64,000 nt of DNA, from IMG/VR virus record IMGVR_UViG_3300027899_000001, positions 310,001 to 374,000 of that record. One strand, 5' to 3'. A model generated the notes under the pieces. The model was not told the origin of the DNA. It saw only the letters and a list, made by a program, of their open reading frames with translations, and made no database searches. Below are positions 1-64,000 of the stretch, one piece after another. Each line of letters starts with the position of its first letter. Within the stretch, counting starts at the first letter, position 1. Both the position numbers and the translations under genes were made by a program.

Positions 1-515
1 TCATCATTTATAGTATAATGTTTAATTTCATACTCATCTAACCATTTTTTTATTTTGATTTTAAATCCTATACCCATATCATAAATAGGATCTGATTCTT
101 CTGTAAAAGCCTCTGATATAGTATTTTTATTAAGTTCGCTTTCTTTAAAAACTTTAAAATATTTTTTCCAACGTGAAATTGACGCAGTATTTGTTGCTTG
201 AGAATATGTTCTTTCTTTTCCATTTAATATATTCTTTCTTATATCTAAAAATATTGGATTAATAGTGTATCCATAAGGAACAAGATTTAATTGTAATTCA
301 TTTTTTGATAAATGTTTTATGTGATATACTATGTATAAACCAGTAGCGGGAAATGGCGTCTTATCATTAAATGCAAAATATTTACTTTCTTTAAGACATC
401 TAAGAACATCTCCTACTTCAAGATTTTCAAAACCCTTATAACCTATTCCCATATCTTTAATAGGATCAAACTCTTCAGTAAATTTTTCGTTAATATGTTC
501 TCTAATCAATTTCAT
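1..515 (-). CDS. Partial protein with two copies of the EKFxEExDPIxDMGIG motif (runs off window edge)
   Basis: Manual translation MKLIREHINEKFTEEFDPIKDMGIG...ISEAFTEESDPIYDMGIG...IKKWLDEYEI; no stop before base 1; same architecture as 28438..29262. Confidence 0.8.
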   Translation of the reverse strand, partial: MKLIREHINEKFTEEFDPIKDMGIGYKGFENLEVGDVLRCLKESKYFAFNDKTPFPATGLYIVYHIKHLSKNELQLNLVPYGYTINPIFLDIRKNILNGKERTYSQATNTASISRWKKYFKVFKESELNKNTISEAFTEESDPIYDMGIGFKIKIKKWLDEYEIKHYTIND

Positions 516-871
516 TAATCTTTAATGATGTATTTTTCTGTTGGAATTATATGATATGTAAGAGTAGTTATTCCTTTTCCTTTTACATTTATTAATCCGT
601 CTCTATTCATAATTATTTCATCGACAAGAACTTCACAATGTTTTCGTGTAGAGGAGTATTTTCCAGCTTCATATAGATCCATTATTCCAGATATTCGTTT
701 TCCATGAAATTGATATACAAATTTTACCCATTTTTGCCATACTAGATTTTCAAAATCTTTGTATATAGAAAAATATTTATCTTCAAATACTATATATCCT
801 ATACCTAAATCATGTATTGGATCTGACTCTTCAGTAAATTTTTCGTATAATTTCTCCTTTAATTTTTTCAC
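515..871 (-). CDS. DPIxDMGIG-motif family protein
   Basis: ORF track; N-terminal EKFTEESDPIHDLGIG; stop overlaps next start (TAATG). Confidence 0.75.
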   Translation of the reverse strand: MKKLKEKLYEKFTEESDPIHDLGIGYIVFEDKYFSIYKDFENLVWQKWVKFVYQFHGKRISGIMDLYEAGKYSSTRKHCEVLVDEIIMNRDGLINVKGKGITTLTYHIIPTEKYIIKD

Positions 872-959
872 TCGAGATATTATTATTTGTTTTATATATT
901 CCTATATAAACGACAAAAGAGAGACTGAGGGAGTCTCTCTTAAATCGACAAGAGGGTTG

Positions 960-1652
960 TTATAAATTTATCAACATACTAGCAACTCTTTTATTTCCCC
1001 TGTCATCAATACAGGCAATAAAATCGCCGCCAAAAAAATCTAATCGAGGAGTAACCTGAGGAGTATGTCCAAACACCTGATTTATTCCGTTATAAGGATC
1101 GTCAAGAACTTCCATGTAATCTGCCCAAAGTGGACCCGGAGTTCCTCTTCCGCCTCTCATTCTTCCAACTTTCCATATTAATTCTTGTCTATCATGAATT
1201 CTATTTAATGTGTCATGAATTAATTCGCCTTCTTTCATTTCAGGTTTAATAAAAAATTCATCATAATTTGTAGTGTATCCCGCGTGAGTAGCAAGAGTAT
1301 ATTTTTTAGTTGTATCATTAGTATATCCCCAAGCCATTTGAAACAAATCTGCATTATCATCAAAAATCTTTTTATATTCCCATGCAAATTCGTATTGTTT
1401 TCCGGTTATACCATCTATGCCGTGCATATATGCATAATCATGATTTCCGATAAGAAGCGTAACTTGATCTTTATTTTTACGAGCAAAGTTACAAATATTA
1501 TTAAGATTATATAACTGTATACTACGTTTAACAAAGAAACTATCTACATAATCGCCAAGAAACACGATTTTATAGAAATTTTTCATTCCTTCTTTAGCGA
1601 GTTCTTCCCACTCTATTAATCCATGTATATCCCCTATAAATAGTACTTTCAT
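960..1652 (-). CDS. Calcineurin-like metallophosphoesterase
   Basis: GDIHG, GDYVD, GNHD, THAG, GHTP motifs. Confidence 0.9.
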   Translation of the reverse strand: MKVLFIGDIHGLIEWEELAKEGMKNFYKIVFLGDYVDSFFVKRSIQLYNLNNICNFARKNKDQVTLLIGNHDYAYMHGIDGITGKQYEFAWEYKKIFDDNADLFQMAWGYTNDTTKKYTLATHAGYTTNYDEFFIKPEMKEGELIHDTLNRIHDRQELIWKVGRMRGGRGTPGPLWADYMEVLDDPYNGINQVFGHTPQVTPRLDFFGGDFIACIDDRGNKRVASMLINL

Positions 1653-1718
1653 TTTGTTTGTTTTTTAATTATATGTAAATATAAACAAAATACTTGACAG
1701 AAAAAAATTATTTACATA

Positions 1719-1991
1719 TTAATTTGATAATTCCATCTTTACATGTGCAACAATTTCAGATATTTCTTCTATTTTATTTTGAATTATATCCATTTCTGAT
1801 AAATATACGCTTAAATTTGTGCAAATTTCTTGAAGATATTCTTCATTAATTGGCTGTTTATCTAATTCATCTGTTAGTTCATTGAATTGATTTTGAACTT
1901 TAGTGTAATTTTCCTTAAGTACATTTAATCTATCTTTGAACTCACCAAGCAGATAAACTTTTGCGGTGTGTTCAAAACTTTGAGTTGTCAT
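1719..1991 (-). CDS. Hypothetical coiled-coil protein
   Basis: ORF track, co-oriented. Confidence 0.6.
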   Translation of the reverse strand: MTTQSFEHTAKVYLLGEFKDRLNVLKENYTKVQNQFNELTDELDKQPINEEYLQEICTNLSVYLSEMDIIQNKIEEISEIVAHVKMELSN

Positions 1992-2011
1992 TTTATGAAG
2001 TATTTAACATT

Positions 2012-2200
2012 TTATTTTTTTTCGACATTTTTTTCTATATTTTCTATTATGCTAAGATTACAAGGAAATGAATATATAACTTGTTTTCCTTTATCATAAA
2101 ATCTATATACACCATCTTGTACTGAAAAAGAATAAGCATATATATTATAATTAAGATTAGCGCCGCCTGGATTTATTACCAGAATTTTATATAAGTTCAT
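2012..2200 (-). CDS. Hypothetical protein
   Basis: ORF track. Confidence 0.55.
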   Translation of the reverse strand: MNLYKILVINPGGANLNYNIYAYSFSVQDGVYRFYDKGKQVIYSFPCNLSIIENIEKNVEKK

Positions 2201-2204
2201 TGTA

Positions 2205-2504
2205 TTAAAATCTAAACATTCCCATGGATTTTAAAATTTGTGCTTTATATTCTGGAGAATTTTGTATCTTCAGAATTTGTTTATACAAATCAGATTGTTT
2301 TAAGAAATATTCAGGTATGAATATTGGGCAAATCAACCATATTAAACAAGATCTAACAAACCAAAATGGATAGTAATAAATTTTACCCAATTTAGTAATA
2401 AATCTCCAATCTTCTTTTATATATTCTTTATATACATAAAGAGTAAAAAGGATACAAAAATCTATAAATTTTTTCATTTTTCGTTTATTTGTTTTCGTAT
2501 TCAT
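2205..2504 (-). CDS. Hypothetical protein
   Basis: ORF track. Confidence 0.55.
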   Translation of the reverse strand: MNTKTNKRKMKKFIDFCILFTLYVYKEYIKEDWRFITKLGKIYYYPFWFVRSCLIWLICPIFIPEYFLKQSDLYKQILKIQNSPEYKAQILKSMGMFRF

Positions 2505-2623
2505 CTTCTAAAATTATTTCATCATCAGATTGATCGTTATCATTATCTTTTATTAAATAACGAGCTTTTGGTTTTTCTTCTTTTTTCTTTAAACCAAATT
2601 TCTTTTCGTCTTCATCATAACCG

Positions 2624-2794
2624 TTATACATCTTCTTTATCTCTAGTAAAATACAAATAAATCGGGCAGAATATACAAAGTCCTATAGCAGACCATGTTA
2701 CTGCGGCAGGTGTAAATGGTACAAATAAAAACGAAATTGCCGCGCCTGTTATCCATCCTATTGTAATTGTTAACGCTCTGTAAAATGTTTTCAT
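2624..2794 (-). CDS. Small membrane protein (56 aa)
   Basis: Manual translation MKTFYRALTITIGWITGAAISFLFVPF...; directly downstream of promoter motif at 2817. Confidence 0.55.
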   Translation of the reverse strand: MKTFYRALTITIGWITGAAISFLFVPFTPAAVTWSAIGLCIFCPIYLYFTRDKEDV

Positions 2795-2860
2795 GATTAT
2801 AGTTTTTAATTATAGAGTAAATATAATCAATATTCTTGACAGAAAAAAATATTTAATGGA

Positions 2861-3166
2861 TTATTTCTTATTTGCCCATCCACGTCCATCAAATCTAACT
2901 CCACGAAGATTTATAGGCATTAATCTTGGTTCAGAATAATAATCAAAATGTCGAATCCATCCAACTTTACACATTTCATTAGCCATTCTTTTTAACAATT
3001 TCTTAACAAGTTCTGCAGTAGGCTTAGATACTATTTCATATGTTATCCATGTAGTTGATGTATCAGAATAACTAATTCGTGTTGGAGTAGCAGTACTATC
3101 AGCAGTGCTTACAGTATAATAACTAGGAGTAGTTAAAGTTGTTTCATTTCTATAATCTGGCGCCAT
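2861..3166 (-). CDS. Hypothetical protein, Thr/Ser-rich N-terminus
   Basis: ORF track. Confidence 0.55.
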   Translation of the reverse strand: MAPDYRNETTLTTPSYYTVSTADSTATPTRISYSDTSTTWITYEIVSKPTAELVKKLLKRMANEMCKVGWIRHFDYYSEPRLMPINLRGVRFDGRGWANKK

Positions 3167-3179
3167 AATTAAAAATTTG

Positions 3180-3251
3180 TGAAGATATCAGGACTCGAAC
3201 CCGAACCAAGAGAGTCGAAATCTCGTATGCTATCCATTACACTATATCTCC
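3180..3251 (-). tRNA. trnR-TCG: tRNA-Arg(TCG)
   Basis: Cloverleaf; acceptor GGAGATA/TATCTTC; loop TT-TCG-AC; T-loop TTCGAGT. Confidence 0.75.
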
Positions 3252-3264
3252 ATTTTATTATATA

Positions 3265-3654
3265 TCAATACCAACTTTGTTCTAACACTTTATTACCATA
3301 ATTAAGTTGGCATACTTTATATTTAACAGTTTCTTCTAGATTTTCAACCATATAAACCCATGATGACCAAGCTGTAGTAGTCTGATATTCTCTTCTTATA
3401 TAAAGCCTTTCACCTTGAACAAAACGACATTCTTTGGCATAAAGTAATATTAAACCATTTGTATCTGTTAAAGTAGTTGTAATGTATATTAACGAAGGGT
3501 CTCCTCTACGTTGTTTTTGTATATTATTATAATAAAGAAAATTTCCAGCATATTTTTTAGTAATAAATAGTTCATCTTCTACATATACACTACTTTTTTT
3601 AGATACAACACAAGACATTAAAAAAATTAATATAATGCTTATTGCTTTTTTCAT
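3265..3654 (-). CDS. Putative lipoprotein
   Basis: Signal peptide ending LMSC. Confidence 0.6.
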   Translation of the reverse strand: MKKAISIILIFLMSCVVSKKSSVYVEDELFITKKYAGNFLYYNNIQKQRRGDPSLIYITTTLTDTNGLILLYAKECRFVQGERLYIRREYQTTTAWSSWVYMVENLEETVKYKVCQLNYGNKVLEQSWY

Positions 3655-5078
3655 AAATCTAGATTTCCTTTTTGTTGATGAACGTTAGTATTCCTTTCCC
3701 TTTTAATTTTTCCCCAGCTTTTAGTTTTATTAAATACATATTGAAAATTTCCTTTCACTGCAAAGAATGCAACCATGAAATAAAGGAAAGACTCGATTAT
3801 AGAAACAAGTATTAAATTAAATACATCAACTTTTCTTCTATATTTATGAAATGTTAACTCTTCATAAAGAACTGCCCAAGTTGACAAGAATATAGAAAAG
3901 GAGTAAATAAATCCTGTTAATATCAAGAAAAATGGCCAATTAATTGCTGAAGTTGCAATAAGATATACAGTAAATAACATTCCTATTAAAGCAAGTAAAG
4001 GAGCAATAAATTCAAATATAAGCCAAAAAGGATATCCTATTAAACCAAGTTTACCATATTTTGGATTAAATAACATTTTACGATAATTTATTAAACAATC
4101 CATTAATCCTCTTGACCAACGAGATCTTTGATTACCAAGAGATTTAATATCTGATGGAACTTGAGTCCAACAAAGAGGATCAGGAATATAAGTGACAGTA
4201 TATTTGTGTTTATGTTCAGCCATGTAAGCTCTCATTTTAAGAACCATATCCATATCTTCACCCACAGATTTAACATCAAATCCACCACAGGCAACCATAG
4301 TCTTTCTATCAAACATACCCATAGCTCCTGATATAAGCATTAATCCATCAAGTTCGCTCCAAGCCATACGACCAAGAAGAAAGGCACGGGTATATTCTAA
4401 TACTTGTAATTTAGGAAGTAATTTATTAGGAAGATTTATTTTTACAACACGTCCTTTTTCTACTTCACAAGAATTTAAGATACGAATAACTCCTCCTGTT
4501 CCAATTACTTTACTATCTTTTTCTTCAAGGAAAGGTTTCACAAGTTTTACAATAGAGTCGGGTTCTATAATAGAGTCAGCATCTATAGTAATAACTAAAT
4601 CATTTTTACACACGTTTAATGCTGCATTAAGAGCATCAGATTTACTTCCAGCATTTTCTTTATCAATAACCATTATACGTTTATATTCAGGTAATGCTGA
4701 TTTGTATATTCCTCGTATTCTTCCACAAGGAATAAGATAATCAAAATAATACTCAACTTTTTCAAGTTCAAATGTATTTTTCATAAGTTCAAATGTTTTA
4801 TCACTTGAACCATCATTAACTATAATTGCGTCAAAATTAACGTAATGTAATCCTATAAGAGTTTTAACATTATCTACAATTGTTTTTTCTTCATTATACG
4901 CTGGTATTATTATAGATACAGGCGGAGATAACGGAGAAGTTGCAACATCACCATAATCTACATAACTATTCTTTCTTGTATATCTTCGTAAAGAAGTTGA
5001 AGAATATATTCCAAGAAAAATATAGGCTATGAAGATAACTAAAGTAAAAAAGAAAATAAAATTTACTAAGAATATCAT
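3651..5078 (-). CDS. Glycosyltransferase family 2 (processive, PgaC/NfrB-like)
   Basis: IIIPAYNE, DGS, DADS, GEDMD, QRSRW motifs plus TM helices. Confidence 0.9.
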   Translation of the reverse strand: MIFLVNFIFFFTLVIFIAYIFLGIYSSTSLRRYTRKNSYVDYGDVATSPLSPPVSIIIPAYNEEKTIVDNVKTLIGLHYVNFDAIIVNDGSSDKTFELMKNTFELEKVEYYFDYLIPCGRIRGIYKSALPEYKRIMVIDKENAGSKSDALNAALNVCKNDLVITIDADSIIEPDSIVKLVKPFLEEKDSKVIGTGGVIRILNSCEVEKGRVVKINLPNKLLPKLQVLEYTRAFLLGRMAWSELDGLMLISGAMGMFDRKTMVACGGFDVKSVGEDMDMVLKMRAYMAEHKHKYTVTYIPDPLCWTQVPSDIKSLGNQRSRWSRGLMDCLINYRKMLFNPKYGKLGLIGYPFWLIFEFIAPLLALIGMLFTVYLIATSAINWPFFLILTGFIYSFSIFLSTWAVLYEELTFHKYRRKVDVFNLILVSIIESFLYFMVAFFAVKGNFQYVFNKTKSWGKIKRERNTNVHQQKGNLDL

Positions 5079-5088
5079 GATTTTTATT

Positions 5089-6354
5089 TTAAATTATTCT
5101 ATGATCTAATACATGTTTTACAATAATGTTATAGTCTTTATAATCAGAGACTAACATCTTTTTAAGAGCGGCTTCACCTGCATCTCCACAATTATGAATT
5201 GCTTTGGCAGCTTCAATTTGTAAATCTGCAGAATCTTCTTTATCAAGAGCAATTTGTAAAAATCTAATAAATTTAGGTTCTCCTGATTTACCAATAGATC
5301 TAAGTATTTCTAGTTGATTTTCTGGAGTTTCGGCGTGATATCGTGTTTTTACATGTTTAAGACTATCTACAAGTTTTAGATCACCTATAACCTGAATAGT
5401 TAATTTTCTTACTGCTTCATCTGAATGATATAAAAGATTTTCAAGTTTCTTAAAATTCCAAACCTGTTTGTATTCTCTTATCATACGTAAACAAAACATA
5501 CATACAGAAGTATTTTCTAATAAAACCCATTTTCCAAAATCAGGAGGTTTAACATCTCTTTCAACCATAACTTGATGAAGAGTTATTTGTTCCCATAAAG
5601 AAAATTGAGTTTTTAGTTTTCCTAAAAACTCAAATGGATTTGCATTTTTATCTTCTTTTGATAAATCAACTAATGCAATTTGTGCTTCTATTCGAACTAG
5701 ATCATTTTTAGAATTAATACATCTATAAAGGTGTTTATTCTCTGATGTAATATTCATTGCATATAATTCCTTAAATCCTTTTATTTTTTTATGCCAATGT
5801 CTACTATGAATTTTTCTAATTGTATTTTTATGAAGATTTAATTCACGATAAAGTCTTTGTAATCTTTCATTATTTAATAAAGTAAGACTAAGATTAAGAT
5901 CACAAAACATATCAATTAATAATTGACGTTTATATCTACTCTTAGCATTTTCTTTAAAATAATCTACATATATTTTAAGTGTATAAAAATCATCTAATTT
6001 GCTACTCATATTAATAAGATAGTCCATAAGTTTCTTTTGATACAAAGGAAGCATCTTATCTCGTATTTTTTGACGTCTTTCAAGTTTTTTTCTATTTCCA
6101 AATATAAAAATAGAAAGAAACATCATTATTGATAACGTAACAATAATAGATCCTACAAGAAAATCTACTATTCTAATCGAATGATTAAAAATATTAATCT
6201 GGTACACCCATAGATTATAACTTTGGTTGGTTGCAGCTGCTTGAAATCCAAATCCCAAAATTAATAATACTATTAATAATACAAAAACTCCAATAATTTT
6301 TTTCATCTTAAATAATAAGTTAATGAGATTGCGCCAGTATATCGATTTCTCCAC
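5089..6354 (-). CDS. HEAT-repeat membrane-anchored protein
   Basis: N-terminal TM helices, C-terminal helical repeats; true start probably near 6306. Confidence 0.7.
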   Translation of the reverse strand: MEKSIYWRNLINLLFKMKKIIGVFVLLIVLLILGFGFQAAATNQSYNLWVYQINIFNHSIRIVDFLVGSIIVTLSIMMFLSIFIFGNRKKLERRQKIRDKMLPLYQKKLMDYLINMSSKLDDFYTLKIYVDYFKENAKSRYKRQLLIDMFCDLNLSLTLLNNERLQRLYRELNLHKNTIRKIHSRHWHKKIKGFKELYAMNITSENKHLYRCINSKNDLVRIEAQIALVDLSKEDKNANPFEFLGKLKTQFSLWEQITLHQVMVERDVKPPDFGKWVLLENTSVCMFCLRMIREYKQVWNFKKLENLLYHSDEAVRKLTIQVIGDLKLVDSLKHVKTRYHAETPENQLEILRSIGKSGEPKFIRFLQIALDKEDSADLQIEAAKAIHNCGDAGEAALKKMLVSDYKDYNIIVKHVLDHRII

Positions 6355-7097
6355 ATATCTGTATAATATTCTTCATATGAATATCCAACGCCAGCTCTTA
6401 GTTGTAATGTATTTAATTTATTGATATATGTAGTTACGTTTACACGTATTGTATGAGCAGTTAATACTGAGGTGTTAATCCAGGGTTCATCCTGTGCTGC
6501 ACCAGTCATTAAAGATAATTGGACATAGTTAACATCCTTCCAAAAATATCTTCCATTTAATTGATACGCGAGTCGAGCATCGGGATCTTTTAAATATACA
6601 TAAGTTTCTCCTTCAACCCAAAATCTGCCCGTATATTTTTCCAATCCACCTGTAATTGTAAATAAATTTTTATCATAATAGTAATATCGTAAGCCTCCAG
6701 ATGCAAGAAATCCTTTTCCTAATTGTTGCCATACTCTACCTATAGCTCTATGTTCTGGAAAATTAGGACCAGTTGAATATGCATAATTTAACCAAAGATT
6801 TGTAGTTTTAGTTAATTTATGATAAAAATCAAACTCGAATTGAATTTGAATTGGAATAGGAGTCATATCTCTCGTTATAGAATCAGGAACATATAACTGA
6901 CCTATATTAAAAGACTGAAAATACGCGCCATTAAATCCTTTATATCCACCGCCTATAGTGTAAATATTAAAGGCTCTTTCATCAGGTTGATAAAATATGT
7001 CTGTATTAAATCCACTAATTAAAGCGCCTGCACCTTCATTTTGTGCAAAAGTTTTAATAGATATAAACAATAAAATTAAAAAACATAATTTTTTCAT
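6303..7097 (-). CDS. YaiO-family outer-membrane beta-barrel protein
   Basis: Signal peptide, alternating beta-strand pattern, typical neighbour of GT2+HEAT genes. Confidence 0.65.
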   Translation of the reverse strand: MKKLCFLILLFISIKTFAQNEGAGALISGFNTDIFYQPDERAFNIYTIGGGYKGFNGAYFQSFNIGQLYVPDSITRDMTPIPIQIQFEFDFYHKLTKTTNLWLNYAYSTGPNFPEHRAIGRVWQQLGKGFLASGGLRYYYYDKNLFTITGGLEKYTGRFWVEGETYVYLKDPDARLAYQLNGRYFWKDVNYVQLSLMTGAAQDEPWINTSVLTAHTIRVNVTTYINKLNTLQLRAGVGYSYEEYYTDMWRNRYTGAISLTYYLR

Positions 7098-7261
7098 GTT
7101 CTGTGTATTTGTTAATAAAGAGCAAATATAATAAAAAAATTTGACAAATAAAAATATATTGTCATTTATTTACAACTTCTCCGCATTTTGGACATATCTT
7201 TGTATCTTGTTTATTAACAAAGAAAATTACTTCTCCACATGTTGGACATATTTTTGTATCT

Positions 7262-7507
7262 TTATCCATGTTCAATATTCCATTTATGATTTCTTTCTAC
7301 ACTATAAAAAATACAATTAGATATAATTACATTTTTACAGCCTTCTTCTAAATGTATACCTGAATCTCCATAATATTTAAATTCACATTTTTCTATAGAA
7401 ACATTAGAATTTGATACATGATGTTTTCTATAGAATATAAATGTCTTGTTTAATATTTGTGGAGTATCAGAATTTACTAATACATCAAATAAATCATCGT
7501 CAGTCAT
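7262..7507 (-). CDS. Hypothetical protein (beta-helix-like repeat)
   Basis: ORF track. Confidence 0.5.
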   Translation of the reverse strand: MTDDDLFDVLVNSDTPQILNKTFIFYRKHHVSNSNVSIEKCEFKYYGDSGIHLEEGCKNVIISNCIFYSVERNHKWNIEHG

Positions 7508-7509
7508 TA

Positions 7510-8007
7510 TTAAAAAATATTCATTGATACACTACTTATTTCTAAATCAAAATCTTTAAAATCTCTAAATTTTTCAGCATCAATTTTAGATCTTTCTATT
7601 ATTTTTTTATCATTCCATCCTCTTTTTTCCATTCGAGGTATTCTTACTTTATATAAGGGTGTATTGACAAAAATAATTAAACATTCTGGACGATGTATAG
7701 GAAGTATTTTACTTATTCCATCTGTTTCCATAATAAAGATATCAGCATTTTCCCACTCAAATAAACCTGTTCCATAGTAATTATCACCATACTGAACCCA
7801 TTCATAAAATAAATTATCTGTTATTCTTACTTTAAATTCATCTTTAGATATAAAATTATAATCAACTCCATCTGCTTCGCCTTCTCTTGGAGATCTTGAT
7901 GTATACGATACATCTCCCTTAAATCCTTTGTCTACAAATTTTTGACGAATATAATTTTTTCCTGCTGCACTTGGGCCAACTAAAATAATTCTTTTATGTT
8001 TATTCAT
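7510..8007 (-). CDS. gmk: Guanylate kinase
   Basis: GPSAAGK P-loop, YTSRSPREGEADGVDYNF, YGDNYYGT. Confidence 0.9.
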   Translation of the reverse strand: MNKHKRIILVGPSAAGKNYIRQKFVDKGFKGDVSYTSRSPREGEADGVDYNFISKDEFKVRITDNLFYEWVQYGDNYYGTGLFEWENADIFIMETDGISKILPIHRPECLIIFVNTPLYKVRIPRMEKRGWNDKKIIERSKIDAEKFRDFKDFDLEISSVSMNIF

Positions 8008-8053
8008 ATATGTTTAATTATTATATAAATGTAATATGTAATTGTTTTATTAT

Positions 8054-10585
8054 TTACCTTAAAAATGTAACATCGCCAACTTTTTCGAAGTAATCACCAT
8101 TTATGTATCTTCCTGAGGCTCTCCATACATAAACTCCTTGAGGCGCAAGATTTCCATCTTCAAAATATCCATCCCAGCCTTTCATTAAATCTCTACTTTC
8201 ATAGATAAGAACTCCCCATCTATTAAATATTTGAAGATAATATTCTATGACATTTTCAAAATGAGGTCTAAAAACATAATCCATTTCTGAATATACTCCT
8301 TCTTGCCATTGTCCACCAGTTGGTCCTGAACCATTCCATTTAAAAGCATTTGGAAATTTTATAGTTCCTCCTGACCATTTAACAGTTATGGGTAAATTAC
8401 TTAATACATTATCACTGCATCCGTAATCATTTTTTGCATATAATGTAACCCAGTAAGAACCTTCATTCTCATATTTATGCCAAGGATTTATATCATAACT
8501 TAATTCGGTTCCATCTCCAAAATCCCATGCATAATAATCTGCGTACTGAGAATAATTATAAAATGTAACTATTTGAGTATTACTATAAATATCTTTAGGA
8601 TAATAATCAAATGATGCAATAGGACTTTGAAATACAGTAACCATTCCTTGGTGAAAAGAAGATCCTGCAATATTATATACAGTTAATCTTACAATATAAG
8701 AACCTGGAAGATTATAAGTATGTACAGGATTAAATTCATTAGAATAAGATCTATCTCCAAAATCCCATAAATATGATTCTCCATATACACTTAAATTTCT
8801 AAATGTAACTACCATTGGATTACATCCTACAGTATCTGGAGCAAAATAAGCTAAAGGAACAGGAGGCAATACAACTTGAATATGAATAGTATCAAATGTC
8901 GTGCATCCCCATTGATCAGGAGGAATAGTATATGTAACTACATGTTCTCCTATATCTGCAATTTTTGGATCAAAGGTGGAGCCCACAACTCCTATTCCAC
9001 TCCAAATTCCGCCTTCAGGTGTTGCATGTAATACTACAGATGGTCTATTAAGAAAAATAGTTCCGACTTGTTGTATTTCTATATTAGGAATAGGCATTAC
9101 AGTTACAATAGTGCTATCTACATCTTGGCAATCTGTATTTACAATATTATAGACTATTAAATGATCTCCAGGACCTGTAATTTCTGGATGAAATACATTT
9201 CCAATCATTCCTAATCCTGTCCAAATTCCACCTAAATCATGTGTATTTACTGTAATAGGCGTACTATTCACACATAAAGTATCTACAGGAGTTATCGTTG
9301 CATTCGGAGTTGCTACAGTTATAGTTGTTGTATCACTATTACTACATCCACTTACATTTATACTATAAATAATTCTATGATTTCCCGATCCCGCCAAAAT
9401 AGGATCAAATACATTTCCTACAACTCCTGCTCCTATCCATGTGCCTCCTGGATCATGTGCTACTAAAGTAACAGGCGCATCAGAAGAACATACTATACTT
9501 GGTGCAGATATCGTTGGATCAGGAATTGGCGATACTCTTATATATGTTGTATCACTATCACTGCATCCTTCTCCACTTGTTATTGTATGTATAATTCTAT
9601 GATTTCCTGGGCCTGCAACTGTAGGATTAAAAATATTTCCCGAAACTCCGGGTCCTGACCATTCTCCATTTGGAGACACACTTGTTAAAGTTACAGGATT
9701 TGCATTTGAACACATCGAATCAACAGGATTGATTGCTGCATCGGGATAAGGAACTATTAATATAATAGCAGTTGTAACCACTGGAGGAAAATCTCCATTT
9801 ACTTTATCTCTTGGTTGTCCGGGAATACTTGGGTCATCATAAGGATTACAATAATTCCAGTTTCGTAATGTTACTTGAAAATATTGTCCAACTAATTTAT
9901 CATTAGCTACATTCATTACATCTGAATAAACACCCGATCCTGTAACAGGACCAGGAAGAGTAATTATGCGAGCTGTATCTGGATACATTGTAGAATGTCC
10001 ATCTATTGTAACAGGAATTCCTGTCATAGTTATATCAGTTCCATAAATCCATTGTATCCATCTTGTATTAATATTTGGATTATCTCTTTCTTGAGGTGGA
10101 ACACAATTAAATAAAGTTAAATCTTGAAATCTAACATCTGCTCCATTTCCAAAGCATATTGGATAAACAGTAGGATCAATATGCATACGTCCACCATTAT
10201 GATTATCATCATCCCATACAGTTACTATTTGTTCTTGTGCTGAAGAAGTGCAAAGAACACCATTAACTCTAAGCATCGCTTGAGGATGATAATTACAAAC
10301 ATCTCCAGCTGACGTATAGGTATTAGTTGCCGTTGCTTGAAAAATACCAGGACCTACCATAACTGCTGGAACATCTACAACAGTACCATTATTCCAATCA
10401 AATTGAATACTTACAGGCGTACCAGCATCATTAACTCCAGTATAACTTACATTCCAAACTGCTATAACAGGAGAACATAATTTATCTGGAGTAATATTAT
10501 TAGCTTTAGAAAATATTGTACAAGTTTGCCCAAAAATATTAAGCGAAAGAAATGATAAAATTAAATATAGAAACCATTTTTTCAT
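8054..10585 (-). CDS. PKD-domain protein with T9SS type-B (gliding-motility) C-terminal sorting domain
   Basis: Signal peptide, SGxGV repeats, YLWDFGD PKD motifs, C-terminal IFNRWGVLIYES...GWDG...GVYVW. Confidence 0.85.
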   Translation of the reverse strand: MKKWFLYLILSFLSLNIFGQTCTIFSKANNITPDKLCSPVIAVWNVSYTGVNDAGTPVSIQFDWNNGTVVDVPAVMVGPGIFQATATNTYTSAGDVCNYHPQAMLRVNGVLCTSSAQEQIVTVWDDDNHNGGRMHIDPTVYPICFGNGADVRFQDLTLFNCVPPQERDNPNINTRWIQWIYGTDITMTGIPVTIDGHSTMYPDTARIITLPGPVTGSGVYSDVMNVANDKLVGQYFQVTLRNWNYCNPYDDPSIPGQPRDKVNGDFPPVVTTAIILIVPYPDAAINPVDSMCSNANPVTLTSVSPNGEWSGPGVSGNIFNPTVAGPGNHRIIHTITSGEGCSDSDTTYIRVSPIPDPTISAPSIVCSSDAPVTLVAHDPGGTWIGAGVVGNVFDPILAGSGNHRIIYSINVSGCSNSDTTTITVATPNATITPVDTLCVNSTPITVNTHDLGGIWTGLGMIGNVFHPEITGPGDHLIVYNIVNTDCQDVDSTIVTVMPIPNIEIQQVGTIFLNRPSVVLHATPEGGIWSGIGVVGSTFDPKIADIGEHVVTYTIPPDQWGCTTFDTIHIQVVLPPVPLAYFAPDTVGCNPMVVTFRNLSVYGESYLWDFGDRSYSNEFNPVHTYNLPGSYIVRLTVYNIAGSSFHQGMVTVFQSPIASFDYYPKDIYSNTQIVTFYNYSQYADYYAWDFGDGTELSYDINPWHKYENEGSYWVTLYAKNDYGCSDNVLSNLPITVKWSGGTIKFPNAFKWNGSGPTGGQWQEGVYSEMDYVFRPHFENVIEYYLQIFNRWGVLIYESRDLMKGWDGYFEDGNLAPQGVYVWRASGRYINGDYFEKVGDVTFLR

Positions 10586-10785
10586 TAAATTTCTTTAAAC
10601 TTTGTCATTTGAATAGGCTTAAGACCATCAAAGCGAATTGTATATTCATACCATGCTGGATGCATTCCACGAATTCTATCAGTAAGTTCTTCAGCTTTAT
10701 ATGCTTTTTTCCAAACTTCACTATCATTAATATGAGAATTCATTTGTTTATCAAATGTGGGGCTAATTACCTTTTCGTCTGTCAT
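10585..10785 (-). CDS. Hypothetical protein
   Basis: ORF track, abuts neighbours. Confidence 0.55.
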   Translation of the reverse strand: MTDEKVISPTFDKQMNSHINDSEVWKKAYKAEELTDRIRGMHPAWYEYTIRFDGLKPIQMTKFKEI

Positions 10786-10789
10786 GTTT

Positions 10790-11077
10790 CTATTGTTTTA
10801 AATGAATGATATTTTCTATTTTTTGTTTTAGAGTTATTTCGTGTCTATCTTTTCTTATGTAATTATTCCAAATGTATATTGATATTGTGAATACAAATAC
10901 TGTCACAATAAATACTTTAATAAGATACGGAACAATGCTAATAAGTTTCTTAAATTTTTGAGTAAGTTTTAAAAAGAAATGATCACTATGATAAATACTT
11001 GGATCACATTTATTAAATTTATATTTATTATCTTTAATAAAAGTTTCAATATTTTCTTCTGTCCATTCCATAATCAA
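10790..11077 (-). CDS. Hypothetical single-pass membrane protein
   Basis: ORF track. Confidence 0.55.
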   Translation of the reverse strand: MIMEWTEENIETFIKDNKYKFNKCDPSIYHSDHFFLKLTQKFKKLISIVPYLIKVFIVTVFVFTISIYIWNNYIRKDRHEITLKQKIENIIHLKQ

Positions 11078-11301
11078 TCTTTATAGTACAAATATAATTA
11101 AAATATATGAATAAATCATTAAAATGTTGTTAAAAAATTGTTAATGACTATTATATTATATTTATTCATCCTGTAATTCCAAAGGCTTTAAGAAAATATA
11201 AAACACCGGCAATAATTAGTATAATTACTATTATGCCAAATAATTTAAAGCATCCGCCTAAACAAGAACATCCACTTTCCATATAATATAGTTTTAATTT
11301 G

Positions 11302-11375
11302 AGGCCACAATCGGGATCGAACCGACTTCTCTGCGTTACGAAGGCAGAATCCTATGCCATCTAGACGATGCGGCC
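11302..11375 (-). tRNA. trnT-CGT: tRNA-Thr(CGT)
   Basis: Cloverleaf; loop TT-CGT-AA with C31-C39 mismatch; U73 as in the other Thr tRNAs here. Confidence 0.7.
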
Positions 11376-11384
11376 ATTTTTCGG

Positions 11385-11443
11385 ACGGGGCCCGCCTCCC
11401 ATTTAGGTGCCACGATTTTCGTGTCTTTAATAACCTGCCCCGT
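11385..11443 (-). ncRNA. Unidentified GC-rich structured spacer RNA
   Basis: ACGGGGC/GCCCCGT closing stem, AGGT/ACCT and CACG/CGTG inner helices. Confidence 0.35.
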
Positions 11444-11450
11444 ATCGGCG

Positions 11451-11533
11451 CGGAGAGCAGAGTACTCGAAACTCAGTCCTTGTAGACCCACTCGCTTTCC
11501 AGACGGTGGCAGACCCTATCTGCGTTACTCTCC
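11451..11533 (-). tRNA. trnS-GGA: tRNA-Ser(GGA)
   Basis: Long V-arm cloverleaf, loop CT-GGA-AA, G73. Confidence 0.8.
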
Positions 11534-11608
11534 ATAATCTCTCAGTGTATACATCGTTTCAGTAATACACTCATCAATATTGTTCCAATTGATGTTGAGA
11601 GAAGTTTG

Positions 11609-11693
11609 CGGAGAGAGCGGGTAACGATCCCGCTTGAGTATTGCCCCAGCCTCAGTTTAGCAAACTGGCCTATTACCTTCCTAGCCTCTCTCC
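11609..11693 (-). tRNA. trnS-GCT: tRNA-Ser(GCT)
   Basis: Loop TT-GCT-AA, long V-arm, atypical T-loop. Confidence 0.75.
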
Positions 11694-11697
11694 AATT

Positions 11698-11967
11698 TTA
11701 TCTTAGAAGATTCTTAATTATCATTGTTTTTGAATCTTCTAAAACTTTTTTAGTAAGTTTTATTACTTCATCAGCTTCTCCTTGTGATTCTTTAAGAAGT
11801 TGTTTATATTTTTCTACAGATTCATTTAAAAAAGTAATGTAATTATTTTTAACTTTATCAAGTTCATCCATAGCTTTTATTTTATCTCTAAGAGCTTCAA
11901 TCAATTCATCTTTTCTTTTGAATTCTGCCAAAAGGCTTTGTGTTAAATCATTGTTTGTCGAACTCAT
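11698..11967 (-). CDS. Hypothetical coiled-coil protein
   Basis: ORF track, fills gap between tRNAs. Confidence 0.6.
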   Translation of the reverse strand: MSSTNNDLTQSLLAEFKRKDELIEALRDKIKAMDELDKVKNNYITFLNESVEKYKQLLKESQGEADEVIKLTKKVLEDSKTMIIKNLLR

Positions 11968-11989
11968 TGTATCATATATTAAATGTTTG

Positions 11990-12079
11990 CGGAGTATAAA
12001 GGAATCGAACCCTCGGCGAACTACTGAACGCCGGCCTAGTTTTCGAGACTAGTTGTGCACCCATTGCACTCTACACTCC
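11990..12079 (-). tRNA. trnS-CGA: tRNA-Ser(CGA)
   Basis: CTAGT-CTCGAAA-ACTAG anticodon arm, long V-arm. Confidence 0.85.
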
Positions 12080-12339
12080 TAAATTTTCTTTAAAGGAAAA
12101 TGAATTAAAATTTTATCTTCATCCACTTCATTTAAAGATTTTTCATCTTTATCTTCCTCATCGATTACATATGCATTGCTATAAGCAAATTTTATGTATT
12201 CCATAGAGTTTTCATATGTTTTTCCTTTCTTCTCTAAAAAGTCAAACATATCGGATATCATTGCTTCACTACTTTTGTAACTTACAATTTCAAGAGTAAC
12301 TCTACCCACTAAATTTTTTTCATCTACAAATATTCTCAT
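12079..12339 (-). CDS. Hypothetical protein
   Basis: ORF track. Confidence 0.55.
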   Translation of the reverse strand: MRIFVDEKNLVGRVTLEIVSYKSSEAMISDMFDFLEKKGKTYENSMEYIKFAYSNAYVIDEEDKDEKSLNEVDEDKILIHFPLKKI

Positions 12340-12360
12340 ATTCTTATATTAAAAAAGTTT

Positions 12361-12450
12361 TGGCGGATGAGGTGGGGTTCGAACCCACGGACCACTTACG
12401 CGATCATTAGTTTTCAAGACTAACGCCATAGACCACTCGGCCACCCATCC
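12361..12450 (-). tRNA. trnS-TGA: tRNA-Ser(TGA)
   Basis: Canonical class II cloverleaf with encoded CCA. Confidence 0.95.
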
Positions 12451-12456
12451 AATTTG

Positions 12457-12528
12457 AGCCGAAAAAGGGTTTCGAACCCCCAACCTATAGTTTACAAAAC
12501 TATTGCTCTACCATTGAGCTACTTCGGC
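12457..12528 (-). tRNA. trnT-TGT: tRNA-Thr(TGT)
   Basis: ATAGT-TTTGTAA-ACTAT. Confidence 0.9.
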
Positions 12529-12535
12529 GTTTTTG

Positions 12536-12608
12536 AGCCCCCATGAGAATTCGAATCCCAGTCTTCGGTGTACAAAACCGACATAATTACCATCTATACG
12601 ATGGAGGC
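12536..12608 (-). tRNA. trnT-TGT: tRNA-Thr(TGT), second divergent copy
   Basis: TCGGT-TTTGTAC-ACCGA. Confidence 0.8.
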
Positions 12609-12616
12609 ATTTTTTG

Positions 12617-12688
12617 AGCCCTTACGCAGCTTCGAACTGCGAGTTCTACGATACCAACGTAGTGTTTTTCCTATTGAACTATAAGGGC
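12617..12688 (-). tRNA. trnT-GGT: tRNA-Thr(GGT)
   Basis: CTACG-TTGGTAT-CGTAG. Confidence 0.85.
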
Positions 12689-12699
12689 ATTAAAAATCG

Positions 12700-12776
12700 T
12701 TCCGAAGGAGGGGGTCGAACCCTCATGTAACCAATTACCCTTTCAACAGTGTATAAGACAGGGGGGATACTCCGGA
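12700..12776 (-). tRNA. D-armless tRNA-like RNA, anticodon TAT (Ile-AUA?)
   Basis: Acceptor TCCGGAG/CTTCGGA, perfect T-arm, loop CT-TAT-AC (imperfect stem) directly after acceptor, long extra segment. Confidence 0.55.
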
Positions 12777-12777
12777 G

Positions 12778-12894
12778 TGGAGCGTGTTCCTGGATTTGAA
12801 CCAAGACTTCCGCAATTACGAGTGCGGTGTTCTACAAAGGATTTTCTCGTGAGAAATGGTACCAATTTCCTTTCCTTCCTTAAACTACACACGC
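12778..12894 (-). tRNA. tRNA-Thr(CGT)-like gene with ~40-nt D-loop insertion and 8-nt anticodon loop
   Basis: Encoded CCA, T-arm CTTGG-TTCAAAT-CCAGG, stem CCGCA/TGCGG, D-stem GTTT/GAAC enclosing AAAGGA...TCCTTT hairpin. Confidence 0.55.
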
Positions 12895-12901
12895 ATTAAA
12901 A

Positions 12902-13102
12902 AATTAACTATGAGCATAGCCGCCATTCTGTTCTATTCCACCATTTGTCTATGCCTCAACCTTGTTATTATAGACCAGCTCACCGTCTAAACTATTTTGA
13001 GTTGCATCCTCGGCGGTTCAATCGATTATTAGTCTCCCTCCTTAAGCTGTGATGTGGCGAACTTCCTCACCTTTCGGCGCGATGGATCCTCGGTAGTTAA
13101 TT
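12902..13102 (-). ncRNA. rnpB: Minimal RNase P RNA (catalytic domain only)
   Basis: P1 ends pair; P2 TCCATC/GGTGGA; P3 GCC-GAAA-GGT; P4 GAGGAAG-T-TCGCCA with AACAGAA-TGGCGG-CT (bulged U); P5 CATC/GATG then CAA; P15 CTC/GAG with GGT; TAGACAAAT junction. Confidence 0.85.
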
Positions 13103-13361
13103 ATATTCAAAGAACACATTCTATTACAACATATAAAAGTCCGCAACATAAAACTGCTCCAATTGAAGCAAATACTAACGCTTCTTTCCATGATGCTTTA
13201 TTGATATATCTATAGGTAATTAAATTACCTGTAAACAATCCTAAAGTAAAAACTAGTATGTCTAATATGTCCATGACTTTAATTTTTTTATAATGTAAAT
13301 ATAAACATTATTTCTGAATTAAAAAAATATTTTGCCAATTATTTTCAAAGAACTTGTAAAT

Positions 13362-13387
13362 AAAAAAGGGAGCTAAAAAGCTCCCTT
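13362..13387 (-). terminator. Intrinsic terminator (attenuator of tRNA array 1)
   Basis: AAGGGAGC-TTTTTA-GCTCCCTT followed by T-run. Confidence 0.85.
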
Positions 13388-13411
13388 AATTTATGATACA
13401 CGAGAGCATAT

Positions 13412-13471
13412 TTATTCCGTACCTGTTGTTGAACTGGTTATTGATATCGATATGTTATTAATTGCTTTCAT
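13412..13471 (-). promoter_or_regulatory. Leader peptide MKAINNISISITSSTTGTE (attenuator 1)
   Basis: 19-codon ORF rich in ATA/TCN/AGT/ACN directly before terminator. Confidence 0.75.
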
Positions 13472-13518
13472 TGTATATTATATATCATACTATATTTAAA
13501 GTTTTCGATTACTTAATG

Positions 13519-14460
13519 CTAAATATAAGGTGTTGGTGTTATTTTCATTTTTCCAAATTTCTCTTCATATTTTGCTAATTTAGCTTGGCCATCTCCGTTT
13601 AATAAATAGGCTCCTGTTTTTTTATCTATATGTATTTTTGGATGAACTATATCTTTAATACCATCTCCCCAATATCCTACATTTGTTAATGGATGATAAC
13701 TTCCTTTTCCATAAGTTAATTCATACAAAAATTTAGAAAGTTCTTTATCACTGGTTACTGTATTTTCATTTATGTATTTTAAGACTCTATAAATTTTATA
13801 TCCATGAGGATATGATTGTCCCTGTTGTGATTTTTGAACTCCTAAAAATAATTTAATTTTATCAAGTTTTTTCTGATCTCTTGGATGAACTAATTCTGGT
13901 AATTCATCTATATGATCTCTTAAATATTGTATAATTTTGTCATGTTGTGCAACTTTTGAAAATAATCTAAAATTATAATCTGTTTGAAAAAGTGCATTAA
14001 TCATTCCAATTTTTAACTTATCTCCTCTTTCAATACATTTCTTAAATAAAGAAAAATTACCAGCTTTGCATGCTACCGTTAATTCTTCTTCAGGTGAAAG
14101 TGTTGCAAGAGTTCCTTCTAAATTTAAAACATAATAAGCTTTTTGAGATAAATCTTCAAATTTTGCGCCCCTTTGTATTAAAGTATCTACAAATTCATGC
14201 ATTTCATAAGAAAAAGAATTTTGTAATGCTCTTTGAACGTTATAATCAGAATGATGATTTATTATATATGAAATAAAATCTTTTTTTCTTTTATAAAAAC
14301 ATTGATCTAAAGCATCATTTATTTGATTTTTTATATCAATTCTTCTCCAAAGTTCTAAAGTATCTAACCAATTCTGTATTTTATGATCCATGCCTATTCC
14401 CATATCATAAATAGGATCGGACTCTTCAGTAAATTTTTCGAATATACGCCAAGCTTTCAT
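13519..14460 (-). CDS. DPIxDMGIG-motif protein with ankyrin-like helical repeats
   Basis: N-terminal motif; LTVACKAGNFSLFKKCIERG segment. Confidence 0.7.
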   Translation of the reverse strand: MKAWRIFEKFTEESDPIYDMGIGMDHKIQNWLDTLELWRRIDIKNQINDALDQCFYKRKKDFISYIINHHSDYNVQRALQNSFSYEMHEFVDTLIQRGAKFEDLSQKAYYVLNLEGTLATLSPEEELTVACKAGNFSLFKKCIERGDKLKIGMINALFQTDYNFRLFSKVAQHDKIIQYLRDHIDELPELVHPRDQKKLDKIKLFLGVQKSQQGQSYPHGYKIYRVLKYINENTVTSDKELSKFLYELTYGKGSYHPLTNVGYWGDGIKDIVHPKIHIDKKTGAYLLNGDGQAKLAKYEEKFGKMKITPTPYI

Positions 14461-14476
14461 ATAAGATATATTTATT

Positions 14477-14797
14477 TTATATATCTTCTGTGGAAATAGT
14501 CTTTATTCTTTCAGCTATTTGTTGATTTTTAATTGTGAATACATTTCTTGTAGCTATCCAAGCATCTGCGGGATTAACTTCTGAAGTTAAAAATGTAGTA
14601 TACATTGGATAATAGAAATCAGTTAATTCTTGTTTTTCTTCTTCTAATAAAGGTAAATGACCAAATAAAATAAGAAAATCTTCTAATGGCATTATTTCAT
14701 CAACATTTATTTCGTCCCAGCTTTTCATTTTTATGTAATTTGTATTTTTTGTAAAATCTTGTATTTGAATAATCATACATATCAGGATTATAATCAA
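14477..14797 (-). CDS. Hypothetical protein (true start probably MKSW)
   Basis: ORF track. Confidence 0.5.
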   Translation of the reverse strand: MIIILICMIIQIQDFTKNTNYIKMKSWDEINVDEIMPLEDFLILFGHLPLLEEEKQELTDFYYPMYTTFLTSEVNPADAWIATRNVFTIKNQQIAERIKTISTEDI

Positions 14798-14912
14798 ACC
14801 AGTTTATTCCATCATAAAAACAAATAATTATCATATTAAATAATGCAACTGTTGTAATTAATATTGAAATTGCTAACCAAATTACTGCTATTATGATAAT
14901 TATTTTATCCAT
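14700..14912 (-). CDS. Small membrane protein
   Basis: ORF track, hydrophobic N-terminus. Confidence 0.5.
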   Translation of the reverse strand: MDKIIIIIAVIWLAISILITTVALFNMIIICFYDGINWFDYNPDMYDYSNTRFYKKYKLHKNEKLGRNKC

Positions 14913-14913
14913 G

Positions 14914-15150
14914 TCATTCTACTTTTGGTTTTCCACCTAATCTGCGAGTTATTCTTCCTTTTGTTAAATCATAAGGACTCATTTCAATTAGAACCTTATC
15001 TCCGGGAAGTATCTGTATCGAATTCATACGAATTTTTCCAGATAAGTGAGTTACTATTATATGTCCATTTGTTAATTGAGATCTAAAAATAGAATTTCCA
15101 AGTGCTTCTGTTATTACACCTTCTATTTCTACGTTTTGTTGCTTTGACAT
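14914..15150 (-). CDS. infA: Translation initiation factor IF-1
   Basis: [10 protein letters not shown]...[34 protein letters not shown]. Confidence 0.95.
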
Positions 15151-15153
15151 ATG

Positions 15154-15366
15154 TTATTGTTTTGAATAAAGTTTTACCCACTCAGGTTTTCCGTGATGCC
15201 ATAATCCACATACTTTACATTGATAAACAGTATAATCACTGTGCACAATACCTTGTCCTATAAGAAAATCAAGAGAATCTTGTGCGTATTTCTGTGAGCT
15301 AAATGATATTCTACGAACTTGATTAGGAATTTCTCCTGCTACGCATAAACCTTTTTCGCCTTTCAT
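15154..15366 (-). CDS. Small Zn-finger protein
   Basis: YQCKVCGLWHHG. Confidence 0.6.
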   Translation of the reverse strand: MKGEKGLCVAGEIPNQVRRISFSSQKYAQDSLDFLIGQGIVHSDYTVYQCKVCGLWHHGKPEWVKLYSKQ

Positions 15367-15368
15367 AA

Positions 15369-15629
15369 TTAATCTTTTTTATCTATGTTTGGTACTGAGT
15401 TTCCGCCTTTAATTAAAATTCCCATTATCCATGTTAAACATACTGATGTCCACCAAGGAAGTTTAGCAAGAATTATTCCAGATGCTACTGCTTTAGGAAA
15501 AAGAACAGGAAATGTATAGGGCCAAATCCAATATACAATTGTTCCACCAAGAAATGCTGCTATAGCAATTAAAGCTGCCGCAAAAACTATTGCTCCAATT
15601 GCTACAAATAATTTTAAAAATCCTTCCAT
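15369..15629 (-). CDS. Membrane protein
   Basis: Hydrophobic ORF. Confidence 0.6.
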   Translation of the reverse strand: MEGFLKLFVAIGAIVFAAALIAIAAFLGGTIVYWIWPYTFPVLFPKAVASGIILAKLPWWTSVCLTWIMGILIKGGNSVPNIDKKD

Positions 15630-15683
15630 GTTTAATTTTTTAGTAAGTAAATATAATACTAATTTCTGATATAAAAAAATATT

Positions 15684-16268
15684 TTAGTATTTTTTTTCAA
15701 CGTATTCAATTAATTTTTTAATATTTTTATCTGCAGATGTTCCAAATAAGCCTATACATTTATTTAAAAATTCTATTCGTTTTTCTTTATATACTTTATC
15801 AGAAGCATACGAATTTTCTTTTCTTATTAATTTTTCATTTTTTAATAAGCCTTCATATCCTTTTTTAAATTTAGAATTATCAGCTTCCCAAAAAATTCGT
15901 TCTAATGTTAACGTAGGTCTTTTACGATGTTTTGTAGTTTCTATTAAATCACAAACAACTTTTTTCATTTTAAGATCTTTTCCTATATAAGAATCTAAGA
16001 AAAATTGTATAGATTGATCTTCATTATCAGTTTTCTTTGGGTCATATATTGCATCATGAAAAAATGCAGCAAGTAAAAGTGCTTGTTTTTCATAAACGTT
16101 TAATCTTCGAAATTCTGGAGTTTCTCCTATATCTTCAATAATATCTCGAAGATGTATTTCATTATGATAAAATCTATCTGGCTTAGTCCAAAAGAATTTT
16201 AGAAGTTTAATAGATTGCTGTGATACATATAGATTTAATGTATCATTAAATGTGATAAATGGGTTCAT
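15684..16268 (-). CDS. HD-superfamily metal-dependent phosphohydrolase
   Basis: RFYHNEIH, AAFFHDAIYDP, DNEDQS. Confidence 0.85.
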   Translation of the reverse strand: MNPFITFNDTLNLYVSQQSIKLLKFFWTKPDRFYHNEIHLRDIIEDIGETPEFRRLNVYEKQALLLAAFFHDAIYDPKKTDNEDQSIQFFLDSYIGKDLKMKKVVCDLIETTKHRKRPTLTLERIFWEADNSKFKKGYEGLLKNEKLIRKENSYASDKVYKEKRIEFLNKCIGLFGTSADKNIKKLIEYVEKKY

Positions 16269-16319
16269 TATGTTATTTAATTAACTAGTATCTTTTTCAC
16301 ATTGACAATTTAAAAAGAG

Positions 16320-16390
16320 AGCGCATGATCAGAATCGAACTGACGTCGAAAGCTTGGAAGGCTCCCGCACTACCACTGTGCTACACGCGC
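16320..16390 (-). tRNA. trnG-TCC: tRNA-Gly(TCC)
   Basis: Loop CT-TCC-AA, U73. Confidence 0.85.
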
Positions 16391-16590
16391 TTGGTAATAT
16401 AATATCTAATTCTCCAGAATGCTCTTTTATACCAGGGAATAGATTTCCATTTATTATGATATTCAAACCATGTTTTTACTTGATCAAAAGAAAGAGTTTC
16501 AGCAGGTAAAGTATCAATACTTATTGGACCCCCTTCAGGTGTGGGAAATATAATTATTTCGCCTGTTTTTCTATCTTGTATTTCTAACAT
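16381..16590 (-). CDS. Hypothetical protein; stop lies inside tRNA-Gly 5' end
   Basis: ORF track. Confidence 0.5.
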   Translation of the reverse strand: MLEIQDRKTGEIIIFPTPEGGPISIDTLPAETLSFDQVKTWFEYHNKWKSIPWYKRAFWRIRYYITKRV

Positions 16591-16605
16591 AGTTTACTAT
16601 ATTTG

Positions 16606-16676
16606 AGCGCCACAGGGTAATCGAAACCCCATGTTCAGACTGGCAATCTGACGTAATACCTTTATACCAATGGCGC
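16606..16676 (-). tRNA. trnG-GCC: tRNA-Gly(GCC)
   Basis: TCAGA-TTGCCAG-TCTGA. Confidence 0.85.
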
Positions 16677-16679
16677 ATT

Positions 16680-17354
16680 TTACCAAAAAATAATTTCATA
16701 TATAATTAAAGGAAATTTTTCTTTAAATGCTATTTCTTTTAACTTTGTTTCATTTAATGTAACATTCCAAGAATTTTTTATTTCTACGACTTTATTATCA
16801 TTTATTAAAAAATCTGGTTGGTATGTTCTATTATTTCCCTTTTCGTCTTTATATTTAATTTTAAAATTTTCAGGTTCGTACGTAAATTTTAAAATTTCAT
16901 TGTTTTTATTTATATCATCAATATATATTTTTTCATATGAAGATCTAACATTAAATTGTTTTTTACCTGTATGTTTTTCTGAATAAACCTTAATAAGTTT
17001 TGTATTTTTAGGACTTTTTCCATACATTCCATTTTTTTCTCCTGAATTTTTTCCTAACATTTTTTTACTTATTGCTTTTCGTGCTTCAAGACTTATATTT
17101 TTTGAAGAACATGATCGTGAACAATATTTTTGATGTCTTTTATTCCAACGAATTTTAAATTTTTTTCCACATTTTTTACATATATTAACTACATCTGAAT
17201 GTGAATTTAATTTTCTTTTTTTACGTATTTTATCATTTATCAAAGAACGTTTTTCTTTTGTACTGAAACTTTTTGCGCATTTAGAAGAACAAAATCTTCC
17301 AGAACCATATAATCCATTGTGCTCTTTTTTACAAGTTTCACAAATATACTTCAT
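16680..17354 (-). CDS. Free-standing endonuclease, Cys-repeat DNA-binding region plus PD-(D/E)xK (TnsA-like) domain
   Basis: FCSSKCA, YCSRSC; RSSYE...YQPDFL...VEIK. Confidence 0.75.
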   Translation of the reverse strand: MKYICETCKKEHNGLYGSGRFCSSKCAKSFSTKEKRSLINDKIRKKRKLNSHSDVVNICKKCGKKFKIRWNKRHQKYCSRSCSSKNISLEARKAISKKMLGKNSGEKNGMYGKSPKNTKLIKVYSEKHTGKKQFNVRSSYEKIYIDDINKNNEILKFTYEPENFKIKYKDEKGNNRTYQPDFLINDNKVVEIKNSWNVTLNETKLKEIAFKEKFPLIIYEIIFW

Positions 17355-17409
17355 TGTTTTATTTTATATATTCATGAAATAATTTGAACTTGTGTCTTTA
17401 ACCTTGAGC

Positions 17410-17664
17410 TTAATATTTAGTACCACCTATCATTCCTCCGCCATATCGACGAAATTTATATGGGTGGTATGTAATATTCTTTTTATATTTTCTGTATGCT
17501 TTTCTCTTTGTCTTTTTGTTATGTTTAGAATGAAATTCTTTATTTCTTCCTAACTCTGTGTTTTCTAATAACATTAAGTTCTTTCTTTCATTATTAGAAC
17601 AATGTTTAGTTGAAGAACACCCTACTAGTAATAATATAAAGATAAGTATAAAAAGTTTTCGCAC
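17410..17664 (-). CDS. Putative lipoprotein
   Basis: LLVGC lipobox. Confidence 0.55.
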   Translation of the reverse strand: MRKLFILIFILLLVGCSSTKHCSNNERKNLMLLENTELGRNKEFHSKHNKKTKRKAYRKYKKNITYHPYKFRRYGGGMIGGTKY

Positions 17665-17674
17665 TATATAGATT

Positions 17675-17887
17675 TTATTTTAGTTGTTCTAGTATTTTTT
17701 CTATTTGTTTTTGTACATCATCAATTTCTTTTGATATACGTTCTAATTCAATTTGTTCTTCTGGCTCTGTTCTCCAACCATATAAATCTGCAAGTCTATT
17801 AGTTTCAAATATAAAGTTTTCTAATAACTTAGCTTTTAATTTAAGAAATCTCGCTAATGTTTCGTAATTAATAATCTTATCTTCCAT
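17675..17887 (-). CDS. Hypothetical protein
   Basis: ORF track. Confidence 0.55.
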   Translation of the reverse strand: MEDKIINYETLARFLKLKAKLLENFIFETNRLADLYGWRTEPEEQIELERISKEIDDVQKQIEKILEQLK

Positions 17888-17902
17888 ATATTTTTTATAT
17901 AT

Positions 17903-18208
17903 TCAAATCTTCCATTTTGTCTTTCGATTATGTTTCCACGTTCTATACATCCTTACTTGATGTTGCCAAATCAATTTAGATTTCCAATATCCTCTATACC
18001 CTCTGTTGTGTTTTTGATATTCTCCATATAATTCTGGATAAGGATCATCGTCTACTACTCTCAATATATGATATATTCGACGATTAGCTGTTGTTTTCAT
18101 TAATTTATCTCTTTTCATGGTACCATTGTTTTTTTCTTTTACTTTGGTCTTTCCATGAAGTAGAAAAATGTCTTCCCATCCATCTGTTACAACCTTCGTG
18201 AAGTCCAC
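17903..18208 (-). CDS. Small basic hypothetical protein
   Basis: ORF track; shares TTxNRRxY with next ORF. Confidence 0.45.
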   Translation of the reverse strand: MDFTKVVTDGWEDIFLLHGKTKVKEKNNGTMKRDKLMKTTANRRIYHILRVVDDDPYPELYGEYQKHNRGYRGYWKSKLIWQHQVRMYRTWKHNRKTKWKI

Positions 18209-18296
18209 AGAGATGACAAGAAGTTAATCTAAGAATTTGTATACGAGAAAGTCTATATACTCTTCTATTAGTTGTTGTTCTAAAATTGTCATTCAT
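18105..18296 (-). CDS. Small basic hypothetical protein
   Basis: ORF track. Confidence 0.5.
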   Translation of the reverse strand: MNDNFRTTTNRRVYRLSRIQILRLTSCHLCGLHEGCNRWMGRHFSTSWKDQSKRKKQWYHEKR

Positions 18297-18413
18297 AATC
18301 TTTAGGTTATTTTACCTAAAGACCATCATATGTTTTTTTCATATTGTTTATTTAATTGTGTAAATATAATAAAAATTTCTGATATATTAAAATCTTTATC
18401 TATATATTTTTTG

Positions 18414-18486
18414 TAACTCCACTGAGATTCGAACTCAGATCAAGAATTTAGGAAATTCTTATTCTAATCCATTGAAATATGGAGTC
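18414..18486 (-). tRNA. trnR-CCT: tRNA-Arg(CCT)
   Basis: AGAAT-TTCCTAA-ATTCT. Confidence 0.85.
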
Positions 18487-18487
18487 A

Positions 18488-19471
18488 TTAAAATTCAGGA
18501 CATGGAAGAGCTCTCATTCGTTGTTTTCCATTTCTTTCAAAAAATCTATTAAATTCATAGATAAATGAAATTTCATGAGCTCCAACTGTTGCTCTATTGA
18601 GACTAGAAATTGTAAAATCGTAACTATAGCCAACAAATATATTTTTTGTTTTTAATCCTGCTAAACCTATAACTGCATCTCCTGGTTGATTTGATAATCC
18701 TGGAATGCCTCTATACCAAAGTCCTAAAATAAGTGGAGGTCTTGCATAATAAACTCCTACATCTGCTTGATAAAACTTTCCTTGGGTTTGTAAATTAACT
18801 GCTAAAGAAACAACATCTTGTCGTTCTATTTTAAGTCTTTGTTTCTTTATTATTTGTATTCCTCCATATAAGTTTACCTTTACTGGAACTCTTGATTCAT
18901 CTCCATAAAAAGAAATTTTAGGAGTTAACATATGATCTACTGTTACTCCACTCCATATTCTATCATTATACGCTATTATCGATGAAGCAAAGTCTATACT
19001 TGCTGAATTATCAAAAGTTGGTGGAATAACTGGAGGAGTATTGTTTATATTACTATTAAATATAAGTTTGTTAATATCTAATCCTAAATATTGAAATTTG
19101 AAATTAACACCAGGCCTTACATGCCATGTATTATTAATTTTAATATCATAAGAATATAAAGCTCCTATTGTTGTATTACTTAAATCTCCTGATCCTGCTA
19201 CATCGTATGATGCAATTATTCCTATTCCTGAATTATATTGAGGTAACGCTTTATCAAATGAAACACTATAAGTGTTATAGATATTTGATATTCCAGGCCA
19301 CTGATTTCTATAATTCATTGTTAATCTATAATCTTCTGTAGCACCTGCAAAAGATGGCGCTAACCATAACTTGTTGGCATAAAATTGTGAATACGTTGGA
19401 TCTTGTGCAAAAGTATTTGAATAGATTACAAATAACAGAATAAATGAACATATGTATTTTACAATACGCAT
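18488..19471 (-). CDS. PorP/SprF family T9SS outer-membrane protein
   Basis: QDPTYSQFY...APSFAG...YRNQWPG...YSYDFTIS...HEISFIY. Confidence 0.9.
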   Translation of the reverse strand: MRIVKYICSFILLFVIYSNTFAQDPTYSQFYANKLWLAPSFAGATEDYRLTMNYRNQWPGISNIYNTYSVSFDKALPQYNSGIGIIASYDVAGSGDLSNTTIGALYSYDIKINNTWHVRPGVNFKFQYLGLDINKLIFNSNINNTPPVIPPTFDNSASIDFASSIIAYNDRIWSGVTVDHMLTPKISFYGDESRVPVKVNLYGGIQIIKKQRLKIERQDVVSLAVNLQTQGKFYQADVGVYYARPPLILGLWYRGIPGLSNQPGDAVIGLAGLKTKNIFVGYSYDFTISSLNRATVGAHEISFIYEFNRFFERNGKQRMRALPCPEF

Positions 19472-20085
19472 TTTATTATATTTAATATATTATCGTTATA
19501 TACTTCTAAATAATGTAATTCTATAATTTTCCATCCCTCGTTTTCAATTAAATTATGTCTATTTTGATAATAGGGTTTTAATGTTTTATTTTTATAATAA
19601 TGTTGATTGCCATTAACTTCTATTCCTAATTTTAATTCAGGAAACGCTATATCTATTGAAAAATATCTATTTGGAAATAATGGTTGATATTCTTCTTCGA
19701 ATGTTATCTTATTTTTCTTTAATATATCTTTTAAGTATTCACATGGTATCGAAATAAACTTTGTATTTTTTCTCCAGGGATGTTTTTCGGGGTTTTCTAA
19801 TAAATACTGTTTTCTTTTATTAGACATTTGAATTTTTGTTTTTTCACTGTGGGTTTTTCCTTTATATGAAGGAGAATGTACTTTAATTCTTTTTTCTTTA
19901 TATGATTTTGATAAAGTGTTTGCTTGTTTTTTTCTCTGCTCCGGTGTTATAGTAGATCTTACATAATTAAGGCCATTCACGTATATATTATATTTAGGAT
20001 TTAATTTACACCATCTACTATGATTAGCTTTTTGAGATATTGTTAAATTTTCAAATTTTTTATTACAGTATTTACAAGATGTCAT
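19459..20085 (-). CDS. Free-standing DUF559/Vsr-like endonuclease
   Basis: FSIDIAFPELKLGIEVNGNQHY. Confidence 0.75.
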   Translation of the reverse strand: MTSCKYCNKKFENLTISQKANHSRWCKLNPKYNIYVNGLNYVRSTITPEQRKKQANTLSKSYKEKRIKVHSPSYKGKTHSEKTKIQMSNKRKQYLLENPEKHPWRKNTKFISIPCEYLKDILKKNKITFEEEYQPLFPNRYFSIDIAFPELKLGIEVNGNQHYYKNKTLKPYYQNRHNLIENEGWKIIELHYLEVYNDNILNIIKCVL

Positions 20086-20133
20086 AGTTTATTATATATA
20101 TTCATGGATAAAATATGAGATTTATATATTTAG

Positions 20134-20208
20134 AGCCCTGGAAGGGATTCGAACCCTCATCGTTCCGTTACATTACTACAGCTTAGAAGACTGCTATGAT
20201 ACCAGGGC
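20134..20208 (-). tRNA. D-armless tRNA-like RNA, anticodon TCT (Arg-AGA?)
   Basis: Acceptor GCCCTGG/CCAGGGC, loop CT-TCT-AA right after acceptor, perfect T-arm. Confidence 0.6.
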
Positions 20209-20298
20209 AAATTTTGTATCATATGTGATACTTTGGAGTGAAAAACTACCATTAGTGTATCATATATAATTCATTAGTATCATAAAAGATACTTTTTG

Positions 20299-20373
20299 TA
20301 CGTCCCAAGGGATTCGAACCCTTAATCTCAAGTTTCGTAGACTTGTGCATTTATCCAGTTGTGCTAGGGACGT
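20299..20373 (-). tRNA. trnR-ACG: tRNA-Arg(ACG)
   Basis: CAAGT-CTACGAA-ACTTG. Confidence 0.9.
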
Positions 20374-20557
20374 ATTAATAATGTGAAAGTTTACAGTGAT
20401 TTTTTATATCCTGATAAATTCCAGATATAAAAAAATACATGAATAATGTTGGTGGTATAGTTATTCCTACAACGAAAATAAGAAACCAGAAAACTATTAT
20501 TATCATCAGAATTGCGAGTAATACGTTTATCATGGCAGTGTTTGTTTAATTATATAT

Positions 20558-21421
20558 TTATTTTTTTATTATCTTTAAAACTTGAATTATATTTCCTTTA
20601 CTATAATCAGTTATAAGTAATATGTATAAACCGGATTTATAATTTAACATATCTATTAATACTGTTTCGCTCATCATTTTTTCTTCATATAATAATGAAG
20701 CTTTTTGATCATATATTCTAAATACTATTCCTGTATTATCTTTTATTGATAAATTTAATTTATCAGTAACAGGATTAGGCCAAACATTAATATCAATTTT
20801 TATACTATCAACTGTAATAAATTCTTTAATAACAGGAATTAAAAGTAATTTTGTGCCATTTATTGTTTCAAATGTAACTTCATCTGACATTACATAATCT
20901 CTGCAATCTGCCTCTGTTATTTGGCCTTCGGTTAAAGAAAGAAATAAAGTTTTATTACTTCCTATTCCATTATAGATATTAAGCTTAAATTGAGTATCAA
21001 ATGTTGTAATAATAGGTTCAACAAATAAGTATTGTCCAGTAAATAAATCGCTCCCTAATTCAGCTTTTCTTAATGATGCATAATAAATCGTATCTACAGG
21101 ACCTTCATATTTGTATATAATTAAATTTGTATTTCCTGTAGTTTTAAATTCAAATGTTACTATATCATTTGGAAAACCAAAATTTATTATCTTAAAATCA
21201 TCTGGTTGTTTAAGACCATCCCAAACTCTCGCCGATAATAAAACCTTTGACCTGCAGATTATTCCTTGATTTTCATACCATGTACTATTTATTGTTCCTT
21301 CTGTTCCAAATCTTATTCTTCTAAAATTGGATTTATTACCTTTCAAAGAATCATATACAATATCTTGCGCAGATATTGATAAAGACAATAACCAAAAAAG
21401 AATAATAAGAAATACTTTCAC
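20558..21421 (-). CDS. Secreted protein with T9SS type-A C-terminal sorting domain
   Basis: Signal peptide; VWPNPVTDKL...IYDQKA...SGLYIL...KIIKK. Confidence 0.85.
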   Translation of the reverse strand: MKVFLIILFWLLSLSISAQDIVYDSLKGNKSNFRRIRFGTEGTINSTWYENQGIICRSKVLLSARVWDGLKQPDDFKIINFGFPNDIVTFEFKTTGNTNLIIYKYEGPVDTIYYASLRKAELGSDLFTGQYLFVEPIITTFDTQFKLNIYNGIGSNKTLFLSLTEGQITEADCRDYVMSDEVTFETINGTKLLLIPVIKEFITVDSIKIDINVWPNPVTDKLNLSIKDNTGIVFRIYDQKASLLYEEKMMSETVLIDMLNYKSGLYILLITDYSKGNIIQVLKIIKK

Positions 21422-21487
21422 ACATCGGAATAATTTTTAGTATATACTATATATTCCTATTTAAGTTTTCTTCCTAATAATGACACT

Positions 21488-21562
21488 GGGTGAAATATGG
21501 GATTCGAACCCATGCCTCATGATTCACAGTCATGCATGCTTACCACTAACACTAAAATCACC
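21488..21562 (-). tRNA. trnH-GTG: tRNA-His(GTG)
   Basis: CATGA-CTGTGAA-TCATG. Confidence 0.85.
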
Positions 21563-21742
21563 ATTTACTCTGTTTTTATAAAACGAATTTTGATTTCCTT
21601 TCCTTCTATATTAGATTTAAGATAAAGAAACATTTCTTCGCCTTCAATATTTTCATATACCATACTATTTTCAAAATTAAGATATGGTTTACCATCTACT
21701 TCTACAGCCGCTTTAATTTTTTCTTGTAATTTAACTTCCATA

Positions 21743-21976
21743 TTATTGTATCTGTATAAATTTTTCGTTTTCCATTCCTTTTCTTATCCATCTCATTAAA
21801 GTTATTGCTTTGAAAGTAGGATAAAGAAAAGTAGTTTTCCATTCATCTTCAGTAGAATCTATTTCTAATCGATAAACAGAATTTTCAACAACTATCGCAT
21901 AATATACTTTACCATCACATACGTGACTCATATGTGCTTCAGTTCCTTTAACTATTTCTTTTAATGTGTGTTTCAT
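21743..21976 (-). CDS. Hypothetical protein
   Basis: ORF track. Confidence 0.6.
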   Translation of the reverse strand: MKHTLKEIVKGTEAHMSHVCDGKVYYAIVVENSVYRLEIDSTEDEWKTTFLYPTFKAITLMRWIRKGMENEKFIQIQ

Positions 21977-21987
21977 ATTTTTATTTA

Positions 21988-22302
21988 TTAAAATAATTCA
22001 TTTCCTGTAAAGGGTATTAATAATTTAGGGCTAATATAATAAAAATTTCGTTTATAATCAGCATAATTTACTAAATTACATTGCCAATATATTTTTTCAG
22101 TTCTTCCAATTGGTTCAAGCCAATAATAATAAAATTGTTCATTGGTTAGTTCTATAGGAATCGATTGTTTAAAATGAGATTTTAATGGAAGAATAATATG
22201 TTCTTTTGTTAATTCTACATAATCTCCTCTTCCTCCATGAACTACTCTTTCATATCCTTTTGCGAAAAGAGTGCCATCTTTAAAATATAAATTCCTAATC
22301 AT
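21988..22302 (-). CDS. Hypothetical protein (start corrected to MIRNLY)
   Basis: The ORF-track N-terminus runs through tRNA-Met. Confidence 0.6.
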   Translation of the reverse strand: MIRNLYFKDGTLFAKGYERVVHGGRGDYVELTKEHIILPLKSHFKQSIPIELTNEQFYYYWLEPIGRTEKIYWQCNLVNYADYKRNFYYISPKLLIPFTGNELF

Positions 22303-22322
22303 ATGTATTATATGAAATTTTG

Positions 22323-22395
22323 TAGCGGGTACTGGTTTCGAACCTGCGACCTTTGGGTTATGACTCCAACGCTCTGCCAACTGAGCTAACCCGCC
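22323..22395 (-). tRNA. trnM-CAT: tRNA with CAT anticodon (elongator Met or Ile2)
   Basis: Canonical cloverleaf, loop GT-CAT-AA. Confidence 0.85.
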
Positions 22396-23116
22396 ATTTT
22401 ATAAACTTATTAAATTCTTTTTCAACAAACATTTTATCATATCTGCCCATATCTTTTATTATATAAGGAATGTAACCCATATCTTTAATTTGTTTAATTT
22501 TAATTTTATCTCTATTTTGAACTTGTTCTACCGAATGTTTTTTATTTATTTTTTCATAATGCCATTTTCCATTCCAAAGTACAGCAACTTTAATATCTTC
22601 TATAATTATATCTGCATCCCAACCATTAAACATTTGTTCATTTGTTAAAACTTTAATAAAATTTTGTATACATAAATTTGCAAAATATATTTCATTTTTA
22701 CTTCTTCTACTTTTAGATTGTAATTCTGCAGATTTTAAACCGCTTATACGATAAATATTTGATAAACATTCTTTTGAGCAACATTTTCTTCTTTTACGAT
22801 ATTCACATGTAAACTCCTTTCCACAGTTTTTACAAATACAAGAATAAATTTTCTTTTTTCGGTTTTTTCTTGCGCATGATACTGAACAACATATTTTATC
22901 TCTTCCATTCCATGGCACAATAAATATTTTTTTACATTGAGGGCATATTTTTTTAACTGCTGGATGCGCATTTTCATGAATAGCTTTACTTACTTTAGCA
23001 TTTATTTCTTTTCTTTTAGCTTTCGTACTAAATCCTCTTGCACATTTGCTTGAACAAAATCTTCCTGAACCGTATGTTCCTTGTTGTTCTTTTCCACAAT
23101 TTTCACAAATTTTCAT
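22358..23116 (-). CDS. Free-standing endonuclease (Cys repeats plus PD-(D/E)xK); 3' end overlaps tRNA-Met
   Basis: FCSSKCA; WDADII...WNGKWHY; C-terminus WRVSSVGRALES read from tRNA. Confidence 0.75.
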   Translation of the reverse strand: MKICENCGKEQQGTYGSGRFCSSKCARGFSTKAKRKEINAKVSKAIHENAHPAVKKICPQCKKIFIVPWNGRDKICCSVSCARKNRKKKIYSCICKNCGKEFTCEYRKRRKCCSKECLSNIYRISGLKSAELQSKSRRSKNEIYFANLCIQNFIKVLTNEQMFNGWDADIIIEDIKVAVLWNGKWHYEKINKKHSVEQVQNRDKIKIKQIKDMGYIPYIIKDMGRYDKMFVEKEFNKFIKWRVSSVGRALES

Positions 23117-23224
23117 TGTTTATTTATTATATGTATAAACAATATAAAAGTTTTGAACTTGTGCATTTGTAGTGGACACCGGTACTGTACTGAAGTGAAA
23201 CCAACGCACTCTTTGCATTTAATT

Positions 23225-23299
23225 TGGTGGCGGGAGGGGGAGTTGAACCCCCAACTAGAGCTTATGAAACTCTCGAGATGCCGATTTCTCTATCCCACA
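23225..23299 (-). tRNA. trnM-CAT: tRNA with CAT anticodon, 1:72 mismatch
   Basis: AGAGT-TTCATAA-GCTCT, encoded CCA. Confidence 0.75.
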
Positions 23300-23302
23300 G
23301 TG

Positions 23303-23387
23303 TGGAAGGTAAGGGATTCGAACCCATGTGAACTATTCGCCTCTTGCTTGTAAAGCAAGTGCTCTGAACCAGCTGAGCTAACCTTCC
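23303..23387 (-). tRNA. trnV-TAC: tRNA-Val(TAC) with long variable arm
   Basis: CTTGC-TTTACAA-GCAAG then AGGCGAATAGTTCAC extra arm. Confidence 0.8.
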
Positions 23388-23395
23388 ATAAAAAG

Positions 23396-23468
23396 TGATC
23401 CCGGAGGGGCTCGAACCCTCGACTCCAACATTAAAAGTGTTGTACTCTGCCAACTGAGTTACGAAATC
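23396..23468 (-). tRNA. trnK-TTT: tRNA-Lys(TTT)
   Basis: CAACA-CTTTTAA-TGTTG. Confidence 0.9.
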
Positions 23469-23470
23469 AG

Positions 23471-23550
23471 ATAGATAAGTAGGCAAACCGAATGTTCCCA
23501 ATGTAGGGAGGCTATATATGCCCTTTAAGCTCGAAACGGAACTTATCTAT
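23471..23550 (-). ncRNA. Unidentified 80-nt multibranch RNA
   Basis: 10-bp terminal stem ATAGATAAGT/ACTTATCTAT enclosing GGC/GCC and TCCC/GGGA hairpins. Confidence 0.35.
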
Positions 23551-23553
23551 TTG

Positions 23554-23632
23554 TGGGCAGAATGGGATTCGAACCCACATTTTCAACCAAATTACCTTGG
23601 TCGTGTGTATCAGACACGCTGGATATCTGTCC
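23554..23632 (-). tRNA. D-armless tRNA-like RNA, anticodon GAT (Ile)
   Basis: Acceptor GGACAGA/TCTGCCC; CGTGT-CTGATAC-ACACG; extra arm GACCAA-GGTAAT-TTGGTT; T-arm. Confidence 0.65.
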
Positions 23633-23641
23633 TAAAATTTG

Positions 23642-23726
23642 CGTTTGGTGAAGGATTCGAACCTTCGATCGGATTTCTCTCGACGGATTAACAGTCCGTT
23701 GTCGTGGGCCACTTGACTAACCAAAC
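23642..23726 (-). tRNA. trnN-GTT: tRNA-Asn(GTT) on Tyr-like class II body
   Basis: ACGGA-CTGTTAA-TCCGT, long V-arm, G73. Confidence 0.8.
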
Positions 23727-23734
23727 TTAATTTG

Positions 23735-23810
23735 CGGGCGATAAGGGATTCGAACCCTCCTGATCTCCGAAGTGACAGTCCGGCGTCCACGCCAAGCAGA
23801 CCCATCGCCC
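23735..23810 (-). tRNA. trnD-GTC: tRNA-Asp(GTC)
   Basis: CCGGA-CTGTCAC-TTCGG. Confidence 0.85.
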
Positions 23811-23918
23811 TGGTATAGTAAGACTTGGGATCTTACTATCTTTGACCTTTATTCAAGAACGCACTCTTTATAATTTCCCAAATCATGTGTTCCAGACTTT
23901 CGATTTAATAAAGGACTG

Positions 23919-23994
23919 TTCCCCTGATGGGAGTCGAACCCACATACAAACCCTCATTAAGAGTGAGGACCGGCGCCATTACGGATACAGAGGA
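23919..23994 (-). tRNA. trnK-CTT: tRNA-Lys(CTT)
   Basis: CCTCA-CTCTTAA-TGAGG. Confidence 0.8.
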
Positions 23995-24788
23995 GGATAT
24001 TTTTTATTCCAATTTTCTATTTTTTCTTGTAATTCTGTTAATGTCAAAGAACATTTTTTGTATTTACTTATATTATCATTATGTCTCATTAACTTACAAT
24101 TTGCAGGATGACTTATTAATTTAGGATCTACATTTTGTAAAAATCCTTCCTTTATAGAAAACATATGATCTCTACTTATGCCATTTAGATTATCTCCACG
24201 ATTTTTTGCTTTATACCATCCGTACTGTTCTACTAAAGAAAAATCAAATTCGTTAGGATATTCATTTAATGAAAAATTAAATTGACAAGCTAATCGATAT
24301 CTTTGATAATTTGTGTAATCTTTTATTAAATATTCATGTCTGCATTCTTTACAACAGTATTTTCTTATTTTTCCTTCTATTTTTTTATTACAGTTAATAC
24401 AAAAACTATATGTATCTTCTTTTAAATTTATTTTTCTATTTTTATTATTAACAAATCCTACTATTTCTCCTCTTCTAATTTTATCTTTAACAATTTTACT
24501 AAAATTCTTTTTTGATTCTTCTGTTCTTATATGTGTATTTGCACAAATTCTAGAACAATAATACTTTTCTTTTTTAGGTTTATCTGTATTACATTCTTTT
24601 ATTATTATTTCTTTATTACATTTACAACAATTTACATTAAATGAATTCCATTTATTTTCAAAATGTTCTTTACTTTTTTTTCGGGTTTCATCATTTTTAA
24701 AAAGATATCCTTTGTGTTCCCATCTATGATGATTTGCTTTTGCTTGAAAAGTTTCAAATTCTAAATTACATTCTCCACATTTATACAT
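23979..24788 (-). CDS. Free-standing HNH-type endonuclease; stop inside tRNA-Lys
   Basis: Cys repeats; ISRDHMFS...NCKLMRHNDNISK. Confidence 0.75.
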   Translation of the reverse strand: MYKCGECNLEFETFQAKANHHRWEHKGYLFKNDETRKKSKEHFENKWNSFNVNCCKCNKEIIIKECNTDKPKKEKYYCSRICANTHIRTEESKKNFSKIVKDKIRRGEIVGFVNNKNRKINLKEDTYSFCINCNKKIEGKIRKYCCKECRHEYLIKDYTNYQRYRLACQFNFSLNEYPNEFDFSLVEQYGWYKAKNRGDNLNGISRDHMFSIKEGFLQNVDPKLISHPANCKLMRHNDNISKYKKCSLTLTELQEKIENWNKKYPPLYP

Positions 24789-24858
24789 AATAGTTTTATT
24801 TTATATATTCATGTGGAGAACATAATTATTGAATTCGTGTGTTAAATTTTTGTTAAAG

Positions 24859-24931
24859 TGGAACCATCCGGCTTCGAACCGGAGACTGGTGCTTGCAGGG
24901 CACCTGTGTTTGCCAGCTATACCATGATCCC
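24859..24931 (-). tRNA. trnA-TGC: tRNA-Ala(TGC)
   Basis: G3:U70, GGTGC-CCTGCAA-GCACC. Confidence 0.9.
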
Positions 24932-24937
24932 TTTTTG

Positions 24938-25020
24938 CACGTAAGGTAGGATTCGAACCCACGAACTCTTTCGAGGCTGGTTTTGGAGACCAGTGCCTTT
25001 AACCACTCGGCAACTTACGC
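24938..25020 (-). tRNA. trnW-CCA: tRNA-Trp(CCA) with long variable arm
   Basis: CTGGT-CTCCAAA-ACCAG plus CTC-GAAA-GAG arm, Ser/Leu-type D-arm, G73. Confidence 0.8.
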
Positions 25021-25026
25021 ATTTTG

Positions 25027-25102
25027 CGATCCGTAGGGGTATCGAACCCCTTGTTTTACTTGGGTGACAGCCAAGTTCTTCATCCTCAAAGCCTAACGGA
25101 CC
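25027..25102 (-). tRNA. trnD-GTC: tRNA-Asp(GTC), second copy
   Basis: CTTGG-CTGTCAC-CCAAG. Confidence 0.75.
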
Positions 25103-25111
25103 ATTTAAATT

Positions 25112-25804
25112 TTAATTATTATTTTTAAAATATATTTGTTCATATTTTTTTATATCATTTAGAAATATAATTTCTACATTATTATAATGAGATAAAATAT
25201 ACTTCATTTTAATTTTATCTTTATTACTATACCAACCTTTTACTTCAAAAAATTTTTGTAAATTTGGACACCAGAAATCAGGAAAATATAAATGTTCTTT
25301 TTTATTATCATCAATCCAAATTAAATTTAAATTATCTTTATATGAAACAGGTTTTACCCAATCTTTATCTAGATAATTTAAAATTTCTGCAAATCGTTTT
25401 TCATATGTTCCTTGAACTTTAACTATAGTTCCATCTAATTTTTTAGTTTCGTACCATTTACATCTTCTACTGCCTCCACTAGCATGCTTACCCCCACCCC
25501 CTTTATTATTTTTAGAAATTTGTTCCTTTGCTATTTGTGTATGCTTATATAAACTTTTTCTACCTTTTATGGGTGAAATTTTACCTTTATTTGGATGCCA
25601 ATTTTTTCCTTTTTCTGTATGACAAGCCCATATATGAAATTTTACATTTTTAAATTCTTTATTACAATATGGACATTGTTTTATAAATTTTTCTTTTTTT
25701 ACTTTTACTTTTATTATTCCACATTTATCATAATGTTTTTTAAAATTTGATATACTAATTTCTTTGTTACATTTATCACAAACTTTTTTAGTTCTTGATT
25801 TCAT
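25112..25804 (-). CDS. Free-standing PD-(D/E)xK endonuclease (paralog of 50256..50921)
   Basis: VQGTYEKRFA...YFPDFWCPNLQKFFEVKG. Confidence 0.75.
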   Translation of the reverse strand: MKSRTKKVCDKCNKEISISNFKKHYDKCGIIKVKVKKEKFIKQCPYCNKEFKNVKFHIWACHTEKGKNWHPNKGKISPIKGRKSLYKHTQIAKEQISKNNKGGGGKHASGGSRRCKWYETKKLDGTIVKVQGTYEKRFAEILNYLDKDWVKPVSYKDNLNLIWIDDNKKEHLYFPDFWCPNLQKFFEVKGWYSNKDKIKMKYILSHYNNVEIIFLNDIKKYEQIYFKNNN

Positions 25805-25892
25805 ATGAATTATTTTTTATTTATTATATTCATATTAACTCTTTTAGTTTTGCTACTTTTAAAAGTAACTCCATTCCATTACTACTACTTAG

Positions 25893-25964
25893 TGCGGATA
25901 GAGGTAATCGAAACCTCATCTTAAGTTTGGAAGACTTGTACACTAGCCATTGTGCTATACCCGC
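25893..25964 (-). tRNA. trnG-TCC: tRNA-Gly(TCC), second copy
   Basis: CAAGT-CTTCCAA-ACTTA. Confidence 0.85.
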
Positions 25965-25969
25965 ATGAT

Positions 25970-26082
25970 ACTGAGAAAATTTAGAAGAATAAATTGCCGC
26001 GCCATTGCGGCTATTTCCCCTTATTATTATTTGGCGGGGAAATTCAGAATCGAACCGATGTAATTCTTACAGTTACTACAGT
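25970..26082 (-). ncRNA. YrlA-type Y RNA (Ro-binding stem plus permuted tRNA-like domain)
   Basis: ACTG-T-AG/CT-CAGT ends; T-arm TCGG-TTCGATT-CTGA; loop-closed acceptor TTTCCCC-GCCA..GGGGAAA; D-like arm GCCGC..GCGGC. Confidence 0.8.
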
Positions 26083-26087
26083 ATTTG

Positions 26088-26160
26088 TGACCCCACCCAG
26101 AGTCGAACTGGGACAACTTGCTTAAAAGGCAAGGATTCTATCCATTGAAATTATGAGGTC
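26088..26160 (-). tRNA. trnK-TTT: tRNA-Lys(TTT), second copy
   Basis: CTTGC-CTTTTAA-GCAAG. Confidence 0.85.
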
Positions 26161-26201
26161 AATTGCCAACATGTCAAAGATCGTTGTTCTAAGTAGAACG
26201 T

Positions 26202-26235
26202 AAAAAAGCGGGAACTTTTGAGGAACCCGCTTTTT
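26202..26235 (-). terminator. Intrinsic terminator (attenuator of tRNA array 2)
   Basis: AAAAAGCGGG...CCCGCTTTTTT. Confidence 0.8.
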
Positions 26236-26253
26236 AGATTATTATGATTGTCT

Positions 26254-26361
26254 TTATTTACCAATCAAATATATCATATATACTGCGGGCGTAAGTTTTC
26301 CTCTAATGCCATTATCATTAGCATTCCAGTTGTTCACCATATGTTTCGCCATGCGTATCAT
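26254..26361 (-). promoter_or_regulatory. Leader peptide MIRMAKHMVNNWNANDNGIRGKLTPAVYMIYLIGK (attenuator 2)
   Basis: 35-codon ORF upstream of terminator; composition mirrors array 2. Confidence 0.75.
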
Positions 26362-26566
26362 TTTCTGCGTTGTTTAATTTATTATTTTATTTATATATAT
26401 TAGCAAAGTTTTAATTTTTTACCACTAAATGCAAATTATTTATTTTTTTTCTTACTAATTTTATACATTGTAAATAGAAAAGTAAATGCTAACAAAATAA
26501 CTCCTAATTCAAATATAAATACTTTCCAAAATATTATAGTATCGTTCATAACATTTAATTTAGAGT

Positions 26567-26604
26567 GTAAATATAATACTAATTTCTGAATTAAAAAAAT
26601 ATTT
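26567..26604 (-). promoter_or_regulatory. Representative copy of the recurring promoter AAATATTTTTTT..TCAGAAAT-N4-TTATATTTAC
   Basis: TATATTTAC/TATATTTGC core seen at about 1675, 2817, 7122, 13295, 15647, 18360, 26567, 27853, 33683, 39063, 39712, 47245, 51163, 57731, 63814. Confidence 0.7.
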
Positions 26605-26610
26605 TATCAA

Positions 26611-27210
26611 TTATTTTCTAATAATATGATTATTTATTTTTTGAGGCATAGCTGCTTCTATTAGTTTATCTGAAAATTGAATATTAGGACATTTCTTTTG
26701 CGCTTTTTCAAGAAATACTTTATACTCGTTTATATATTTTTTATAGTTCGCGTATACATAAATTAATCTATTGCTTTCTCCAATTGCTATTGTATTTGAG
26801 TCTCCTACTCTTTGAACAGTTAAAAATTTAGATTTTGTAGGAAGAACTGTAGTCCAATTTTTATTTGTTTCTTGTAGTACTAATTGTTCAGCTTTTAACA
26901 CTGAAAGAATATCATTGTGAATATTATTAGGTCTAAATTCTAAAAATAAATCTCCGTTTTCTATTATTACTCCTCTAACATCTTTTCCAAAATTGGTTAA
27001 ATATTCTGGATTTCTCCATATTATAAAATCTTCATTTCTATAAAAAGGTTTTTTATCTCCTTTAAGTTTTTGTTTTTCTTGTTCTTCTTTATACTTTTTT
27101 TCAAATTCTTCATGTTCTCTTGGAACTCTTGATAAATTAGAATCTTGAGCAATAAACTTATCTGATATACTCTCTTCTATTTTAATATTTTCACGAACAA
27201 TCTTTAACAT
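26611..27210 (-). CDS. Hypothetical protein with KIVRE-type N-terminus
   Basis: ORF track. Confidence 0.65.
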   Translation of the reverse strand: MLKIVRENIKIEESISDKFIAQDSNLSRVPREHEEFEKKYKEEQEKQKLKGDKKPFYRNEDFIIWRNPEYLTNFGKDVRGVIIENGDLFLEFRPNNIHNDILSVLKAEQLVLQETNKNWTTVLPTKSKFLTVQRVGDSNTIAIGESNRLIYVYANYKKYINEYKVFLEKAQKKCPNIQFSDKLIEAAMPQKINNHIIRK

Positions 27211-27225
27211 TTTTAATTTATATAT

Positions 27226-27435
27226 TCAATTTAAACCTATAGCAGTGAAACCTATTAGATAAGTATTATACACTTTAAATATATGATATTCTTTTTTAAC
27301 AGCTTGATATTGAGCATATGCTTCAAGAGATATAAATTCATTAATAGTTACTTTAGCCTGATCAAAACAATATAACAATACATGATGCTGTCCAAGAGCT
27401 GCTGCATAAGTTGCAAAAATTTCTTTCTTTTTCAT
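27226..27435 (-). CDS. Hypothetical protein (start corrected to MKKKEIF)
   Basis: ORF track, trimmed to 4-nt overlap. Confidence 0.5.
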   Translation of the reverse strand: MKKKEIFATYAAALGQHHVLLYCFDQAKVTINEFISLEAYAQYQAVKKEYHIFKVYNTYLIGFTAIGLN

Positions 27436-27812
27436 AATAAATCTATCATTTCTTGAGTTAGTGTTCCTTGTAATAATGTACAATTTGCAGGAGACCCCCA
27501 ATATTCAATTTTATCTACTTCATAAAATCCTATTCTTTTGAACATTGAAGCTAATTTTTTAGTTATAGAAGCTGCTTGTAATAAAGTTTCAGGAGGAAAA
27601 TAAGAAAGTAACTGTTTTAACATTAATTTAAATTTTCCAGTTCCTCTATATTCTTTAAAAACTATACTTCCATTAAGAATAACCAAACCATTTGGATATT
27701 CTTTATTTATAATATAAAAATAGTCTATATTACCATATTGTGTTTCAAATATATGTGGCGTGAAGATCACCTCGTTATCATCGAGTGATTCTCTGACTAC
27801 TTTAGTATCCAT
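27432..27812 (-). CDS. GNAT-like acetyltransferase
   Basis: VFKEYRGTGKFK acetyl-CoA motif, MFKRIGF. Confidence 0.6.
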   Translation of the reverse strand: MDTKVVRESLDDNEVIFTPHIFETQYGNIDYFYIINKEYPNGLVILNGSIVFKEYRGTGKFKLMLKQLLSYFPPETLLQAASITKKLASMFKRIGFYEVDKIEYWGSPANCTLLQGTLTQEMIDLL

Positions 27813-27902
27813 CTTATATGGTTATATTAAAATTTATTTATGTTCTTAGAGAGTAAATATAATAAAATTTTTTGATATAAAAAAATATTTTATCAATTAT
27901 TT

Positions 27903-28103
27903 TTATTCTTCTTTTATATAAGCGTTTTTTACTTTAACGTTTTTCTTTACAGCATTTATAAACTGCCATGGATTTTCAATTCCATAAATTTCTTTTCTAT
28001 AATTATTATCATATATTATGACTACACAATATGTAACAGGTTTAAGAGGCACATACCCATTAAAAAAGGATTTTGGATTATATGATTTAAAAAAATCACT
28101 CAT
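27903..28103 (-). CDS. Hypothetical protein
   Basis: ORF track. Confidence 0.55.
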   Translation of the reverse strand: MSDFFKSYNPKSFFNGYVPLKPVTYCVVIIYDNNYRKEIYGIENPWQFINAVKKNVKVKNAYIKEE

Positions 28104-28441
28104 TTATGTACTTTAAATCCTTTATCTTTTAGTAGTGCTTGTATACCAGATCTATACCAACTAAACGCAGTTTGAGGATTACCTTTAACTGTAATATATT
28201 TTGTAATAAAATCTCCTATTTTTTGATCATATTTATGAGGAAACCAGTTATCAGCAGATCTTATTATATCTTCAGGAATTTCACGTGTTTCTAAGATTTG
28301 ATGTAAATGATCTACTATCCATTTATCTAATTCTAACCAAGTATTAAAATCGCGATGTACATAAAGTCCAATTCCCATATCTTCTATAGGATCCGATTCT
28401 TCTTTAAATACTTCATTTATATTTTCTCTAACTAATTTCAT
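28100..28441 (-). CDS. DPIxDMGIG-motif family protein
   Basis: MKLVRENINEVFKEESDPIEDMGIG. Confidence 0.75.
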   Translation of the reverse strand: MKLVRENINEVFKEESDPIEDMGIGLYVHRDFNTWLELDKWIVDHLHQILETREIPEDIIRSADNWFPHKYDQKIGDFITKYITVKGNPQTAFSWYRSGIQALLKDKGFKVHK

Positions 28442-29262
28442 TCGTAAAAAGGCATTTTAACTTTACAAATCTTTCTAATTTTCGCTTCAGTAATTCCATA
28501 ATGCATAGACATACAAACAGTTCCATCTATTCTTTTTGGAAATCCTTTTAATGATCTTATATCGTTATCTGATGCATTAAAATCTTCTTTTACATATTCA
28601 GGAAATCCTATGCATGATTGTATAGTTCCTGGAACACAAAAATTTCCATACACATGGTGAAATTTAATATATTCAGGAAGTTTTTTATATTTTGGATAAG
28701 TATTTCTAACACAATATAAATTTACTTGACCTTGTACTGTAATGCTTAAATCTTTATTTATAGTATAATCAATAATATTCATTTCTTTAAGCCAATCTTT
28801 AATCTTTTTAATGATTCCTATACCCATGTCTTGAATAGGATCAGTATCTTCAGCAAATTTTTCATTAACTGATTCATTTATTTTTAATACATCAAAATAT
28901 TCGTCCCAAACTTCTATAGGGGCAGATCCATATGTATAATAATATCCTCCCGAATCTATATACCTTCTTGCTGTTATAGCGTTCTGCACATTATCTCCAA
29001 AATTAATTATTACTAAACTTAAAATATTTTTTTCTTTGTTTACTTCTTTAACTATACTAGTATTGCCTTTACGAATTCTTGCGGTGACCTTTTCAATATT
29101 TTCGTCAAAAATAATATCATTGTTTTTTTGATATAAATCTTGTTTAACTATAATTATATCTCCTTTCTTTATTCTCGTAAATTTAGATCCAATACCTAAA
29201 TCCCATATGGGATCAGTTCCTTGTTCAAATTTTTCATTTATATGTTCTTTTACTATTTTCAT
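28438..29262 (-). CDS. DPIxDMGIG-motif protein with two motif-headed domains
   Basis: Motif at N-terminus and internally (NEKFAEDTDPIQDMGIG). Confidence 0.8.
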   Translation of the reverse strand: MKIVKEHINEKFEQGTDPIWDLGIGSKFTRIKKGDIIIVKQDLYQKNNDIIFDENIEKVTARIRKGNTSIVKEVNKEKNILSLVIINFGDNVQNAITARRYIDSGGYYYTYGSAPIEVWDEYFDVLKINESVNEKFAEDTDPIQDMGIGIIKKIKDWLKEMNIIDYTINKDLSITVQGQVNLYCVRNTYPKYKKLPEYIKFHHVYGNFCVPGTIQSCIGFPEYVKEDFNASDNDIRSLKGFPKRIDGTVCMSMHYGITEAKIRKICKVKMPFYE

Positions 29263-29286
29263 ATATTCTATTTATCTAACAAAACA

Positions 29287-29316
29287 AAAGGCCAAGATTA
29301 TAAAACCTTGGCCTTT
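29287..29316 (-). terminator. Intrinsic terminator after long Y-like RNAs
   Basis: AAAGGCCAAG...CTTGGCCTTT plus T-run. Confidence 0.8.
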
Positions 29317-29325
29317 CAATATCGT

Positions 29326-29583
29326 CTGAGAAAAATTAGGAAGCGTGTTTTTATAAGTTGTCTCTTATGCTCTAACCTACTTATCAATCTGTCCTGTACG
29401 TGATTAAAAGACGCCTAAGACACCGCACCTTCGGGAATTACGGCCCTTTCGGGAAAATTGATGTTCAGAATCAAGAGCGCTGTCATAGTTTGAATTTATC
29501 TAGGTTGCCGAAATCCATCAGCTGGGTTTTAACTATGTTGCCATAGAAAAAAGGTTTCGAAGTACCGCTTGACCTTACTACAG
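29326..29583 (-). ncRNA. Long Y-like RNA (258 nt) with unknown multibranch insert
   Basis: CTGTAGTAAGG..TACTTCGAAACC 5' motif, TTCTCAG 3' motif, several GNRA-capped hairpins. Confidence 0.65.
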
Positions 29584-29600
29584 ATGTTGTTTAAAATATA

Positions 29601-29826
29601 ACTGAGAATTGTTGTTTTGTGCGTTTTAAGGAATTATCTTTCCGAAAATCGTTGCGGTGATTTTCAATACCGTGCTGTGTTGTGTAGGCCGAAGCCGCAA
29701 ACCTTGAGCGTTATTTAACTGATTTAATTGGCATTGCTGCCGATCAATAGTATGACTCTTTCGAGCCAGAAGTTGCCGAGGCAACGTTTTGTTGGTTTCG
29801 AAGTATCACAAAAACTTCACTACAGT
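29601..29826 (-). ncRNA. Long Y-like RNA (226 nt) with tetraloop-rich insert
   Basis: ACTGTAGTGAAG..TACTTCGAAACC; GGCTC-GAAA-GAGTC, GGCA-GCAA-TGCC, GGC-TTCG-GCC; TTCTCAGT. Confidence 0.65.
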
Positions 29827-29942
29827 TTTATTATTAAAAATTTTAAAGAACTTTTATATACTATATATGGATTTAAAAAGTATTAGTTTTATAACTTAAT
29901 GCATTTATTTCATTAATATATAAAATAAAAGTAGTAAGTTTT

Positions 29943-30518
29943 ATGATTAAAGAAGAAAAACATCATTATGTATATTTAACTACTAATCTTATCAATGGTA
30001 AACAATATATTGGTGATAGAACATGTAAATGTAATCCTGAAAATGATAAGTATTTAGGAAGTGGCAGACCATATTTTCAAAATGCTATTAAAGAATATGG
30101 AAAAAATAATTTTAGCAAACAAATACTTGAATGTTTTAATACAAGAGAAGAAGCTTTTAATGCCCAAGAAAAATATATTATACAATATAATACGCTTATT
30201 CCTAATGGATATAATATAAGTCCTAAAGGTGGCCATAATGTTAAAGAATGTTGGAGCAAAGAATCTAAAGAAAAATGCAGTAACACTAAAAAAGGAAAAA
30301 TTGGATATTGGAAAAATAAAAAATTATCAGAAGAACATATTAAACATTTAAAAGAAAATCATAAAGGAATGTTAGGAAAATATCATTCAGATGATTCTAA
30401 ATTACAACTTAGTAATTCAATGAAAATCAAAAATAACGGAAAAGAAACAGAAGAACATAAACAAAAAATAAAATTAAGTATGCAAAATTATTGGGCAAAA
30501 AAGAAATTAGTGCATTAA
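29943..30518 (+). CDS. GIY-YIG homing endonuclease with NUMOD3-like repeats
   Basis: YVYLTTNLINGKQYIG, YLGSG, GYNISPKGG; opposite strand. Confidence 0.85.
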   Translation: MIKEEKHHYVYLTTNLINGKQYIGDRTCKCNPENDKYLGSGRPYFQNAIKEYGKNNFSKQILECFNTREEAFNAQEKYIIQYNTLIPNGYNISPKGGHNVKECWSKESKEKCSNTKKGKIGYWKNKKLSEEHIKHLKENHKGMLGKYHSDDSKLQLSNSMKIKNNGKETEEHKQKIKLSMQNYWAKKKLVH

Positions 30519-30522
30519 TTTT

Positions 30523-30735
30523 CTATCTTGTAATTGCAACATCTCCAGTAGAACTTATAACTACAACATAATGTGTATTATTCATATCTAGTTGATAAAC
30601 TGAAGCTTTTCCATCTAACGTTGTAACTTTATAAGAAGATTGCGGGGGTGCTACAACTTTAGTTGCAGCAAATACAGTTATAGCAAAAAGTAAAACAAGT
30701 GTTACTAAAACAATAATAAATTTTGGAGTTTTCAT
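30523..30735 (-). CDS. Small secreted/membrane protein
   Basis: Signal peptide. Confidence 0.55.
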   Translation of the reverse strand: MKTPKFIIVLVTLVLLFAITVFAATKVVAPPQSSYKVTTLDGKASVYQLDMNNTHYVVVISSTGDVAITR

Positions 30736-30736
30736 G

Positions 30737-31951
30737 TTATTTTATATTAAGTTGATATTTACAAAATTCTATCATTTTTTCATCTCCTGTATGTTTTCCT
30801 TCTGAATCAGACAATTTAATACAAGGTACCCATTCATCGTCAGGATCAGGTTTTGCTGCAATTAGTTTAATAACCATATTAAGTGGGTTAACTCCAACAT
30901 CATTAGATAAATTTGTGCCTATTCCCATTGCGCATTTAATTTCTTTATTACATGATTTTGTTAATTCAATTGCAAGATCAGGATTAAGATTATCTGAAAA
31001 AATTATAGTTTTATCATTGGGGTCAATTCCCATACTTTGATAATGTTTAATAACTTTTTCTGCAAAATGAAATGGATTTCCACTATCATGTCTTACACCA
31101 TCAAAAAGCTTTGAGAATTTTTTTCCAAATGATTTAAAGAATGATTCTGTTGTAAATGTATCTGTAAGAGCAATTCCAAGATCACCTTGATAAACATTTG
31201 ACCAGTTTTCAAGAGCTAAAAAATTTGCTTGTTTAAATCCATATTTTGCAGCATGAAACATAAACCATTCATGTGCATGAGTTCCTATTGGAGTAAGATT
31301 AAACATATGAGCAAAGTGTACATTAGAAGTTCCATTAAAATTATCTCTCATACTAAATGCTAAATCTTCTACAACTTCTTTTTGATTTTCATATGAATAT
31401 CTTCTACGAGTTCCAAATTCAGAAATCTTAACTCCATGATTATTAAATAATGCAGCTTTTTTTAGATTATTTTGTTCTCTTTCTACTCTTGAATTTATTT
31501 TTTCTCCCGTCATTTTAAAATACAATTCAGATATAAGAGCAAGAAGTGGAACTTCCCAAAGAATTGTACGATACCAGTAGCCTTCTACAGTTACTTGAAG
31601 TTCACTTCCATTTTGTATAACTCCAACTTCTGAAGGATTATATCTATATCCTGCCAAAAAATCAAAATACGCAGGATCGATATATTTACATTTAGTTTCA
31701 AAGAAGTGTTTTTCTGCAGTCAAAAGTTTAAGAGAAGACATATGAGAAATTTGTAATCTTAGTTCTTCTGCAAATCCTTCTGGAAAATTTACTTTTGAAC
31801 GAACTATTAATGCATATTTAACTTTTGCTCTTGGAAAAAGTTTTAACACTGCATTCATCATACTAAATTTATAAAGATCGTTATCGAGTATTGATGTAAT
31901 TATAGGTTCCATTTTATATTTTTTTAGCATGAAAATAAGTGACTCCATCAA
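30737..31951 (-). CDS. pncB: Nicotinate phosphoribosyltransferase
   Basis: SILDNDLYKFSM, EFGTRRR, GTHAHEW, LTDT, GVRHDSG, KLSDSEGK. Confidence 0.95.
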   Translation of the reverse strand: MMESLIFMLKKYKMEPIITSILDNDLYKFSMMNAVLKLFPRAKVKYALIVRSKVNFPEGFAEELRLQISHMSSLKLLTAEKHFFETKCKYIDPAYFDFLAGYRYNPSEVGVIQNGSELQVTVEGYWYRTILWEVPLLALISELYFKMTGEKINSRVEREQNNLKKAALFNNHGVKISEFGTRRRYSYENQKEVVEDLAFSMRDNFNGTSNVHFAHMFNLTPIGTHAHEWFMFHAAKYGFKQANFLALENWSNVYQGDLGIALTDTFTTESFFKSFGKKFSKLFDGVRHDSGNPFHFAEKVIKHYQSMGIDPNDKTIIFSDNLNPDLAIELTKSCNKEIKCAMGIGTNLSNDVGVNPLNMVIKLIAAKPDPDDEWVPCIKLSDSEGKHTGDEKMIEFCKYQLNIK

Positions 31952-32381
31952 TTTCTGTCATATCAAGAATTTTAAATTGATATGCACTAAATAATGCTGT
32001 TACAATTCTTGGTGTTAACGATCTATCAATTTTATTATCTAATAAATTAAATATAACATCTATAAGCTTTCCATATAATATATGAGTTTTTAAACTCAAC
32101 ATAGGTTTACTTGCTATAAATTTTCCATATACATAAGTATTCTTTTTTAAAAGATTATTAAAATCTTTAATAGTATCGTCTAAATATTTAATTTCATTTA
32201 ATTTTTTAAGATGAACAAGCGTTTTAATTCCTTTTAGTTCATCTTTATCATAGAAATAAAAATGTTTTCCCGAAAGAAATAAAACTTTTTCATCTTTAAC
32301 TTTTTTATGTTTTTGCACATATGCATGCATAACATGATCATATGTTTCATCTTTATATTGAATATCATTAAAACTTTTCAT
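31914..32381 (-). CDS. Hypothetical protein
   Basis: ORF track. Confidence 0.55.
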   Translation of the reverse strand: MKSFNDIQYKDETYDHVMHAYVQKHKKVKDEKVLFLSGKHFYFYDKDELKGIKTLVHLKKLNEIKYLDDTIKDFNNLLKKNTYVYGKFIASKPMLSLKTHILYGKLIDVIFNLLDNKIDRSLTPRIVTALFSAYQFKILDMTEIDGVTYFHAKKI

Positions 32382-32383
32382 TA

Positions 32384-32749
32384 TTATCTTATTCTAAATG
32401 TATCAAAAAATGTTCTAAACGATAGTCTTTTTTTCAAAATTATTGTTTCAGATACGTATTGAGTATCATTTTCATAATATTTTGTTCCTTTAGGAATTAT
32501 GAATTTAAATACAGTTAAGTAAGAATGAGCATCATCTGCCGCAATTTTAAAACTTTTATATGAATGATAGCCTATGTTAATAGAAACTTGATCATAATAA
32601 AAAGTAGCATCAAATTCTACTTTTTTATTTAAAAGATTTTTAGTATATTGAAAATCTGTAAACCAAGATATTCCTCTTCTAGTCATAGTTTTATAACAAA
32701 CTATATCTTTTTTTGCTGTTTTAAGAACATTTTTTCCAGTAAAACACAT
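32384..32749 (-). CDS. Hypothetical phage protein
   Basis: TAKKDIVCYK...GYHSY...FIIPKGTKYY. Confidence 0.6.
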   Translation of the reverse strand: MCFTGKNVLKTAKKDIVCYKTMTRRGISWFTDFQYTKNLLNKKVEFDATFYYDQVSINIGYHSYKSFKIAADDAHSYLTVFKFIIPKGTKYYENDTQYVSETIILKKRLSFRTFFDTFRIR

Positions 32750-32760
32750 ATTTTTAATTT

Positions 32761-33665
32761 TTAAAAGATTAGACTTCCTTCATCATCCCAACGACAATAT
32801 AATTTACTATTTTCTCTTAAGATAACATATTTAAGAGATTCGTTATTGCCTTTAGACATACAATCATCATCAATAACAACTGACATTCCATTTATAGAAT
32901 AAACTTTTGCACCAAACGGAAGAGTATAAAGAAATTCACCATTTCCCGCCTTTTTAGGAAACATTCTCTCAGTTCCTATATATGCATTTTCTCCTGTAAT
33001 ATATTTCTTAATAGCACTTATAGTTTCGTCTTTACATGCATTTTCTTTAACCCATTCACCTTCGTCATTTATAATAAATCCATCTTTATCTAACTCATAA
33101 TATATTTTTCTAAAAGTAACTTGATTTGCACCAAGAAATTTACATCTAGCTATAATTTCTTTTGGAGTATGATTATCATATTCTTTTAACATATTAAGAC
33201 TTAAACGAATATTAAATCCTCGTGATTTAAGTAAAGAAATTAATTCTGATAAGTTAAATTTTAATTTTTTAGAAACTCCAATTATATTTAAATTATTTTC
33301 ATCAGAAAAAATATCAGCAACAGAAAGACTTATCGTATTTACTTGAAGTTTTTGTAATAATCAATATTATCATCATCTAATAATACTCCAGTAGTTTGTA
33401 ACTCAACATTAGGAAATGGATAATTTAAATCTTTAAATAAAACAGATAAAACTTTTAAGAAATTTGTATTTTGCAAAGCTTCTCCTGTTCCTGTAAGAAT
33501 ACAAGTATTTACTCCATTCATTACAGCATACTTAATACGTTTTTCTATTTGAATATACATAAAAGTATCTTCATATGGAGAATCATGCATTCTACTTACA
33601 CAAAATGGACATTTATTTACACAACTTTTTGTAGGAACTACGATAGAAATTGTCTAAATGTTCAT
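32761..33665 (-). pseudogene. Radical SAM protein interrupted by TAG at codon 4 and a 1-nt frameshift near 33360
   Basis: MNI*TISIVVPTKSCVNKCPFCVSRMH (CxxxCxxC), LTGTGE, ELQTTG; continues in the -1 frame LQKLQVNTISLSV into ORF 32761..33192. Confidence 0.75.
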
Positions 33666-33731
33666 ATATTAATTATTATTGTGTAAATATAATACTAATT
33701 TCTGAATTAAAAAAATATTTTGCTATTTATT

Positions 33732-34382
33732 TTAAATATTTCCTATAAAAGAAAGTGTAAGAGAATCTACATAATAAACTTTAGCTTGTGTAAAAGCTTC
33801 TATAGTTTCTGACAAATCTGAATTTATTGATTTACACGCATCTTCAATAACATATGTATTAAAACCTTCCATTGCTGCATCTATTGCAGTTTCTTTCACA
33901 CAATAATCTAGAGCTAAACCACATACGTAAACTTCAACTACATTTCTTTCATTAAGAAAATCTTGAAGTTTTTTAGGAGCATCTGGATTTATTATTTTTG
34001 ATCTATCAAATGCACTATAAACATGATTATTCCTTTCCATGCCTTTTTTAAAGATATAAAAATCTTTTTTGCATTTTGATAAATTCAGATCTGGATGAAA
34101 TGAAGCACCTAATGTATCTGCTACACAATGATCAGGCCAAAGAATATCTTTTTCTCCATTTTCTCTTACGTAACTATCGTAAACAGAAGCTCCGGGATGT
34201 TGTGAGGCGAAAGCATCCATTTCTGGATCATGCCAATCTTGTGTAAATATAACTAAATCAAATCTTTCAAGGAGATCATTAACTACGGGTACAATTTTGT
34301 CTCCATCTGGTACTGCTAGTGATCCTCCAGGGCAAAAATCTCTTTGCAAATCGATCACTATTAATGCTTTTTTCTTTATCAT
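33732..34382 (-). CDS. pncA: Nicotinamidase
   Basis: VIDLQRDFCPGGSLAV, TQDWH, WPDHCV, GLALDYCVKETA. Confidence 0.95.
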   Translation of the reverse strand: MIKKKALIVIDLQRDFCPGGSLAVPDGDKIVPVVNDLLERFDLVIFTQDWHDPEMDAFASQHPGASVYDSYVRENGEKDILWPDHCVADTLGASFHPDLNLSKCKKDFYIFKKGMERNNHVYSAFDRSKIINPDAPKKLQDFLNERNVVEVYVCGLALDYCVKETAIDAAMEGFNTYVIEDACKSINSDLSETIEAFTQAKVYYVDSLTLSFIGNI

Positions 34383-34538
34383 ATCATCTTATAGTTTGAA
34401 TTTCATATTCATCATATCCATCTCTTGATTCATCTGAATCTATACATACAATTTCTAATCCAAATGATTGTAAAGCGTCTGATATATTGTCTACAATTTC
34501 ATCAGCTCTATCATCATAATCTACTCTAAATTTTGATT

Positions 34539-35474
34539 TCATAATTCTTCCTTTTTATTTTTAACATATCTATTGTATATACTATTTTCATTTTCTATTA
34601 TATCGTGTCTATATATATTGACAGGATTATTTCTTTTGAATTGAGATTTTAAATGTCGTTGAATGACAGAGTGTTGACGCATTTTATTAATTTCATCCAT
34701 ATATACTGCATTAACAGTTGGTGAATGTTTTTCAATAAAGTCTAAATATTCTTTAAGTATTCTATCAACTTCTTTATAACCATCTCTAGAATTTCCTGTC
34801 CAGTCTGGCATTATTTGTCCAAGATCTCCAAGATTTGTAACTCCAAGGCCATCAGTTGCAAGTGCAGTTATCGTATTTATTATTGTACTTCCTGCTTCAT
34901 AATTTCCAGCATATTCATTCATAGTTAACCATTCTGCCATATCATATACTTCTGTTTTCCAAAGATTTTGTATCATACCATAATCACCTACATCACCATG
35001 AAGAGTCCAAAAACCAAGAAGAAATTCTGTATAATTATCAGTAGAAAGAACTATTCCACGATGATATGAAGCTAAATCATACAAATAAATCATACGCAGT
35101 CTTGCTTTAAGATTTCCATTACGTATACGACTTGATGAACCTTCAGGATTAGGCGCATGAAACAGCATATTAGATTCCATTTTGGAATACATAAAATTAT
35201 ATTCTTCTTCAACGCTATGCTCTAAGAATTTTGTACAAAATACTTTTCCTGTTAATTTGGCTCTTTCTAATTCTTCTGGTTGATTTGAACTTACTGGCAA
35301 ACTTCTTCCTATAAGTGGAATATTTAATTCATCACAAACTGGTCTAGCAAGTGCTGCGCAAAGACAACTATCTATTCCACCTGAAATCCCTATAATAAGA
35401 GACTTTATATTATTGTTTGTAATATACAGACTTAATTCTTTTCGAATATTCGATACTGCTATTTGATAATTCAT
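34539..35474 (-). CDS. nadE: NH3-dependent NAD synthetase
   Basis: GISGGIDS, NLKARLRM, STDNYTE, FWTLHGD, KTEVY. Confidence 0.9.
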   Translation of the reverse strand: MNYQIAVSNIRKELSLYITNNNIKSLIIGISGGIDSCLCAALARPVCDELNIPLIGRSLPVSSNQPEELERAKLTGKVFCTKFLEHSVEEEYNFMYSKMESNMLFHAPNPEGSSSRIRNGNLKARLRMIYLYDLASYHRGIVLSTDNYTEFLLGFWTLHGDVGDYGMIQNLWKTEVYDMAEWLTMNEYAGNYEAGSTIINTITALATDGLGVTNLGDLGQIMPDWTGNSRDGYKEVDRILKEYLDFIEKHSPTVNAVYMDEINKMRQHSVIQRHLKSQFKRNNPVNIYRHDIIENENSIYNRYVKNKKEEL

Positions 35475-35482
35475 ATTATTTT

Positions 35483-35716
35483 TTATTTACGTATTATCCA
35501 AAATAATAACCAAAGTATAGTCGTGGGTATCCAAATTGCCCAAGTAAATATTGAAAATTTTTCACTATTTTTTGCCCAACATAAAAATGTTAAAATAGCA
35601 GAAGTAGCACTCATTAAAAATAATACACCTGGATAAATAGGGATAAAAAGATTTCCTACTATTAAAATTACAGTAGTAATTATTAAAGCCATTGTGAAAT
35701 TTTCAAAAATTTTCAT
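35483..35716 (-). CDS. Membrane protein
   Basis: Hydrophobic ORF. Confidence 0.55.
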   Translation of the reverse strand: MKIFENFTMALIITTVILIVGNLFIPIYPGVLFLMSATSAILTFLCWAKNSEKFSIFTWAIWIPTTILWLLFWIIRK

Positions 35717-35743
35717 ATTTATTTGTGTTTAATTATTAAAAAA

Positions 35744-36247
35744 TTATAAATCATTTTCTTTGTGTTTACACCAAGTTAGATATTCATCTTGATCTCTTAT
35801 CCATTGTAATAATTCTGGATCAGTAACTTGTTCATGTTCTATTTTAGACCATAATTCGTTATCTCTTTCATTTTTATCATATTGATTAACGAAATATATT
35901 TTCTTAATTCCCGCTGCTATTATATTTTTCAAACATTCACTGCAAGGTTCAAGTATACAATAAAGTTCTGCTTCTTCAATAGCAATTCCATGTTTGGCTG
36001 CAAAATTAATAGCATTCATTTCAGCATGAACCTCATATTTTTTAGACCAATTATGATGGGCTTCTCTATCAGTTAGAAAATTATAATTAGGAAAATGATC
36101 ACAACAATTTTCAAATCCTTTAGGTGTCCCATTTATTCCCGTGGAAATAATTCTTCTATCATGAACAATAAGAGCTCCCACTTGTCTTGAGACACATTTA
36201 GATTCTTGTCCAAGTAAATATGCTGTTTTAAGAAAGAAATGTTTCAT
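35744..36247 (-). CDS. dCMP deaminase
   Basis: SKCVSRQVGA, HAEMNAI, PCSEC. Confidence 0.9.
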   Translation of the reverse strand: MKHFFLKTAYLLGQESKCVSRQVGALIVHDRRIISTGINGTPKGFENCCDHFPNYNFLTDREAHHNWSKKYEVHAEMNAINFAAKHGIAIEEAELYCILEPCSECLKNIIAAGIKKIYFVNQYDKNERDNELWSKIEHEQVTDPELLQWIRDQDEYLTWCKHKENDL

Positions 36248-36495
36248 TTGAATTCTGCTTCTAAATTTCTTAAATGTTCATTAGTATATTCGTATTCTAT
36301 TTTATCTTCATAATCATAAAGATATATTTTATCTTTACATACTTTTGTTATTTTACACTTAAAATTTTTCCAAGAATAACAATTATATAAATTATCTACA
36401 ACTCCTGACCAATTATATTTTTTACCTTCAACTAGTTGAAAACCATCATGAGTTACAAATATCTTTTTGGGTTTTTTCTTAAATGGATTTTTCAT
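36244..36495 (-). CDS. Hypothetical protein
   Basis: ORF track. Confidence 0.55.
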   Translation of the reverse strand: MKNPFKKKPKKIFVTHDGFQLVEGKKYNWSGVVDNLYNCYSWKNFKCKITKVCKDKIYLYDYEDKIEYEYTNEHLRNLEAEFK

Positions 36496-36695
36496 GGTCT
36501 TAAGCTTTTTTGTTCATTTTCTTCTCCATCGCCATCCATTAAAGTAGCAATCATGTTAATAGATTCAAGAATAGATTGTCTTAACATTTTAATCCAAGTT
36601 TCATAATCCTCTACTTTTGTGATATTAGGACGAATTGTTACGTTTTTTAGATTTTCACAAACAGTTTTAAGCACTTTCTTTTCTAACTTTTCCAT
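36492..36695 (-). CDS. Hypothetical protein
   Basis: ORF track. Confidence 0.55.
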   Translation of the reverse strand: MEKLEKKVLKTVCENLKNVTIRPNITKVEDYETWIKMLRQSILESINMIATLMDGDGEENEQKSLRP

Positions 36696-36813
36696 ATTGT
36701 TATTTGTTTATTATAATGCTAATATATAAAAAATATGAATACGATGTGATTTTTTGTTGTTAATTTTTTGTTAAAAAAGCAAAAGGGAGAATTTCTTCTC
36801 CCTTTCTATTCTA

Positions 36814-45900: not shown

Positions 45901-45982
45901 TGGCCAAAAAGGGACTCGAACCCTTACGTCTTTCAACACATGCTTTTGAGGCATACGCGTCTACCAATTTCGCCATCTGGCC
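45901..45982 (-). tRNA. trnL-CAA: tRNA-Leu(CAA)
   Basis: Loop CT-CAA-AA, class II. Confidence 0.9.
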
Positions 45983-46281
45983 AGGCTAGCCTCCGCCGAT
46001 CTTTCATCAGTTTCTTTTGTTAAACCTTTTCTCCAATTTCTTTTTCCTACAAATCCGTCTATAGCTGGTTTTCCTTCTCTATGAATTAAACAGTGTAAAA
46101 AATGTGAATTTAAACTTTGATGATTATTGAATTCTTTTTCACATTCGCATCTATATAAATTTTCATTAATTTTATATTTTGATGGTTGTTTTTCTTTTTT
46201 AACATAGATTTTACAAAAAGTTTTATGCCCATTTATTCCTTGAGAACTTTCAAATTCTCTTCCACATTCACACTTATACAT
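45961..46281 (-). CDS. Truncated endonuclease-type Zn-finger protein; stop inside tRNA-Leu
   Basis: YKCECG..HxxxC repeats, WRKGLTKETDER; no nuclease domain. Confidence 0.55.
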   Translation of the reverse strand: MYKCECGREFESSQGINGHKTFCKIYVKKEKQPSKYKINENLYRCECEKEFNNHQSLNSHFLHCLIHREGKPAIDGFVGKRNWRKGLTKETDERSAEASLARWRNW

Positions 46282-46334
46282 TTTTAATTTATATATTCAT
46301 AAACAAATTTGGGAGAGTCAATGATTATTCTATG

Positions 46335-46422
46335 TGCTCTTGAAGGGGATCGAACCCTCAATCCTTTTTAAGGCATTAATTTTTGAGACTAACGTGTATT
46401 TCCTATTTTCCACCACAAGAGC
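46335..46422 (-). tRNA. trnL-CAA: tRNA-Leu(CAA), second copy
   Basis: TTAGT-CTCAAAA-ATTAA, class II. Confidence 0.8.
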
Positions 46423-46437
46423 AAAATTTATTTTTTG

Positions 46438-46511
46438 TACTGCGTGCGGAGCTCGAATCCGCGAATTCAGGATTGAAAGTCCTGTGTGTTAACCAACTTC
46501 ACCAACGCAGC
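46438..46511 (-). tRNA. trnE-TTC: tRNA-Glu(TTC)
   Basis: CAGGA-CTTTCAA-TCCTG. Confidence 0.9.
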
Positions 46512-46530
46512 ATATTTAATTTCAGAAATT

Positions 46531-46630
46531 CTGAGAATCGAGAATCACCGTGAAACTTTTGTCTATCACAAGGATGCCAACCCACCCTTCAACTGTTTTA
46601 ACGCCGAGTTGGGGTCGCTTTATCAGTTGC
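46531..46630 (-). ncRNA. Unidentified structured RNA with possible kissing loop
   Basis: CAACTG/CAGTTG, AAGGGTG-GGTTGG-CATCCTT, CCAACT partner, GTGA/TCAC. Confidence 0.4.
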
Positions 46631-46648
46631 ATTTAATAACTTAAAAAA

Positions 46649-46768
46649 ATCGTTACAAGGAATCAAACCCTGTTATTTCTTCGCTGAGTCCATACTATAG
46701 CTAGGATTATTCATTTACTTCATAGATTTCACTACCTCTTGGTTTTTAAGCGAATCGAGGATAACGAT
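46649..46768 (-). ncRNA. tmRNA-TLD-like 120-nt RNA
   Basis: ATCGTTA/TAACGAT stem, TTCGCT/AGCGAA helix, T-arm CAGGG-TTTGATT-CCTTG. Confidence 0.35.
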
Positions 46769-46788
46769 TTTTTATTTTTTCAAAGAAC

Positions 46789-47019
46789 TTATAATAATCT
46801 TTTATCTTTTTTATATTTTTTAAATTCTACGTCTGTATCTATTGTTGTATCTAATTTATCTTTGTATTCTTTCATTAACCATTTTGCAAATCCCAATTTT
46901 AATTTAGTAGTTTCAAGATCATCAATAGTAAATAACATATTATATTGTATTGAATAATCTGCTCTATCTATTAAACTATCCAATTGATCTGTTATAACTT
47001 TTGATACTGATCCTGTCAT
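46789..47019 (-). CDS. Hypothetical protein
   Basis: Similar to next ORF (AKWL / VKFL..IDxD). Confidence 0.55.
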   Translation of the reverse strand: MTGSVSKVITDQLDSLIDRADYSIQYNMLFTIDDLETTKLKLGFAKWLMKEYKDKLDTTIDTDVEFKKYKKDKRLL

Positions 47020-47028
47020 ATTATATTT

Positions 47029-47229
47029 TTATCTATTTAAAAATTTATTCCAAATTTCATCTGCATCAATTTCTTTATTTAAATTTCCTTTAAGCTCTAA
47101 AATAAGAAATTTTACGAAATTAATATCTTTATTCATAATAGCCACATCTTTTGTATTCATTGATAATACTTCTTGAACATCAGATAAATGACTCATTGCT
47201 ATTAAAGACGCTGTTGTTTTCATTATCAT
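47029..47229 (-). CDS. Hypothetical protein
   Basis: ORF track. Confidence 0.55.
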   Translation of the reverse strand: MIMKTTASLIAMSHLSDVQEVLSMNTKDVAIMNKDINFVKFLILELKGNLNKEIDADEIWNKFLNR

Positions 47230-47288
47230 TTTTTATTTTATAGTGTAAATATAATAAAAAGATTTGACAGAAAAAAATATTTAAGCAA

Positions 47289-47594
47289 CTATTTTTCAGT
47301 TTCTACAAAATTTTCATCTATAAAATTTGATAACTTTTTTGCTTCTGTTGGAGTTAATAAAATTTCATCTAAATGCATTTTACCTGTTTTCATATAGTGC
47401 CACATTACTTTCAATTTATCCCAAAATCTCGGTTTTTCTGAATAATTTCCATAACTAAACATTGCTAAAGTAAATTCTTGTCTTACTCTAGTTGTTTTAG
47501 ATATCGTATCGTCAAAGTATTCTGTTTCACTTTGTACTACTAATAAATGTGCTCCACATTCACATTCAATTATGGTTTTCTTTGTTTCTTCCAT
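47289..47594 (-). CDS. Hypothetical protein
   Basis: IECECGAH. Confidence 0.6.
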   Translation of the reverse strand: MEETKKTIIECECGAHLLVVQSETEYFDDTISKTTRVRQEFTLAMFSYGNYSEKPRFWDKLKVMWHYMKTGKMHLDEILLTPTEAKKLSNFIDENFVETEK

Positions 47595-47824
47595 TATTGT
47601 TCTATTTTATATAAATTATTATTAAATTCAAAATGATCTCCACAACAATTCTGAGATCCATCATCGTTTTCTAGTTCGCAAAATTGTTGTGTAGAACTTA
47701 TAAACTTATGAATACAATAATCACATTTAAATTCATGATTTTTAAAATCTACACAGTATTTTGAACATAAATGTTTATCATGTTCATATATGCAAGTCGT
47801 ACAGTTTTTAGCAATAGTAATCAT
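47594..47824 (-). CDS. Cys-rich small protein (start corrected to MITIAKNC)
   Basis: Track N-terminus runs through tRNA-Tyr. Confidence 0.5.
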   Translation of the reverse strand: MITIAKNCTTCIYEHDKHLCSKYCVDFKNHEFKCDYCIHKFISSTQQFCELENDDGSQNCCGDHFEFNNNLYKIEQ

Positions 47825-47839
47825 AATTTTAAATATTTG

Positions 47840-47920
47840 TGCCGCCGGAGGGACTCGAACCCCCAAGCCTTTCGGGTCTGATCTACAGTCAGGTGAGCCA
47901 ACCAATTGCTCAACGTCGGC
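47840..47920 (-). tRNA. trnY-GTA: tRNA-Tyr(GTA)
   Basis: Loop CT-GTA-GA, V-arm CC-GAAA-GG. Confidence 0.85.
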
Positions 47921-47960
47921 GTTTGGCTGTCTTTCCAGCCTGTCATTATCAATTCGTGAA

Positions 47961-48152
47961 TTATATTAATTTAACATTAATTGCATTCAATCCTTTTGGT
48001 CCTTCTTTTAAATCGAATTCGACTTTGTCGTTTTCGTTAATAGTATCTACACATCCTGTTACGTGTACAAAATACTCTTTAGAATCTCTGTTGTCTTTGA
48101 TAAATCCAAATCCTTTAACTGAGTTAAAAAATTTTACTGTTCCTTCATTCAT
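47961..48152 (-). CDS. csp: Cold-shock protein
   Basis: GTVKFFNSVKGFGFI, YFVHVT. Confidence 0.95.
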   Translation of the reverse strand: MNEGTVKFFNSVKGFGFIKDNRDSKEYFVHVTGCVDTINENDKVEFDLKEGPKGLNAINVKLI

Positions 48153-48200
48153 ATTATTAATTTATTTTAATTAGCATAGACACTATGTCTATGTTTACTT

Positions 48201-48566
48201 TTAACCATGTTCCATTTGTGAGTCATATTCAATTGCTTCAATAACTGAAACTGTTATATCTTTTATATCATCTATTTCTTTTATTTCCTTTTCCCAAAAG
48301 TGATTTGATATAAGTCTAGAATCTAATTCTTCATAGTTTACAATTTCTGTATATCCTGCTCCATAACCACTTCTTTTATTATATTCTGCTCTTTGGCTTA
48401 TCCAATCATTTAGGGCGTCAATAAACATATCTCTTTTCATTTTTATTAAACAAAATTTATCGTCAGAATAATATCCATAATTACCTGGTAGCCATACATA
48501 ATCTTCATCTGCTAAAACTATTGTTAAACCATCAAAATTAAATGTTACTAATTCTTTTTCTTTCAT
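48201..48566 (-). CDS. Hypothetical protein
   Basis: ORF track. Confidence 0.55.
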   Translation of the reverse strand: MKEKELVTFNFDGLTIVLADEDYVWLPGNYGYYSDDKFCLIKMKRDMFIDALNDWISQRAEYNKRSGYGAGYTEIVNYEELDSRLISNHFWEKEIKEIDDIKDITVSVIEAIEYDSQMEHG

Positions 48567-49366
48567 GATATTAATTTTTTAAATTCTTCTATTTGTTTAT
48601 ATAATTTTTCTTTATTAATTTCATTTATAGGGTTAACCCATTTTATTCTAATAACTTTCCACTCATGCTGTAATAAAAAATCATCTTTTATTTTATCTTT
48701 TTCTTTTCGTTCTTCATGTTGTTTTCCATCTATTTCTAAAGCTATTTTTTTATCTACAAATGCAAAATCAATCCACCATCTATTAACTTTATAGTCTCTA
48801 TGCCATCCAGTTATATTTTCATTTTCAAATAAAGATATAAAGTATTTTTCAGGATATGATGGCGCATTATCTTTTCTAGATTTCCATCCTATAAAAGTTC
48901 CGTTTGCAATTCTTTCGTGTGCTTTATCAGAAATCTTTTTCTTAGCAGATTCACTACAACCATGGTGTTTTCTTGCACATTCTCTAGAACAATATATTCG
49001 CCTTTTATATCTTGTTTTATATTCTTTTTTACATTCAGGACATATTTTTTGAATATATTCTAATGATAATATATCAGTTTCATGCTGTTTATACCTTAGA
49101 GTTTTTCCTATTTTTTCTTTAGTTTCTTTACTTAATATACGTTTTTTATTGTTGAAAGAATTTGAACAGCTTTTAGAACAAAAAGTACTATAGCGATGTT
49201 TATAATCAAAACCAACATTACAATTTTTACATTTTTTAGGAGCTTTATTATATTCAGCTATTCTTTTTTGTTTTAATAATGATAGTTTTTCTCTTCCTTT
49301 TTTAAATGCATTTCTTGCATTTTCTTGATGTTTTAATGAACCTTGATAATTTTTATCTTTAGACAT
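48563..49366 (-). CDS. Free-standing DUF559-like endonuclease
   Basis: Cys repeats; WWIDFAF..IALEIDGKQH. Confidence 0.8.
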   Translation of the reverse strand: MSKDKNYQGSLKHQENARNAFKKGREKLSLLKQKRIAEYNKAPKKCKNCNVGFDYKHRYSTFCSKSCSNSFNNKKRILSKETKEKIGKTLRYKQHETDILSLEYIQKICPECKKEYKTRYKRRIYCSRECARKHHGCSESAKKKISDKAHERIANGTFIGWKSRKDNAPSYPEKYFISLFENENITGWHRDYKVNRWWIDFAFVDKKIALEIDGKQHEERKEKDKIKDDFLLQHEWKVIRIKWVNPINEINKEKLYKQIEEFKKLIS

Positions 49367-49426
49367 ATTGTTTTTATATTATATATCTAAAAATTAGTCG
49401 AGTTTTAATTATTCGAACAAAAAATG

Positions 49427-49506
49427 TAGGGTGAACGGGATTCGAACCCGCGTAAAAACTCCTGATCCCAAATCAGGCGAGATAAACCTGGCTCCTCTAC
49501 CACCCT
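49427..49506 (-). tRNA. trnP-TGG: tRNA-Pro(TGG)
   Basis: CCTGA-TTTGGGA-TCAGG. Confidence 0.85.
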
Positions 49507-49514
49507 ATTTATTG

Positions 49515-49598
49515 TGCTCTCTGTCGGACTCGAACCGACATCCATTTAAGGACAGCTTCTTAGGCTGATGCGTCTTATTCCAGTTGCGCCAAGAGAGC
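49515..49598 (-). tRNA. trnL-AAG: tRNA-Leu(AAG)
   Basis: Loop CT-AAG-AA; body near-identical to Leu(TAG) at 49694. Confidence 0.85.
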
Positions 49599-49604
49599 AT
49601 TTTG

Positions 49605-49689
49605 TGCCTCTGAAGGGAGTCGAACCCTCATGGTCTTTCGACCCACGGATTTTAAGTCCGTTGCGTACTACCAATTTCGCCACAGAGGC
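49605..49689 (-). tRNA. trnL-TAA: tRNA-Leu(TAA)
   Basis: ACGGA-CTTAAAA-TCCGT. Confidence 0.9.
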
Positions 49690-49693
49690 ATTG

Positions 49694-49777
49694 TGCTCTC
49701 TGTCGGACTCGAACCGACATCCAACTAAGGCGTGCTCCTAAGGCACGTGCGTCTTAATCCAGTTGCGCCAAGAGAGC
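49694..49777 (-). tRNA. trnL-TAG: tRNA-Leu(TAG)
   Basis: CGTGC-CTTAGGA-GCACG. Confidence 0.9.
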
Positions 49778-49807
49778 AAAAATCAACATGTCAAAGACCT
49801 AAAATTG

Positions 49808-49880
49808 TGGAGCAAATTGTATCGAAACAATACCTTATGTTCTTCAGACATACGTGACACACCTATTACACCATTGCTCC
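49808..49880 (-). tRNA. trnF-GAA: tRNA-Phe(GAA)
   Basis: TATGT-CTGAAGA-ACATA. Confidence 0.8.
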
Positions 49881-49945
49881 ATTTATGGCTGGTGATTTGA
49901 ATCCCATTTAATCGTTCTACCTTAACGAACCATATTTTTTATTTG

Positions 49946-50026
49946 CTGCCCTGAGTGGATTCGAACCACTATCCCAAGTTTCAAAGACTCAGATAATTAA
50001 CTTTCGCACCTTTATACGACAGGGCA
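49946..50026 (-). tRNA. trnQ-TTG: tRNA-Gln(TTG) with small GC-GAAA-GT D-loop insertion
   Basis: Acceptor TGCCCTG/CAGGGCA, G73, loop CT-TTG-AA. Confidence 0.7.
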
Positions 50027-50030
50027 ATAA

Positions 50031-50100
50031 ACTGAGAAATTCGGTTAGAGCATTTTTTCTAATTTCCAGGTTTCGAAGTATCTCTTTACCTTACTACAGT
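50031..50100 (-). ncRNA. Short Y-like RNA
   Basis: ACTG-T-AG/CT-CAGT, GGTAAAGAG/CTCTAACC, TACTTCGAAACC. Confidence 0.7.
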
Positions 50101-50103
50101 TTG

Positions 50104-50178
50104 CTGTTCTACCTGGATTCGAACCAGGATGGACCTGGCTTCAGAGGCCAGCGCGATATCCAGTTACGCTATAGAACA
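50104..50178 (-). tRNA. trnQ-CTG: tRNA-Gln(CTG)
   Basis: CTGGC-CTCTGAA-GCCAG, G73. Confidence 0.9.
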
Positions 50179-50184
50179 ATTTAA

Positions 50185-50262
50185 GTTGAGAAATGTGGAG
50201 TGAGTGTCTTTTTTATTAGATTTGCATGTCTTTTACGAAGTAACTCATTTCCTTACTACAAC
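50185..50262 (-). ncRNA. Short Y-like RNA
   Basis: GTTG-T-AG/CT-CAAC, GGAAATGAGT/ACTCACTCC, TACTTCG. Confidence 0.7.
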
Positions 50263-50921
50263 TTTATATTAAATATTTTTTCATAATTTTGAATATCTGA
50301 TAAAAATATCATTTCAATATTATTATAATTACTCAAAATATATCTCATTTTCTTTTTATCTTCTTCTTCATATCTTCCTTTAACTTCAAAGAACTTTTTT
50401 AAATTTGGACACCAAAAATCTGGATAATATGTGTGAATTTCCCCGAATTCATTTGTCCAAGATAAACCATCAGAAAAAGGCTTTATCCAATCTTTATCTA
50501 TAATATTTAAAATAACTGCGAAACGTTTTTCATAGGTTCCTTGTACTTTTATCTTTGTTCCATCAGGTTTTATAATTTCATACCATTTACATTTTCCGCC
50601 AGTTATCCATCCTTTATTATTTATAGATATTTTTCTTTTTGTTTCTAAATCTCTTGGACCATTTTTTCTTCCTTTCAATTTAGAAGGTCTTCCTTTTTTA
50701 GTATCCCAAACTCTATTTTCAGAATGAATAGCCCAAATATGAAATTTTACGCCTCTAGGATTATCATATTCTTTTTCACATATTGGACATTTATGAAAAC
50801 CATTAGGTTGTTTATAAATATTAACTTTATTTTGTCTATTACCACATTTTTCATAATGTTTCTTAAAATTTGATAAACTTATTTCTTTATTACATTTATC
50901 ACAAATTCTTTTATTTACCAT
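50256..50921 (-). CDS. Free-standing PD-(D/E)xK endonuclease; TAG stop inside Y-like RNA
   Basis: Paralog of 25112..25804. Confidence 0.75.
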   Translation of the reverse strand: MVNKRICDKCNKEISLSNFKKHYEKCGNRQNKVNIYKQPNGFHKCPICEKEYDNPRGVKFHIWAIHSENRVWDTKKGRPSKLKGRKNGPRDLETKRKISINNKGWITGGKCKWYEIIKPDGTKIKVQGTYEKRFAVILNIIDKDWIKPFSDGLSWTNEFGEIHTYYPDFWCPNLKKFFEVKGRYEEEDKKKMRYILSNYNNIEMIFLSDIQNYEKIFNIKL

Positions 50922-50968
50922 ATTTTTATTTTATATATTCATATAGTAATTCTTTAATTTACTACTTA

Positions 50969-51020
50969 ATGTAACACTTGTTCATTACTACATTGCTGAG
51001 AAAGCCGAAAAGTGTGTAAT
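50969..51020 (-). ncRNA. Possibly permuted Ro-binding stem
   Basis: ACACTT-TTCG..CTCA-GCAA-TG-T-AG..TGAA-C-AAGTGT-TACAT. Confidence 0.45.
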
Positions 51021-51045
51021 TAGCTTTTAACTTTTCCCCCATTTG

Positions 51046-51128
51046 AGACCGAGAAGGGATTCGAACCCTTGTGAGCTTTCGCTAATGGTTTTGCAGACCA
51101 TCCTTTTCAACCACTCAAGCACTCAGTC
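51046..51128 (-). tRNA. trnC-GCA: tRNA-Cys(GCA) with long variable arm
   Basis: ATGGT-CTGCAAA-ACCAT, AGC-GAAA-GCT arm, U73. Confidence 0.85.
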
Positions 51129-51307
51129 AAATTTTATTCCAATATTTCAAATAACTTATAATGCAAATATAATACTAATTTCTGAATTAAAAAAATATTT
51201 TTGCATTTATTTTCTATTTTTTTTACTTATCTTAAAAATTGTATACAAATATAAACAATAATCTTGATATAAAAAAATAATTTAACACTTATTTTAAAGA
51301 ACTATAT

Positions 51308-51339
51308 AAACAAAGAACCCTCCGTATTTTGGAGGGTTC
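51308..51339 (-). terminator. Intrinsic terminator (attenuator of tRNA array 3)
   Basis: GAACCCTCC-AAAATAC-GGAGGGTTC-TTTGTTT. Confidence 0.85.
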
Positions 51340-51367
51340 AGAAAGGAGTATATAATAAATGATATTA

Positions 51368-51478
51368 TTACCTACGCTTAACTATTCCCTCCGTTTTAAC
51401 AAAATAACATAACGGTAGCTGCTCGCTAACTTGTGGGAGTTGTTGTGAAAAAGAAGAATATGTAGGTTTCAATATCAT
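51368..51478 (-). promoter_or_regulatory. Leader peptide MILKPTYSSFSQQLPQVSEQLPLCYFVKTEGIVKRR (attenuator 3)
   Basis: 36-codon ORF upstream of terminator; Q/L/P/E/C/Y/F run. Confidence 0.75.
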
Positions 51479-51570
51479 CACTTAATATTTCTTAATTTTA
51501 ATATATATCAATGTATATTTGTAAATTATATATACTGAATGCAAAAAGTTTTAAAAAAATGAAAAATAAT

Positions 51571-51792
51571 TTAATCATTAAAAATTTTAACCAAATATAA
51601 TGCTTCTTGTCTTTGTAAAAGTTCTTCATTTAATCTATCATGCAGATCTTCTATATTTACTAAACCATTCTTTTTGGCTGCTTTAACGTAATTATTTATT
51701 AGAACCTTACAATTAGTTATCTGATCTTCATTTTGACAAGAATTTATAATTCCTAATATTTTTTTAACTGGTACAGAATTTTTATTTTTCAT
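51571..51792 (-). CDS. Hypothetical protein
   Basis: ORF track. Confidence 0.55.
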   Translation of the reverse strand: MKNKNSVPVKKILGIINSCQNEDQITNCKVLINNYVKAAKKNGLVNIEDLHDRLNEELLQRQEALYLVKIFND

Positions 51793-51809
51793 GGCATTAT
51801 ATAATTTTT

Positions 51810-52208
51810 TTATTTCATTGTTATCTTATACGTGTGACTATCATCTAAAGAATACGGAGTTCCTCTTCTAGTATAAACACGAACTTCATAAATTCTATCA
51901 GACATATTTACACTACTAAAGTCTAATTTTATTTTAACTACTTCTATAGAAATATTTTTAGCCCATTTATATGTGTTAAAATTAAAAAAATCACCCGTTA
52001 TTATTTTTCCTAATAATTTTTGTTTAAATAATTTGCGTAATTGAGCACGTCTTTTTTTAATTATAGTACTAATGTCTTTTTGTACATTTGTATAATATAT
52101 TTCATTTTGATCTCTTAAAATAAAATTCTCTTTGTATCCTATACCCATATCTTTTACTGGATCGGAATCTTCAACAAATTTTTCATTTATATGTTCTTTA
52201 ACTATCAT
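51810..52208 (-). CDS. DPIxDMGIG-motif family protein
   Basis: EKFVEDSDPVKDMGIG; GKIITGDFF shared with 52913. Confidence 0.75.
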   Translation of the reverse strand: MIVKEHINEKFVEDSDPVKDMGIGYKENFILRDQNEIYYTNVQKDISTIIKKRRAQLRKLFKQKLLGKIITGDFFNFNTYKWAKNISIEVVKIKLDFSSVNMSDRIYEVRVYTRRGTPYSLDDSHTYKITMK

Positions 52209-52211
52209 AAT

Positions 52212-52618
52212 TTAAATCATTCTTAATGTATACATATTTTTGTAGTCTTCTAAAACAAAAGAATTTCCATCTTCATCATATACGCGAACTTCAGAAAGAG
52301 TATCACACCCATATCCATCATGAAAACTTACTCTTATTCTAACTACATTTACAGTTTTATTTTTTAGTGGTCTATAATAATCTCCTTTTTTAACTAAAAA
52401 AGTTCCTGTCATTTCTTTACCAACTAGTTTTTCTTTTAATTCTTTACGTAAAGTTTTTCTATATTTTTCTACTATCTTTTGAAATTGTTGATATGTGTAT
52501 GAACCATATTCTTTTTTTGTTTAGAAAAATCATATTCTTCCTTATGACCTATACCCATTTGACGAATAGGATCACCTTCTTCTTTAAACTTTTCAAATAT
52601 ATGTTCTTTAACTATCAT
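52212..52618 (-). pseudogene. DPIxDMGIG-motif protein split by a -1 frameshift at A-AAA-AAG (~52512-52518)
   Basis: MIVKEHIFEKFKEEGDPIRQMGIG...SKQKK then -1 frame EYGSYTY...LVGKEMTGTFL matching flanking paralogs. Confidence 0.65.
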
Positions 52619-52905
52619 GCGGGTATTCTCCAATGTGTTTTTAAAAATTCTTCTTCAGTATTAAAAGTTGTTATATCAATATTTTTTGTTATTATAAAAT
52701 TATACCATAATTGTTCCCATTGATCAACATTTTGTAATTTTCCTGCTTTGTGTCTTTTCATTAGATCTTTTACATAATTCCAATTATTTATAATTTCTAA
52801 AACAGTTTCATTATGAATTATATATTCAGGCACGGACTGTTGAGCTTGCATATTTTGTTGTCCTGGTCCAAAGAACGCTTGAAAAAAATGTGGTGGTTGT
52901 TGCAT
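52615..52905 (-). CDS. Hypothetical protein, Gln-rich N-terminus
   Basis: ORF track. Confidence 0.55.
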   Translation of the reverse strand: MQQPPHFFQAFFGPGQQNMQAQQSVPEYIIHNETVLEIINNWNYVKDLMKRHKAGKLQNVDQWEQLWYNFIITKNIDITTFNTEEEFLKTHWRIPA

Positions 52906-52912
52906 ATTTATT

Positions 52913-53305
52913 TTATTTAGCTGTTATTACATATTCTTGTTCACCCCAACTAGAGGTATTCATATTATATTTTCTTCCTTTATTTGATGTTACTATTAAT
53001 TCTCTTACATATCCATAATCTAAATCTACTACAACTTCAACACTTTTTATTAATAATGATCTTGTCATTTCTTTATATTCTGTAAAAAAATCACCCGTCA
53101 CAATTTTTCCAACAAATTTTTCACTCAGTTCTTTTTGTAATGAACTTTCCATTATTTTTAAAAGTTTTCTTTTTTCTTTATTAAATTTTTTCGCGTGAGT
53201 TGTACATAACACTTCCATATCAATTTTTTCTTTGTATCCTATACCCATATCGTGTATAGGATCAGATTGTTCCTGAAATTTTTCAAATATGAAGTGAGCT
53301 TTCAT
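52913..53305 (-). CDS. DPIxDMGIG-motif family protein
   Basis: EKFQEQSDPIHDMGIG. Confidence 0.75.
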   Translation of the reverse strand: MKAHFIFEKFQEQSDPIHDMGIGYKEKIDMEVLCTTHAKKFNKEKRKLLKIMESSLQKELSEKFVGKIVTGDFFTEYKEMTRSLLIKSVEVVVDLDYGYVRELIVTSNKGRKYNMNTSSWGEQEYVITAK

Positions 53306-53310
53306 TTAGA

Positions 53311-54087
53311 TTATTTTATTTTGAATAATTTTCTAAATAATCCTCGTGATGCTTTATGAGCATCTGCTTTTGCTGATAGATTTTCAGGATTTGAATCAGC
53401 ATCAATAGCAGTCCAAACTTCCCACTGAAATCCCCATTCAGCAAAAGGAAAATAAGTATATCCTTGATCGCCCCATTCTGCTGTCCATGAATTTCTAATA
53501 ATAAATTTATCTTTAAGATATCCAGCAACACAAACTGCATGTCCACCTAACATTTCTTGACCAGTAAAATCTGGTTTCCAAAAATCCATTTTATCTGAAT
53601 TAAATACTGGAAATGCAATATAACAAGGTCCATTAGCAAATAAAGCTTTTTTAAGTGAATCTACTGTATTGATTTGAGCATATCCTTGAATTTTATATTT
53701 AGCTGCTTTAAATTTTAATTCTGGCGTAATAGCTTTAAATTGTCCATAAGGATAATCTTTTTCTGTAACAATTCCAATCTTATATAAAATATCCATTGTA
53801 TCTCTTGGTGTCATTCCAGAAGATTCTTGATTTGATCTTAAATTATATACAAATTGAGGTGATAAATATTCTCTAAGTTCAACATCTGTTAATTCTTCCC
53901 ATTCTTTAAGTGCTGCTGCAGTTTGTGCAGAGCATGTACCTTGCTGACCTTGATCTCTTACTGGTCTCATTTGAGGTCTCAAATCCCATATTTCTGGAAG
54001 AACTACTCTGTTAGGATATATTGATTCTAACATAAAGTCCCTTTTATCTACGGGAGATTTTTCAAGATTAAATAAATACTTTTGCAT
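53311..54087 (-). CDS. Papain-like C1 cysteine peptidase
   Basis: VRDQGQQGTCSA, GGHAV, IRNSW..WGDQGY. Confidence 0.9.
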   Translation of the reverse strand: MQKYLFNLEKSPVDKRDFMLESIYPNRVVLPEIWDLRPQMRPVRDQGQQGTCSAQTAAALKEWEELTDVELREYLSPQFVYNLRSNQESSGMTPRDTMDILYKIGIVTEKDYPYGQFKAITPELKFKAAKYKIQGYAQINTVDSLKKALFANGPCYIAFPVFNSDKMDFWKPDFTGQEMLGGHAVCVAGYLKDKFIIRNSWTAEWGDQGYTYFPFAEWGFQWEVWTAIDADSNPENLSAKADAHKASRGLFRKLFKIK

Positions 54088-54096
54088 ATTATTAAA

Positions 54097-54618
54097 TTAT
54101 TTTAATTTATCTACTACACTTTTTATTTTTTCTGCGCTTTTTATAATGTGATCTAATGTATCTAAAAAATATTGATTAACTGGAGTATACTTATTACGAA
54201 AATCTACTGATGATCTTTTGTCTCCTGGCATAATTTCTTTATCTTGCCATATATTATATACTGGTTCAAAATATATTTTTATTGTTCTATATGAATATGA
54301 ACTTGGAATGCCTGCACCTGTCACTCTATATAATGCCGTAATTATATCTGGAAATTTTACATCATCTTCATACCATAATTGATTAGCGCCTTGTTTTACA
54401 CAAAATTTAATAAGATTTATTCTTTCAAATGTATTTTCTGCATAATGAGTTACTCCGATTACTAATATATCATTATATGTTGATTGAGAAGTAATTTCTT
54501 CTCTAGAGTATTCCGGAAATTTTTTTAATATTTGAGCAAGTGGACCAATACCCATGTCTTTAATAGGATCTGATTCTTCAGAGAATTTTTCATTAAGATA
54601 TTCACGTACACGGTCCAT
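54097..54618 (-). CDS. DPIxDMGIG-motif family protein
   Basis: EKFSEESDPIKDMGIG. Confidence 0.75.
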   Translation of the reverse strand: MDRVREYLNEKFSEESDPIKDMGIGPLAQILKKFPEYSREEITSQSTYNDILVIGVTHYAENTFERINLIKFCVKQGANQLWYEDDVKFPDIITALYRVTGAGIPSSYSYRTIKIYFEPVYNIWQDKEIMPGDKRSSVDFRNKYTPVNQYFLDTLDHIIKSAEKIKSVVDKLK

Positions 54619-54656
54619 GAAGAGATTTTTTATTATATATTCATAGTCCAGAACAG

Positions 54657-54690
54657 CAAAAAACCCTTAGAATCATCTAAGGGTTTTATT
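54657..54690 (-). terminator. Intrinsic terminator
   Basis: AAAACCCTTAGA..TCTAAGGGTTTT. Confidence 0.7.
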
Positions 54691-54706
54691 TTTGAGATAA
54701 GGAATA

Positions 54707-54784
54707 CTATTTCTTATCAGGTTTTGGTGTCTCTGAATTGCTTGGAAGCATCTTAGTAAGATCTTCAGGCTTCATTCCAATGAA
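54707..54784 (-). pseudogene. Orphaned flotillin C-terminal fragment
   Basis: FIGMKPEDLTKMLPSNSETPKPDKK* versus FIGVKPEDAIAMLKPKTEVDKK*. Confidence 0.75.
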
Positions 54785-54848
54785 TTAAAAAAATTTAATG
54801 CATTAAGTACCTCAAAAAATTAAATTTTCATTAATATATAAAATAAAG

Positions 54849-55553
54849 ATGAACTACCAAAAAATTTATGAATCTATAATTCAAAAAGCTAAATCTGAAA
54901 ATAGAGTAAAACACAAAGAAGTATATTATGAAAATCATCATATTATGCCTAAATGTTTAGGTGGAAATAACGATATATCAAATTTAATTTTATTAACGGC
55001 AAAAGAACATTTTATATGTCATAAATTATTAACATATATTTATCCAACGAATAGAAAAATAATATGTGCTTTACATATGATGACATATTCTTGTAATGAA
55101 AATTCTATTAAATCTTCAAGAGATTATAAATTTGTAAAAGAGCTTTTATCAGATAATAGTAAAGGAAAAAAACATCCTATGTTTGGAAAACATCATTCAG
55201 AAGATGCAATAAATAAAATGAAAAAACCACATAAAAAATATTCGAAAGATTATATGTTAAGCTTAAAAGAAATTCGTAAAGGAGAAAAAAATCCTATGTA
55301 TGGCAAAAAACAAACTAAAGAATCAAATGAAAAAAATTCTCAATCTCATATAGGAAAAAAACATACAACAGAAAGTAAGAAAAAAATGTCTATAACTCGT
55401 ATATCAAAACATTTTAAACATACAGAACAAACAAAAAAGAAACAAGGAGAATGGCAAAAAGGAAAAACATATATAGAACTATATGGAGAAGAAAAGGCAT
55501 CACAAATGAAAGAAAAACAAAGACTTGCTAAATTACAAAAAAATAGGAAGTAA
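54849..55553 (+). CDS. HNH homing endonuclease with NUMOD3 repeats
   Basis: ENHHIMPKCLGG..NL..LTAKEHFICHKLL. Confidence 0.9.
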   Translation: MNYQKIYESIIQKAKSENRVKHKEVYYENHHIMPKCLGGNNDISNLILLTAKEHFICHKLLTYIYPTNRKIICALHMMTYSCNENSIKSSRDYKFVKELLSDNSKGKKHPMFGKHHSEDAINKMKKPHKKYSKDYMLSLKEIRKGEKNPMYGKKQTKESNEKNSQSHIGKKHTTESKKKMSITRISKHFKHTEQTKKKQGEWQKGKTYIELYGEEKASQMKEKQRLAKLQKNRK

Positions 55554-55582
55554 TTACTTCCTATTTTTAAATAAATTTAATT

Positions 55583-57142
55583 TTATTTTTTATCTACTTC
55601 TGTTTTTGGTTTAAGCATAGCTATTGCGTCTTCTGGTTTTACTCCTATAAAATTTAATAAAGATGTCATATCGAAACCTGTTCCTTTTAAACCTTCAAAC
55701 ATTTTAGTAAGTACTTCTACTGGTATAGTTCCAAATTTTGATGTAGCAGAACCTCCTTCTTTTCCAGATCCAAAATCTACTATTTTAATATCTTTAACAT
55801 TTCCGAGATGTGATGTACTTGCTGCCATAACTCCTGCAAATTCTTTTATAACATTTGGTCCAAGAGTTTGAAGAGCTGACAAAACTTCTAAAAAACGGCC
55901 AGTTTGATCAAGTTTTGCATAAGCTTCAGCTTTTTCCAATGTACCTTTAGCTTCTGCAGAAAGTTTAGCATAAATTGCATTACCTTCAGCCTGTCCTTTT
56001 TTCGTAATAATAGCAGCTTCACCCTCAGCTTCTGCATTCTTTTTCAACACAATTGCCTTAGCTTCACCTTCTGCTTTAATACGCTGTGCTTCTCTTTGTC
56101 CTTCAGCTTCAAGAATATAAGCCTGTTTTGCCGCATCTGCATTAATGATTTTCTGTTGTTTTTGAGCTTCAGCTGGAACAATCATTTCAGCTTCATATTG
56201 TTTCTGAGTTTTAAGAGCTCTTTGTTCTTGAACAGCAATATTAGCCTTTTCTGCTGCAGCTTCTGTAGCTGCTCTTGCTTCTACTACATTTTTCATTGCC
56301 TGTGCTTGAGATAAAGGACCAGCCTGATTTGCAATTTCATTCTGTCTATCAGTTTCAGCCTTCATTTCAGCCTTCCTTACATTCATACTTCTATTAGCTT
56401 CTGCAATCTTCATTTCATTCTGGTTTGCAGCTTCAACTGCTAGTCTATTAGCATCAGTTGTTTTGATTGTAGAATCTCTCAAAGCTTCTGCAGTACCAAT
56501 TTCTGCGTCTCTCTTGATTTCAGCAGTTCTTTTCTTACCAAGGTTAATAATATAACCATCTTTATCAGTTACATTCTGAATGTTAAGAGAATCTACAGTA
56601 ATACCAAGTTTCTTAAAATCTTCTGATGCATCTTCAAGAACAGCCTGATTAAGTTTTTGCTTGTCACCGATTAATTCTTCAATAGTCATTTTACCTACTA
56701 CAGAACGAAGGTGACCTTCAAGATTTTGAAAAATAATTTTATCAACTTCATCATCATCTTTTCCAAGGAATCTTTCAACTGCGATTTCCAATAGTGCTTT
56801 ATCACTTGAGAATTTAGTATTAGCTACGCCTTCTACGGTTGTCATAACTCCGTTTTTATTAGGTGCATTATCCACCTTTATGTTAATTACTCGGTTAGAC
56901 AAATCCATCATCTGTACTTCTTCCAAAAAAGGAAGCTTAAATACACCGCCACCTGTGATAAGACGATATCCTTTCGTGCCACCGCCCGCGGCTTTATTTT
57001 TTCTACCATAAAGAACAGCAGCTTTATTAGGAGCGATTCGAATATAGTTTTTTACTAGTATGGCTATTAATCCTACTAAAACTATAATGGAAACAAGCGT
57101 GATAGCTGCAACAACTAACATTGATTTTGCTTCTGGGTTCAT
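55583..57142 (-). CDS. Flotillin (SPFH/band 7) protein
   Basis: N-terminal TM, EGHLRSVVGKMTIEEL, EA/AE coiled coil. Confidence 0.9.
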   Translation of the reverse strand: MNPEAKSMLVVAAITLVSIIVLVGLIAILVKNYIRIAPNKAAVLYGRKNKAAGGGTKGYRLITGGGVFKLPFLEEVQMMDLSNRVINIKVDNAPNKNGVMTTVEGVANTKFSSDKALLEIAVERFLGKDDDEVDKIIFQNLEGHLRSVVGKMTIEELIGDKQKLNQAVLEDASEDFKKLGITVDSLNIQNVTDKDGYIINLGKKRTAEIKRDAEIGTAEALRDSTIKTTDANRLAVEAANQNEMKIAEANRSMNVRKAEMKAETDRQNEIANQAGPLSQAQAMKNVVEARAATEAAAEKANIAVQEQRALKTQKQYEAEMIVPAEAQKQQKIINADAAKQAYILEAEGQREAQRIKAEGEAKAIVLKKNAEAEGEAAIITKKGQAEGNAIYAKLSAEAKGTLEKAEAYAKLDQTGRFLEVLSALQTLGPNVIKEFAGVMAASTSHLGNVKDIKIVDFGSGKEGGSATSKFGTIPVEVLTKMFEGLKGTGFDMTSLLNFIGVKPEDAIAMLKPKTEVDKK

Positions 57143-57174
57143 TTGTTTATTTGTATTTAGTTAATATAAGAAAT

Positions 57175-57699
57175 TTAGATTTTTTCAACGATAAGTAAAC
57201 CTTCTTGTGCTTCAATAACTTTAACAGTTTGGCTTTTTCTTAAAGGCTTGTCACTTTTATCTTTACATGTATAATATAAATTATCTACATAAATTTCACC
57301 AAGACCTTGATCGCCTGAAGCAATTGTTATAGTTCCTGATTTTCCTACAAGATTTTTTGCATCTTTCACTTCTCCTGCCTGTTGACTATAAAAGGCTTTA
57401 ATTATTAGAAAAGCAAAAAACATCATTACAAATCCTATTAAAAATCCCAAGAATAGTTGTCCGCCTATACTCCAATTAAGAAGAGTTTTAGCACATATAC
57501 CAGCTACTCCAAATCCTGCTAGAAAAGCAGAAATAGTACGAATAGAAAATAGACCAGGAGAATCTGTGTCTGTATCTGCATGTCCATCAAAATCGTGATG
57601 GAAATCAAAATGTGTATCAAAATCGTGGTCTATGCCACCGAAGATTGCTAGAGAAAATACTACCAATCCTACAATAAGAAATACTAAATAAAGTGTCAT
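57175..57699 (-). CDS. NfeD-like membrane protein (flotillin partner)
   Basis: DHD-rich loop, FSIR..AFLAGFG, C-terminal OB fold. Confidence 0.8.
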   Translation of the reverse strand: MTLYLVFLIVGLVVFSLAIFGGIDHDFDTHFDFHHDFDGHADTDTDSPGLFSIRTISAFLAGFGVAGICAKTLLNWSIGGQLFLGFLIGFVMMFFAFLIIKAFYSQQAGEVKDAKNLVGKSGTITIASGDQGLGEIYVDNLYYTCKDKSDKPLRKSQTVKVIEAQEGLLIVEKI

Positions 57700-57788
57700 T
57701 TTTCGTTTGTTTTTAATTATTAAATGTTATGTAAATATAAACATTATTCTTGATGTGAAATAATAGTTTTTGTTAATGTTATGTTAAT

Positions 57789-58388
57789 TTATTTAGTTAT
57801 TTTTTCTTCAACTGTCATTGATAACATATCTGCGCAATGTATAAGTCTTACTAATGGATGATCTATAGCTGTATTGTATGCGTAATTCTGAGGAGAATTT
57901 GCAAAGTTAACACTCATTTCAGTAGCACCCATATGCCATCTTATTGCCATTGCTTCTGCATCTGTAAGTTTCATATATTTTGAAATTAAATGTACGCTTT
58001 TTTCTCCATGTCCATACGGAAACTTATCTTCTACAACATAAGCAAGATATTTTTCCCATTTATCTTCTGTATTTTTTCTAAATTTTTCTTGTTGTTTATA
58101 ATAATTTGTTTTACAAACATCATGAAATAATGCAGAAATGATAACAGATTCTTTAAGATATTCTAAATCTGGTTTATTACTAATAATAAAATTAAAATTA
58201 TGAAGTGCAAATTTAAGCACTAACATAGTATGGTCAAGTAAACCTCCTTCATAGTTTCCATGAAATTTTGTAGAAGCAGGAGCTGTATAAAAATCGGTAT
58301 CTGTTTGTAACCAATTTAACAATTCAGTTATTCCCGGTCTTGTAATAAAGGATACTGCTTGATTAAATCCTTCTCTTGATGGTGTCAT
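57789..58388 (-). CDS. HD-domain phosphohydrolase
   Basis: APASTKFHG..GGLLDH, HDVCK, GHGEKS, AIRWHMG. Confidence 0.9.
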   Translation of the reverse strand: MTPSREGFNQAVSFITRPGITELLNWLQTDTDFYTAPASTKFHGNYEGGLLDHTMLVLKFALHNFNFIISNKPDLEYLKESVIISALFHDVCKTNYYKQQEKFRKNTEDKWEKYLAYVVEDKFPYGHGEKSVHLISKYMKLTDAEAMAIRWHMGATEMSVNFANSPQNYAYNTAIDHPLVRLIHCADMLSMTVEEKITK

Positions 58389-58390
58389 TT

Positions 58391-59062
58391 TTATTTTTGT
58401 TTAAATGTTATTAATAATTCTTTGTTTTCTATTGAGAAATATGATAAAAGTTCTGTATTTGTTAAATTAAATGTTTCTTGATACATTTTTATATAAGATT
58501 GTTGATCTATTGTTTCTATGATGAATCTTAATTGTTGTTCATAATATAATGAAGTTGCATATCTGTCTCCATATATATTTTCAAATCCATTATCTTGAAT
58601 TAAATTATCAACATTTTTCTTTACTAAATATTCGGTTCTTAATAATTGCAAGTAAGGTTCTATAGATTCATTTACATCATTATATGTGCATCTAACTTCT
58701 CCATTATCAAATGTGCCAACATTAAAAATAGATTTAGTATATAACGCCTTGCCCTTTGTTCCTAAATGCGATTCTGCGATTCCTTGTGCTAATACTAATC
58801 TAATATCTACTTTATATTGTTCACATTTTCGAACTAAAAAATTTACATTAATTTTTGAATCGGGCGCTATATTATCAACCACTTTTTTAACTTCTGTAAC
58901 TAAATGTTCATGTATCTGTTGTCTTACAAGTATAGGAAAAACCGTTTGATTTTTACTATAATTTTCTTGTGTGGTCATCGGCGATGAAAAAGTTTTATAA
59001 TTCGGATTACCAACATTTAAGAAAAAAAGTATTATAATTATTATTAAAGTTTTAAAAATCAT
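58391..59062 (-). CDS. Glucosaminidase/lysozyme-like cell-wall hydrolase
   Basis: LAQGIAESHLG..SIFNVG..YAT. Confidence 0.7.
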   Translation of the reverse strand: MIFKTLIIIIILFFLNVGNPNYKTFSSPMTTQENYSKNQTVFPILVRQQIHEHLVTEVKKVVDNIAPDSKINVNFLVRKCEQYKVDIRLVLAQGIAESHLGTKGKALYTKSIFNVGTFDNGEVRCTYNDVNESIEPYLQLLRTEYLVKKNVDNLIQDNGFENIYGDRYATSLYYEQQLRFIIETIDQQSYIKMYQETFNLTNTELLSYFSIENKELLITFKQK

Positions 59063-59084
59063 TCATTAAATTTATGTTTGTTTA

Positions 59085-59612
59085 TCACTCAGTAAAGAGT
59101 GATATACTTCCAACATGATGCTCAAAGTCATCATCTTGAGAAGGTTTAATCGGAGTAATAACCATTACTTCCACATCATGTTCACCATATATTTCATTTA
59201 TATATCTTTGTGACGTCGTTAATTTTCCATCTTCTTCAATATGTTTAAGTATCATATAGGCTTTATCTTTAATATGGCCATCAATTAATTTAAGTGCATT
59301 GAAAGATAACTCTTCTTCCTCTTCAACTATTCTAGCTATGCAATTAAGTAATCTGCTTTTTATTAAAATATATTTTCCATAAGGAAGTCCCAAAGAATAA
59401 TTAAGAACATCTTTTGAAAAAACGCCACCCTTGCCTCTTCCCCAAGCTTTAAAAAATGTTCCAGTTACATGATCAGGAAGAACCACAGTATGATGGCCTT
59501 CAAATAAAGTAACAATATAATTATCTATAACATTTGGAGTAATTTGATCAATAGTAACATCAGTAATTACATCACTTACTTCTTCTCCTGTTTGTATTTT
59601 ATCTTTCATCAT
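59085..59612 (-). CDS. Hypothetical protein
   Basis: ORF track. Confidence 0.6.
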   Translation of the reverse strand: MMKDKIQTGEEVSDVITDVTIDQITPNVIDNYIVTLFEGHHTVVLPDHVTGTFFKAWGRGKGGVFSKDVLNYSLGLPYGKYILIKSRLLNCIARIVEEEEELSFNALKLIDGHIKDKAYMILKHIEEDGKLTTSQRYINEIYGEHDVEVMVITPIKPSQDDDFEHHVGSISLFTE

Positions 59613-59815
59613 TTTATTTTTATTAGTTTATATGCCATTATTTCTATTAATTCTTTAGCGGTAATAAATTGTTTATCTTCTATTAATTTTTTTACAGTTC
59701 CAGACCAAGTACTTGGATCAACTATCATATCAGGTTCAGTAAGATATTCATATACCTTTACAAGATTGCCTTCTGTATATTTTTGTACAAGTATTTTTAC
59801 TCTGGGCTCTTTCAT
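59609..59815 (-). CDS. Hypothetical protein
   Basis: ORF track. Confidence 0.5.
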   Translation of the reverse strand: MKEPRVKILVQKYTEGNLVKVYEYLTEPDMIVDPSTWSGTVKKLIEDKQFITAKELIEIMAYKLIKIK

Positions 59816-60036
59816 AAGTTTATTTCTTCTTGTGTTTCAATAACTATAAGCCAATCTATTGTATTATTTCTTCCTGCTACTCTAGCTGGAGTTATGCTTA
59901 TAACTTTTCCATTTTTACCCATTGAATTATTAATGTCCTCTAATTCCTTCATTGTTAAAGATTCATTTTGAGAGGTACATAAGTATACAATTTTTTGCAT
60001 ATTATTCTGATTTACAAAGTTTATAAGTTTCGTCAA
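59812..60036 (-). CDS. Hypothetical protein
   Basis: ORF track. Confidence 0.45.
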   Translation of the reverse strand: MTKLINFVNQNNMQKIVYLCTSQNESLTMKELEDINNSMGKNGKVISITPARVAGRNNTIDWLIVIETQEEINL

Positions 60037-60196
60037 AACACATTTGAAGAGCTAAATTTACATTTTTTCTGGACATGTATCTATAAGTTTCTTCACAACT
60101 TCCTTCTACTTGAACATCAAAGTTTTCAAAGTTTTCTTTACAAAATACATTTACTTTTTCAACCACTTGTTTATATATTTCTTCTCTTTCCATCAC
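60002..60196 (-). CDS. Hypothetical protein
   Basis: ORF track. Confidence 0.45.
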   Translation of the reverse strand: MMEREEIYKQVVEKVNVFCKENFENFDVQVEGSCEETYRYMSRKNVNLALQMCFDETYKLCKSE

Positions 60197-60612
60197 TTTT
60201 GATTTATAACTTTTTCAAATTCTTTTAATTCTTTAATCATTTCATCTGGATAAAATGTAAGAGCATCTCTTACTGTTTTAGGATCTAATTCAAATGCTTT
60301 ACAATATTCTTTTATTAAATCATTACTTATATTAAGCTTTTTTTCTTTAACTTCTGCTACTTTTTTAACGCCTTTAGTATATATCCATTTAGGAAGATAT
60401 CCTTTATAAGTTTTTCTTAAATATAAATGCCAAAAATCAATAACTGCTTCTTGATTTATTTTATTATGTTGTAAAGCATTTGCTTGAAGAGGATGTTGAA
60501 TTGCAAATCTTCTATTACACATGAAAAAGTGTTTTCTTTTCTCACCAACAGAGAGGTTTAGATATTCACGAGGATTTGTGAAGATAATATCAATAAAAGG
60601 AAATAATTCCAT
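60193..60612 (-). CDS. Hypothetical protein (possibly clamp-loader small subunit-like)
   Basis: FMCNRRFA..; weak resemblance only. Confidence 0.5.
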   Translation of the reverse strand: MELFPFIDIIFTNPREYLNLSVGEKRKHFFMCNRRFAIQHPLQANALQHNKINQEAVIDFWHLYLRKTYKGYLPKWIYTKGVKKVAEVKEKKLNISNDLIKEYCKAFELDPKTVRDALTFYPDEMIKELKEFEKVINQK

Positions 60613-60722
60613 AGTTTATTAAGTTTTTATTCTAGAGACAGGATTTCCTAGAGAGTTAAAGGTATTAATTATATGGTAGCTAAGAAAAAAGTTTTGCATT
60701 TTTTGTTAAAATTTTGTTAATG

Positions 60723-61103
60723 TTATTTCCAAGGTAAGTTTGTTACAGGGAATAACGTAGTGCCATTTTGAGGTGGTGGAGATTGATATTGTTCATTTTG
60801 TGTTATAGCTGGAGGTGGTTGAGAATTCTTAGTTTTATTATAAGGATTTTTTTCACCCACAGAATCATAATTATAAGTTCTTGTTAAATCTTCTTTAGTA
60901 ATTATCATAGGTTTTACTTCTCTAACTATAAATAATGAGGGTTTATTTTGTATATACTGAACAAACTGCCATTTTCCAGTTTTTTCAACAGTTTCAATAA
61001 TAGAAGAAAGTAAAATTTTCATGTCTGAATAATTTTGTCCTTCAAGTTGAAGAGTTTCAGGAATTAATTTTTGTAATTCTGAAATTGTAACTACGTGTGT
61101 CAT
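60723..61103 (-). CDS. Hypothetical protein
   Basis: ORF track. Confidence 0.55.
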   Translation of the reverse strand: MTHVVTISELQKLIPETLQLEGQNYSDMKILLSSIIETVEKTGKWQFVQYIQNKPSLFIVREVKPMIITKEDLTRTYNYDSVGEKNPYNKTKNSQPPPAITQNEQYQSPPPQNGTTLFPVTNLPWK

Positions 61104-61122
61104 TTGTTTATGATTTTAATTA

Positions 61123-62295
61123 TTAAAATAATGCTGTTCCAGATATTCTATCAATTTGTTTGAATATAGATGCTTCATTTTCATTTTTCTTTTCACTAAT
61201 ATATCTAGTTCCTTCAAGAAGATCTTTCATATTTAAGCTGCTATAATTAACTCGAGGTTTATCAAGTTCTTTTTGTTTAACTTCATTAAATTTATTAATG
61301 ATTTCTTCTGGAAATACATCAGGACTTAACACAACAAGTTTAATTTGTCGTCTAAGTCTATCATCAATTTTGAAGGTGGGCTTAGTTTTAGATACAGCTT
61401 TTATTAATTTCATTACATCATTTCTTCTTTCCCATAAAGTATCATGATCCATAAGTTCATCTGATTCTATTTTGATGCCTTCATATATCTTTTCAAATTT
61501 AGAATTTGTTATTCTAACTTCAACATCTTTTTCATTTAACCAAGTATGTATTGCAGGAATATTATCTCCATCATCTCCACAGAAAATTTTACGAAGCATA
61601 ATCATTCTTCCATTGACAACTTCCATCTTAGTTTTTTCTGCATTTATGATTTTTCTAAAATCTTCTTTATCTACATTTATAGTTCCTTTAAGATTCATGA
61701 AATCTACTGCATCTGCAGTGTTTATCCAATCTTCAAAATGTTGAGGAACATAGAGTTTACGAGAAGAATTTTTTCCTTGCATAAAAGGATTATATACAGT
61801 TGTATAAGCTATTTTTCCTGACTCATATGGCCAAAAACTTACTAACTGTCTCATATCTTCATCACCAGATACGATTATTGCATGTTGATGTTGTTTATGT
61901 TGTATTTCATCTGCCCAAAGAGTTAATAAATCGTCAGATTCGGCTGTAGAAATTCCAGAAACTGTTATTCCGTTATTTTCAGCTATTTTACAAAATTCTT
62001 CTAATGCTGAATAAATATTATTCCAGTTTATATTTGTAGATTTTATTCTCTGCGCTTTATAACCATCATTTTCTTCTATTTTTATTTCTTTTCTCCATGA
62101 ACGATCATCTTTAGTAAAAATTACTCTAGAAGGGTTGATTAAACGAATTATAGAAGATATATCTATTGATATTTTTCTAATAAGTTGATCTATTTCATTT
62201 TGAGAATCAAATGTCATTGTTTTAGATCCATACCCAGATATAATAAAAAGACTTCTATATACTAAATTGTTTAAATCAAATAATAAGTTAATCAT
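61123..62295 (-). CDS. 5'-3' exonuclease / RNase H (PIN fold)
   Basis: DLNNL, D..SWRK, YKAQR, ESDD, SGDEDM.QL, GDDGDNIP. Confidence 0.9.
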   Translation of the reverse strand: MINLLFDLNNLVYRSLFIISGYGSKTMTFDSQNEIDQLIRKISIDISSIIRLINPSRVIFTKDDRSWRKEIKIEENDGYKAQRIKSTNINWNNIYSALEEFCKIAENNGITVSGISTAESDDLLTLWADEIQHKQHQHAIIVSGDEDMRQLVSFWPYESGKIAYTTVYNPFMQGKNSSRKLYVPQHFEDWINTADAVDFMNLKGTINVDKEDFRKIINAEKTKMEVVNGRMIMLRKIFCGDDGDNIPAIHTWLNEKDVEVRITNSKFEKIYEGIKIESDELMDHDTLWERRNDVMKLIKAVSKTKPTFKIDDRLRRQIKLVVLSPDVFPEEIINKFNEVKQKELDKPRVNYSSLNMKDLLEGTRYISEKKNENEASIFKQIDRISGTALF

Positions 62296-62299
62296 ATGT

Positions 62300-63001
62300 T
62301 TATTTTTTAAATTTACAATTGTTAAAATGATATCTTGTCATATTTGGACCCTTTCCAATTAATCCACAATGCGGACATATTTTTTTAATATGTTCATGGT
62401 GTTTTCCTATTTGTGCTGCACTCATTTTTTGTTTTGATTTTTCTGTATGTTTTAATCCTATACGCGAATTAGACATATTATCCTTTATTTGTTTTGATTT
62501 TTTTATTCCATAAAATTCTTCATACGTTTTTCCTTTGCGTTTTTTATTATATTTTTTTAACCCCCAAGTATGATAATTTTTACCAAATGCTCCATTGTTA
62601 GATCCCTGTAGTTTTTTTCCATTTTTAAACATTCCGTTATGTTTACCAGAACTTTTAATACTTAATTTTTCTTTAGTTTCATAAGACAATGATTTATTTG
62701 ATCTTAATGATCTTGCTAATTCATAATCTCTAGCAGAAATATATTTTTTATTTTTATTTACACAAGTCATCATATGAAATGCATATATAATTTTGGTATT
62801 TTCGGAATGAATATAACACAATAATTTATGACATACATAATGTTCTCTTGCTGTTAATAAAATTTTATTTTCTTTATCATCAGTGCCTCCTATACATTTA
62901 GGAATTATATGATGATTTTCATAATATTTTCCATTTTCTTTTAATCTATTTTCTAATTTTGCTTTGTTAATTATAGACTCATAAATTTTTTGATAATTCA
63001 T
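62300..63001 (-). CDS. HNH homing endonuclease with NUMOD3 repeats
   Basis: Paralog of 54849..55553. Confidence 0.85.
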   Translation of the reverse strand: MNYQKIYESIINKAKLENRLKENGKYYENHHIIPKCIGGTDDKENKILLTAREHYVCHKLLCYIHSENTKIIYAFHMMTCVNKNKKYISARDYELARSLRSNKSLSYETKEKLSIKSSGKHNGMFKNGKKLQGSNNGAFGKNYHTWGLKKYNKKRKGKTYEEFYGIKKSKQIKDNMSNSRIGLKHTEKSKQKMSAAQIGKHHEHIKKICPHCGLIGKGPNMTRYHFNNCKFKK

Positions 63002-63194
63002 TTTCCTGGATAAATTTAGTTTCAGGAAGAATATATAAAAATTTTCTTTTATTCATTTTTTTATATTTAATAATTCCGCCGCGTCTCCAATTGTTTAATG
63101 TTTGGCGATGAATCTTAAATATATTTAAAATTTCCCTTTGCGAATATAATTTTTGTTCTTCCATATATTTTATATATTCATGAAATTTATACAA
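62979..63194 (-). CDS. MerR-like HTH protein
   Basis: IHRQTLNNWRRGGII. Confidence 0.55.
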   Translation of the reverse strand: MYKFHEYIKYMEEQKLYSQREILNIFKIHRQTLNNWRRGGIIKYKKMNKRKFLYILPETKFIQENELSKNL

Positions 63195-63339
63195 GTTTTT
63201 ACATCTATGTTAAATTTATGTTAATTTTTTATATTACCAGTTTTCCAAAAATATTTTATATTTTGTCTTTGTTCTATTGTAAGTGTTTTACCCTTCATAA
63301 ATTTTATAGAATGTTCAATATCATCTTTAGTTATTTTTG

Positions 63340-63810
63340 TCATGTATTGAGTTTTTTAATTATTTCTTCACGTTTTCCTGTTTGTTTTATTCCTTCATAA
63401 AATCTTGTGCATATTACAAATCTTTTTTCTGGAAGCCAAAGAGATAAATCTAAATCATCTACTGCAGTCCAATGAAGAGGTTTTATTCTATTCACATGCT
63501 CAAGTATTTCTTCTGATCTATATTTTTCCAGTAATTGCATTGTTCTTCCTTTAAGAGATACTGTAACATCTATGGGAGCTTTTTTAACTCCCATCATTTC
63601 GACAAATATTTCTTGTAAAGAAGTCAACGAATAATGATCTTTCCAATCACTTGATAGTATAATATCTGTATCAGTCTCATCTATTATTTCATTCAATACT
63701 CTTACTGCTTTTTTATTTACTCTATGAACATATCCCCACTTTGTAAGTTTTGGATGTATTTCACTTCCCAATGACAATACACCATCAATATCTAAGTATA
63801 GAAATTTCAT
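63340..63810 (-). CDS. HAD-superfamily phosphatase (RNA-repair associated type)
   Basis: YLDIDGVL, ILSSDWK, AVDDLD. Confidence 0.8.
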   Translation of the reverse strand: MKFLYLDIDGVLSLGSEIHPKLTKWGYVHRVNKKAVRVLNEIIDETDTDIILSSDWKDHYSLTSLQEIFVEMMGVKKAPIDVTVSLKGRTMQLLEKYRSEEILEHVNRIKPLHWTAVDDLDLSLWLPEKRFVICTRFYEGIKQTGKREEIIKKLNT

Positions 63811-64000
63811 AATGTAAATATAATAAAAAATTATGATATTAGAATATAATAGGAGTTAATATTTTGTTAAATTGTAAGATCAATTACTTCTATGTATTCT
63901 ATTAAAACGCCATGACGACTAGTGCCAGAACCAGAACAACTCATAGCATAGTGTACACTTGTTATATTAACTTTAGGATTTTCTTCGATCCATTCATTTA

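What the first reader, a model, noticed from the sequence alone, without database searches (positions are those of the whole stretch)
32761..33665. Radical SAM gene with an amber codon at position 4 plus a -1 frameshift
Seen: ATG AAC ATT TAG precedes an intact CxxxCxxC motif; the frame later shifts by one base near GAT TAT TAC AAA AAC and continues to 32761. The early TAG parallels Pth2 (codon 3) and the micro-leader (codon 4). Inference: part of an amber-gated regulon (Gln would fit the context, unverified), or simple pseudogenisation or assembly error.
Basis: partly seen in the sequence, partly recalled or inferred. Interest (0 to 1): 0.6.

Follow-up and report, generated by a model that had tools for sequence, protein, structure and literature searches.

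The report
Broken phage radical-SAM gene with amber
A radical-SAM gene in a 405-kb freshwater phage really has a stop codon (TAG) at codon 4 and a one-base deletion one third of the way in; the deletion looks like a recent break, while the TAG may be readable because the phage carries its own amber-suppressor tRNA and keeps a conserved early TAG in a neighbouring peptidyl-tRNA hydrolase gene.

Summary
On the minus strand the gene reads ATG AAC ATT TAG (TAG 33656-33654), then an intact CxxxCxxC motif. Frame 0 stops at 33341-33339, and the -1 frame is open from 33360 to 32761. Three assemblies give the same letters: the 405-kb contig, an IMG/VR contig, and a Logan contig at depth about 40.

The window lies in a complete, standard-code huge phage: 405,016 bp, 29% GC, 39 tRNAs, one of them tRNA(CUA).

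More than 25 orthologous loci carry one intact ORF of about 300 codons starting MNIQ(T/S)ISIVVPT. The TAG replaces a nearly invariant Gln, which is CAA in most orthologs. The frameshift is a missing T in GAT(T)TTA. It has no slippery site there, no downstream structure, and no conservation. It is a lineage-specific lesion, not a programmed frameshift.

The conceptual protein shows no relaxed constraint (1 of 102 near-invariant residues changed; ordinary branch length), so the break is recent.

The "amber-gated regulon" idea is only partly supported. The Pth2 gene (44524-44874) has an early in-frame TAG in 17 of 18 related loci. In all but two of those 17 loci a tRNA(CUA) lies in the DNA held. 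That early amber is specific to Pth2. The radical-SAM TAG is unique to this phage, and may be either a suppressible Gln codon or a second decay lesion.

The parts
33681..33721 (-). Promoter-like repeated element. Its -7-like box TATTATATTTACA lies at 33694-33682, and the ATG follows 16 nt after the box.
   Evidence: It is 100% identical over 37-41 nt to copies at 26605-26565 and 51201-51165. There are about 25 related copies, mostly on the minus strand of the tRNA-rich region. Logan contigs break here.
33663..33665 (-). ATG start codon of the radical-SAM gene.
   Evidence: It is the first ATG after the promoter-like box. Orthologs start at the homologous ATG, reading MNIQ....
33654..33656 (-). 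In-frame amber codon TAG at codon 4, followed by A.
   Evidence: It aligns with a Gln conserved in at least 90% of sequences. Among 21 other viral loci the codon is CAA in 18, CAG in 1 and GCT in 2. In 5 metagenomic loci it is CAA.
33600..33623 (-). CxxxCxxC [4Fe-4S]/SAM cluster motif (C15, C19, C22).
   Evidence: Pfam PF04055 at 34.3 bits.
33339..33665 (-). Frame-0 segment: 108 codons, ending in an 8-codon out-of-frame tail and TAA 33341-33339.
   Evidence: It aligns to residues 1-96 of the orthologs at 73% identity.
33358..33362 (-). Site of the 1-nt deletion. The sequence reads GAT TA where orthologs imply GAT TTA (..NID LLQKL..).
   Evidence: Alignment A1, columns 120-135; tblastn junction. 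The -1 frame has TGA 33363-33361 immediately upstream, so the shift must lie here for the conserved Leu-Leu to be read.
33348..33354 (-). C AAA AAC, a near-miss to the -1 slippery heptamer A AAA AAC. It is the only conceivable rescue site.
   Evidence: Sequence. No stimulatory structure lies downstream (z = -0.70). A shift here would read YYKN in place of the conserved LLQK.
32761..33360 (-). -1 frame segment: 199 codons plus TAA, the C-terminal two thirds of the radical-SAM protein.
   Evidence: It is 67% identical to P0002 over its full length. There is no ATG, GTG or TTG before 33192.
43926..43999 (-). Phage tRNA with anticodon CUA (amber suppressor), the only suppressor among the 39 tRNAs.
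   Evidence: ARAGORN. Homologous suppressor tRNAs lie next to Pth2 in relatives. It is not similar to the phage tRNA-Gln genes.
44524..44874 (-). Pth2-family peptidyl-tRNA hydrolase gene with TAG at codon 3 (44868-44866). It is the conserved amber-gated gene.
   Evidence: Pfam PF01981, E = 1e-9. No ATG stands anywhere in the ORF downstream of the TAG. The early TAG is conserved in 17 of 18 related loci.
30737..35474 (-). NAD-salvage gene neighbourhood around the radical-SAM gene: NadE 34539-35474, isochorismatase/nicotinamidase-like 33732-34382, and NAPRTase 30737-31951.
   Evidence: Pfam hits. The same synteny is seen in L005-L009.

Best explanation
This is the local copy of a conserved, uncharacterised huge-phage radical-SAM enzyme. 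It has a MoaA/viperin-like fold and is usually embedded in an NAD-salvage and tRNA gene region.

The copy has very recently been broken by loss of one T (GAT TTA to GAT TA, at about 33360). As written, the genome can make only a 107-residue N-terminal fragment, or at best traces of full-length protein through rare spontaneous -1 slippage.

The TAG at codon 4 most likely predates the break. It would be a Gln codon (CAA to CAG to TAG) that was tolerated because the phage supplies its own tRNA(CUA). Under that reading, translation of the gene depended on the suppressor, as it conservedly does for the neighbouring Pth2 gene.

Shown: both lesions; that they are unique to this phage; the Gln alignment; the presence of the suppressor tRNA; the conserved Pth2 amber; and the lack of relaxed constraint.

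Inferred: that the TAG was translated as Gln, the order of the two events, and the loss of function.
For: Sequence and three concordant assemblies support both lesions.

Orthologs in 26 other loci are single intact ORFs with a sense codon at position 4.

The deletion maps to GAT(T)TTA, because the -1 frame encodes the conserved LLQKLxVNTISLS directly after a TGA. There is no canonical slippery heptamer, and the downstream fold gives z = -0.70.

The gene shows no decay beyond the two lesions. Only 1 of 102 near-invariant residues is changed, against 0-8 in intact homologs. Its terminal branch of 0.46 is typical. Its promoter-like element is intact.

The TAG looks like a Gln codon. Position 4 is Gln in at least 90% of homologs. 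In this gene, codons one step from a stop number 80 for TAA, 50 for TGA and only 22 for TAG, and none of the other six Gln codons is CAG. A random first nonsense mutation would rarely be Gln to TAG.

Suppression is available and is used nearby. The genome has one tRNA(CUA). Pth2 carries TAG at codon 3 with no alternative ATG. That early TAG is conserved in 17 of 18 related loci, at varying codons 2-10, and a tRNA(CUA) lies in the same locus in 15 of the 17. Every one of these TAGs, including the radical-SAM one, is followed by a purine, against 16 of 32 for terminator TAGs.
Against: No ortholog of the radical-SAM gene has a TAG, even in relatives that carry the amber-Pth2 and tRNA(CUA) module. 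L039 and L046 lie on the same contigs as L018 and L017.

Two rare lesions in one gene are what decay produces.

My rough likelihood estimate for 'suppressed Gln codon' against 'second decay lesion' is only about 1:1 to 7:1.

The suppressor tRNA does not resemble the phage's tRNA-Gln genes, so the inserted amino acid is unproven.

TAG still terminates 32 of 364 long genes, so suppression cannot be complete.

All sequence evidence probably comes from one sample. Raw reads and RNA or protein data were not available.
Confidence: 0.55

Rival explanations
1. Plain pseudogene. Both the TAG and the 1-nt deletion are inactivating mutations of a dispensable accessory gene, and the TAG has nothing to do with the suppressor tRNA.
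For: Early amber codons in relatives are confined to Pth2. Genome-wide there is no sense use of TAG inside genes. Two lesions in one gene are typical of decay.
Against: There is no other sign of decay: 1 of 102 near-invariant residues changed and a normal branch length. CAA to TAG needs two steps, or a rare CAG ancestor; CAG makes up 12.8% of Gln codons in the genome and 0 of the 6 other Gln codons in this gene. TAG is the least likely nonsense outcome here (22 one-step codons against 80 for TAA and 50 for TGA). It falls exactly on a Gln, at codon 4, followed by A, which matches the pattern of the conserved Pth2 ambers.
Confidence: 0.3
2. Fully functional doubly recoded gene. Amber suppression at codon 4 plus programmed -1 ribosomal frameshifting at C AAA AAC (33354-33348) together throttle synthesis of a potentially harmful radical-SAM enzyme.
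For: A -1 shift anywhere between 33360 and 33342 gives a full-length product. C AAA AAC is one base away from the A AAA AAC motif of IS1 (my own knowledge). The C-terminal frame is perfectly preserved. The promoter-like element is intact.
Against: The heptamer is not canonical, and no downstream structure stands out (z = -0.70, 53 of 200 shuffles fold as well). No ortholog is frameshifted. A shift there would replace the nearly invariant Leu-Leu with Tyr-Tyr. The -1 frame still encodes the ancestral LLQ upstream of that site, which marks a simple deletion.
Confidence: 0.07
3. Sequencing or assembly artefact, or a minority allele fixed by the assembler.
For: All assemblies probably derive from one freshwater sample. 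Contigs hide rare variants.
Against: Three assemblies agree with 0 differences at word depth about 40, and no variants are listed. The deletion lies in a run of only 2-3 T, not a long homopolymer. The TAG is a substitution, not an indel.
Confidence: 0.03
4. The ATG-AAC-ATT-TAG is a 3-codon mini-ORF, and the enzyme initiates downstream at a near-cognate codon (ATT at codon 6 or ATC at codon 8), so no suppression is needed.
For: Near-cognate ATT and ATC codons follow the TAG. In Pth2 the TAG is often followed by ATH.
Against: Orthologs conserve MNIQ and start at the ATG. The model's first strand begins at residue 5. The perfect co-occurrence of early TAG with tRNA(CUA), and a mid-gene TAG in the LR756501 Pth2, argue that these TAGs are read through.
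Confidence: 0.05

Closest known systems
Stop-codon recoding (TAG read as Gln, 'code 15') in Lak, crAss-like and other phages, proposed to regulate late genes (Borges et al., bioRxiv 10.1101/2021.08.26.457843; Peters et al., PMC9523058)
   Same: A low-GC phage of a probably standard-code host carries its own tRNA(CUA). An in-frame TAG aligns with Gln. The idea is that translation of TAG-bearing genes waits for the suppressor.
   Different: Here the genome is otherwise standard code: 91% ORF coverage under code 11, no mid-gene TAG enrichment, and TAG still ends about 9% of genes. Only two genes carry a TAG, each within the first four codons. They are a translation-factor gene and a metabolic gene, not structural or lysis genes. 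No phage release factor was found.
prfB (RF2) autoregulation through an early in-frame stop codon (my own knowledge)
   Same: An in-frame stop early in the gene for a translation factor makes its synthesis depend on the balance between termination and an alternative decoding event.
   Different: prfB uses UGA at codon 26 and a +1 frameshift that senses RF2. Here the event would be UAG read-through by a phage tRNA, and the conserved case is Pth2, not the radical-SAM gene. No experiment exists.
Programmed -1 frameshifting at A AAA AAG / A AAA AAC (dnaX, IS1, IS3 family; my own knowledge)
   Same: Two overlapping frames could be joined by a -1 shift, with an A-rich near-heptamer inside the overlap.
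   Different: The heptamer is imperfect (C AAA AAC). There is no stimulatory structure and no conservation. Alignment shows a simple 1-nt deletion upstream of it.
MoaA and viperin (radical-SAM enzymes that act on nucleoside triphosphates)
   Same: They are the best structural matches to the AF2 model of the intact homolog P0002: MoaA 2fb2/1tv7 at TM 0.58-0.61 and viperin 6q2p at TM 0.52-0.55. They share the N-terminal CxxxCxxC and a partial TIM barrel.
   Different: Identity is only 12-16%. No NCBIfam family comes near its cut-off, and there is no PDB sequence hit. The conserved C-terminal part (...LKYVILRENGKLYCRWDDEGSLIF) is family-specific and poorly modelled. The substrate is unknown.

Membership tests
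Radical SAM superfamily (PF04055) | CxxxCxxC cluster motif and a Pfam score above the gathering threshold | tested here: met
   C15/C19/C22 are present. The score is 34.3 bits against a cut-off of 29.5. Intact homologs carry PF04055.
Radical SAM superfamily (PF04055) | A complete (partial) TIM-barrel core encoded in one open frame | tested here: not met
   The core is split between frame 0 (to 33339) and the -1 frame (from 33360). Orthologs have a single ORF.
Programmed -1 ribosomal frameshift | Slippery heptamer X XXY YYZ at the shift site | tested here: not met
   There is nothing slippery at GAT|TTA. The only near-miss is C AAA AAC at 33354-33348.
Programmed -1 ribosomal frameshift | Stimulatory downstream structure | tested here: not met
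   The minimum free energy is -13.3 kcal/mol against a shuffle mean of -11.5, giving z = -0.70.
Programmed -1 ribosomal frameshift | The frameshift is conserved in orthologs | tested here: not met
   The 21 other viral loci are single ORFs with no in-frame stops. In the 5 metagenomic loci only the start region was read, and it is intact.
TAG-recoded (code 15-like) phage | Phage-encoded tRNA with anticodon CUA | tested here: met
   The tRNA lies at 43926-43999 on the minus strand.
TAG-recoded (code 15-like) phage | Many genes with in-frame TAG and low coding density under code 11 | tested here: not met
   ORF coverage is 91% under code 11 against 93% with TAG read as sense. One weak mid-gene TAG candidate was found, against 7 for TGA and 21 for TAA. 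TAG terminates 32 of 364 genes.
TAG-recoded (code 15-like) phage | In-frame TAG aligns with Gln in homologs | tested here: met
   Gln is conserved at position 4 in at least 90% of sequences. This rests on a single codon.
TAG-recoded (code 15-like) phage | TAG is actually translated (protein evidence) | not testable with these tools
   No RNA, proteome or raw-read data were available.
Pseudogene | Disabling lesion absent from orthologs | tested here: met
   The 1-nt deletion and the TAG are unique among 26 loci.
Pseudogene | Relaxed constraint (excess changes at conserved sites, long branch) | tested here: not met
   Only 1 of 102 near-invariant residues is changed, and the terminal branch is 0.46, close to the median. 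If it is a pseudogene, it is a very young one.
Amber-gated Pth2 plus tRNA(CUA) module (proposed here) | Early in-frame TAG conserved across orthologs, with a suppressor tRNA in the same locus | tested here: met
   This holds for Pth2. It does not hold for the radical-SAM gene, whose TAG is not conserved.

The most novel reading that the evidence does not exclude
Huge phages of this clade carry a conserved two-part circuit: a tRNA(CUA) and a Pth2 peptidyl-tRNA hydrolase whose own mRNA has an amber codon within its first ten codons. Pth2 output would then report and track suppressor activity, an amber 'sensor' analogous to the prfB stop codon. In this phage a second gene, the radical-SAM enzyme, has been recruited to the same amber gate. 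The gate would then be an evolvable post-transcriptional switch in an otherwise standard-code virus, an early stage of code change caught in the act.
Probability: 0.3. Interest if true: 0.75.

Novelty: new variant of a known kind. Interest (0 to 1): 0.45.

Why it matters
The radical-SAM gene by itself is an ordinary, recently frameshifted accessory gene, and it should not be annotated as a programmed frameshift.

Checking it exposed something of wider interest. In a standard-code huge phage and at least 16 related phage loci, the Pth2 peptidyl-tRNA hydrolase gene always carries an amber codon in its first few codons and sits beside an amber-suppressor tRNA.

That gives a concrete, testable case of a stop codon used as a gate or sensor for a translation-quality-control enzyme. 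It may also be an intermediate on the path from standard code to TAG recoding, which Borges et al. postulated.

On the practical side, gene callers miss or truncate these genes under code 11.

Tried and rejected
1. Global TAG recoding was rejected. Code 11 already gives 91% ORF coverage, and mid-gene TAGs are not enriched.

2. I suspected that the many homologs called from 'MHD...' hide an upstream TAG. They do not: the upstream DNA reads ATG AAY ATH CAA, so the callers simply chose a later ATG.

3. A programmed -1 frameshift was rejected.

4. A split enzyme with independent translation of the C-terminal piece was rejected. There is no ATG, GTG or TTG in the -1 frame before 33192, and starting there would remove conserved strands.

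5. A redundant paralog that would excuse decay was not found.

6. The identity of the suppressor tRNA could not be read from its similarity to the phage tRNA-Gln genes. The suppressor tRNAs form their own family.

7. Closer relatives or other alleles were sought in phage GenBank records, IMG/VR, JGI metagenome contigs and SRA. Only the same contig or sample turned up.

8. A shared promoter specific to amber genes was rejected. The repeated promoter-like element also precedes about 25 other genes and tRNA clusters.

9. My codon-bias scan for other frameshifted genes was swamped by antisense shadows and was abandoned.

10. Sequence searches for the enzyme's function (NCBIfam, PADLOC, PDB sequences, PHROGs) gave only generic radical-SAM hits.

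Full report
**What is there**

The window is bases 310,001-374,000 of a single 405,016-bp contig. IMG/VR classes the contig as a complete virus with direct terminal repeats. It has 28.8% GC. All 39 of its tRNA genes lie in the window, and one of them has anticodon CUA, at 43926-43999 on the minus strand.

On the minus strand the flagged gene reads ATG (33665-33663) AAC ATT TAG (33656-33654). It continues TISIVVPTKSCVNKCPFCVSRMHD... with an intact CxxxCxxC motif. This frame ends ...DDDNIDYYKNFK-TAA at 33341-33339.

The -1 frame carries TGA at 33363-33361. It is then open from 33360 to the TAA at 32763-32761 and encodes LLQKLQVNTISLSVADIFSD...RWDDEGSLIF.

The first piece passes the Pfam Radical_SAM threshold.

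**Is it real DNA?**

An IMG/VR contig (3300003860_000007) is identical over about 12 kb, including both features.

The only public run that holds the region is a freshwater metagenome, probably the source sample. It yields a Logan contig that spans 31500-33710 with no differences at word depth about 39.5, with no variants listed.

A scan of JGI metagenome contigs for either allele of the frameshift site found only the 405-kb contig itself.

An assembler error is therefore very unlikely. Independent populations and raw reads were not available.

**Comparison with relatives**

The C-terminal piece finds more than 230 proteins of about 300 aa, with a best identity of 67%. Their N-termini read MNIQ(T/S)ISIVVPTKGCVNxCxFCVS.

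Many database entries start at 'MHD...', and I suspected hidden stop codons upstream. The DNA of five such loci, fetched through four of those proteins, reads ATG AAY ATH CAA, so those are merely start-codon choices by the gene callers.

In 21 further IMG/VR loci the gene is a single ORF without in-frame stops. Codon 4 is CAA in 18 loci, CAG in one and GCT in two.

The alignment shows two things:
- The TAG replaces a Gln conserved in at least 90% of sequences.
- The two window pieces abut exactly as ...NID | LLQKLQVNTISLSV, against ...NIELLKNLGVNTISLSV in homologs.

Because the -1 frame has a TGA immediately before TTA TTA CAA, the lesion is the loss of one T in GAT(T)TTA.

**Not a programmed frameshift**

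- Nothing at the deletion site can slip.
- The only A-rich near-heptamer in the overlap is C AAA AAC at 33354-33348. It is non-canonical, and a shift there would put Tyr-Tyr in place of the nearly invariant Leu-Leu.
- The 108 nt downstream fold no better than shuffles (z = -0.70).
- No ortholog is frameshifted.
- The C-terminal piece cannot be made on its own, because no ATG, GTG or TTG occurs in its frame before 33192.
- There is no paralog elsewhere in the genome.

**How old is the damage?**

I read the gene conceptually, taking TAG as one residue and correcting the frame. That protein differs from the family at 1 of 102 near-invariant columns. Intact homologs differ at 0-8.

Its terminal branch in a maximum-likelihood tree is 0.46, close to the median and shorter than the branches of its two sister sequences.

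The gene also keeps a perfect copy of a promoter-like element of about 41 nt. Its -7-like box TATTATATTTACA lies at 33694-33682, and the ATG follows 16 nt after the box. The element recurs about 25 times, mainly in the tRNA-rich region.

The gene was therefore under purifying selection until very recently.

**Is the TAG a second lesion or a readable codon?**

The genome as a whole uses the standard code:
- ORF coverage is 91% under code 11 and 93% with TAG read as sense.
- TAG terminates 32 of 364 long genes.
- In-frame TAGs with coding sequence on both sides are not enriched: 1 weak case, against 7 for TGA and 21 for TAA.

One pattern is enriched, however. I looked for 'ATG, one to eight codons, then a stop, then a coding ORF with no nearby start'. 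It occurs in 5 of 40 cases for TAG, 0 of 94 for TGA and 5 of 353 for TAA.

The two clear cases are this gene and the Pth2-family peptidyl-tRNA hydrolase at 44524-44874. That gene reads ATG AAA TAG ATA..., has PF01981, and contains no ATG anywhere after the TAG.

**The Pth2 amber is conserved**

An in-frame TAG stands within the first 2-10 codons in 17 of 18 loci, counting the window's own copy. These are:
- the homologs in the 462-kb phage LR756500 and the 735-kb phage LR756501;
- 15 of the 16 IMG/VR loci (35-99% identity), one of which is this phage's own contig and two pairs of which are near-duplicates;
- both of the two paralogs in L013.

A tRNA(CUA) lies in the same stretch of 3-5 kb in 15 of the 17 amber loci. 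The two exceptions are L015, whose contig ends just after the gene, and L004, which has only 1.5 kb of flank. The single locus without an early TAG (L023) also lacks the tRNA.

The position of the TAG wanders within a non-conserved N-terminal tail. What seems to be selected is 'an early amber', not a particular residue.

Every one of these TAGs is followed by a purine, usually A, as is the radical-SAM TAG. Terminator TAGs are followed by a purine in 16 of 32 cases. A purine in that position is, to my knowledge, the context that favours suppression in E. coli.

In relatives the early amber is specific to Pth2. The relatives that carry the module have a radical-SAM gene with CAA at codon 4; L039 and L046 lie on the contigs of L018 and L017.

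**Weighing the two readings**

For decay:
- Two rare lesions sit in one gene.
- Both are unique to this phage.

For a suppressible Gln codon:
- In this gene, 80 codons are one step from TAA, 50 from TGA and only 22 from TAG. None of the other six Gln codons is CAG, and genome-wide CAG makes up 12.8% of Gln codons. A random first nonsense mutation would be 'Gln to TAG' in roughly 1% of cases.
- The TAG falls at codon 4, in the purine context of the Pth2 ambers.
- There is no other decay.

Against that stands a low prior: no other non-Pth2 gene in this genome has acquired a sense TAG.

My rough odds are between 1:1 and 7:1 in favour of the suppressible-codon reading. I settle on the following confidences:
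- about 0.55 for 'TAG was a tolerated, suppressor-dependent Gln codon, followed by a recent inactivating deletion';
- about 0.30 for plain two-hit decay;
- about 0.07 for a functional doubly recoded gene;
- about 0.05 for a mini-ORF followed by initiation at a near-cognate codon downstream;
- about 0.03 for an artefact.

The inserted amino acid is not established. The suppressor tRNAs form their own family and do not resemble the phage tRNA-Gln genes. In the LR756501 Pth2, a second TAG aligns with Glu.

**What the enzyme is**

It sits in a conserved neighbourhood: NadE, an isochorismatase/nicotinamidase-like protein, the radical-SAM gene, NAPRTase and, further on, Pth2.

Sequence libraries give only generic radical-SAM matches.

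An AlphaFold2 model of the intact homolog P0002 has mean pLDDT 81, with a poorly modelled C-terminal 35 residues. It is closest to MoaA (TM about 0.6) and to viperins (TM about 0.5), both of which act on nucleoside triphosphates. A nucleotide-directed radical reaction is a reasonable guess and no more.

**Known context**

Phage stop-codon recoding with suppressor tRNAs, and the proposal that it times late-gene translation, are known (10.1101/2021.08.26.457843; PMC9523058; PMC13037316).

In three full-text searches I found no description of an amber-bearing Pth2 coupled to tRNA(CUA). This absence is limited to the library searched.

**Verdict**

The frameshift is an ordinary recent 1-nt deletion. 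The amber codon is plausibly, but not demonstrably, a suppressor-dependent Gln codon. The 'regulon' shrinks to one conserved gene (Pth2) plus this lineage-specific and now broken case.

Noticed in passing
window 43926-44874 (-); also L003, L004, L010-L022, L024-L025: There is a conserved module: a Pth2-family peptidyl-tRNA hydrolase with an in-frame TAG in its first 2-10 codons, beside a tRNA(CUA). It is found in 17 of 18 related huge-phage loci. The one locus without the TAG (L023) also lacks the tRNA. It may be a sensor or feed-forward gate that ties Pth2 output to suppressor activity.
   Followed up: partly
window 33681-33721 and about 25 other sites (e.g. 1686, 2828, 7133, 13306, 15658, 18371, 26578, 27864, 39074, 39723, 47256, 51174, 57742, 66692*, 72125*; * = beyond the window, in genome coordinates minus 310000): A repeated promoter-like element, AAATATTTTTTT-N4-TCA-N8-9-TATTATATTTACA, precedes genes and tRNA clusters. 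Almost all copies are on the minus strand. Its -7-like box resembles the Bacteroidota TAnnTTTG motif, which hints at the host phylum. Logan contigs break at these repeats.
   Followed up: partly
window 30737-35474; L005-L009: An NAD-salvage set (NadE, isochorismatase/nicotinamidase-like, NAPRTase) is syntenic with the radical-SAM gene, and often with Pth2 and a dCMP deaminase, across many phage contigs. This suggests the radical-SAM enzyme belongs to a nucleotide or cofactor pathway.
   Followed up: partly
window 23302-23387, 23641-23726, 24937-25020, 47839-47920, 49426-49506, 51045-51128: Several phage tRNAs that are normally about 75 nt long (Val, Asn, Trp, Pro, Cys) are called at 81-86 nt by ARAGORN, as is Tyr at 82 nt. 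Possible causes are introns, long variable arms or miscalled ends.
   Followed up: no
L004 1501-1830 (LR756501): The Pth2 homolog of the 735-kb phage has a second, mid-gene TAG, which aligns with Glu of the window protein (HPEIAKEW against FP*IYEQW). TAG must therefore be read through in that phage. The residue it stands for (Gln or Glu) is open.
   Followed up: no
window 44437-44463 (-): A tiny ORF, ATG ACA CAC TAG ATT AGA TCT CCC TAA, lies between Pth2 and the next gene. There is no evidence that it is more than chance.
   Followed up: no
L013 1740-2480: One relative carries two Pth2 paralogs in tandem. Both have an early TAG (M*IGSKLIVITRRDL and MK*TNQKLYVITRRDL).
   Followed up: no
L023 3209-3531: The only Pth2 locus without an early TAG or a tRNA(CUA) carries a tmRNA-like gene next to Pth2 instead.
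   Followed up: no

What the first reader, a model, noticed from the sequence alone, without database searches (positions are those of the whole stretch)
51308..51478. Attenuator 3: Gln/Leu/Pro/Cys/Tyr/Phe leader with one codon for each Leu anticodon
Seen: QQLPQVSEQLPLCYF has 13 of 15 residues from the array-3 set. The four Leu codons TTG, CTC, CTA and TTA correspond to the four Leu anticodons CAA, AAG, TAG and TAA, and CAA and CAG to both Gln tRNAs. ACGGAGGG in the leader duplicates the terminator 3' arm and can pair with its 5' arm CCCTCC, or with ACTCC as a competing helix.
Basis: partly seen in the sequence, partly recalled or inferred. Interest (0 to 1): 0.88.

Follow-up and report, generated by a model that had tools for sequence, protein, structure and literature searches.

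The report
Codon-sampling leader before phage tRNA array
A giant phage carries, just ahead of a block of tRNA genes, a tiny conserved reading frame that uses one codon for almost every tRNA in that block and is followed by a switchable transcription stop signal, which looks like a sensor that could tune the phage's tRNA production to demand.

Summary
On the minus strand an ATG ORF (51478-51368) contains QQLPQVSEQLPLCYF. ACGGAGGG occurs only twice in 64 kb, once in the ORF and once as the 3' arm of a hairpin-plus-T terminator (51339-51315).

It is not chance. Over all six frames of the window, this ORF holds the shortest stretch covering the seven amino acids of the downstream tRNA array, and the shortest covering ten of its eleven anticodon classes. 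Two other short ORF-terminator units, ahead of the Thr/Ser array and the Lys...Gly array, rank first for their own arrays. Four homologues from other phage contigs keep the ORF, the frame-specific enrichment, the GGAGGG segment and the terminator.

The leader-peptide attenuator reading is largely supported in silico, with corrections:
- The 8-nt duplicate is specific to this window; the conserved core is GGAGGG against CCCUC[U/C].
It is 18 bp, pairs the start-codon region with the sequence after the stop, and has four compensatory pairs.
- Conserved promoter-like motifs lie between the terminator and tRNA-Cys, so the attenuator is probably not the only gate.

No experiment was possible. I rate it a new variant of a known mechanism, of high interest.

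The parts
51525..51554 (-). Promoter-like motif of class B (AAACTTT-N-TATATAA) that would start the leader transcript
   Evidence: The motif occurs 7 times in the window against 0.29 expected. It precedes all three leader ORFs and also ordinary genes. A sigma-70-like match lies at 51554-51525. It is conserved in the four homologues. Promoter function is inferred.
51368..51478 (-). Leader ORF of 36 codons plus stop
   Evidence: The ATG is at the same alignment column in all five sequences, and the frame stays open in all five despite an in-frame CAA deletion in three of them.
51462..51479 (-). P1 5' arm; it contains the ATG
   Evidence: RNAalifold pairs alignment columns 32-49 with 136-153. Compensatory changes occur at 4 pairs. 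In register 80 of 90 cells are canonical pairs, against 28-40 of 90 when one arm is slid by 1-3 columns. Duplex energy is -16.6 to -19.3 kcal/mol.
51404..51446 (-). Control-codon core: CAA CAA CTC CCA CAA GTT AGC GAG CAG CTA CCG TTA TGT TAT (the window's Phe codon TTT follows at 51403-51401)
   Evidence: Mean pairwise identity is 0.91 over five homologues. It is the rank-1 covering stretch at both amino-acid and codon level. It uses codons that are rare in this phage: CTC 1.2%, CTA 5.5%, CCG 4.1%, GAG 4.8% of their families.
51412..51419 (-). Segment 1 (GCUACCGU), which can pair with segment 2 when no ribosome is present
   Evidence: Part of the RNAalifold consensus (columns 92-99 with 117-125). 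Duplex energy is -5.9 to -9.8 kcal/mol. The segment is almost invariant, so there is no covariation evidence.
51387..51394 (-). Segment 2 (ACGGAGGG; conserved core GGAGGG at 51392-51387), the proposed antiterminator strand
   Evidence: Identity is 1.0 over five homologues while both flanks are 0.41-0.50. The first G is a codon third position whose codon changes among ACG, GCG and ATG. It pairs with the terminator 5' arm over 6-8 bp.
51358..51375 (-). P1 3' arm; it overlaps or follows the stop codon
51340..51357 (-). Nearly invariant linker (...UUAUUAUAUACUCCUUUC); role unknown
   Evidence: Identity is 0.96 over five homologues. A 22-nt stretch spanning the last bases of the P1 3' arm and this linker is identical in all five.
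51303..51339 (-). Intrinsic terminator: 5' arm with CCCUCC at 51336-51331, 3' arm with GGAGGG at 51323-51318, then a T-rich tail
   Evidence: In register 49 of 50 cells are paired. One compensatory pair: C-G in the window, U-A in the relatives. Hairpin energy is -15 to -16.6 kcal/mol.
51243..51286 (-). Class A promoter-like motif directly after the terminator
   Evidence: Orthologous motifs follow the terminator in L008, L014, L017 and L020. In L008 and L014 an ORF follows the motif.
51162..51214 (-). Second class A promoter-like motif, about 35 nt upstream of tRNA-Cys
   Evidence: The 21-nt core is identical at four sites in the window, with a fifth site differing at 2 positions. All five are on the minus strand, intergenic, and 15-35 nt before a start codon or a tRNA.
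51045..51128 (-). tRNA-Cys, first gene of the array (Cys, Gln, Phe, Leu x3, Pro, Tyr, Glu, Leu x2, CTA suppressor, Met, Gln, extending down to 41539)

Best explanation
The element is a ribosome-mediated (leader-peptide) transcription attenuator at the head of a phage tRNA array.

Proposed mechanism:
- A short transcript starts at a class B promoter-like motif and carries a 32-36-codon ORF. The core of that ORF presents roughly one codon for each anticodon species encoded downstream, many of them rare in this phage.
- If the matching charged tRNAs are plentiful, the ribosome runs to the stop and covers GGAGGG and the P1 3' arm. The terminator hairpin then forms and transcription ends at about 51315.
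- If any of those tRNAs is scarce, the ribosome stalls in the core. GGAGGG stays free and pairs with the terminator 5' arm (CCCUCC, or CCCUCU in relatives) as that arm emerges. Polymerase then reads on into tRNA-Cys and the array. This would be negative feedback on the phage's own tRNA supply.
- Without a ribosome, the 18-bp helix P1 sequesters the ATG and encloses GGAGGG, which pairs with GCUACCGU. This favours termination and silences released transcripts.

What is shown: the sequence features, their conservation, the covariation and the codon-anticodon match. What is inferred: translation, stalling, read-through and the role of P1.
For: Codon-to-array match:
- The shortest stretch in six frames of 64 kb that covers the array's 7 amino acids lies in this ORF (8 residues).
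- So does the shortest stretch covering 10 of its 11 anticodon classes (13 codons against 19 for the next best).
- L014 covers all 11 of its own Watson-Crick classes in 13 codons (next best 41). L008 covers its 9 classes in 11 codons (next best 20).
- Enrichment is specific to the reading frame and exceeds dinucleotide shuffles.

Replication at the other arrays:
- The two other arrays have their own short ORF plus terminator, each ranked first for its own anticodon classes.
- A selection-aware permutation test over all three gave 2 of 3000 permutations at or above the observed score.

Switch geometry:
- GGAGGG is invariant between variable flanks.
- The segment 2:segment 3 duplex is -10.5 to -16 kcal/mol, against -15 to -16.6 for the terminator.
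- Constrained folds give 6-7 antiterminator pairs in 14 of 15 stalled-ribosome cases across the five homologues (4 pairs in the other case) and none with a ribosome at the stop.
- The three leader terminators each have an unusually strong upstream complement to their 5' arm (p = 0.007, <0.003, 0.03). Three ordinary terminators do not (p = 0.37, 0.94, 0.44).

Selection on the RNA:
- There are four compensatory pairs in P1 and one in the terminator.
- The element is 86% identical between the window and L008, while the tRNA-Cys genes downstream of it are only 64-70% identical in a forced global alignment.
Against: - Conserved class A promoter-like motifs lie between the terminator and tRNA-Cys in the window. 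One follows the terminator directly in all five homologues. In L008 and L014 an ORF with its own motif is inserted there. The array can therefore be transcribed without passing the terminator.
- The antiterminator would close a loop of about 51 nt. In full-length folds the terminator always wins, as it also does in trp.
- In ribosome-free folds truncated before the terminator 3' arm, the antiterminator already forms in 4 of 5 sequences. The no-translation state is therefore not cleanly 'off' unless P1 traps it kinetically.
- The segment 2:segment 3 pairing shows compatibility (G-C versus G-U) but no clean double compensatory change.
- Thr and Ser codons, which belong to another array, also occur in the leader.
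- By whole-ORF amino-acid count the window's copy is not exceptional.
- No homologues were found for leaders 1 and 2.
- There are no expression data and the host is unknown.
Confidence: 0.55

Rival explanations
1. The element is an autonomous small transcription unit. The ORF is translated and does sample the array's codons, but its output is not read-through into the array. The translation state might control the stability or activity of the ~200-nt RNA, whose conserved single-stranded ACUCCUUUC linker could act on other targets. Alternatively it might modulate the adjacent downstream promoter by transcriptional interference. On this view the terminator mainly insulates the next unit.
For: The unit has its own promoter-like motif upstream and a terminator followed immediately by another promoter-like motif in all five homologues. 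The 22-nt stretch spanning the end of P1 and the linker is invariant and has no role in the attenuator model. What follows the terminator differs between relatives: nothing, a 63-aa ORF, or an endonuclease-like ORF.
Against: It does not explain why GGAGGG is kept complementary to the terminator 5' arm, or why only the three leader terminators have such a complement. At array 2 the terminator lies about 40 nt before the first tRNA with no recognisable promoter motif between them.
Confidence: 0.2
2. The element is a structured non-coding small RNA closed by helix P1, comparable in setting to the stable RNAs encoded in the T4 tRNA cluster. The ORF and its codon content are incidental.
For: It is a G+C island (0.40 against 0.13 in the flanks). 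P1 shows covariation. It has its own terminator. GGAGGG is conserved at the nucleotide rather than the amino-acid level. The ATG is buried in P1.
Against: Frame-specific enrichment occurs in all five homologues. The frame stays open with an in-frame indel. Codon coverage of each lineage's own array ranks first. Two unrelated sequences at the other arrays show the same property. No Rfam family reaches its threshold.
Confidence: 0.1
3. The element is an ordinary gene for a small protein, and the peptide itself is the functional product.
For: The ORF is conserved in five sequences. In the core, most substitutions are synonymous: AGC/AGT, TTA/TTG, TTC/TTT and GGA/GGC/GGT.
Against: The N-terminal and C-terminal parts change freely in both sequence and length, while the RNA helix that they encode is maintained by compensatory changes. 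The amino acid next to GGAGGG changes while its third-position G is kept. There is no Pfam or PHROG match. The match to the array would have to be coincidence.
Confidence: 0.07
4. It is a chance resemblance: a normal terminator at the end of the upstream gene cluster plus a random short ORF.
For: Short ORFs are abundant (225 on this strand). Several out-of-frame ORFs show similar whole-ORF enrichment.
Against: The covering-window ranks, the permutation test, the conservation and the covariation all argue against it.
Confidence: 0.03

Closest known systems
Multivalent leader-peptide attenuators of enterobacterial amino-acid operons (thr, ilvGMEDA, ilvBN; also trp, his, leu, pheA)
   Same: A short leader ORF rich in control codons is followed by an intrinsic terminator whose 5' arm can pair instead with an upstream segment. 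Several amino acids are sensed by one leader. The terminator is thermodynamically stronger than the antiterminator.
   Different: The regulated genes here would be tRNA genes of a phage, not biosynthetic enzymes. The leader holds about one codon per anticodon species for 7 amino acids, rather than runs of one or two amino acids. A long-range helix encloses the whole ORF and the ATG. Promoter-like motifs follow the terminator. There is no sequence or covariance-model similarity: the best Rfam leader hit reaches 25 bits against a threshold of 55 and covers only the terminator.
pheST operon attenuator (pheM leader) of E. coli
   Same: Leader-peptide attenuation applied to a component of the translation machinery, responding to the supply of charged tRNA.
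   Different: That system senses one amino acid and controls an aminoacyl-tRNA synthetase. This one would control the tRNAs themselves and so close a direct feedback loop.
T-box riboswitches
   Same: A terminator/antiterminator decision upstream of translation-related genes that reads out the tRNA state.
   Different: T-box RNAs bind uncharged tRNA directly through a specifier codon and the T-box sequence, without a ribosome. No T-box model matches this element. Here many codons sit in an open frame with a conserved ATG.
Stable small RNAs encoded in the phage T4 tRNA gene cluster (recalled from memory, not tested)
   Same: Structured small RNAs encoded next to phage tRNA genes.
   Different: Those are processed from the tRNA precursor and, as far as I recall, have no associated ORF or terminator switch. 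No sequence comparison was made.

Membership tests
Leader-peptide (ribosome-mediated) transcription attenuator | Short ORF with a start codon in the leader transcript | tested here: met
   The ATG is at the same alignment column and the frame is open in 5 of 5 homologues. Actual translation could not be tested.
Leader-peptide (ribosome-mediated) transcription attenuator | Control codons that correspond to the product being regulated | tested here: met
   Covering windows for the downstream anticodon classes rank first in the window, in L014 and in L008. The enrichment is frame-specific.
Leader-peptide (ribosome-mediated) transcription attenuator | Intrinsic terminator downstream of the leader ORF | tested here: met
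   A 9-10 bp G+C-rich hairpin plus T tract. It is conserved, with one compensatory pair.
Leader-peptide (ribosome-mediated) transcription attenuator | Antiterminator that uses the terminator 5' arm and whose formation depends on ribosome position | tested here: met
   In silico only. GGAGGG pairs with CCCUC[C/U] at -10.5 to -16 kcal/mol. The pairing is present in folds with a stalled-ribosome mask and absent with a mask at the stop codon. The upstream complement is significant for the leader terminators only.
Leader-peptide (ribosome-mediated) transcription attenuator | Pairing that holds the antiterminator strand when the leader is not translated (the 1:2 helix) | tested here: inconclusive
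   GCUACCGU:ACGGAGGGC is weak and invariant. P1 is strongly supported by covariation and would exclude the antiterminator topologically. However, truncated ribosome-free folds still prefer the antiterminator in 4 of 5 sequences.
Leader-peptide (ribosome-mediated) transcription attenuator | Regulated genes are transcribed through the terminator, with no independent promoter between them | tested here: inconclusive
   Two promoter-like motifs lie between the terminator and tRNA-Cys, and one is conserved in all homologues. Promoter activity is inferred, not shown. At array 2 no such motif intervenes.
Leader-peptide (ribosome-mediated) transcription attenuator | Read-through rises when the cognate charged tRNA is limiting | not testable with these tools
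   This needs expression experiments.
Curated Rfam leader families (Phe_leader, Thr_leader, His_leader, Leu_leader, Trp_leader) | Covariance-model score at or above the family's gathering threshold | tested here: not met
   The best hit is Phe_leader at 25.1 bits against a threshold of 55, and it lies over the terminator only. Nothing appeared in the wider scans.
T-box riboswitch | Match to the T-box model (Stem I specifier loop and T-box sequence) | tested here: not met
   No hit at E <= 10 in the 271-nt scan, and none in the 16-kb scan.
Type I toxin mRNA with 5'-3' pairing | Small hydrophobic membrane peptide | tested here: not met
   Read directly from the peptides: they are polar and aromatic (for example ...SQLPQFSEQLPLCYEENTEGQS) with no hydrophobic stretch.

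The most novel reading that the evidence does not exclude
This giant phage splits its ~40 tRNA genes into three arrays with non-overlapping amino-acid sets. Each array is headed by a short 'codon-sampler' leader ORF with a terminator/antiterminator switch. Ribosome speed on one codon per encoded anticodon would then set how much of that array is transcribed. This would be a direct homeostatic loop for virus-supplied tRNAs. It could also act as a tripwire that boosts phage tRNA output when host tRNAs are depleted or cut by anticodon-nuclease defences.
Probability: 0.45. Interest if true: 0.92.

Novelty: new variant of a known kind. Interest (0 to 1): 0.85.

Why it matters
How phages control the large tRNA sets that many of them carry is essentially unknown. 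Those genes are usually treated as constitutive codon-usage patches.

A leader peptide that samples each codon served by the downstream array would be the first described case of tRNA genes regulated by attenuation on their own products. I make that claim only as far as three full-text searches and my own knowledge reach.

It would give a simple, testable logic for why the tRNA genes are grouped as they are. It would also link phage tRNA arrays to sensing of translational stress or of tRNA-targeting host defences.

The shortest-covering-window statistic used here could be applied to any virus or plasmid that carries tRNA arrays.

Tried and rejected
- GenBank phages (blastn, distant mode, 4 kb around the element): only tRNA-sized hits.
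- Pfam and PHROGs on the leader peptide: nothing.
- Exact-sequence look-ups of the L017 and L020 peptides: not on record.
- Searches for homologues of leaders 1 and 2 found only the same phage. I tried a neighbouring protein and a back-translated peptide pattern.
- The array-1 terminator as a search pattern hit 24 contigs. Apart from the window's own phage they share only the generic terminator.
- The 20-nt linker pattern gave one chance hit inside a coding region, L016.
- The genome-contig scan found no bacterial copy, so it gave no host clue.
- I considered that the plus-strand AAGGAG plus ATG opposite the linker might be a real gene. I rejected this because the plus-strand ORF is cut short in L008 and this phage shows almost no Shine-Dalgarno use: 2 of 56 ORFs have an SD-like 4-mer upstream.
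- I did not run the count of structure pairs, to avoid typing a long structure string. The in-register and slid-register counts were computed in a script instead.

Full report
SETTING

The window is part of a 405-kb phage contig (IMGVR_UViG_3300027899_000001). Overall G+C is 29%. Nearly all genes lie on the minus strand. ARAGORN finds 39 tRNA genes, and Rfam adds one more at 20208-20134, whose anticodon loop reads TCT. SD-like 4-mers precede only 2 of 56 long ORFs, so the phage does not appear to use Shine-Dalgarno sequences. Homing-endonuclease-like ORFs are scattered among the tRNAs.

In transcription order the tRNAs fall into three groups whose amino-acid sets barely overlap (tRNA-CAT/Met occurs in two of them):
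- 51128-41539: Cys, Gln, Phe, Leu, Pro, Tyr, Glu, plus a CTA suppressor and Met.
- 26160-16319: Lys, Gly, Asp, Trp, Ala, Asn, Val, Met, His, Arg.
- 12688-11301: Thr, Ser.

THE OBSERVATION

On the minus strand an ORF runs from ATG 51478 to TAA 51368 and contains QQLPQVSEQLPLCYF. The stated Leu and Gln codons are present. The 13-of-15 count is correct only when Glu is included. ACGGAGGG occurs only at 51394-51387 and 51325-51318 in the whole window. The second copy is the 3' arm of a 9-bp hairpin followed by a T tract, at 51339-51315. The region is a G+C island: about 0.40 against 0.13 in the flanks.

IS IT MORE THAN CHANCE?

Whole-ORF amino-acid enrichment in the window's copy is modest. It is p = 0.015, and several out-of-frame ORFs do as well. 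Sharper tests are decisive:
- Dinucleotide shuffles of the ORF reach the observed in-set count in 44 of 5000 trials. The other two frames show no enrichment.
- Across all six frames of the 64 kb, the shortest stretch holding all seven array amino acids is EQLPLCYF, inside this ORF.
- The shortest stretch covering 10 of the 11 anticodon classes is 13 codons of this ORF; the next best needs 19. With the eleventh class (TTG, which sits at codon 3) the ORF ranks second.

The pattern repeats at the other two arrays.
- Ahead of the Thr/Ser array lies MKAINNISISITSSTTGTE (13471-13412), followed by a terminator at 13387-13366. Its codons TCG, TCA, AGT, ACC, ACA and ACG match all six anticodons of that array. 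It is the rank-1 covering window. The chance of such coverage given the phage's codon usage is 0.008.
- Ahead of the Lys...Gly array lies MIRMAKHMVNNWNANDNGIRGK... (26361-26254), followed by a terminator at about 26232-26203, which is about 40 nt before tRNA-Lys. It is the rank-1 window for 12 anticodon classes, at 19 codons against 24 for the next best. AAG and AGG, the cognates of Lys-CTT and Arg-CCT, are missing from it.
- A permutation test picks the best short ORF in the 1 kb upstream of each array under random partitions of the amino acids. It reaches the observed score in 2 of 3000 trials. With the true sets it picks exactly these three ORFs.

A caveat applies: I chose the anticodon class definitions after seeing the data.

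RELATIVES

Pattern scans found four homologues on other contigs: L008 (also held as L015 and L018), L014, L017 and L020. None turned up in GenBank phages or in bacterial genomes. L008 and L014 extend far enough to show the element upstream of tRNA-Cys and an array restricted to the same seven amino acids.

All five sequences keep the ATG at the same alignment column and an open frame of 32-36 codons. Three of them carry an in-frame loss of one CAA. In-set residues number 20-22 of 31-32 in the relatives, reached by 0-4 of 5000 shuffles.

Scored against their own arrays:
- L014 covers all 11 Watson-Crick codon classes in 13 codons (next best 41).
- L008 covers its 9 classes in 11 codons (next best 20).
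- L014's lineage-specific codons TTG, GAA and CCG correspond to its Leu-CAA, Glu-TTC and Pro-CGG genes. This is suggestive only, because the arrays are truncated by the ends of the loci.

The element is 86% identical between the window and L008. The upstream gene is 71% identical, and the tRNA-Cys genes are only 64-70% identical in a forced global alignment.

RNA ANATOMY

Mean pairwise identity by segment:

| Segment | Identity |
|---|---|
| Core codons | 0.91 |
| GGAGGG | 1.0 |
| Loops either side of GGAGGG | 0.41-0.50 |
| Linker after P1 | 0.96 |
| Terminator | 0.87 |

RNAalifold finds an 18-bp long-range helix, P1. It pairs 51479-51462, which includes the ATG, with 51375-51358, which lies at or just after the stop. 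Four pairs show compensatory double changes, and the terminator shows one more. In register 80 of 90 cells pair, against 28-40 of 90 when one arm is slid.

GGAGGG is conserved at the nucleotide level. Its first G is the third base of a codon that reads ACG, GCG or ATG in different sequences. The base after GGAGGG is a free Gly third position.

The relatives' terminator arms are CCCUCUG/CAGAGGG. The 8-nt duplicate is therefore specific to the window, but GGAGGG still pairs with the 5' arm over 6-8 bp (-10.5 to -16 kcal/mol). For comparison, the terminator is -15 to -16.6 kcal/mol and GCUACCGU:ACGGAGGG is -6 to -10 kcal/mol.

I ran constrained folds of transcripts ending just after the terminator 5' arm:
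- With a 28-nt ribosome footprint masking the control codons, the antiterminator forms with 6-7 pairs in 14 of the 15 cases across the five sequences (4 pairs in the remaining case).
- With the footprint at the stop codon, it does not form.
- Full-length folds always give the terminator, as is also true of trp.

Only the three leader terminators have a significantly strong upstream complement to their 5' arm (p = 0.007, <0.003, 0.03). Three ordinary terminators do not (p = 0.37, 0.94, 0.44).

WHAT DOES NOT FIT

A roughly 50-nt motif occurs five times in the window. Its 21-nt core is identical at four sites and differs at 2 positions at the fifth. Every copy is on the minus strand, intergenic, and 15-35 nt before a start codon or a tRNA. 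One copy, at 51214-51162, lies between the terminator and tRNA-Cys.

A related motif follows the terminator directly in all five homologues. In L008 and L014 that motif is followed by an inserted ORF. If these motifs are promoters, which is an inference, the array can be transcribed without passing the terminator. The attenuator would then add conditional transcription from the upstream class B motif, which occurs 7 times in the window. At array 2 no such motif intervenes.

Two further points remain open:
- The antiterminator would close a loop of about 51 nt.
- Ribosome-free truncated folds already favour the antiterminator in 4 of 5 sequences. The off state without translation therefore depends on P1 forming first, which is a kinetic argument I could not test.

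The invariant ACUCCUUUC linker has no assigned role.

COMPARISON WITH KNOWN SYSTEMS

The architecture works like the multivalent leader-peptide attenuators of the thr and ilv operons, and like the pheST attenuator. It is not a sequence member of any curated leader family or of the T-box family. Three full-text literature searches found no description of attenuation controlling phage tRNA arrays.

VERDICT

The attenuator interpretation is the best available explanation, at a confidence of about 0.55, with the corrections above. The main open issue is whether read-through actually feeds the array. I classify it as a new variant of a known mechanism, of high interest.

Noticed in passing
window 13471-13366 (- strand): A second codon-sampler unit. 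The ORF MKAINNISISITSSTTGTE uses TCG, TCA, AGT, ACC, ACA and ACG, which match all six anticodons of the downstream Thr/Ser array. After its stop lies GCUCUC, complementary to the 5' arm of the terminator at 13387-13366. A class A promoter-like motif and a 54-aa hydrophobic ORF lie between the terminator and the array.
   Followed up: partly
window 26361-26203 (- strand): A third unit. The first 22 residues of MIRMAKHMVNNWNANDNGIRGK... include all 10 amino acids of the Lys...Gly array, with only two outsiders (both Ile). CGCCCGC inside the ORF duplicates the terminator 3' arm. The terminator ends about 40 nt before tRNA-Lys, with no promoter motif between them.
   Followed up: partly
window 13330-13310, 15682-15662, 26602-26582, 33718-33698, 51198-51178 (- strand): A promoter-like motif of about 50 nt ending in TTATATTT[A/G]CA. 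The 21-nt core is identical at four sites and differs at 2 positions at the fifth. Each copy lies 15-35 nt before a start codon or a tRNA. The 3' end resembles the Bacteroidota -7 box TAnnTTTG; that resemblance is from memory and was not tested.
   Followed up: partly
window 13504, 26411, 42599, 43884, 44985, 51551 (- strand) and 39780 (+ strand): A second promoter-like class, AAACTTT-N5-20-TATATAA, occurs 7 times against 0.29 expected. Six of the seven copies lie in the tRNA regions.
   Followed up: partly
window about 13100-12690 (- strand): About 400 nt of G+C-rich sequence (0.5-0.56) between the small hydrophobic ORF and the first called tRNA-Thr. It has no ORF and no ARAGORN or Rfam call, yet contains T-arm-like GGTTCAAATCC and GGTTCGACCCC stretches. 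These may be unusual or interrupted tRNA genes, or another RNA.
   Followed up: no
window 20208-20134 (- strand): A tRNA found by Rfam (36.8 bits) but missed by ARAGORN. The anticodon loop reads CTTCTAA, so the anticodon is TCT (Arg, codon AGA). AGA is one of the codons in leader 2.
   Followed up: partly
window 43999-43926 (- strand); L008 5107-5109: A tRNA with a CTA anticodon (amber suppressor, labelled Pyl by ARAGORN) lies inside array 3. The leader ORF of the relative L008 ends in TAG. If that TAG were suppressed, the ribosome would run on through the terminator.
   Followed up: no
window 50921-50256, 49366-48563, 42257-41601 (- strand); L014 about 8225-7600 (- strand): Endonuclease-like ORFs (Zn-finger, HNH or DUF559 types) sit between tRNA genes at different positions in related phages. 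This suggests mobile insertions within the arrays.
   Followed up: partly
window about 29355-29830: A G+C-rich stretch of about 0.5 kb with no long minus-strand ORF and no Rfam hit, next to a strong terminator at 29318-29285. Its nature is unknown.
   Followed up: no
window 51128-51045, compared with L008 5559-5630 and L014 7598-7518: The tRNA-Cys genes of the three related phages are only 64-70% identical in a forced global alignment, much less than the leader element upstream of them (80-86%).
   Followed up: partly
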